Assembly (NCBI GenBank): GCA_964035545.1
Contig: OZ037767.1
Location: 4,976,707 to 5,040,706 of the forward strand
Length of the DNA stretch: 64,000 nucleotides
Source: Bugula neritina
Taxonomy: Eukaryota > Animalia > Bryozoa
Direction of reading: 5' to 3'
Shown piece by piece: positions 1 through 64,000 of this stretch; position 1 is the first letter of the stretch, and each line of letters starts with the position of its first letter. A model generated the notes under the pieces. The model searched no databases. It saw nothing but the letters and a program-made list of their open reading frames with translations, and was not told the DNA's origin. The translations under genes and the position numbers were made by a program.

Positions 1-106
1 TTTTTGAGGTGTAAAAATATTGTGTTTTATAATGATTCACTTGCTAAGTTATTTTTTATTATAAATCACTATAATACTATAAAATTTCTAATTATTTATG
101 TTGTAG

Positions 107-3100
107 AAATCAGATGATGAGCTGACATTGGAGGAAGCTATGTATATCAGTGATGCCGCAACCGAAGAAGATGTTGACGCTGGTGACAAGGACTCGGCAG
201 CAGCTAGCGATGACAGAGTAGTTGGCCATCGTAAGACTTCGGAGGAAGTCTCCTCCCACATGGAGGAGAACTGCAAAGGTATGAAACTTGGGATTCGTCT
301 TCTCACAGCTCAGTTGATGTAGAATACTTTAGAGTAGTTTAAAGACCTTATACTCTGGTAAATGTTCTTTTTTTTACCGAAGAGTTTATGATTTTGATGA
401 AAAGCGGAGCTTTAACTCAAAATGTGCTGCAGGAATAAAATAGCTCGACAGATTTCATGTTTTTCTCTTAGAGACATCACATTTGACTGAACGTTTTATG
501 CAAGATGTGGCCAGTTAATATTTAAGTTATCAGGATTCCCTATTGTTTTGCTGCAAAACAACAATTGCTCGTGCTGGTGAATTTCTATTGGATAAACCAG
601 TGTTGGGCTGAGGCTGGATACATTATACATTGTTAAACATCTGAGCAGATGAAACCCATTTAGATGAAATTGAGATAGCCTAGCTCTTTAATTTTGCTAT
701 TAAATTTTGGTTTGGGGTTCGAGGTGGAATTCTTGCGATAACATAGCTTCTTTTGCTACATGTCTAATCTAGAACACAGGCTATTACCAATTTCTCCATT
801 AGTGCACCTACCTCGTGAAAACTGACACAGTTCATATCGCTGCCAGTGTGATTCATATCAGCTGACCTTGCGTGGTAGAGTAACTTCTCAAAGTATCTTG
901 CTAATTGTGTGCAAAGCAGTACAGCAGTAGAGGGTTGGCATTCATTTGTTACCATTGTATATTTTTCAATCCTATAAGGTTCTCATAGGTCTAAATTTCT
1001 AGTTAGTTATAAACTTTCTATTTTCTGTTGTTTATTTAATTAAAATAATTACATAATTATAAATATTTTAAATCCGAGAGTTGCTATTTTTATTATGTTG
1101 TAAATATTATTTGCATGCAACTAACACAATGCCATGCCTTGGCTTACTTGTGGCTCAATCACGTCTGCTTATGAACAGATTGATATATTTTCTAGAGATG
1201 AATAAAGAAGCAGTGAATAAATGCAAAGCTAAAGTTCAAAATGTTCAAGACAGGTGTGTTAACAACAAGCAGGAGATATTTCAAAATGCCGACTTCGTAG
1301 TTCCCAATGCTTGTGATCTCTCACCGGACGACAGCGAATGTGATCAGATGGCTTGTATGTTATATATAAGTATCGTGATGTAATCCTATGATAGTTGAGA
1401 TATAATTTAGGTGACTAAGCCTATCATAATGCTCGTCAGTTTTTTTACAAAATAAGATGTAATGTTGTATTACGGTATTTTAATAAAATGTAGCATTTAT
1501 GTAAACTTGTTTAACATAACTTCTTCTGAATGAGATAGGAGCAGTCGAGTTTTACATGCATTGTTCAAATAGGAGAATTTGTTAGCCCGTGTACATTGAC
1601 TCATACAAGTTTCTGCTGCTAGCCGCAACATCTATTATAAATTCCATGTCGCCCAGGCTAATAGTTGGTGTCAGATCTGAATTACCTCTGCTTTTACAGC
1701 TAAAGGCGATGTTGATGCCGAGTGTGACGCCTCAAATCGAGGAGCCGACCTCGGCAACGCTTTGGAAGATTACGAGAATGTCGTGTCCAGCAACGAGGCG
1801 GGAGTTGCTGAAGAAGTGAAATTTTCTGTCGAGGTAGGACAACTCCATCTTTTCTGTGTGGTACTTAGAATAGATGTGTTTAGTTTGAATGATTGAATAA
1901 GATATTTATATAAGAATGAAATAAAGTTTGATGGCAGGGGAAATTAGTTGTGACTCCATTGAATACTAAATACAGCTCAACTTGATGCATTTGAAAAATG
2001 TTTCAAAATATGCATCTATCAATTAGTATTTGCAATACTTATCCTTCAGTATTTTCTTCCTGTTTTTATCCCAGTGTGCTGTAGGAGTTGTCTTGCCTAC
2101 TATCTTTTTACTCCTCCAGGAGTTGTCTCTCTAATGCTTGTACTCAAGAACAGTATCAGTCACGGGTTGATTTCCTCTGTTATTTTATGACAGGAAACAA
2201 CGTACGACAGGAAGGTGAACCAGACGTCCAGGGAGGATGTTGCTAAGGGGGTGCAGCAGAAGTTTGATGTCAACAGACGAAGGGTGGAGTTTGTAGCCAC
2301 AGCGATTCGTAGACTTCTAGCATTTTCTTTTTTGCTGGTGGTCAGACGGGCGTGGAAGTAAGTTGCTGTTATGAATGAAGCAGTAAAAAGGCCATAAGTC
2401 ACCACTACTGCTACACTTTCAGTATTTATATAATACTCGGTATATAGTACGGTGTAGTGTAGTACAGTATGTAATATAGTATAGTGTAATATATTATCGT
2501 ACATGTATAGTGTAGTGTAGCATAGTATATAGTGTAGTATAGAGTGTAGTATACTATACAGTATTCGTTCAGTGTTTTAATGCTAATTCTATAACAACAC
2601 ATTTGGATTTAGCAACTTTATAGTTATTCTGCATATTTGTCCAATAAAATATCACAGTGATTTGTTTATATAAAGAGTATGCGTTGGCGGTTTATTCATG
2701 TTGTAAACTCTTTCACCCTTGTGAGATTGTGAATATACTCCATATATATGTTCAATTATGTGCTAGCTCTGAGATGAAGTTTCTATCTGAAACAGTCATA
2801 GTTCATCAGAATTGTCATAAACCTCAAGTAAATAAAGAATTTTGGCTAAACTTACACTATCATGAAAAATGTCAAATTATTGCGTATTAGTTGAAGTGCT
2901 GCATTTTTGCGTTACTACCAATGATATACATGACTATATAATTTATATGCTTATAAACTTTTTATTTTATATGTGTATATTATTTGATGTCGTATATTAT
3001 GTGGGCAAATTTTGGGTGAACAGGTATAACTTCAACTACAGAACTGATATTCAATTTGACAATATTTACGTGACCGCCTACTTTCGAAAAATTGATCAGA

Positions 3101-6100
3101 GGCGTGCTGCGAAGGTGAGTCGTTTTTCATCCACTAACTATGTGGTTGGTATGACAAATATCTTTCATATGAACTTAGAAGTTTCCACTGAATCTCTCTT
3201 AGCACTATCTTCCAACGCGGTATGTTTATCGAATTTCACATGCCTCTTATTCACTGCTCTTTCTATAGTAACTTTATGCTGAAAAACACTCACTCGAGTC
3301 ACCATCCCTCCAAGAACCACTTATGAAAATGATTTTTGTTTAATCGGGCTAAGGACTTATTTAGATGAGGCACAGGAGAAATTATGACTGAATGCCCTTC
3401 CTCACATCACCTCTGGCATTTGTACTCAAACCACTGTTGTGTTTCACTAAGCGAGTGCTCTAACTACTCTAGGCTGATACCTAGTATTTTCATGCTAGAC
3501 AAGACATAAACAAGTGTTACCCATGCCTTATAGTTGGTGCTAATTATTTGATTATTTGTTTCTGACATTGAGTTGTTTGCTAGAAATTGATTACAAAACC
3601 ATTGATATTTTGAAAGATTATAATATAAGACATCTATTTTTAGAAAACTAAAGTATTGCTGCCCTTGCGCCCAATAGAAAAGAAGCAAATTATACTTCTG
3701 AATTCACCAAAACTAGTGGCCGCTGAAAAAAAGAGCCTGGTATGGGTTTATATGTTTTTCTTATAGTAGGTGCTTACAATAGTTAGTTACTATATGCTTG
3801 TAATATGTGCTTATAATAGTTACTGTGTGCTTACAATAGATGCTATAGGCTTATAGTGGCGGATGTATACTTACAGTGAATGCTTATATTACTATATATA
3901 TACTTATAGTTAATATGTTCTCTATGCTTGTAATAGGTATTGTATGTGTGTAATAGATACTGCGTGCTTTATATGCTGCTAATCATTTTACGCCTCGAGA
4001 GTATTAGAAGTTTAGTTATATACATGACTGAACTTCTACAATATTGGTTTCAGCTCAAGAATCTAATTATGTGGGTTCTGCGATTGACAGTTACCAGTTT
4101 GATCATTTTGATGGACTACATCTTACACGAAGTTCTTACCATTATTAGAACTCACGCTAAACTGGAAATCAAGAAAAACAGTACGTGCAACTCCACTAGT
4201 TACGTTTTTCACCTACTTTGATAGTTTTTTGACAAAACCGTCGTCTTTGGCCAGTATCATTTTTATATGGTTGTGTTTTCCTAGCCTTTAGCATATTAGA
4301 AGTGTACGTTGACGGTACGGGTGGTGTGTCAGACTCTATCCGTGACATGGTCGCCGGAATGAACTACACCTACATGTCTAATGAGACCATCACAAATGAA
4401 GGTAATTAATTGGATGTTTCATAATAGTTTTAGCCACTGAGGCGTAGTCTTCAAAATGCTAATTAGACGATAAAAATGTAAAGGCCCAGTTGAGGTCAAG
4501 GCTGTTTTCACTTTTCAAATGAGCAAAACAGTAAGTTAAAATAAATTTTAGATTTTTAATGTATCGGATATTTTCACTTCTGTCTCACTAAATTTTAGCT
4601 TTCAGCTGGTGTTTAACTTGCATTGAAAGTAAAATATGACTAGTTATAATACCAGACCTGCTTTAGAGGTTTGTATTGTTCACTGACCAATTTTCTATCT
4701 GTATATTTTGTAGTTTGTCTCCCCATGCCAACGATGTTGCCAACTTTACTCATCAGAAACATCTATCTCATATTCGGTGCCCAACTGGTCATGGCATTCT
4801 TTGAAGCTTATGGGCTGAGAATGAGACGATTTATCGCCTCAATATTTTATCACAAGGTTTGTCCAAGGACAGGAGGGGTGGGAGGGGGCTCCTAACTTAA
4901 AGAATCTATCAGACTTGCAAATAATAAACATCCGTGTAGATTTATGAAGTGTAAAATGGAAATATATTCTATCAAATTATAGAGGGAGAAGAAGAGAATT
5001 TTATATCTGTACAATGATATGCAAAAAAGGAGGAAAGTCAACCTGCACCATGCGAGACAGCAAGTTAGAAACAAAGCCCTGGAGCATCTTTTAGAGGTAA
5101 GTGGGCATACACAGCTCCAAGTTAAATCTCTACACATTGCTTGTAGTGTGACATAATTCTATTTCTCTCTCTCTTTCTAATCATCGTCTCTCCCCCCCCC
5201 CCTCTCTCATTATATTATTTTTATTATCAATAGCCTAGACTCGATGACTCCATATATTATAGACTAAGCTCATAGGAAGTTCACCACATACTAGCTATCC
5301 CCGTGGACATAGTTAATTTGGCTGCTAAAATTATTCGTCAACACTCGCTTAATTTCAACTGGTTGTTTTTCACTATTCTATACACAGGCTGAGGGAGGCT
5401 TTAAATTACTCCCCTGCTTAAAACCAAGCCAGAAAAAGAAACGGTGCATAGTGTGCGATGCGAAACTCAAAGGAAATGAGGCGCAGATATGTCCCAAAGA
5501 CAAATGTCACCTGTTTTATTGCCAAGAGTGTTGGCAGGATATCAAGGTAGGTATCTCGGGCAGTTTTTTAACAATTCTGGTCACCAGAATCAAATTTCAG
5601 TATGCGATACAAATCTCTTGCAAACTACAATTTTTTTTCAAAATTCATCGCCAACGATCACATCAAAGATCAGCCTAAACAGTGGTTTGTGCAATTAGTT
5701 AACTTTTTATGCAAGTGTTTTATTGAATGACAGCACCAAGTACTCAGTAACCATATTTGGCAAGATTCACACGTTAACACATTTCGGACATCTATGCTCT
5801 TGCCTCCCCAAAATATTATGCTAGATTTCGCTATATATCATTTTAGTTTACTCTCTTCACCCCAGTTTTCTTTCATTTAAAATTTGTTGCATGGAAAAAT
5901 GCACAAATTATATTAGCTGGAGTACTGGCAGCTATCAGGTGTTCACCCATTGCAGACTTAAAGAGGCTATCTAATAAGATATCCCAGTATTCAATGTTTA
6001 GGTCTTGCGCTAATGCAAGGCTTTACCACATATGTGGATCTGATTGGTGAGACAACTGCTAATGGTGGCATTTACCAGTGTGGAGTTCCGAACTCTAACT

Positions 6101-6580
6101 CAACTCAAGAACTGCACTATTGTCACCCCCCCCCCCCCCAACTCAGAGACCGATTCTAGAATCCAGAGACATTTGCCCACCAAAAGCATAACTTGAATTC
6201 AGTCTGTTTTACTCGGCTGGTTTTGTTACTTCAAGTTATTAATAATTTTCATACCATCACTTGCAAGGCCACTCTCATTTCTCTACACTTAATGAAGGCA
6301 ACACTGTCCATTTTAAATGAACAGCAATATCTTTTTATGTACTATTATTAAAACTCCTCCACCAAAAGTAAGCAATGGGTGTATACATGGGCAACAAAGT
6401 TATTAATACTGAATTATATCTCAATTGTTATATTGTTTTGCATTGATTGATAGTGGTTGTGCTTTCCATTGTTACTTGTGCTTTGTGGTTGTTTTTTAGG
6501 GTTATTGTCTTGGTTGCACAAGTCCAACAGAGCTGGATAAAGTTTTATCAAACCTAGTTCTTCAAGAAAAGAAATCGTAG
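107..6580 (+). CDS. DCST1: DC-STAMP domain protein with C-terminal RING-like finger (DCST1/sneaky/SPE-42 family), 5' end outside the window
   Basis: Phase-consistent exons 107-278, 1196-1354, 1700-1833, 2194-2357, 3024-3114, 3644-3739, 4054-4180, 4285-4401, 4714-4856, 4983-5096, 5388-5546, 6500-6580. Motifs: YRTDIQFDNIYVTAYFRKIDQRR, LLPL, VDGTG, CLPMP, MRRFIASIFYHKREKKRILYLYN, and CIVC..CPKDKC..YCQECWQDIK|GYCLGC*. DCST1 versus DCST2 is a best guess. Confidence 0.88.
2415..2560. repeat. Degenerate (TAGTG/TAGTA)n pentanucleotide repeat in a DCST intron
   Basis: tagtgtagtgtagcatagtatatagtgtagtatag... visible directly. Confidence 0.7.
3770..3980. repeat. Degenerate minisatellite (core tgcttayaatag) in a DCST intron
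   Basis: Recurring gtgcttacaatag / atgcttgtaata / gtgcttataatag units. Confidence 0.6.
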
Positions 6581-6743
6581 CAGATAGACAACTTTTATTC
6601 AATAGAAGACACAATAAATAGCTTGATGAACTCGCTACCTTGATGTACAACATTATAGTTATAGAACATACATATATGCCAGTGTACACAAAGTAAAGGG
6701 CAATAAATTAAAAACCCCATTCACCTACATGTGTGATGTTGTT

Positions 6744-9700
6744 TTACTTAAACACATTACCATCATAATAATCTTTAAATTCGCCATAATCTCCCTCATA
6801 CAACAAATAAGTAGTTATAGTTTTTTTATCTGCTTCATTGTGGAAGTCTAGCTGCCTCCAATCATAGGATGGTGCATCCACATTCATGTCTTCAGATAAC
6901 TACAAAAAAGTCTCTGAGGTATTTATCACTGTAGGATAGTACTATCAACGGATACAGAGACTTACTTATACACAAATTCATACAATGTATTGAATGCACA
7001 ACAGCTTTTGGATTTAGTGTAGATATATCTGGAGCATAGAACAGCACTGGCCACATATATTTGAGGTGTGGCACTGCAACAAGACCGATACGAGCCCTAC
7101 ATGCTCTTCAGTACCAGTTGCTGAGAAAAAGTTCGATGAGCTGATAAAACTAACAAGTGGCTCACCTGACCTCAGGCGCTTTGAATGAATAATACGTGGT
7201 CAATAAAATGGTGATTCACAACATACCATCAGGCACATAGCTAATAAACTAGTTTATCAAAATGAAACATTTAAAAAACTCACACTGAAAGGCAGAACTG
7301 AGCCCTTGCTGATGAAGAGAGCACGTATAGTCTTTTTACCGTCTTCAGAAAAGTAGAAAAATGTACCAAATCCATTTTTCCTCAAACCATCAAGTCGCTG
7401 CATAAAACCTACAGTAATGAAATACCCTCTCAACTGACCATTGATACAGAGAACAGCGCACAAGAGCTTTTACTAATAAACATTAGCAAGATTTTGCCAA
7501 GATAGAATAAACATACCTCCAATGAGATTTATATTTATAAAATCCTGGGCATCAAAGTGATGTAGATACTCTTCTTTGTATGTTCCAAACCATATAGAAT
7601 ACTTCTCTGGGTCAAAATGCTCCCAAAACCAAGGTAAAGCCACCTTAGAAATGCAAATAACACAGATAACCTTTGCAATATTATAGAAACAGTAGTTTAG
7701 GGTAACAGAAAAATATTTAGTGGTATAGAACACCAATATGCAAATACGTACAGATGCAGTATCTTCATTTGAGTAAACCTTTTTCCACTCATCCATAATG
7801 AATTTATCGCTGTTGGGAAATTGGTCAAAAGGATTTTTAGATTTCTTAGGCTCAGCGGGCTACAAAACATATTACAATAAAAACCAGTAAAAGGTGAAAG
7901 TTGTATTAATATAAGCAGTAAACAAAACTGGAATAACAACTCACAGGGGCTGCTGCTTCCGCAGGTGGCTTGTCTGCCTTAACCTCTGCTTTCGGAGCTT
8001 CTGCTTTGGGTTTCTTTTCACTAACAGCTTTCTTCTTACCACCGGATATCTCTGCATATTTTTTTGCTATAGAATACGAAGATGGTTTGTCAACACTTGA
8101 ACTATGTGCTATACATATAAACAGAGGGGACACACTTTGCTCAGGATGTCAATTGTCTTCAGATACTTGGTATCAGGTGAAGAAATTCAAAAGGTTTATC
8201 ATCATAACAAAGCTCGACAGACAACAGAACTAGGCCACCTATGCAATGTTTGTATCACTGCAATACCAAGTTGATATATATCATTTTAAAATAAATCATT
8301 TATTCTATTGAAGTTGTCACACCCATGAATTGAATACAGAAAGTGCTAAACTTGTACATCTTAATACATCAAAATGAGACCACATAGATCGGAAACTAAC
8401 CATCAAATTGAGCCATTTTGACGCACATCTTGAATGCTGGCAAAGCTTTCTTTACTTCTGCCTGTCCAGTAACTGTTTCAAACCATTTATTGACTACTTC
8501 AAAAGGAGATCGGAAAGCTGGATCCATGACCCACTCATACGCCAGGAGCAGAGTGGTGGCAACACTGATGTCAGCAAGAGTGATGGTGTTACCAGCCAGG
8601 AAAGGCTGAGCAGTCAGCGCGCTCTTCAACACTGACATAACAGCTAGAATATCTTCCTTTGCTTTTTCAGTATTCTATAAGTCACAAAATTATTTCCTGA
8701 CTACTTTGGCGCAATTGAGATTCTGAATTTCAGTTGTTTAGAACAGTTTAAAAAGGTTTTCCCCTGTAGACTTACAGTTTTGTTGAACTGCATGAATCCC
8801 ATGCATGGGAAAACCCAAGTACACACAGCTGGCATGATCTCTTGGTCAGCAAAGTTCATCCACTGCATGACCTTTGCTTTGGCCTCAGCGGTGGAGCCAA
8901 GCAGTTGGTCATTGGCCACAAACGAAGCAATAGCATTGCTTTCGTTCAGGCACACTCCAGATGATGACTCAAAAGCTGGAACCTGCAATGTTTTTAAATA
9001 TTTGACAAGGAATTATTATATCAGGTTTGCACAACTGCACTTTCCGAAGTCTGGTTAGATAAAATTTAGATAACTAGCAATTACCAAACTAATCAGATAA
9101 TTACTTGCAGCTTGGTACTCGTGCTACTGCTTTGATTATTATGCTGTTATAAATCTACAGTCTGAAATTTTACACTAGTTGGACTGATAGAACACATTTT
9201 GATTTTTAATCATTTTACTATTAATAATTGTTGAGTCATGAGCATTAGTAAAAATTGGCAGGTTTAGATTTTGTCCTTGAGCCCATGAAAGTTGAAGTTG
9301 GTGCTTCACTTAGACTTTAATCAAGTACCCTAACTCTAAGCGCCATGCAATTTATATTACTTGTTTCCTCAGAGTTGACAATTCTCACCTTTCCCAGAGG
9401 AAATTTTGCCAAAAATTCTGGGGTTCTATTAGTTGTGCCAAATTGGAAGCTGGCATCTACTTTCAAGTTGAACCCGCTGTAATTGGCTGCGGCCAAAACC
9501 TTGTAGGCTCTGAAGTTTTCTGGGTAGGTGTAGAGTGTCTGAAATGCAAAAACAATTTGCCACATTTAAAAACAACTTTACTAATAATAAATAATCATTT
9601 AAATTAAACTATTTAAAAATTAAAATTGATGTCTGCAACCAATGAAACACAGCATACAGAAAAAGTATCAGTGCAACGATAAAGTTGCATATTTTTATAC

Positions 9701-9856
9701 CCTATTGAATGACACAAAACTGATGAACAGTAACATGTAAAGTGTTAGGGAATACGAAAATATTTCTAATTATAATTGATGTAGAAATCAGTATACACAA
9801 TTGTTAAGATAAAAACCGAAAATGAATGATGAGAAAGTACATACACCTGCGGCCAT
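6744..9856 (-). CDS. EEF1G: Elongation factor 1-gamma (GST-like N domain plus EF1G C domain)
   Basis: Exons (minus) 9856-9845 MAAG, 9538-9389 [19 protein letters not shown], 8982-8776 VPAFE..ESNAIA, 8674-8401 TLADI, 8066-7945, ~7859-7752 [13 protein letters not shown], ~7643-7516 [10 protein letters not shown], ~7408-7284 FMQRLD, 6899-6744 [23 protein letters not shown]. Confidence 0.97.
8135..8212 (-). ncRNA. Intronic box C/D snoRNA, U36C (SNORD36)/snR47-like, predicted guide for LSU rRNA 2'-O-methyl-A in GUGAAGAAAUUCAA
   Basis: Minus strand: ctttgtt-ATGATGA(C)-taaaccttTTGAATTTCTTCAC-CTGA(D')...gacatc-CTGA(D)-gcaaag. Has a terminal stem, a 14-nt guide complementary to conserved 28S GUGAAGAAAUUCAA, and lies in an intron of a translation-factor gene in sense orientation. 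Confidence 0.85.
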
Positions 9857-9860
9857 GATT

Positions 9861-9873
9861 GAAGAGGAAAAGG
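9861..9873 (-). promoter_or_regulatory. Probable TCT initiator / 5' TOP tract of eEF1G
   Basis: Minus strand ccttttcctcttc immediately before aatcATG; typical of translation-apparatus genes. Confidence 0.6.
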
Positions 9874-10179
9874 ATGTTCGTGTTAGGTGCGCAATGTTAC
9901 TAACAGAATTAGCCTATGTTATCTACGTTCGTTACTTTCGTTACAATCCGAACATTAACCGGCAATAAACTTTACGATACGATAGTCTGAACAAAATAGT
10001 GAAATCGAACCACTGTATTATTATGAATATCTATTAGTATTAATCGATTGGTAACCCAATGTTCAATCATTTCGTAAACATCATTACTGTAATTACAAAA
10101 ATATTTAGTGAATTTGTAATACTTCATTTCTTACAAATGTTGGCGTAAAAGCAATAAACATTATTGAAGCTATGAAAAT

Positions 10180-11050
10180 GATTTACTTTTAGTTTTACTT
10201 TTAGTTTTAGCCATTTAATTTTATTTTCGTTTTCATTTTGCCTTTTGAGTTTTGGGATTTACATACTGATACCCATACTGATGATAGTGATACTCATACA
10301 TTACATCTCTATCACTGTATTGGTATGAGTATCAGTATGAGTATCAGTATGATACTCATACTGATACAGTGATAGAGTCAGAGTCAGAGTGCGATAGTGA
10401 TACATTATGATTATCATTATGATTATGATTAACAATAACTATAAGTCAAGTGTAAGTGTAACTGATTAGTTTAAGTTTAACCATATGAAATGGAATCAAC
10501 TTCATATAGTTTAAGTTAACCTTGGAGTTAGAGTAAAAGTTAATTGAATAATAAAATTATTAAGTCATTATCATAATGATAGTGATAATCATGTCATGTC
10601 GATGTTATACTTATTCAGTTATTGTATTTGTTATACTTCATTTTATAGTTATTCAGTTATTGTTAATGTTAGACATTTTGATTTTATAATTATTTGATAT
10701 TTTAGTTTACGATACAAAACTTTACAGTTTACTGTAACTGTTAGTGTTACTGATATACTTATTCATTTACTTTTACTGATTACATCTACTACTTCTACAC
10801 TCTCACTTTGAAAGTGACTTTCACTTGGACTTACAGTTGCTCTTAGCCTTACACTTAGAGTTAGTCTTACAGTTGGAATTACACTTAATGACTTACTATT
10901 TTCACTGGTGGTGATACTGATACTAAGACTGCGAGTAATACTAAAAGTAAGTCTAATAAAATAATGCTAATAGTAATTCATTTTCATTTTATTCAAGTTT
11001 AAAATTAACTCTCAAGTTGAAATTATTTTCAATTGCTTATTTCTTTAGCA
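10180..11050. repeat. Degenerate 6-nt periodic tract in the inferred first (5' UTR) intron of calcineurin B
   Basis: tga gta tca gta tga tac tca tac tga tac; agtcagagtcag; attatgattatcattatg; ttacagtttactgtaactgttagtgttactg. Confidence 0.7.
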
Positions 11051-11624
11051 AATTAAGGTTTCATATTTATATTATGGCAATGACGTTCATACCTATACTC
11101 ATAACAATTTATTTTAATTTAAGTGCTTGTAAGAAAATTTGAAATGGTGGCCTTTCATGTGTTAGAATAGCCAAGAAGCTGTAAAAAACAAACTCAAAGC
11201 TAAAAAAAGCTAAAGGTAAAATGAAGCTATGAACAATCGAGACCTTAGGCTATTTTCCTGTCACAACCAGATACTGGTGTTGTTTATCTTATCTGTTTTT
11301 TTTTCTGTCTTTACTGATTGGTGACTAGTCATCATGACATTTTTAGTCTATATCAATGACCAATTTTTCATGAGTTACATTTGACTTTGTCACAATTACA
11401 ATATGAATATGACTCCGTTAGAATTTATGTTGAAATCCCCCTAAAAGTTTTTTCCATCACAGATTCTAATTAAACATTTCAGATATATTATTTGTAAGTT
11501 AAATGTCATACTATTTTGTTATAATAAAATTATTTTTTGTTTCAGGCTGTTTTCATTGGACTGAGCCATTAACCTCTATAGATTCTCTTTATTCTGCAAC
11601 AAATAACATCATAAACTATACAAC

Positions 11625-14600
11625 ATGGTGAGTATGCAAAGATACTATCTGAGTACAGGGTCAATAGTTGCTGAGCTCTACTGTTCTATATACAACATGT
11701 TTCGCACAACTTTGTGCCTCGTAGATGTTTTACACGGGTTTTGTTTTTGGCTTTACGTCGATTTTACTTTATGTAAGTACTTTGTGAAAAATTAAATTTA
11801 TAGTCTTTACTCATGTAGTTCAAGTTTTAATTGGTATTTTGTTTAATTTAGGGGAACGAGTCCTCATTACCCATGGAACTGGTGACGAACTGTAAGTAAC
11901 ATGCTATAGTAAACATTTCAATGTGTATAATTATAGACTGTTGTGGTCCATTTGTGTATTTGAGTTTATCTGCCAGTTATACACAGAGGTTTATGTGCCA
12001 GTCTTGTACATGTGATATAACTTTGTTGAAGTATGCATTCACCATGCTGTGTTAGGTTATGTAGTTTTATTATTTTTTGTTTTTGCGAATCGAGGCAGAA
12101 TTTTTTCTTCAAGTCTCAAAAATAAAATATTCTGTTACATATGCAATGTCAAAGCCCTATGATAAATCTGGTTTAGTCTGTAGCACCTATAATCGTAAAC
12201 ACGGAGTCAGTAGTTTGAATTCTGTAATAGGCTAATGGGGATGTTAGAATATAAACAAATTCTCTGCCCACTTAAAAAGGCCCAAGTGTTCTCACAGGGA
12301 TGGAGATTTTAAAAAAATAGCATGAGTAACGCTACCTATGCAGTACCATAGCCAAGTAGGTGAGCATGTATATATTGCCTACAATCATGATTACAGTTGA
12401 TCCTGATGAAATCAGGCGACTTGGGAAGAGGTTTAAGAAGTTAGATCTGGACAATAACGGAGCATTGAGTGTGGATGAGTTCATGTCTCTTCCCGAGTTG
12501 CAGCAGAACCCCCTGGTTCAAAGAGTCATAGATGTGTTTGACAGAGATGGAAATGGGGAAGTAGACTTCAAAGGTTTGTCACTCTCTTTGTTTATATCCT
12601 TCGTGCAAACCAATATATTTCTGCTGTATGATCAGTCTGGTGTAGGTAGGTAGGGTGTTTGGAGTTGTCGTCTCATCATCATTCTACTACCACCATTATG
12701 ATGGTGAGTGTTTATCTGTAGTGAGTATTAGCTCTAGTAGCTACTCATCACTTTATGTACTAGATCAGTGTATTTATTCCTAATGCCATGGTAGTTATCT
12801 TCTTTTTAGCGACCAAATCAGCAACAAATAGTTCTTTTATTCTTAATGTGAGAAAATATGTTTCTTATAAAGAAACAGCAACATGTTAAACAGAGCAGTT
12901 GAAAATGAATTTTAATTTTCTAGCTAGTTGGCCTACCATTACTCAAAGATATTTGGGCTAAAATTGTAATGCACTTTAAATAGAAGTTTTTTTAAACTCA
13001 TGTTTAATGATTTTTTTTTTCAGAATTTATAGAGGGAGTGTCTCAGTTCAGTGTTAAAGGGGACAAATCATCAAAACTTCAGTGTAAGTCTAAACTTAAC
13101 ATAACACGATGAGCTAAGTGTAAGTCTAACCTTAACATTATAATAATGTTAGTGCAAAAACTGCTAGATGGCTTTATTTGCTCCCTATTAAAACTTTAAC
13201 TCCAAAATGCAAGACTAGTGTTAGTTTCGTAAGCTTTCACTGTGTACTATCTCTATGCTTTATAATTATATATAATATATCTTAAAAACTTTGTTAAAAG
13301 TAAATGAGAAACATTTTTTATTTACTACTGTATGCTTTATAATTATATATAAATATGCATAATATATCCTTACCAGTTAGTAACTTTATTAAAAAAAATG
13401 ATTAACATTTTTTATTTACTACTTTAGTCATATAGATCAATAAAGTAAATTTGTATTTCAGTTGTACCACTGTATCCATCTTCAGAGTTAATTACAATTA
13501 ACTCTGTAGATGTATAGTAGTAAATGAAAAATATGTCTCATTTATTTTTATTAAATATGTATAATATATTTATATAAATAAGTTAAAAAAAAATTCCTCT
13601 TTTATATTTTTTCTGGCTGGCACCCATTTATAAACCATATTTACTCGTTAACATTTGTAATGTAAATGACAGGTAGCTCCTCAAATAAGTTCTATAAATA
13701 GTATAGTGTCAGTTGCTATTAGAATTGTCTCCCTCTAATTTCAGTCGCCTTCCGTATCTATGATATGGATAAGGACGGGTATATTTCTAATGGTGAGCTG
13801 TTCCAAGTGTTGAAAATGATGGTGGGGACAAATCTCAAGGATACTCAGCTCCAGCAAATAGTAGATAAAACTATTATCTTCGCAGACAAAGATGGTGACG
13901 GAAAGATATCGTTTGAGGAGTTTTGTGAGGTATGAAAATACTAGCCAATCAAATTTGTGTAGGTTTCAGGTATTTCTATGAGTGTGACTTGATAATAATA
14001 ATTCTCTGGGTTTGACTTTAAGTGTGACTATAACTCTATGAATATGACTATGAGTATGACTCTATGACTATGAGTATGACTCTATGACTATGGGTATGAC
14101 TCTATGACTATGAGTATGACTCTATGACTATGAGTATGACTATGAGTATGGCTCTATGAGTATGACTCTATGACTATGAGTATGGCTCTATGAGTATGAC
14201 TCTATGACTATGAGTATGACTCTATGACTATGAGTGTGGGGTATACCAAGGAGAAGATGTATTAGTGTACTTTACTGGTTTCTATCAGTGAATTAGCGTC
14301 ACATGAGGTTCTCATATATTCGACTTGACTGTGATTTATTGCAGTGTAATTATTAATCCACCAGCACCCTGTTTTAGCTTTTGTCATTTTACTATATGCC
14401 ATGATATGTTTTTTTTTTTATATTTGCAACCGTTATTTTATGAAGCGAGCACCATATTAGATATTCTACCCTAGTCTAATATTGCTAAAACATTTTCAAT
14501 TTAGAATAAAAATTTTCTGTTGAAAACTGTAATTTCTGTTTGAATTCTAGTGTTTTGTGGCTTGAAGTACGATTTGCTCAGCAAGCAGCAGATGAGGAAC

Positions 14601-14705
14601 TCTCTTTAGCTGCAGTATTTCGTACCAGCTGTATATCATATATAATATTCTTTTCAGGTGGTTGGCAGCATGGACATACACAAGAAGATGGTGGTTGATG
14701 TGTAG
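11625..14705 (+). CDS. PPP3R1: Calcineurin subunit B (4 EF-hands, N-myristoylation MGNE)
   Basis: ATG-only exon 11625-11627, then ~11852-11891 [10 protein letters not shown], ~12398-12573 [19 protein letters not shown], 13024-13083, 13745-13929 [19 protein letters not shown], 14658-14705 [15 protein letters not shown]. Confidence 0.98.
14030..14235. repeat. Minisatellite, ~20-bp unit tatgactctatgactatgag
   Basis: About 10 tandem units in the last calcineurin B intron. Confidence 0.9.
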
Positions 14706-16169
14706 CTTCCCCCTCCTTAATAATTTGATGAAATTAGTTGATATGAATATTACTTAGCCTCTGTTACTACTTTGCCTAATCGCAGTATAATTTTTGCTAA
14801 CATGTTTTCGTTCAGTCTCGGTGTTCTATGCTGACTACGTCAGCCACTGATGTAGATCTATGCAGTCTTGCATTTATGGTCATGTCGTTATAAAGTTCTG
14901 CATTTCGAGTTTGGTTTCACATATCTACCAGCTTCTAAATTACCATATGTTTTTGAAAATGGTTTACAGGTTTAACACTGATATCTGTCATACATATTAT
15001 TACTTAGATGCTTAGAATACCCACTTATTTTTTCTATGTAATATATTTTATGTTCTTAGATCCAATTAGTGAAGCAGTTATACCCCAGTAATGCCTTTTT
15101 GTTGATGTATGTTTCATTTTCGAGTTTATAATACTGTATCCTTGTTAACAACAGTTTCATAGTTTTATTTTCTTGGGTATCGTTGCTCTGTAAAAAGCCT
15201 GTGTTTCTTTGAAATGTTAATTTATGTCAGTCAACTCAGTGAAGCTTTATATTTATTTTTGTCATTTATGTGTGTAATGCAGCTTCACTGTTTATATTTA
15301 GTTGTTGTATTTTAAAGTGGAATTCTTTGCAATAAAATTAAAAAAATAACAATAAGCTTCTGTTGGGTAAATAAAGTTAAGCCTTTGCCTGCTGGCTGCT
15401 ATATTAACTCAAATAAATTCAATAAATAAATTTAATAGAACCATTTTTGTACAAAACATTAAAAAATGTTATTTCTGCATTTTGAATTTGTCAATAATTT
15501 ATAAAATTAGATTAGGAACCTAGTTCTTGGAATTGGTCTAGGTATAGTACCGGACTCGGGCCTCTCTTTTCAGGTAAGGTAGACATGCACTCTCATTATA
15601 ACTAGACCATAACAAATATATTATACATGCAGAACATTACCAGGAGTGTACAAGTTACAACATCATTTTGCCCAGGCCTCATAGGTTATATCACCTATGC
15701 TTTCTGATGAGGTTTGTATATAAGTGTGACAACGCTTATTTTAGAAGAAATTTTTTCATAATTTAAAAATGTTTTGTAATTCAAGCATTCTGATTCCAAA
15801 GTTGTAGGTCGTGTTATTCAATAGGTATACCGTATACAATGCCAAAAATACATACACATGCAGGCAGTTAATAGGTAGCTGTTGTGTTGAATTTTTAAAG
15901 TTAGTGCCAAGAGTCAGGGCATGTAGGGTGGGCCATATAATTGGATGTGTCTCAAACAATGAATTGGAAGATTTATATTATAATAATATTGTTGTAACTT
16001 GTATTCCATTCAATGATCTCAAATCTATAGTGTTAATCCCAATCAGCATTAAAATAAAGATTGTAATTGGTTGCCGATGTGGTATCTTAGTCATCTGAAC
16101 AAACGCGAATCCACTATTATCGCTTCTCTGATAAAAAAAACCCTGTTCAAAAAAACCAACCAAATCACA

Positions 16170-16660
16170 ATTACTATTAGTATTACTATTACTTATTACT
16201 ATTAGTATTGGTATTATTTTAGTAATTACTTCAACAATTAAAATCGCAATATGAATATCAAATTCAATAAGGAATAATGATGTGTTTAATCTCAATCACT
16301 TTAGCTGGACGTTATAATTCAAGTCACTTTGATAAATACTGATATCGCTCAACTCCTCTTGAAGTTACTTGGTTTTACTATTTTAATTAATAAATTTAGA
16401 CCTTTACTTTTGGTTTTACTTTTAGTATTAACCATTTAAATTTAATTCTATTGTTTTAATCATTAATTAGAAGCAACTACTAAAACTAGGTCTAGTAATC
16501 GTGCCTTTAAAATACCTTGGAAGATAACAAACACTCAAGGGTGCTAAACTTCTACTTTTAGTTTTATGGCAGTTAACTGTTAAACTTAATGTGATGCTCA
16601 TACTCATAGGAATGCTTCAATTTGATAGTGATACTGATAAGTGATAAGGCCTAAAGTGTG
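16170..16660. repeat. Degenerate 6-nt periodic tract downstream of a CpG-containing putative promoter (~16060-16130)
   Basis: ttactattagtattactatt...; tttacttttggttttacttttagtatt; gatgctcatactcatag; gatagtgatactgata. The spurious ORF 15978-16295 has alternating I/L/V residues. Confidence 0.6.
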
Positions 16661-18299
16661 CAATATTTTTTGTCTGCAATTTAATGAGTGATCAATTATT
16701 ATGTGTAAACTATCATGTGTAAATTATTATGTGTTTTGTTTGCTAATTTATTTTCTTTCTCAAACTTTCTGGATCTATGCCATGCACAGTTTTTTTAAAT
16801 CTATGAACTTGGATCTTTTTATTGTAATGTCTTGAATTTTTTGCACTTAGCATCTTGGAGCTTATATCTGTATATATTTATTTTATAATAATTTATAGCT
16901 GCCAGCAATATATAATTCATGAGTGCAGTAGCCATAACCAATGGCATTGTTTCAATATAAATTGTGCATCTAACCACGCTAACCAAGTCAAGTTCTCTGG
17001 TAGACAAAAAGTCTCTAAGTCAAGTTGATGAATGACTTGCCTTGTACCTATTTAAAAAGATACATACAATCAATAGAAGTTGAAACATAGTTACATACAC
17101 TTAGCACGTAGATGAAAAGAATAAATTTTTAGTTTCCGGTCTAGCCCATTTAAAAAGATATATGTTTAATAATTAAATTAAAAATAAGTTTGCTTTTAAT
17201 TATTAATGGTCATTGAATTACAATATAATCATTAAGTATCTCTAATGACATTCAAATTTTGGTCAATTACTGAAATGCTCATCTAAATACTTGTTAGAAA
17301 TGTCAGAAACTAGACTATGGAATTTGGTTCTTTGATTCATGAAAGATTTTGAGGGCTTGTATGGGTCAATCTTTATTGTCAAATCAATGATTTTACTGAA
17401 CTGACTCAAGTGAAGGAATTTCCAGCACTCCCGCTAGCAAAGCTTTAAGTCAGCCATATTACTTGGACCTACCTCTGCCAGTAATTTTTCAGAATTGTTA
17501 TAAATATGAAAGCTTAATCTGGAATCATAAGTATTATTAGAATAAAATTTGAAGTAATATTTCTGTGGCTTGCCAAGCAGGTGTAATAGAAAGTCTCAGT
17601 CACAATTGGAAATATAAAAAATAATAAGGTTACATAAAAATAATATTAGGCAAATGTCAAATTTACAAGCCATTTAATCTATAAATATTGCTACCATTGA
17701 TTTTAATCAAATGTAATTCTACACCACTATGCTATGCTAAGTTTCTGAGAACATTTGGAAAGAGTCTATGCATTCTAGCTTTGATAATTATTTTGCCTCA
17801 TTTCATGAAATTAATTTCTATTTGTATCTATCTGGTAGCGTAACTCACTTGAGAATTTTATGACTGTGTTTTGTAACATTTTCAGCAATCTACTATGTAG
17901 ATGCAGCTAATTCATTGGGGAGCTCTTAAACCCATTTCCAGCAAGTCAGACAACATGTATGTTAGTTAGGGTCTTCGGCAATATGGTATATGATTTCATC
18001 TTGTTTTCTCGTGGGGTTTAGTATTCAAAATTCTTGAGCATCAATACCCGTAGTTTTGCTGCCTAAAATCAGGTCAACGAAATGTTGACATTAATGGCAG
18101 CAGTAATGCATGACTTAGGCCATAGTTATGTGTTTTGCATGGTATTGTTAATGTTTTTAACAATTGAACTCTTGTGTGCTGATTTCTTTCTCCTGGCATT
18201 TTCACTGGGTCCCCTGAGACAATGGTTATTGCCTCAGCCATCCCACTGAGCTTTCATGACGTTGTAGATTCAAATTCCTGCTCTCTGAATGTGTGGTTA

Positions 18300-19809
18300 A
18301 TGGAAGATCATTTCCTTTCTACACATGCTACTTGGGTATCTCTAGTTGAAGGTATCTTATCTATTTCAGTGCCAACAGGATTTAGTTTCTCTACTTGCTG
18401 TCTAATACATTTCTATTATTCAGTTGCATTTTTAGATACATAAATTGAAGTTGTTGCCAAAAACCAAGTTGAGCAAATTTTACCTTCGAAATGTTCTGTG
18501 GTATCACTATAATGATAAACTTTATTTTACCCACCTTCTGACATTTAGATGCCTCATAGATTGCTCTTCTAGTACCCATTCTTCTGTTTAAATCAAACAT
18601 CTTCATATGTTTCAATTTGTTTTTACTTGAAAACCATAAATATATTGTGTAAGCTTTCATAATTTGTTTTAACCATAAATTTAAAAATACGAAAAATTTT
18701 GCAGATTAGAATAAATTTATACATTTTCAAGTAATGAAAGTGCTTTCACCATGTTTATTTCCTAAAGTTTGAGCACAATGTGTTTTGTTTGTCAAATTTG
18801 CAGGCTATAAAATCTATACATATGTAGTTTTGTTCAATGATTAATTCTAATGGAATTTTTAATAAATGTTTTAGACTATTTGATCAAGAAATCATCTGAC
18901 ATCGACACTGTGTTACTGTTCTCTTTACACGGTGATCTTATTCACTCTTTTGGCTGCAGCTTTAATATCTCACAGGTATCAATATTCTGTATCTCCAAAA
19001 CTCTTTTCCAACTTGTGAATATCCACTGATTGAGATTTCCTTCAACTTGTTAGGTCAGGTTTTTGATGTTAGGAATGATTCTATGATTAATAGCTATGAG
19101 CCTTAAATAGTTTCTTTGGCAATAAAAAATATCACATCAAGTTTTATAGGTGTTTCTCTTCTATTTTTGTGTAGGAAGAATTCGGACAGGTAAAAGCTTT
19201 GCTGACTACAAACACAACGGAAAGTCAATTTGTCTGGCAGCATACTAAATACACAGTAGTCAACAGAGCTAGCTGTTCAAAGTGAGTTTTCATTAATGGC
19301 TGAAATATTGGTATCTAGTTTTCATAGATCAAATAACCAAAGAGTGAGTACATGGGCACTTTAGAGGCCCATTAACTGCATCTGTACATCTTTAGTTTGG
19401 TTTATTTCTAAAGATTTTTGTTGCAATGGAAATGGCTTGTCATTTCAGCGGCTTTTATATATTTGCTAAAATTGTAAATAATGTCTTCCAACCCCATTAT
19501 GCAGCATCACTGGAAAAGATTGTAAAGTGTGTCTCAATTCTACAGGATTGCTTATTACCTCCTACCCGCATGCCTAACAAATCATCTCTTTCTAATTAAA
19601 CTATCTCTAGATTCTGCACTTACTGATCTGTGTATTCAGTTTGCTCTGTCTGCTGTAGTTTGTACGCCACGAGTCATAGGAGGCAGTCTGGTGTCTCTGT
19701 CCATCTACTAGATCAGGCCATTCTCTGCTGTATTCACAACAAGAAGGTTGTACCCTCTGGCTTCTGTGAAACTGCCTTTCGGTTTGCTAGCTTACTTTCC
19801 TCACCGTGA
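18300..19809 (+). CDS. Divergent profilin-family protein (136 aa)
   Basis: Exons 18300-18351, 18875-18975, 19175-19281, 19659-19809 (411 nt, phases 1/0/2 consistent) give MEDHFLSTHATWVSLVEDYLIKKSSDIDTVLLFSLHGDLIHSFGCSFNISQEEFGQVKALL..FVWQHTKYTVVNRASCSNLYATSHRRQSGVSVHLLDQAILCCIHNKKVVPSGFCETAFRFASLLSSP*. This matches the profilin pattern (N-helix W..YL, G-x7-F-x4-E, KY-x-V, G-V-x-V, AIL, C-terminal helix) and size. Confidence 0.78.
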
Positions 19810-19818
19810 CAGACAAAA

Positions 19819-20381
19819 ATGAGCTCTTCGTCTCAGGGCAACGTGGTAAGTTTTCCAGCATGTACTGTCTGCCAGATATTCAGGAGTGCGCTAGTATCTA
19901 TGCATGTGCATGACCATGTTATTTGTTTTACCGGTAAAACTCAATTGTTCAGCAGAAATATTTTGTAAGGAGTGTATTTTGTGTCATGTTGAAGTTTTGT
20001 AACATCATCAACTAAGTACTTAAGATAAAACTGTGCCAAGCAGTCTTTCTACCATTACTGATGGTTTATTAAACACATTTGTTCCCTACATCAATTTAGA
20101 CTATCTCTAAGTTTGCATATACTTATTCTAGAATCATATTATCATTAGCATCTTCACCTTGACCTTCACCATTTGTCTTACTCCAGGTAGATGATAATGA
20201 CCTTGACCCGGTAGAGTCTAGCTTACAGCGGATTCGCTGTTTAGAGAAGCACTGGGCGGTACAAGAGTGCTATGCTGATCATAAAGATTGGCGAAAATGT
20301 CAAACTGAAGTTAAAGACTTTAAAGACTGTGTTAGCAAGTCTAAAAAAGTTGATTCGCCTAATTCTTCTGCGAAACACTGA
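19819..20381 (+). CDS. COA4: Cytochrome c oxidase assembly factor 4 (twin CX9C, CHCHD8/Cmc3)
   Basis: Exons 19819-19845 and 20187-20381: MSSSSQGNV|VDDNDLDPVESSLQRIRCLEKHWAVQECYADHKDWRKCQTEVKDFKDCVSKSKK..*, with twin CX9C and the DWRKCQ signature. Confidence 0.92.
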
Positions 20382-21455
20382 CAGTGTGTTTTTTCCGGAG
20401 GTGAACTTGTGTGTTCTGGTAGTTGTATAATCTAGCTCAATTTGAAAATGTGTAGTGTGAAGTTTGAAATCATGTTAAAAGATGTGATGGCATTTAAACA
20501 CAACTATGCAATGCTAATTTTGGTGATCAATAACCTTCACAGTGATCAATAGGCAGCAATTGGTTGAATTCAATAAATGTCTTTCCACAATTGGTAAGCC
20601 TCACTGTTTCCAGTACTTATTGATGATATTGAATAAGTTTGTAATAGAATTGGTTATTGTGGTTTCTATGGTTACTATTGTGAACTGTGTCTAACTCAAG
20701 CTAAATTTGTTTTACTGTTTGCTGTGCTATAAATATTACAAGCAAAAGTTTCATGTTTCTATTTTAAAATATGCATATCTCTATATTAAAATAAATTTGT
20801 TTGTTTATTGAGAAAAAACTGTCCCATTTATTCTTATTTAATTCTCTCATACCAAATGAAAACTTATGTGAAGCCTTTCTCCATAACACCAGTCTTTAAG
20901 TTCACTTTAACTGTCATTTCTGAGCTCAAAACCAACATGCAAGCATTAGTCTCACAATAGACACACAAGTGCTGTTATGTAATCCCAATATGAGACCACA
21001 AGCGTTACAAGCAGCAAAAAGTATAAAATCTATTCGTTATGCGACTCCTTTAACCACAGTATTTAAGCATTTTAATTTTGAAAAATGAACCTGATTTTGC
21101 ATTTTTTTCGGAGAAAGTAATATAATTATGGCTTGCAATAAACAATTGGATGAAATAAATTAACCTATAAAATTGTCTCAATTGCATGTAACATCTCAAA
21201 TGCTAGAAACTTAAATTCCTCATATCCGTTAGTTTATATTTTTGGCTAATAAAACAAATAAATATGCTAAAATTATCTATTTTCTTGGTCTACCTTAATA
21301 TGAGCATCTAAGGTAAAGTTTCAGAGAACGTTTTCAAGTATCACATGATGTGCTAATGCAGATTTCCAATCTGACGTATAGTGATCAATATGTAGTTGTT
21401 GTTTAATAATGCAGTTATATAACATGCTGTAAGCTCACTCTAAATAGACCTCAGG

Positions 21456-21466
21456 GTATATAAAAA
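21456..21466 (+). promoter_or_regulatory. TATA box of the opsin gene
   Basis: gggTATATAAAAagg about 70 bp upstream of the ATG at 21529. Confidence 0.55.
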
Positions 21467-21528
21467 GGTATATAAGGGCTTGAAAACGCAAACCTCTCTC
21501 ACATTCCATGTATTATAGTCGCCGAGAG

Positions 21529-24500
21529 ATGGCCTCCGTAATAAACGTGACCAGATATAATGTGGCTAATTCAGATAATGTGACCAACTTTCCATTGAAT
21601 TTACAAGATTATTTGACAGACTATATATTGGGTAAGTAAACATTAATATTATCTTAATTGTGGTAATATATTTGAAAAGTCTGGGGGTGGAAGTAAAGTG
21701 TTGAATTTTTGTGAATTATTTGGGTTCATCATAGAGTAGATACGGTAACTCTCTTATTATGATGCACTGAGAGCATCATATATTACATACACACAGCTTT
21801 ACCATAGCATTCATTGCATTTTCTCATGATCTTGTATGCTAATGAAGCTGATCACTGCCAGTTCTCTTCATAGATTACATATAATTACAATATACTCTTG
21901 TTACTCCCATGCTATGAGATATTTTATAGTTCAGTTAAGTGTCAATAAAAATATTGATGGGGTTAATAATATCAGCTAAAGTTGCTGAGAAGTTACATGC
22001 TGTATCAACCTTTCATGTTGAGAGTAAAAAGAGGCACTCTAAACGGTCAGCTAAGTTTCAACAGTAAACAATCACTACATTTTTGTGGCCAGGAATACCA
22101 TAAGCTCAAACTGACTTACTATATCATTATTAGTTAGTATCTAGGATATTGGTTAGCTTAGATAAATATTTGAATTTAGAACTTTGTTAAAAGTTAGTGA
22201 TAGCAGCAAACTAACTGTATTTGTTTTATAAATATATTCGCTCATTATAGTGCATTAAAACTTATAGAATCTGTAACTCATTGATGGGCAGTGGCCATGC
22301 TATTTGTATATAAGATAAGAGAAGACTAGCCAACAATCAACAATTTCAATTAGCTCAAAGTTAAAAAAGGCCATGTTTTTGATTTCAAATAATAATAACT
22401 TATTAATAACTTATTAAATTGGTAACTTAAAATGTGTTGTGTGTCTGAAAATTAAAAGCTTAAAGTTTCTAAATTCTGTCATTCAACTTCAAACATACTT
22501 TTGAATGAACAATTAGGCTTCAAAACTTCACTTTCAAAACTTATATTCTGGTCTTTGAAAAGAATTCTTATGTAATTCTGCATCAGTTCCTTAAAATATA
22601 TATATTAACAATACATTGAAACTTTCCATATGGAGGCTATTTTAAACAACTGCATACCTACACTATACAGTGTTTAAGACACGATATTTACATGGTTGTC
22701 AGCATACTCCTTGTGTTCCAGGACTTCTGCTCTTATGTCTGATGCCCCTGGGGGTGGCAGCTAATGCTACTACTATATACCTCTTCACCTCAAAAAGCAG
22801 GCGACACCTTCACACCAGGACTACATTTCTTCTGCGTAGCTTAGCTCTGAGTGATGGAGTTATGGCCCTTGTAGGCAGCAGTATGTTCAGTATTAGCTGT
22901 CTAAACCATGCATGGATATTTGGTAACGTAGGTGCGTTTTTAATTTACTTGAAACATAATATTATTATAGCCCATGAGCTCAATATAAATATTTGATGTG
23001 TGACTTTAAAAATAGAAATATAGATTTCAGAGGCACATTGTCGGTCAGGGAATGAAATTGGTATTGATGATAACCACTAGGACACAGTGCCCTATAGAAT
23101 ATTCTAGAAACTAGGTGTAAGTGCTCCCATGGGTATTTCATTTTCAATTATTGCATTAAAATTGTATCATGGAAACTCAAAATTATTTCTCTTGCAAGTA
23201 GTTTTTATAGAGCTGCAAGGTTTTTTGTCAATACAATTCATCTCATTAAACCAGTAAACTTATATAAGTATTGTAAAAGGAGTTGAATGCAATAACTATG
23301 TAGATGGAATCTGTTGAAATATAATATGTAAATGAAGAGTTTGGTATCAGAAAATTCTAAATGATTTGTAACTTTGCTTTTTATTTAAAAAGAAAAAACA
23401 ACTTATTCGCTATAGTCAACTTAGAGTAGACATTGCATATTATATCAATTACAAACCTAAGTTCTGATATAGCTCAGAAGGTTGTTTAGCAATAAAAGAT
23501 AGACTAATATATTGACTTCTCAGATCCTATTTTGAGGTTCTATCTATGGCAGTGTCAAGTTTAATTTTAGTCTAAAATAGCAAGGTTACCTGCCACAGGT
23601 GCAGTAGCATAGTGCATTTGATAAACTTATTATTACAAAATCATTCTGAATTTCACAAAAAGATTTTGTGCATGACTGATTACTCACAATAGAATTGATT
23701 GTTTTTCAGTCCCTGTAGAACCCAATTTATTAATTTTTTATTACAGACAAAAATTGTTATGTAAGTAAATCTGCATATATTTTTTCAAATTTACTGCTTG
23801 AGGCTTCAAAAATAAAATAGTTGAACTATAATTGAAAACTGAAATGAATATTTTATGCTTGTAACTGCATACACAATTAAATATAAACATTTAGTCCTCT
23901 AGGACACTGCAGAGACTGGTTATTAGGAGACTGCAGAGACTGGTTGCAGTCTCATGGTCTGCGTACACTGTTACAGGCTGCAAGTTCCATGGCATGATAA
24001 TGTTCTGGTGTGGGGTGACCTCAATAGCCCACCTCTGCGTTATATCCATAGAACGCTGTGTGACCATGAGCAACCCAATGTGGTCGGTCGCAAACCGAGG
24101 AAAAATACCTCTATATGTTGGAGCTATGGTCATCTTCTGCTGGGCTTTTGGGCTATTCTGGGCAGTTCTTCCTCTAGTAGGTAAGACAACTACCATCTTG
24201 GCAGGAAATGGTATATAGATTTGAAGTGTTTGAATGTCCTGACACTGCATTGCAGTGCTTCAAGCCATTGATTAGGCCTAGGAACGTTAAATTCATTATT
24301 TATACTCACTGCAAGCATAAAGGAATTATTATTTAATTGTTAATTAAAGATGAAAATGAGTGCCATTAATTGTATCTAAACATAAAAAATTTAACTTTGA
24401 CAGCTAAAATATTTTTTATTAAGTGGCTTGTCAATATTGAAATTTAATTTTTGAAGTAATTTATATTGATTTAGGGATTGCATACAATGTGCATTTAGCT

Positions 24501-26655
24501 GTTACGTAGTTTATCACAATATATATGCAGCTCTATACATATAATAACGAATGTATTTAGTTATTTCAAGCAATACAACATGCAGTACATTTATTTAATG
24601 TTACCTCATACTTGTATGTTATATGCAGGTAAATTAGTGGCGGTTATCTTAAACACCAACTTGTAGTTGGTCCATGATTTGTAGCAAATTTTAATATTAT
24701 ATTTAAAGGATTGCTCTATCTTGTCTAATAAATGGCCATTTAGGTCAAACACACATAATATTGTGTTTTTCTAAGCATGCATTGACAAAAAGCATTTGAC
24801 CAAAGGTAGAAAAAGTTAGTTGAAGTTGAGGGTGTAGATTGGTAACAGTCAAAACGCCGATTTTGAAATGAGCTGGGAACTGTGACGTAACAGCGCCAGC
24901 ATTCCTGCTGGTCACGTGACTATACAAATGAATAACTATAGAAATATGACTGTGAGATGTGATCTTTCAGCTCGTAATTTGTATATTTATAGAAGTGCAA
25001 ATGTGAATTATCTCAATCTATAGTTTTTTGACATGTTAAATAACATGTATGTGATAACATTAGGCCATATTTTGCTTGTAAACATAGAAAAAAGCATTGC
25101 AAAAACATGCATTCTTTAGGATGAATGCCTGCGATCGATCTAAACTAGGTCAGATTGTGCAATATTACGGGCGCACCAAAGCTGACCTATATAGCGCACT
25201 GTAACTGCTTGAGCGTTATTGGTTGATGTTGCGCTCAGCAACCTTGAATACTAGCGTTATAGTTAGCACGTGCAGCATAGTTACTGGCGTTCACACGTCA
25301 CGTATTAGGCTATTCTTTTTCATGGCTGAAAATTTTACCTCCCTCAAAATTGGAATTTTGAAAAGCTGTTTTCTAGGCATATATCCCTTTGCAAAGTCAC
25401 AATTGTTTGCATACACATTAGATTATAGTTCATAATTATAATGTGATTGTAATAAACTAAGATAGAGTAATCTTTTAATATTATTATTATATTGTATATA
25501 GAAGAGATTATTTATACCATATAGTGATAAAAGTCTTATATAAATATAGGCTTATAAAATATTTGAAGAATAAAAAACATCCTTATTACATAAATTTCAC
25601 TCTAAGAATATCTGAAATGGCCTCAGGCAATTAATTAACCGTCCTAAAACACTGTAGTTAAAAATTTAATATATCGCTGACAATTTATCTTTTTTACAAT
25701 AGCTACGGCATAGTGATAGCCTGCTTACTAATTTCTTTCTATATACCCTGACCACATGTGTTACATACCAGTAATAATTTTACTATATTAACAATATTGA
25801 ATACAAGTTTGTCTTTGTTCAGGAGTCCAGAGTTACAGTCTTGAGGGGCGTGTGTCTTGCTCCCTCAACTGGTCCAACAGAGATGTCAACTACATAGCCT
25901 ACAACACGGCTATATTCATCTTCGTGTTCTTCATTCCTGTGGTTATCATCATATGTGGCAACTTGACTATGTACAGAGTGGTAATTATACTTTTTGAGAT
26001 ATACCTGTGCAACTTGTAGTTAGAACTCGCACTGTATATAGTATAGTATGAATGGAATAACACCCCACCCGTAAGTTTACACTCTTGCAGGGCCAACTGG
26101 CTTAGCCGTTATAACACCACCAGGTGAATCCTGATAAGGAGGCTGCATGGTGAGGCACATGCAATTTCTAATACGGCTAAACTATCTTAGACGTTACTTT
26201 AGCATTGTCCTGCACTGGCCATTGAATAGCATCAAATCCTAATTTCACACATATCACTTTAACAAATCCTCCAAACCAATTTGCCGGTGTTATTTCTAGA
26301 AGCCACCAGGAAGACCAATGCTAATACCGCTTGTTGGCTAGTTGAATTGTATTTAGAGTTTTTGTCAAATGATTTATTGCTGATATTTTTACATAAACAA
26401 ATCTGTAGATAAATTACCACCCACAGGCCATGACGATGGCCTGTGGGTTGTAATTTATGTACTTTATCTCGTTTTCTTGACAAACTGAGTAATTTGCAAG
26501 CTTGGTTTTGAATTAGTACTTTCTGAATTAAATGAGAAAATATTGCAAATTTTGTTTGTTTGTGTTTTACCATTGCAATAACAAAATATTGAAACTAAAT
26601 ACAATTAACACACACACACACACACAAGCACACAAGCACACAAGCACACAAGCAC

Positions 26656-26721
<66 letters not shown>

Positions 26722-29196
26722 ACATCACATGCACACACACGCACACGCACGCATGCACACGCATGCACACGCATGCACACGCACACATATAATATGTATA
26801 TAATGTGTAGGTGAAGAAATCTCTTATGATGAATGGTAGTAATGCTATGCAGAAACAAAACCAGAAAACAGAGTCCCAGTTGACACGCACCATCATTCTC
26901 TCTACAAGTAAGATACTTTAAACATAAAGCTAACATTTGACTCACTCCGCACCTTTTTTATTAAAGGAGAAATTTCGCTTTATCTGTTAGCAAACTCAAT
27001 ATACAGGGGTAGCTCATTAAGAATTCTAGATCTTCTGATAATTTTCAATTTTATTGATTTGTTTTATCATGTTTATATAAGAATAAAGCAGCCAGAAACC
27101 CATGAATGACACACATAGACTGGTTGTATAATATAATGCTGAAGTGTAGACTGTAGGAGCAGACTGAGTATAATCAAAGCCGTGGCTGGTTGATGTGCTA
27201 TTGTGTATATTTCATACTGCAGGGCTATTTCACTACGATGTAGTCTCATTAACTAATTACTTAGTTATTGTAAAGTTGTTCCATCAACAGACCAATATAC
27301 TGAATATCATTTTATTTTGATGAGAGCTAAAGCTAAAGTTGGTTAATTGGGCTTACAAAATGCTGCTACACAAACTCTAGTTTTAATGTTCTTGATTAGA
27401 GCAATGAATTCACCATCTCCATTTCATATATACTTCATCACACTGTAATTTGTAGTATTTTATTTAATGGCATGGTCTCCGTATGCTTCTATTGCTATGT
27501 GGGCGTCTTTTGGCAACTCGAAGGCCATACCTCCGAACCTCATCACGTGGCTTGCCTTTCTGGCCAAAACATCTTTTGTGTTCAACCCGATAATATACAT
27601 GAGCAATAATGAACAGTACAGGTTGGTGACTTACATGGAGCTTTTACATACTGAAATTAATCCTTATTGTCAAATTGTTGTTGAAGCTTTTTACTATCTT
27701 CTCGAAAAGCATTATTTTAATTCAGAAATGTGACGTAATAGTGAATGCATGTACTAAGGTGGAAGAGGTGAAATGCCAACCCATAAAAAGAGTAGACTAA
27801 ATCATTTATTTATAGTTCTATAGTTGTCTACCTTTTTCTAAAGCATTCCCAAGAGAATTCCTTATTGCATGCAGGAAAACAAAAATATAGTAAAGGTGAT
27901 TTATTTACTATTAATAGAACCTATAAATGTTTAACAAGTTGTCAACCACTGAGACAGTTTAGTTTTAAAGAATACACTCTATGAATAATAAATGGCATTC
28001 CTCTAAAGTATAAGGTTTTCAATATATTTAAAAGAGGCTATTGAGACATGAGAAGACCTCTTCACTTGCGCCAAGCTAATTTGACTTGCAACTTTTATAC
28101 AATTATCTTATTTAATTGCCATAGCAATTCTTTAAGAATATAACTTAATGAGCCTGTGCCATATATGGTATTGCCATGATATTGCCATGAAATTACATTT
28201 ATCCCTAACTAAATTATATCAACAGGAGAATAACAATATATTGCTCTAAATGGGTTCCTTGCAAGCTGAGATAACCTTTACTTATAAAAACAGTTTGCAA
28301 TGAAATGAGATTCTAAATATTTAGTCTTATCACAGCTCAAAGCTGTAATAAAACTTAGTTTAGAGCTTTATTTATAATTTTATAAAAAAAATTCACTTCA
28401 CAAAAGCTATGTATATCTTTAAAAAGGTTGATTATTATTAAAAAAGACTTTATATATACACTTTTAGTTAATAGTTTATATAGCAGTTGTCTGTCCAATA
28501 AGCTGTGATAAACTATACACTATACAGGGTAGCATTAGAACAATGATAAAATATGTATGTACTTTGTAGAAAAGAAATATGCAAACTGATACTGAAAAGA
28601 AACTGGCTGAACAAATGCTGGAAAGATCGACTTAGAAGGGCTTCTACATTAGGGTCTGGAACAGGTAGCTTACTGTAGCATGTGGCTGCCTTCGTTACTT
28701 CCTGTATTTTCTGTGTTTACTGTTGTTACTATGGAGATCATCGGGTTTACTGTAACAATTGAAACATAGATTCAAGATGGGCAGCTTACTCTTTAAACAG
28801 CCCCCCTCTCCCTATCATTACAAAATCTACACAGCTTATTATTAGTCTGCCCAATTACAACAAATAATAACATAAAAACTATAAAACACTTGATAAAATA
28901 AACTAATAGTAGCATGGCATTTTAGCAGTTGAAAGTTTCTCTATAACTTAGTATTGCCATCAACGACTATCTTGTATATTGTAGATAAAATGAACACAGC
29001 ACAAGAAGATTTGCAATCACCAACTACATTGAAATGTAAAACAGCGGCCTATGAATACTCAGTAAGCCCACCGGATTCCTCCAATAATGTCGAAGTCAAA
29101 CAAGAAACACTCTCCTTACTAAATCATGCAACACTAAGTCTGTCAGGGGTGCATAACTCTAAAAGTGCCGTGCTGTACACTAGTCAACAGCTGTAA
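21529..29196 (+). CDS. Opsin (class A GPCR with retinal-binding Lys; NxQ-type, xenopsin/ciliary-opsin-like)
   Basis: 8 exons: 21529-21631, 22722-22931, 23977-24180, 25823-25980, 26811-26907, 27456-27621, 28570-28664, 28985-29196. Motifs LALSD, WIFGNVGCKFHG, ISIERC, YSLEGRVSCSLNW, AWSPYA, FLAKTSFVFNPIIY, NEQYR. Confidence 0.93.
24703..25478. mobile_element. Non-autonomous DNA transposon (MITE) with TTAA target-site duplication, Kolobok-like
   Basis: TTAA|AGGATTGCTCTATCTT ... AAGATAGAGTAATCTT|TTAA: 16-bp terminal inverted repeats (14/16 match), 768-bp body, CpG-richer interior, in opsin intron 3. Confidence 0.75.
26608..26790. repeat. (CA)n compound microsatellite
   Basis: Direct; explains the spurious HTHT/CVCV ORFs. 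Confidence 0.97.
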
Positions 29197-29979
29197 TTCT
29201 CAGCAATAAAATTATATTTGTATAAATTCCTTGTTTGTGCATCTAGAACAATGTATATACAGTCATTTATGTGCAAAATTATTTTGTACTTATGCAATGT
29301 CTATAAAAGTTTTATTATCACTGGATGCAATTGATTAAGAAAATATATAACCATTATGCATGTTTATATGATTTATATTATACAGAATTTTGTCCTGTGT
29401 AAAACAAATGCGGTTATGTAAAGTATTTATGAAAAAAATTAAAATATTTGTTAATGATTTTTAAAGAAATTATTATCCAGGGTAAAATGTAATTATGGTA
29501 GTTTTTTGTCCAAGGTATTAGAAAGATAAACTTGTTGGTTTATAATTTATATATTTACCATGCAATTCAATGTATATAAAATGAAGATATAAATTTGATA
29601 TAAATAGCTTTCATTAATGCTTTGTAGCAATGATTGCAATTTTTTTCTAAATAGAATATGTACTCTCTGTTAAATACATGGCTTAAAAGTTTGCACTTTC
29701 AATTGTGTTTATAAACAAACGTAATTTTATAATGTCAAACATTTTTTTGATCTGGCTTTAATTGAATGTAGACTATCATTTTTGTAACATATGGCAGTAT
29801 TTTATTTGTAATTTATTATAAGTTAAATATATTTAAATTTAAGTGTATTTGAATAATATTATAATTTATAGTATGCAGCAGTCACAACTGAATTGATTTC
29901 AGTTTTCATCTAAAGCTGGAGGGGGGGGGGAGGAGGCTGTTGCAACAATTCAATGTAAAATTCAGCAAAACACCACAAA

Positions 29980-30193
<214 letters not shown>

Positions 30194-30717
30194 TCAGCAA
30201 AGATGCAATCATGGGGAATTTCTTTACAACATCTTCATAGTCACCAACTTTATTAGTCTCTTTTTAGAATACATTTCCTGTTTGTTGTTTATTACAAGGC
30301 ACCACTTGCTATGTTTGAACCCAACAAACAGACTGCAGTTAGACATTCCCACTCTTTACAGAACAGAAAGACATCTGAACATGGTGATGCAGACTAGTTT
30401 AGTCGGTTGTGCGCGGAAGCACTGTTGAGGGGGGGGGGAGGAGGCCATGCAACTAATTTCGGAGTTCAAAAGTAAGGAAGTACCACAGAAGGGTGAGGAA
30501 AAAGCGAAGAGAGCAAGCTGCAACAAGAATTAATTCCTAATTGCTAAACACCAAAAAGGCATTACCATTGTCGATATGAAATAGATGCTTTCTATCTCTA
30601 TAGAAACTGGGAAAGCTAATAATAGTATTATTATTTTATTGGTTATAATAATTGAGAAAAATGAACATAAATGCCTAAAAGCAACGAAATAAATCTATTG
30701 GTTAATTTTGAAATGCC

Positions 30718-30833
30718 TGAAACCACAAAATAATTTTAAAAATGTGTAATATTCATACAATGTTATGTTGAAGCTGCAGCCTCAACATAAACTTATGACA
30801 ATTGAGCATTGTTCTAATTATTTTGTGGTATCA
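30718..30833. repeat. ~115-bp imperfect palindrome (foldback or MITE-like)
   Basis: tgaaaccacaaaataatt...ttatgttgaagCTG|CAGcctcaacataa...aattattttgtggtatca. Confidence 0.75.
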
Positions 30834-31055
30834 CGAATAATTGCTATGAGCAAAAAATTCTTGACTAAAATTGTTATCCAATAAGATGATTATAAGTTAG
30901 CGATGAAGCCATTACCGGCCAATTAAAAAGTTTCGATTGTCTTCCGATTGTTCTTTTTCGTATAAAAGGAAGCAGATTTTGATGAAAAATCAGTCGAGCT
31001 TAATTGTCAAAACCATACCTACAGCTAGAAAGACTACAGAGAAACAATTTAAAAG

Positions 31056-32320
31056 ATGTCCGAAGTAACTACAGAAATTCAGCCCAGTATGATACCAGTG
31101 ATAAGGGAGGAGAGTCAATTGGACTGGAAATCACACCAAAACAGCGAAGACATGTACGTTATTGTCCCAGATAGAAGGCCACCGTCGGACATAGACCATT
31201 ATAGTAAGTAGATTTTATGTTTATAATATTAGTTGTTGTATTCAAACCAAATTCATTATACATGGTGTGGCCCCAGACTGCATTTAAAATAAGAAATGCC
31301 GCAAATAATTCAATAAATTTATATATAGACTGTATATAATTCTCTTGGCCCAAGCATACGTATTTAACTTGTTTCATTGGGCTTAAAGAGTTTAGCTGCA
31401 GTGCTGTAATATGCACTATTTTTTTTTAGTGGATTCCACAGAAAACCTAAAGGATAAGATTTGGTCATTAAACCATAATGGTAAGTATTCAAGACATTTC
31501 AAAACTAACAGCACTGAACATGCCATGGCACAACCATCACGCTAACTACAGAGTATGTTGATATGAATATTCACATTTAAACATGTACAGTATTTCCCAG
31601 AGATAACACTCCATGATTTTGTGATCTTGCAGATACCCATATGGATGCGGTGGCGAATGCCACAGTGCAGGCAATCAAGAAGCGTTACCTGCACTGGAGA
31701 TTGTGGGAAGAAGGAAGACTGGTGTACCCTCTGAAAATGAGAGATCAGCTCCTAAACATGAGTCACCACACCAGACAGGGTACACCAGTCTGGTGTCTTC
31801 CCACAACAGTGGGTAAGTCAATAGTTATGTTGTTGAGATACCAAGCTGATAGGAACATGCTAACAAAGTAACAGCACTTGTATGTATTAGATCGATAACA
31901 AATGCACGAGAGGAAAATATTGTAGTATGTCACCATGCTCAAATATTCATGTAGTATTCGTATTAGTACTATGTTAGTATACTGTTAGTGTATCAACTGT
32001 GTATCTCAATATTTGTAGAAGTGGTTGAAACAGCCCAAGCTGTCACAAGATCTATCGAGCAGGGTGGCCGGCTGAGACGAGCAGATGTAAGGCAGTGGCA
32101 GACCCATGAAGTAAGTATAAGAGTATGCTATTATCTTCTGCATATCTTATATCACTGCTCACTCGCTACTTCGTTTTGTTTTATCATACTTTTGCACCTT
32201 GTAGTAATTTGATTAATTTATTTACAGGAATACAGCACACTAAAAAAAGTGGGTATTTGTGCTGCTGTGGGTCTAGCTGCCACTGCCTTAGGGTATGCTG
32301 CCTATAAAACATTCTTTTGA
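31056..32320 (+). CDS. Unrecognised 187-aa protein with a C-terminal transmembrane tail (tail-anchored)
   Basis: Exons 31056-31203, 31430-31480, 31633-31812, 32019-32110, 32228-32320. All four donors are GTAAGT, phases 1/1/1/0 are consistent, 564 nt is open, it ends KKVGICAAVGLAATALGYAAYKTFF*, and AATAAA follows at ~32438. Confidence 0.8.
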
Positions 32321-33402
32321 GCAGCATACCCGCTCGTCTCAGCCCAGAAGATCTTGGTCACCCTGCGGGCAACCACTTCCACCGGCATTCGTCACCGCGA
32401 AATATATTTGTTATTTATTGTTATGTTTTTTTTGGTAAATAAAAACTTTTTGTCCATGTTCAATGAATGGTTTTGTATTGTACAAAAAATGAAACGGCAT
32501 TTAAAAAATAATTGCATTCAAATTCCATTCCATATTCCAAATCAAAATAATATTACCTGAAATAAAGTAGCACTGTTTGTGAGCATGGTAACAAGCATAT
32601 TATATATTTGACGCTGTCATTGGTCCATTTGGTCAATAAATCAACAATAATGTAAATCTCCCCAAAAGTAATCAACATTACAGGAGTGTTGACCATCAAA
32701 CAGAATAAAATGGAATAATAAGCAAAGCCAGCAGCACAATTGTGCATTAATTCTCTTGCAACTGAGAAACACAGACTCAAAAACCACACTACAGTGTTGT
32801 ATAAATCCCAGTGCAACGTCTTGTTAGTATTGTATTATAATGTATAATCTCTTAGGATCCATATAACATGTACAGGTAGAATGTAGAGACATATAACTTC
32901 ACACAGTTTACAAGTGAACTTCTCGTCCCAAGTCACATTTATATAAGTAAGCATATTATTTTACTATTCTTACAATACCAAAATGCATTTTAGACATCTG
33001 CATAGAGAATAGGTGTTACAAAAGACAATTTATGTCATGACATTACCTGATGTTTATTGATGGGAAATAACAAAAATAATACAAGGAAAAAATAATAGAA
33101 GTCAAGTACCCCAAACAACAAAACTGTTGAAAAATTTGTCTAGTAACATTTTTCAAAAATAAGCATTGCCTAATATAATAGAACTCACAATAAGTAAAGA
33201 TAAGATTGCCTAAACAATTGTACACTAGATGGGTGATCCTTGGGAGCAAGAACCTGCGGATAAATCAGAACTGACAAAATATCTCATAGCATGAGAGTAA
33301 CAGGAGTATATTGTAATTTATATGTAATCTATGGAGAGAACTGGCAGTGATGAGCTTCATTAGCATACAAGATTATGAAAAAATGAAATGAATGCTATGA
33401 TA

Positions 33403-33820
33403 AACCTGCTCACAGGCGACAAGCACCTGCTCACAGGCGACAAGCACCTGCTCACAGGCGACAAGCACCTGCTCAAAGGGGACAAGCACTTGCTCACAGG
33501 CGACAAGCACCTGCTCACAGGCGACAAGCACCTGCTCACAGGCGACAAGCACCTGCTCACAGGTGACAAGCACTCACAATAAGTAAAGATAATATTGCCT
33601 AAAGTCCTAAAAAATTGTACATATGTGATCCTTGGGAACAAGAGCCTGCGGATAAATCTCTCCTTCCAGACTGACATAATCGGATGAGAAGGCGACAAGC
33701 ACCTGCTCACAGGTGACAAACACCTGCTCACAGGTGACAAGCACCTGCTCACAGATGACAAGCACCTGGTCACAGATGACAAGCACCTGCTCACAGATGA
33801 CAAGCATCTGCTCACAGATG
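33403..33820. repeat. 21-bp minisatellite (cacctgctcacaggcgacaag) in two blocks, in the MRP 3' UTR region
   Basis: About 8 units at 33403-33578 and 6 units at 33690-33820; the spacer duplicates 33182-33270. Confidence 0.95.
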
Positions 33821-33832
33821 TCAGGATATAAA

Positions 33833-47940
<14,108 letters not shown>

Positions 47941-48422
47941 CTTTATGGCCATCAAATATTTTGCATACTGAAGACTACTCAATCATACATATGCTTAAAT
48001 AGCACGACAACACAGGGCATCGGCACGAAAGGACGGTATCAGCCTATTCTGTCTGTTCACTCAGGTGTGACGTATCAAATAATTTCCTGTAGATAAGTGT
48101 CCGGGTTTTTCCACCTGCATTGCACCACAATAGAGTAAAGCTGTGTCAGCTATCTGCTAACAAAACACAATTCCTTGAAAATTTTTAAAACTCAACTCAT
48201 GATAAATTAGTTAAGTAAATATTTAAAACTTGCATAGAATCAACAAGCAGTAGGTCATGTCTGAATATTGCAAAACATTGCCATGTTCACATTATGCACA
48301 TTGCACTATCATGGTGATAGGATTGCTCAATGTTTGCACAATATAAACATACAGCTAAACTTTCATGAAAGGTAAGTTTCTGAATAGAATATTTAGCATA
48401 ACTCTTCATCATATTTTGTTAT

Positions 48423-48530
48423 TATGTGTGAATATGTGTGAATATGTGTGAATGTGTGTGAATGTGTGTGAATGTGTGTGACTGTGTGTGACTGTGTATG
48501 TGTGTGTGTATGTGTGTGTGTATGTGTGTG
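48423..48530. repeat. (TGTGTGAATG)/(TG)n compound microsatellite
   Basis: Direct. Confidence 0.9.
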
Positions 48531-48939
48531 CATACATATCTATTTTTAATATATCCTCAAGAGATAGTAATTTCATACCATATTGGCGTTTCTAGAAAGC
48601 TTTTTACCAACCAGCAAATGTAATTAACATAGTGTACAGAGAAAGATTGCTGACAATAATTACATTATAGAAAAACCTAGAAAGTTAAATGGAATTCTCC
48701 TCAAAAAGGTCTAAATAGTATGCACTTTTTTAACAAATTCTCTGAAAACATGAATTAAAAGCTGGCTATTTTGATACCATCTGAACAATAAAGTTATGAA
48801 ACTTGTAATAGACAAATATTCCATTTATTCAAAAGTATAAATTTTCAATATCATCAATGTATTATATATTTATAATATTATAACAATCATAATGCTAGAG
48901 GTTAAAATTTCAGAGCTTTTAATATTAAATATTAATTTA

Positions 48940-50150
48940 TACAATCATAATGTAGCATCACGATGATCAGTGATCATGGTCACTTCGAGTTCATAATCAT
49001 CACCATGGTGACCGCCATGACTGGCTATGATTCTATGACTGATGTGCAACTGCAAGTGCATGTTCAACTTCATTACTTTATTATAATTATTATTATCACC
49101 ACAGACATCATTATCACTATGATTATTCATTAAATTTAAATTCATGGTTATTATTATCATTTATCAGTATCACATTATCATAATCATTATATAAATATCT
49201 ATCTGTTAGTGTTATCAATACCTCACTACGATTATGATATAAATTTAATTTTAATAAACTTAAAGTGATGATCAGTGTAAGACTAAGCGTAAATGTAAGA
49301 ACTACCACTGTAAATTAAAATATAATCAGATTTACTATAAATTTACCATTATGATTATCACTGTGATAAACTTAAACTTAAAATGATTATGTTCATGTTA
49401 ACGTTACTATTATGAATTATAAGATCATAAGTTTTAGTTACAGTTATGTTAAACTTAAGGAGGAGGAAGGAGGAAAAACCGACGCATCAGCCTTCTCCTA
49501 AAAATATTGTCTAAGGAAGAACTACATCCAACTCTGAGTGCTGCCTATGATGATTTTCTAGATCAGCGGACCACAAGCACTGTACAGACTCGGTCTCAGG
49601 TTTCAGGATTTCCCAGATCAGTGAGAGCGAACAGGAATGGGTATCTTTATAGTTTTCTCCCAAGAACAATATGAATAAGAGATATGAGGATCAGCACTGA
49701 TCACACACAGACAGGCTAGTTAGCCTGTTAAGTTAATCTGCACAAGAATGTTAACACTTTTTAGACTACTGTCCAAGTACTGACAACCTAGTTTTTTATA
49801 TGAGGCACACCCCTTCTTCCCTCTACGGAGGTCCAGTGTGGAAATAACATCGACAGGTATCATAATCATAATGATAATCATAATGTTAAACTTAAAGTTA
49901 AAGTAAAAGTTAAACTTGGAACTATCAATTAGATAAAAAATAACTATAACTCATTAACTGTATAAGCTTGAAGTTAAACTTAAAGTTTAGTACTATTAGT
50001 ATTACTATTACTATTACTATTAGTATTAGTGTTAGACATTAGTATTACTATTAGAGATTAAATAAAATTTTAAACTTCAAGCCTAGCAGTAGCAATAGCA
50101 TAAATACTAAATAACCAAAACTAATAAACCAGCTATTTTAATTCATAAAT
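48940..50150. repeat. Degenerate 6-nt periodic tract on the MRP side of the MRP/GCDH divergent promoter (interrupted at ~49458-49858)
   Basis: tcataatcataatgataatcataatg; ttaaacttaaagttaaagtaaaagttaaac; ttactattactattagtattagtg. The spurious ORFs show alternating residues (LTFTLSLTLIITLSL). Confidence 0.75.
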
Positions 50151-50199
50151 AGTTTTATAACACTAACAACAAAACTTTGAGTTTGTTGCTTCATTTTAA

Positions 50200-50427
50200 C
50201 TAATTTATTATTTTCATGCGTGTTTAGGAATTTCTTGCAAAATCGGCATGCTGAACAACCTTTTGTTTCAAAGTGGTAGAATGCAATAACCAATGAGGAT
50301 TTGAGAACAGCGCCTATACAAATAGAGCGAATCAAATGTATTTTAACAAAATTGTGCTATGGTCTGATTCCATTTTAGTCTTTTTAAAACTAAAAACATT
50401 TCATTGGTCCACTTGAGTTACGTAAGT
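50200..50427. promoter_or_regulatory. Putative bidirectional promoter core and GCDH non-coding exon 1
   Basis: Lies between head-to-head MRP and GCDH; has CpGs, CCAAT/ATTGG, a donor C|GTAAGT at 50422 and an acceptor at 51052 just before the GCDH ATG. Confidence 0.55.
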
Positions 50428-50479
50428 CATCTAATCACTGTGTTACATTTTAATGAAATATTTAGGATTGTGAAATAAA

Positions 50480-50860
50480 CTATACTAATTATTATATTTA
50501 TTATGTGATTATAAAATATAAACTATCATCGACGTTCTATGATGAACTTACTTTTCTAGTATACTAATTATTAACATTATAATTATTCTCAGTATCGGTC
50601 TCAGTAGCCGTAAGACCATCATTTTTATTTCATGGTGATGGTATCACTATGACCATCATACTCCTACTGACTATCACTATCAGGATCACTACTAAAATTA
50701 ATTAAATTTTTGGAAAAAATATACCTTGGGTTTTATTTCCTATTTTAGCTATAACTTAGTTTTAGCTAAGTTTGCAAGCTTAATTCAATAATTGTATTTT
50801 AAATGTTTGTATATAATATTTTTTATTAATATTTAAGTTTCATACTGATTACACTTATGA
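50480..50860. repeat. Degenerate 6-nt periodic tract in the GCDH first intron
   Basis: tctcagtatcggtctcagtagccg; atggtgatggtatcactatgaccatcatactcctactgactatcactatcagg. Confidence 0.65.
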
Positions 50861-51057
50861 AAACTAGTAAGCTGTGGTTCTCTTAATTTGTAGCATAAGT
50901 GCTATTTGGCATTTGTCATTATGATTAAAGTTTTTGCCGTGCCTCATCGTTGAACATTTGTATGTATCATGTGTAATTCTACGTATGCCTGCTTGTATAC
51001 ACACAATATGTGCTCCATGTAATTAAAGTTATTTAATAATTATATTTTGTAGGCAAT

Positions 51058-54000
51058 ATGATTCGAACTGCATTTTCAAAAGTACACATAAATCCAAACA
51101 ATCTTCTCAAGTCAAGAAGCATCACTATTTCTCAACACAAAAAGCCAGATGCTGCTTTTTTATCCAGAAAAAATGTTGACACGGTTTTTCAAAGGACAGT
51201 TGCAACTGTTCAATTCGATTGGACAGATGCCCTCAACTTGGAAAGCCTTCTAACAGACGAAGAAATACTTATGAGAGATCAGGTTAGGTCTTACTGCCAG
51301 CAGAAACTCATGCCTCGTATAGTTGAAGCCAACAGACATGAAAAACCTGATCATGGTGTTCTTCAAGAGATGGGAGAACTGGGCATTCTGGGACCAACTA
51401 TTAAAGGTTATTGAAACAATACACCGCATATTATTCTTTTGCTGTTAGTATTTATAGACCAGTTGAAAATTTTATTTGCATTTTATCTGGGTTATGCCAG
51501 TTTAAGATTTAGTAGTGTGAAATTTTCTATTGCTATATAATGTCTTCATTTACATATTTGGATTGTGTTGAGTGAACTTTGCTTTTGAGGCCAATCTGGC
51601 TAACTAACGCATTGAGGTTACTCTGACTTTTCTTTCTTATATGGCAATATTGATTTTAACCTAAACCACTGAGAAACATAATAATGGTCACGTGACTATG
51701 TTTCAGTCTTGCACTTACTATAACAGAGTTGTCTACACAATGTATTAATACTCTATTAAAGGATGAGAGTGCAAGGTGTCTAATTTTCCTATTTCAGATT
51801 ATGGTTGTGCAGGTGTAACGTCTGTGGCATATGGCCTAATTGCACGGGAGATAGAAAGAGTGGATAGCAGCTACAGGTCTCTGTTCTTGTTGAAAACTAG
51901 CTGCCCTGTCTCTGAATATACCTATTTTTTAGGATATGTTCTCTAAAACATATTTATCTGGCCGTTTTATCTTCCTCAACTTAAATTGATAATCTGAAAT
52001 TCTATGTCTGTTATTTATAAAGTTCATATTTAGCATGAGGGAAATTTTTGCATAAGATTTTTTTTCAACGCGCTTTTAGTAAACTTCGTTTTTCTAGATC
52101 TGCAATGAGCGTGCAGTCTTCTTTAGTCATGCATCCAATTCACACTTTTGGAAGCAAGGCTCAAAAAGACAAATATCTTCCCGATTTAGCTAGTGGTCGT
52201 AAGATAGGATGTTTCGGTTTAACAGAACCTAACCATGGATCAGACCCTGGTGAGTCTCATTATAACTTTGTATGTTTGAAATGTTTAATAATTTAAATGC
52301 TGAACATGTTTCCTACTAAATATTTTCATTTTATGCAACATAAACAAGTATTAAGTTGATTTAAAATGGTAGCATTACTCCTTAAAACTTTGTATAGTCA
52401 CATAGTGATTGTCTTACTCTCGTGAATTAGCAATCAATTTGCTGATACACAAAGGTATTAACTCGTTGAAAAAACACAAGCCAGTTGAAAGTTGTTGATT
52501 CCTTTTCAATTTACTATATTGATGACTAAAGTTGTCAAGCGAATGACACCAAGTTATTTACCTGTGTTTCAGGTGGTATGGAGACGAGAGCTGTGTGGGA
52601 TGAGCAGAAGAAGTGCTACTATCTCACAGGAAGTAAGACTTGGATTACAAACTCTCCTGTAGCTGATGTCATCGTTGTCTGGGCCAAGTGCGATAGGGAT
52701 GAGGGTAAAATCCGAGGCTTCATTTTAGAAAAAGGAATGCCTGGTGAGTAACATAGGTTTTATTTAATAATAATCTTGTTCAAGGTTCTTTTGTTATTTA
52801 GGTGAAGATTTGAACCATTCACTATCAATTTAAGACTGTTTAATAGATAATATTAAATCTAATAAGATCAGAGTAGTTAATGTCGCTTTTTTGAAGATTT
52901 GTTTTTACATAGTTTATTGTGTTTTCATCAACATCTTGATTGCCTTGTTTCACTCATTAATTGATAATATTGTATATTTCTGACTGCCCGGGTTTTCTTT
53001 CCAGGTTTAGAGTGTCCCAAGATAGAGGGAAAGATGTCACTAAGAGCAAGTACAACTGGCATGATAATGATGGATAATGTTGAGGTACCTGAGGACAACA
53101 TGCTGCCTAATGTCAAAGGGCTGACAGGTGCTTGCCCTATTTACTTATTCTTGTCCGAGTTTATCTGACATCTACATGTGCGAATGTTAATATTTCATCA
53201 CTGCATTTGTGAGAGGATGAGTAAATCCAAGCTTTAAACAATTAATGAATGAGTAATTAAAGTTATACTCTATTTGCAGGTAAAGTCAGTAACATTGTAG
53301 TTATTTCATGAAGAAAAACTGCTCTAGTTTGCAATATTATACGATTCATTCTATTCTCTTTGTACTACTTTCACGTGGCAGAGCAAAGTTCACTATATGA
53401 ACAGTGGTACAGAATATTTTGTGATGACATATTTACTCTATTTGACAATGTGATTTTAAAATCCATGTTTGTTTTAGGACCTTTCAGTTGTCTGAACAAT
53501 GCTCGCTACGGGATATCCTGGGGGGTCATGGGTGCTGCCGAGTTCTGTCTAGCTGCTGCCAGACAATATACTCTTGATAGAAAGCAATTCCACCGACCTC
53601 TTGCTCAGAATCAGCTGATACAGAAGAAAATGGCTGACATGCTGACAGAGATTTCACTTGGACTACTAGGTGCTTCCTTTTGAACTTTGCTGTTAGCTGA
53701 TGGTGTATTCTAATTGGCCAATTCTCTGACCTTTGGCGATAATTAAACTAATACTGTATTTAATTTCATCCTCAATGGGCAGTTATATTTTGGTTAACCA
53801 GGGTTCTTCTATAACGGCAAAATATATGGGTGTGTCGACTTTTGCTTTTTCTAAAAATATTTAATTTTTGTTCTAATGAAACTTTATTGATAATTTGCAG
53901 CTTCCCTTCAAGTTGGTCGTCTTAAAGATCAAGATTTAGTAGCACCAGAGATGATTTCTCTTGTTAAAAGAAATAACTGTGGGAAGGTAAAAACCTAATC

Positions 54001-54487
54001 TTGTGCTTCACTTAGCTGTTGTTTGATTATGATATTACATGTATTCAGTTAAAAACTTATCAAAAGCAAAAAAGATCTGATAGGCAAATTACATGAAATT
54101 CCCGTCTGTATGAGCCGTTATGTATTCGCAGTAAGTTCATATTCACAAACCAGTCGGTAGTTGCAACACTGGATCTTGAAAATGGTTAATATTTATTGTG
54201 CATTTTATATTTTATGGCAGTCATTTGGTTAAAGTAATGTGCGATGTATTGTAGTAGAAAGTTGAATGTGTCAAAAATTTTGTCAAATATGAAAGTTGAT
54301 GTTTTTACAGGCTTTAGACGCAGCCAGACTAGCTCGAGATATGCACGGCGGTAACGGGATTGTGGATGAGTACCATGTGATCAGACACATGGTGAACTTA
54401 GAGACTGTAAACACATACGAAGGGACGCACGATGTACATGCCCTAATTCTTGGCAGAGCCATCACAGGACTTCACGCCTTCTTTTGA
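51058..54487 (+). CDS. GCDH: Glutaryl-CoA dehydrogenase, mitochondrial
   Basis: 8 coding exons (51058-51406 through 54311-54487): [106 protein letters not shown]. Confidence 0.98.
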
Positions 54488-54641
54488 AAGCTGACTGATT
54501 ACCATATAGATAGTTTTGTTGATGGTGCCGCTCATTGCAGCTAAGGCTACCTCACCAAAGTCCCTATATTAACCGGTTTATTAACGTTTTTGTTCAGGGG
54601 GTAAAATAGATGTGAATCTCTACTATCATGTTATGCGTACT

Positions 54642-54778
54642 TGTCATACTTAATGTAATACCCATCATACCAAGTGTGATACCTGTCATATTAAGTGTGA
54701 TACCTGTCATACTTAGTGTGATACCCATCATACTAAGTGTGATACCTGTCATACTAAGTGTGATACCTGTCACACTTA
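54642..54778. repeat. 21-bp minisatellite (gtcatactaagtgtgatacct) between the GCDH and ACBD6 3' ends
   Basis: About 6 tandem units. Confidence 0.9.
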
Positions 54779-55065
54779 TTGCGAAATCCCAATATTATTT
54801 TTAAATATTGTTTTGGAACTTGATTTACCAGCTTTTATAAAAGTCATAATATTATTTATTATGAATTTCATTGCATAAAATAACATAACCAGAGAATATT
54901 TTGTACACACATGCCATTACATTACTTAAAGTACTATAGATTATGAATGATGTGATTGCAATAAACTTGATATAGCTACTTACAAAAACTAGTTATAGAA
55001 TCCATGAAAAATATTAAGCAAAGTAATTTTTACAAGCGATACAATGTTACTGATTGACGCAACTG

Positions 55066-56080
55066 CTATGAACAGGAAGATAAAAACCTTCTAATATCAT
55101 CACTGTCTGCACACTGAAGAGGTGTGTAACCTTCGACGTCCTTCAAACTCACATCAGCTGAATGTTGAACCAGTAATTTCACTATATCCATATGACCACA
55201 CGAGGATGCATAGTGCAATGGTGTCTGGCCTTCATTATCTGTAGCATTAACTTGTGCTTTCAACTCCAGTAAATATTCTACGATACTAATGTGGCCTCGA
55301 TCACACGCCCAATGTAGAATAGACAGCCCTACAAAGACACAAAATGTAGTCCATGTCGAAAAACGACAATTCTTTGCAGCAGTTCAAATTTTTTATCAAA
55401 TGTTGAGGAAACACCAGGTTGGTTAACAGCAGTGAGATTCTATGACATAAAATAGTGCTGGGGGACACAACTTACCATTTCCATCTTGGCTATCAATGCT
55501 AGAATGTACTAAATTTTCTTTCAGTCTCTTTAAGTCACCTTCTTTGCACCAATCGAAGACATCTTTGTCTTGGTCTGGCACCTGGTCACCCGTCTCTGCC
55601 ATCACACTGACACTAACCCAACCAGTAGCTGTAGCAAAATGGTGAATTATAATACGTACAGTTCGGTTTTAATTTTTCAAAATAATTTTCAAGTTAATAA
55701 GTTGATAAATTCAGGAAAAAATAACCTGGCTTGGAGCCTGAATCATCTGCCTGTGGTGTCCAATGAATATCTAGTTCTTGAATCTTAGCTACATATTCAG
55801 ACTGCGCCTCTTGTTTAGTCATTGCTCCAAGAGATTTCCAGGCATCCCATTTCTTTTTTCCTTCAAACTGAAGAATCCCAGGGCGGGGTGTGCAACAGGG
55901 TCCTTGTGTGGCTTGCTTATATCTTGAATACAGGTATAGCAATTCATTCTGTGGGATAGAAATTTTTGTCATAAGTGAAGGAAGATGATTTACGGCCATG
56001 TTAAAATGTTTATCTTCTCTTGAAATTTGTTCATTGTCGCCGAGTTCATCACTATCCAGTATGTCTTCGGACACTTCCAT
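55066..56080 (-). CDS. ACBD6: Acyl-CoA-binding domain plus ankyrin repeat protein
   Basis: Exons 56080-55726 (LLYLYSRYKQATQGPC..KKKWDAWKSLG), ~55628-55476 (VFDWCKEG), ~55328-55066 (LHWACDRGH, GQTPLHYASSCGH). Confidence 0.95.
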
Positions 56081-56279
56081 ATTCCTCTGCACTAAAATTT
56101 ATAACAGTGACATCTACCGAGAACATTTTGTCATAGAATTGCATATAGTATATCATAGGTCTAGACTCTAGACACTCTAGAGCTACAATCACCACAGCTG
56201 ACATCTTAAAATATTAGTGTCCTAATATTTTATAAGCCATAAACATAAAACTTGACATAATAAGATAAATTAGATTGCA

Positions 56280-57350
56280 CATCAATATAATTTAATTGTT
56301 TTAAGTTATACCTTTTAGTATAAAATAACATCAACTATTAAGTTTAAGTAATATTATTAAACTATAGTTTTTAGATAACTATTAATATTAATTAACTATA
56401 ACTATTAGTTTACATCAAATTTATTATTAGTATAATATTATAAACTATTTAATGTTTTATTTCAAGCTTATAGTTATGGTAATACCTTATAACATAACTA
56501 ATCATAACGATAATCATAATGACTACGAGTACAGACACACTCACAGCAATCTGAGTGATGATATTGTATCCCTATTATTAAGTTTAACCTTAGGGCTAGG
56601 CTTAGCATTAGCAATAGCATGAATGATGAATAACAACGACAACTGAAAATGCACTTGAGACTGAGTTGTCAGTTGAACTTGATAATCATCATATTCAATC
56701 TTATACTGATATACTCATATTCATTATGATTATAATTATTACTATCATTGTAATTGTTATTAAATCTAAAATTAATCACTTTCAATTAAATTTAATGACT
56801 TAAAGTTAAAGTTAACCCAAGTCTTGGTCTAATAGTAATTAAAAGTAATTATTCATTAAGAATAACTATAAGTTTATACTTCAACTTATACTTATAGTTA
56901 TAGTCTTATACCCTAGGCCTAGGCCTATGCCCTATGGGCATGGCTATAGGCCTATACTTATTCTTACTTATAGTTATAACTATAAGTCTAAGACTAAGAG
57001 TTATAATTCATAAGCAATACATTAGTACAAATCTCAGTATTATTATTAAAGTATTACAATTATTCATGCTCATTTGATAGAGTTAGACGATACTCATAGT
57101 CAGACTCGTACTCATAGTCATACTCATACTGATCACATTCACTGAACTAAAAACAACTTTTCTAGTTCAATGATACTGATACTCCATAGGCATAGTGATA
57201 GTCATACTCATAGTGAAGTCTAAGAGTAAGACTAAGTCTAATGAGCCCATAGGGCTAGCTTAGTACTTGTAGTACAACTTGAACTACAAGTTGGTAGAAC
57301 TTACTAATTCATTTTATTTTATATTAAAGCTAAGCTGGCTAGCATAATTA
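56280..57350. repeat. Degenerate 6-nt periodic tract in the inferred first intron of ACBD6
   Basis: cttatacttatagttatag; cctaggcctaggcctatg; taagtctaagactaagag; gatactcatagtcagactcgtactcatagtcatactcatactgat. Confidence 0.8.
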
Positions 57351-58600
57351 TAACTCTAGTTGTATACTAAAAGATCAAAAAATGTCCAGTTTATAAACAT
57401 GGAGTTGTCCTCTCCTCAAAGATAGCATAAGTCCTTTTATGACCTATGACCCGAACATTTTTTTATAAACGCAACCCATATAATTATACCCATAATATTC
57501 TAGCAATCACAAACAACGCTGTCGCGGCACATGTAAAGGACTTTCTGCTGCAAAAAGCTTTCAACATTTATAAACTTAAAATTTTCATGGGCTTTTCTTC
57601 TATTGGTAATTTATGTACCTAAAGTGCCTTTTACCTAAATGGTATTGATTGCTCATTTCAGTTCAGTGTCCAAAACATGATGAAATCCACAACGAGAGCA
57701 TTAAGGCTTGTGCACATAATATTGGCAGCAAATTTGTAGCACTTTAAACATGATCTCTCTAATATAAAATAGCTTGTTAGGGAATGATCTTGAGGAGCAA
57801 GTCAAGTAACTGGGGCACTAATTTTGGATCTGAGCCTATAGGTTAGGAACGTCGCTAATCCTAGGCAGAGCCCACATGAGCTGTTTGTATTCATTATATG
57901 CAATGTTAATGGGTTGCAATATCTAGCTTTGGCTCCAATATACCAATACCAAAACTATGTCGACTTACCCGATTCATTCAATATCTGGTAATCAAAATAT
58001 TAATTCTATGCGTAATCCAATAGTACTGACGACTCGGTGTTCAATTAACAATCCTTCATTTTTTACAGCAAAAAAATCTTCTGGTTGATACAAGATTTCA
58101 GGTCAGGAACGAAATTTAAAACAACTTTTCTGTATTAGAAGTTCAATAAAATATTTCAACTGTACACTTCTTGTTGGATACATGTATATAATTGCAGCAA
58201 AATGGAGTTAAATTAAAATTCCTTCAACTGATAGGATAACAACATAGATATACAAACTACAATGATGTAGGTGCCGAGAGTGAGTGGCAATACTACAGCC
58301 ATATAGTTTACGGTAACATTATATGGGCAAACGAACTGGTTGAAATTTCTTAACATTTAGCATATTGATGCATACCACTTCATATAAGTGAAATATTTTT
58401 TTAAAACGAATTGCACAGAATTTGTGAAAAATATTGAAAGAGAATAAAACTTTTTATAGAACAACAAAAAACAAGACAAACGGTGTGCATAATTTAAATG
58501 ATCATATAAAGATTAGACATTAGACTAATATTTGGTTTTCAAATGAAAACAGTGTTTAAAAACTATTCTGCACATGCTTGGAGTAACCCCCAGTTAATAT

Positions 58601-63950
<5,350 letters not shown>

Positions 63951-64000
63951 TTAAACAGCATAATACCAATGACCTCTACATGCATACTAGTGTTGACAAA

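What the first reader, a model, noticed from the sequence alone, without database searches (positions are those of the whole stretch)
18300..20381. Profilin-like gene and COA4 share an exon: stop-9 nt-ATG dicistronic or operon-like unit
Seen: the profilin-like ORF ends with TGA at 19807-19809, followed by cagacaaaa and the COA4 ATG at 19819, then a GTAAGT donor at 19846. There is no room for a poly(A) signal or promoter between them, so a spliced profilin mRNA should carry the whole COA4 ORF. The exon junction is only 36 nt after the profilin stop, inside the ~50-nt EJC rule, so it should escape NMD. The profilin C-terminal codons also form a pyrimidine tract ending in CAG (cttactttcctcaccgtgaCAG|acaaaaATG), a plausible alternative 3' acceptor 6 nt before the COA4 ATG. 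Inference: two unrelated proteins come from one transcription unit by reinitiation, by alternative cis-splicing from a shared leader, or by SL trans-splicing. Neither gene is recognisable in the supplied ORF track.
Basis: partly seen in the sequence, partly recalled or inferred. Interest (0 to 1): 0.82.

Follow-up and report, generated by a model that had tools for sequence, protein, structure and literature searches.

The report
Bryozoan two-gene messenger: profilin-like plus COA4
In this moss animal (Bugula) a divergent profilin-like gene and the only copy of the mitochondrial assembly factor COA4 lie 9 bases apart and appear on one spliced, leader-capped messenger RNA, an arrangement kept in a distant bryozoan, so the second protein is probably made by ribosomes that skip or restart after the first reading frame.

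Summary
A 4-exon, 136-aa ORF ends at TGA 19807-19809. A 2-exon, 73-aa twin-CX9C gene starts at ATG 19819, with a GTAAGT donor at 19846.

- **RNA evidence:** intron-free contigs from five runs of sibling Bugula neritina lineages use exactly these junctions. Single contigs run through both ORFs.
- **5' end:** the transcript carries a trans-spliced leader joined at 18268, 32 nt before the first ATG. No leader was seen at the CAG before COA4.
- **Identities:** ORF1 passes Pfam Profilin when read from a naturally spliced RNA contig. ORF2 is COA4 and is single-copy in this genome.
- **Conservation:** in Watersipora subatra (ORF1 48% identical) the stop and start overlap as ATGA.
- **ATG depletion:** in both species ORF1 has no internal Met and only one out-of-frame ATG, against 6-7 expected. 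Its start has T at -3, while COA4's has a purine.

Best reading: a true, conserved bicistronic mRNA, with COA4 translated by leaky scanning and/or reinitiation. A leader-resolved operon and an internal promoter are not excluded, because only contigs were available, not reads.

Other agents of this scan already reported the leader and four other two-gene messengers elsewhere in this genome.

The window's own exons were searched one by one.

The parts
17836..18267 (+). Outron: transcribed upstream sequence removed by leader trans-splicing. The acceptor AG is at 18266-18267.
   Evidence: Contig L009 / X1 record 2 runs colinear with the genome from 17836 to 18349. Contigs X2, X3, X4 and L010 leave the genome at 18266-18268.
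18268..18299 (+). 5' UTR after the spliced leader (32 nt). It holds a 3-codon mini-uORF at 18289-18300 (ATG TGT GGT TAA) whose stop shares its last A with the ORF1 ATG (TAATG).
   Evidence: The X2 loose end of 22 nt matches the leader genes with one mismatch. L010 begins AAAG followed by the exon.
18300..18351 (+). ORF1 (profilin-like) exon 1. The start ATG at 18300 has T at -3 and G at +4. An out-of-frame ATG at 18325 opens a 6-codon ORF.
18875..18975 (+). ORF1 exon 2, with no ATG in any frame.
   Evidence: Joints; ATG count
19175..19281 (+). ORF1 exon 3, with no ATG in any frame.
19659..19809 (+). ORF1 exon 4, ending in TGA at 19807-19809, with no ATG in any frame.
   Evidence: All listed differences from the RNA contigs are at third codon positions.
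19810..19818 (+). 9-nt spacer (cagacaaaa). It is 8 nt in sibling Bugula lineages, which have an in-frame ATGA overlap. In Watersipora the ORFs overlap by 4 nt.
19819..19845 (+). COA4 exon 1 (9 codons). The ATG has A at -3. The donor GTAAGT is at 19846.
20187..20381 (+). COA4 exon 2 with two CX9C motifs and stop TGA at 20379-20381.
20382..20818 (+). Shared 3' UTR. Contigs reach 20668-20818. AATAAA occurs at 20572 and 20790. The true 3' end was not determined.

Best explanation
**What it is.** A conserved, true bicistronic messenger. One primary transcript starts upstream of 17836 and is trans-spliced to the bryozoan spliced leader at 18268. It is then cis-spliced at four introns to give: leader, 32-nt UTR, profilin-like ORF (136 aa), 9 nt, COA4 ORF (73 aa), about 440-nt 3' UTR.

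**How COA4 is probably made (inferred).** COA4 is single-copy in this genome. It would be translated from this same mRNA by ribosomes that do not start at ORF1.
- ORF1's AUG is in weak context (U at -3), and a 3-codon mini-uORF ends on top of it.
- 40S subunits that leak past it, or that resume scanning after the mini-uORF, meet almost no other AUG for about 400 nt.
- They then start at the COA4 AUG, which is in strong context.
- The stop/start proximity (ATGA overlap to 9 nt) would also let ribosomes that finish ORF1 reinitiate.

**Shown versus inferred.** Shown: the gene structures, the splicing, the leader at the 5' end, contigs spanning both ORFs, conservation, and the AUG depletion. Inferred: that single molecules carry both ORFs, and the translation mechanism.
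For: **Both ORFs on one RNA**
- Single spliced contigs cover both ORFs: 3 of the 4 runs laid, plus a partial bridge in the fourth, and 2 Logan contigs fetched as loci, L009 and L010.
- No RNA coverage lies in the COA4 intron, and no poly(A) hexamer lies between the ORF1 stop and 20068.

**Leader at the 5' end**
- The leader is joined at 18268.
- At least 15 leader-plus-GT-donor sites exist in the genome, 14 of them on contig C8.

**Gene identities and copy number**
- COA4 has a single match in the whole genome.
- ORF1 scores 35.8 bits against Pfam Profilin, cut-off 25.

**Conservation**
- Watersipora subatra has the same 136-aa ORF1, aligned without gaps at 48% identity.
- Its ORF1 stop overlaps the COA4 ATG as ATGA.

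**Features that favour scanning past ORF1**
- ATG depletion of ORF1: 1 observed against 5.2-7.0 expected. P is 0.008-0.012 in Bugula and 0.005 in Watersipora.
- Neither ORF1 protein has an internal Met.
- The single internal ATG opens a 6- or 9-codon ORF that closes before COA4.
- ORF1's ATG has T at -3 in both species. COA4's ATG has A or G at -3.
- The same two signatures mark the leaky-scanning bicistrons of green algae (PMC11291117).
Against: - Only assembled contigs were available. A contig across two genes does not prove one molecule, and contigs drop rare variants, so a minor leader-COA4 mRNA could be missed.
- All RNA is from lineages 5-10% diverged from the window.
- With the protein sequence held fixed (synonymous-codon permutation), the ATG depletion is not significant (P 0.19). 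Much of the signal is therefore the absence of Met, which could be a family trait.
- Reinitiation after a 136-codon ORF is normally inefficient.
- No ribosome or protein data exist for either ORF.
Confidence: 0.62

Rival explanations
1. A leader-resolved operon. The bicistronic RNA would be a precursor or a by-product. Functional COA4 mRNA would be made by trans-splicing the leader to an internal acceptor, either the CAG at 19812 or one of the ORF1 exon acceptors. That would give an mRNA whose first AUG is COA4's.
For: - The organism has a spliced leader and uses it on this very transcript.
- A pyrimidine tract plus CAG lies 6 nt before the COA4 ATG.
- Exons 2-4 contain no ATG, so a leader joined to any of their acceptors would put COA4's AUG first.
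- An earlier, unchecked note of this scan reports such an internal leader junction at MED9-GEMIN6.
Against: - No contig in the 5 runs carries leader letters at 19813, 18875, 19175 or 19659. The only loose end at 19659 is the end of exon 3.
- No gene call for a leader-first 72-aa COA4 is on record.
- Watersipora has no AG within 34 nt of its COA4 ATG, and its ORFs overlap.
- ORF1 has no poly(A) signal.
- The fully spliced bicistronic form is the assembled form in every run.
Confidence: 0.2
2. Two overlapping but separate transcription units. COA4 would have its own promoter inside ORF1's intron 3 or exon 4. The contigs would merge two mRNAs that share sequence.
For: - De Bruijn contigs can fuse overlapping transcripts, as the tool's caveat says.
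- X3's contig 9 begins inside exon 4, at 19681.
Against: - ORF1 mRNA would still have to run through COA4. No poly(A) signal or intron coverage follows its stop.
- The X3 break coincides with a polymorphic codon at 19678-19680.
- Intron 3 has no coverage apart from one contig at depth 3.8.
- A separate promoter gives no reason for the ATG depletion or for the conserved ATGA overlap.
Confidence: 0.1
3. Fusion by stop-codon readthrough. In the window the COA4 ATG is in frame with ORF1 (TGA CAG ACA AAA ATG), so reading through the TGA would give one profilin-COA4 fusion protein.
For: The frame relation in the window: (19819-19807) mod 3 = 0.
Against: The frames differ in L008, L009 and L010, where the spacer is 8 nt and a second TGA follows. 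They also differ in Watersipora, where the ORFs overlap by 4 nt. The in-frame state is therefore private to this lineage.
Confidence: 0.02

Closest known systems
Leaky-scanning bicistronic mRNAs of green algae (Chlamydomonas, Auxenochlorella; PMC11291117). By my own knowledge, also animal cases such as MOCS2A/B and Drosophila Sloth1/Sloth2 (PMC9681215).
   Same: - Two proteins on one mature capped mRNA.
- A weak start context on ORF1.
- Depletion of ATG before ORF2.
- A short or absent inter-ORF spacer.
- ORF2 is a small mitochondrial protein, as with Sloth.
   Different: - ORF1 is the longer ORF and an unrelated cytoskeletal-family protein.
- The 5' end is a trans-spliced leader.
- An intron splits ORF2 20-36 nt after the ORF1 stop.
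- The mechanism is untested here.
Spliced-leader operons of nematodes, tunicates and chaetognaths (PMC12460157 and its reference Douris et al. 2010)
   Same: - A multi-copy leader RNA gene family with a GT donor.
- The leader is added to an outron acceptor.
- Unrelated genes share one transcription unit.
   Different: - No leader was seen on the downstream cistron.
- The upstream gene has no intercistronic region and no poly(A) signal.
- The mature assembled RNA remains bicistronic.
- I found no report of the leader in Bryozoa.
Termination-reinitiation at overlapping stop/start codons (the AUGA or UAAUG of caliciviruses and influenza B; my own knowledge)
   Same: The ATGA overlap in Watersipora and in sibling Bugula lineages, and the 9-nt gap here.
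   Different: - No 18S-complementary upstream element was looked for.
- The window's own lineage has lost the overlapping ATG (it reads GTGA).
- ATG depletion is not needed for that mechanism.

Membership tests
Profilin (Pfam PF00235) | Whole-protein score at or above the Pfam gathering cut-off (25 bits) | tested here: met
   L009:469-876, a naturally spliced RNA contig whose ORF1 differs from the window's ORF1 exons at 2 of the 135 codons compared, scores 35.8 bits, E 1e-8. The match covers profile positions 2-123 of 127. The Watersipora orthologue carries the same precomputed hit. The window's exons searched singly give no hit. The joined window model was not searched.
Profilin (Pfam PF00235) | Profilin fold: N- and C-terminal helices packed on an antiparallel sheet | tested here: inconclusive
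   The AlphaFold model from a 2-sequence alignment has pLDDT 51 and pTM 0.50. Its secondary-structure order is compatible. In Foldseek, roadblock/Ragulator and profilin chains are mixed, at E 0.007-0.05 and TM about 0.4.
Profilin (Pfam PF00235) | Actin-binding and poly-proline-binding residues | not tested
   No PDB sequence hit at E <= 1. The only relative in 1.84 billion representatives is Watersipora's, so this is a very divergent member.
COA4 / CHCHD8 twin-CX9C protein | Two CX9C motifs in a CHCH domain | tested here: met
   Exon 2 reads C-x9-C twice. Pfam CHCH scores 25.7-26.2 bits, just under its 27.2 cut-off.
COA4 / CHCHD8 twin-CX9C protein | Closest relatives are annotated COA4 orthologues | tested here: met
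   A profile search gave 150 hits. The named ones are almost all 'cytochrome c oxidase assembly factor 4 homolog', with E down to 1e-19. Atlas features score 0.94 to COA4 clusters. UniRef names the Bugula protein COA4.
Spliced-leader operon | Leader RNA genes with a splice donor, and the leader found on mRNA 5' ends | tested here: met
Spliced-leader operon | Leader trans-spliced onto the downstream cistron | tested here: inconclusive
   Not seen in contigs of 5 runs. Contigs cannot show absence, and raw reads were not available.
Spliced-leader operon | The upstream gene has its own 3' UTR and poly(A) signal before the trans-splice site | tested here: not met
   The stop lies 3 nt from the candidate AG. 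There is no AATAAA or ATTAAA from 19596 to 20067.
Leaky-scanning bicistronic mRNA | A weak ORF1 start context and ATG depletion before ORF2 | tested here: met
   T at -3 in both species. 1 ATG against 5.2-7.0 expected, P 0.005-0.012. Weaker when the protein is held fixed (P 0.19).
Leaky-scanning bicistronic mRNA | ORF2 output responds to the ORF1 start context | not testable with these tools
   Needs reporter assays or ribosome profiling.

The most novel reading that the evidence does not exclude
Cheilostome bryozoans may have a genome-wide class of leader-capped polycistronic messengers that are never resolved into single-gene mRNAs. Downstream proteins, here the sole COA4, would be made by programmed leaky scanning or delayed reinitiation through ATG-free upstream ORFs. 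That would be a third way of running animal 'operons', beside nematode-type resolution. This pair would have been kept since the Bugula-Watersipora split.
Probability: 0.35. Interest if true: 0.75.

Novelty: new member of a known kind. Interest (0 to 1): 0.6.

Why it matters
- **An essential gene as second cistron.** COA4 is a conserved mitochondrial cytochrome oxidase assembly factor. Here its only copy sits as the second cistron behind an unrelated, fast-evolving profilin-like gene. Its expression would therefore depend on non-canonical translation or on an unseen RNA processing step.
- **Annotation gaps.** Pipelines miss or mis-model such units. No COA4 gene call is on record at the Watersipora locus, and the NCBI Bugula model of ORF1 has a wrong last exon.
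- **A tractable system.** The other two-gene messengers and the leader noted by this scan are in a phylum where I found no report of trans-splicing. Together with this pair, they make bryozoans a good system for asking how animals translate unresolved polycistronic mRNAs.

Tried and rejected
1. **Exon-by-exon searches of ORF1.** Pfam and PDB searches of the window's ORF1 exons gave no profilin hit. Identification needed a naturally spliced RNA contig. I reached it through the COA4 protein cluster: P0001, then P0002, then L009/L010.
2. **Poly(A) site inside the COA4 intron.** The ATTAAA at 20068 has no RNA coverage.
3. **Stop-codon readthrough fusion.** It is in frame only in this lineage.
4. 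**Monocistronic leader-COA4 gene call.** A look-up of the 72-aa product found nothing on record.
5. **Fold confirmation.** The model is of low confidence and Foldseek is ambiguous.
6. **More species.**
   - The exhaustive protein search found only Watersipora.
   - The eight contigs L019-L026, from unidentified organisms with close COA4 homologues, show no ORF1 homologue upstream at E <= 0.01. Nothing follows from them.
7. **Synteny with the upstream calcineurin-B-like gene.** It is absent within 6 kb in Watersipora.
8. **Literature.** No paper with Bugula or Bryozoa reports leader trans-splicing.
9. **Left out by rule.** The window's own exons were never joined into a protein or mRNA for any search, fold or script. 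ATG counts and substitution counts on the window were done exon by exon.

Full report
**1. The observation**

- ORF1 start: an ATG at 18300.
- ORF1 exons: 18300-18351, 18875-18975, 19175-19281 and 19659-19809, all with GT..AG borders. They encode 136 aa and end in TGA at 19807-19809.
- Spacer: nine bases (cagacaaaa).
- COA4 exon 1: an ATG at 19819 opens a 27-nt exon, closed by GTAAGT at 19846.
- COA4 exon 2: it resumes at 20187 and ends in TGA at 20379-20381, giving 73 aa with two CX9C motifs.
- No AATAAA or ATTAAA lies between 19596 and 20067.

**2. RNA evidence**

One run search and one lay were allowed.
- Four runs from four studies hold spliced contigs 90-95% alike to the window.
- All show the joints 18351^18875, 18975^19175 and 19281^19659, and the COA4 intron 19845^20187.
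- Nothing covers the introns, so the runs are RNA, even though their records only let the tool guess that.
- In three runs a single contig (985-1468 nt) runs from before the ORF1 ATG through the spacer and both COA4 exons, to 20668-20818.
- In the fourth run a contig bridges ORF1 exon 4 to the COA4 3' UTR.

The COA4 protein cluster led to two such contigs as readable loci, L009 and L010.

Caveats:
- A contig across two genes is not proof of one molecule.
- Contigs drop rare forms.
- The RNA comes from lineages about 5-10% diverged from the window. The NCBI B. neritina assembly, L008, is 91% identical over this locus, with every splice site conserved.

**3. The 5' end is a spliced leader**

- Contigs X2, X3, X4 and L010 leave the genome at the acceptor tgtAG|att (18267/18268), 32 nt before the ORF1 ATG.
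- X2 continues with 22 foreign letters.
- That string, with one mismatch, occurs at 7 places in the genome and none in the window.
- At three of those places it is followed at once by GTAAAT, inside a conserved unit of about 200 nt.
- The leader end plus donor occurs at 15 or more places, 14 of them on contig C8 between 11.85 and 12.99 Mb. The reversed control pattern gives 0.
- This is a spliced-leader RNA gene family.
- L009 instead keeps 436 nt of colinear upstream sequence, the outron.
- I found no paper reporting leader trans-splicing in Bryozoa.
- Earlier agents of this scan had already noted the leader and four other two-gene messengers elsewhere in this genome. I used those notes as leads and verified the leader independently here.

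**4. What the two proteins are**

ORF1:
- The window's exons, searched one by one, gave no profilin hit.
- The ORF read from the naturally spliced contig (L009:469-876, 136 aa) scores 35.8 bits against Pfam Profilin, cut-off 25, over nearly the whole profile.
- Atlas features place 27 of 30 neighbours in profilin clusters.
- There is no PDB sequence hit.
- The AlphaFold model is poor (pLDDT 51) and its fold matches are ambiguous.
- ORF1 is therefore a very divergent profilin-family member.
- Purifying selection is clear: 15 synonymous against 3 non-synonymous codon changes between the window and L008.

ORF2:
- A profile search returns 150 relatives. The named ones are nearly all 'cytochrome c oxidase assembly factor 4 homolog'.
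- The Atlas agrees.
- The genome has one match only, this one.
- Canonical profilins lie elsewhere in the genome.

**5. Conservation**

- The exhaustive search of 1.84 billion representatives found one true relative of ORF1 outside Bugula neritina, the other real hit being the NCBI Bugula model itself. It is a 136-aa protein of the cheilostome Watersipora subatra, 48% identical and aligned without gaps.
- At its locus (L011) the same four exons are followed by ...ccgctATGAgtgac. The ORF1 stop TGA overlaps the COA4 ATG.
- COA4 exon 1 has 8 codons and ends in GTAAGC. Exon 2 lies 338 nt on.
- No separate COA4 gene call is on record at that locus.
- The sibling Bugula lineages (L008, L009, L010) have an 8-nt spacer and also an ATGA overlap. 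That ATG is in frame with COA4 and adds 3-4 residues.
- The window has GTGA and one extra A. The downstream ATG is therefore the start common to all Bugula lineages.

**6. How COA4 could be translated**

In the spliced mRNA, the stretch from the ORF1 start codon to COA4 holds a single ATG.
- Bugula: at +25, opening 6 codons.
- Watersipora: in exon 4, opening 9 codons.

| Test | Observed ATG | Expected | P |
|---|---|---|---|
| Bugula contig L009 | 1 | 5.2-6.6 | 0.008-0.012 |
| Window, exon by exon | 1 | 6.4 | 0.010 |
| Watersipora | 1 | 7.0 | 0.005 |

- Flanking segments of L009 hold 2.3-3.2 ATG per 100 nt, against 0.25 in the ORF1 body.
- Neither ORF1 protein has an internal Met.
- With the protein sequence fixed, the depletion is not significant (P 0.19). 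The signal is therefore largely the lack of Met.
- ORF1's ATG has T at -3 in both species. COA4's has A (window) or G.
- In Bugula a 3-codon uORF (18289-18300) ends on the A of the ORF1 ATG.

A weak ORF1 start and ATG depletion before ORF2 are the signatures shown to mark leaky-scanning bicistrons in green algae. The stop/start overlap also allows termination-reinitiation. I cannot separate the two mechanisms.

**7. Rivals**

- **Leader-resolved operon.** The leader exists, a CAG sits 6 nt before the ATG, and exons 2-4 are ATG-free. Against this:
  - no leader junction is seen downstream of 18268 in five runs;
  - Watersipora lacks a nearby AG;
  - ORF1 has no 3' UTR or poly(A) signal.
- **Internal promoter.** It would not remove ORF1's need to run through COA4, and it explains none of the conserved features.
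- **Readthrough fusion.** It is in frame only in this lineage.

**8. Verdict**

The specific alternative acceptor is unsupported.

It is a new, conserved member of the known class of eukaryotic bicistronic mRNAs. It occurs in a phylum with an apparently undescribed spliced leader, and several sister cases have already been noted by this scan.

**9. Rule compliance**

- The window's exons were never joined for any tool or script.
- Full-length searches used RNA contigs and database proteins that the tools returned.

Noticed in passing
L002, L006, L007 (G000:C8 12.19-12.44 Mb); 14 sites on C8 11.85-12.99 Mb: A dispersed cluster of spliced-leader RNA genes. The leader exon ends ...GTTGCATAAAAG and is followed by the GTAAAT donor. 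The unit folds better than shuffles (z -3.5). The block shared with L001 and L004 suggests an unusually long leader of about 68 nt.
   Followed up: partly
L001 (G000:C1:13823029) and L004 (G000:C5:10536277): Leader sequence followed, without a GT donor, by short ORF-bearing sequence. These may be retrocopies of leader-capped mRNAs.
   Followed up: no
L008 4369-5894 (NCBI EB796_023386, P0004) and L011: The NCBI Bugula model of ORF1 (167 aa) starts at an upstream ATG that trans-splicing removes, and it uses a wrong frame for the last exon. No COA4 gene call is on record at the Watersipora locus.
   Followed up: partly
window 17800-20900 versus L008, L009, L010: The window's genome is only about 91% identical to the NCBI B. 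neritina assembly here, and 90-95% alike to all RNA runs found. It probably belongs to a different member of the B. neritina species complex.
   Followed up: partly
L023 and L024 (Logan SRR31412027, SRR31412055): In an unidentified organism, a 72-aa COA4 homologue at the contig start is followed on the same strand, about 770 nt later, by a PTH2 (peptidyl-tRNA hydrolase) ORF. This may be another multi-gene transcript.
   Followed up: no
window 12360-13935 and 22670-27733: The neighbours are both on the + strand. Upstream is a calcineurin-B-like EF-hand gene. Downstream is an opsin-like GPCR, with a (CA)n/(GT)n microsatellite near 26600-26800. Low-depth RNA contigs cover 17300-18030, so the primary transcript of this unit starts at least 1 kb upstream of ORF1.
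   Followed up: no
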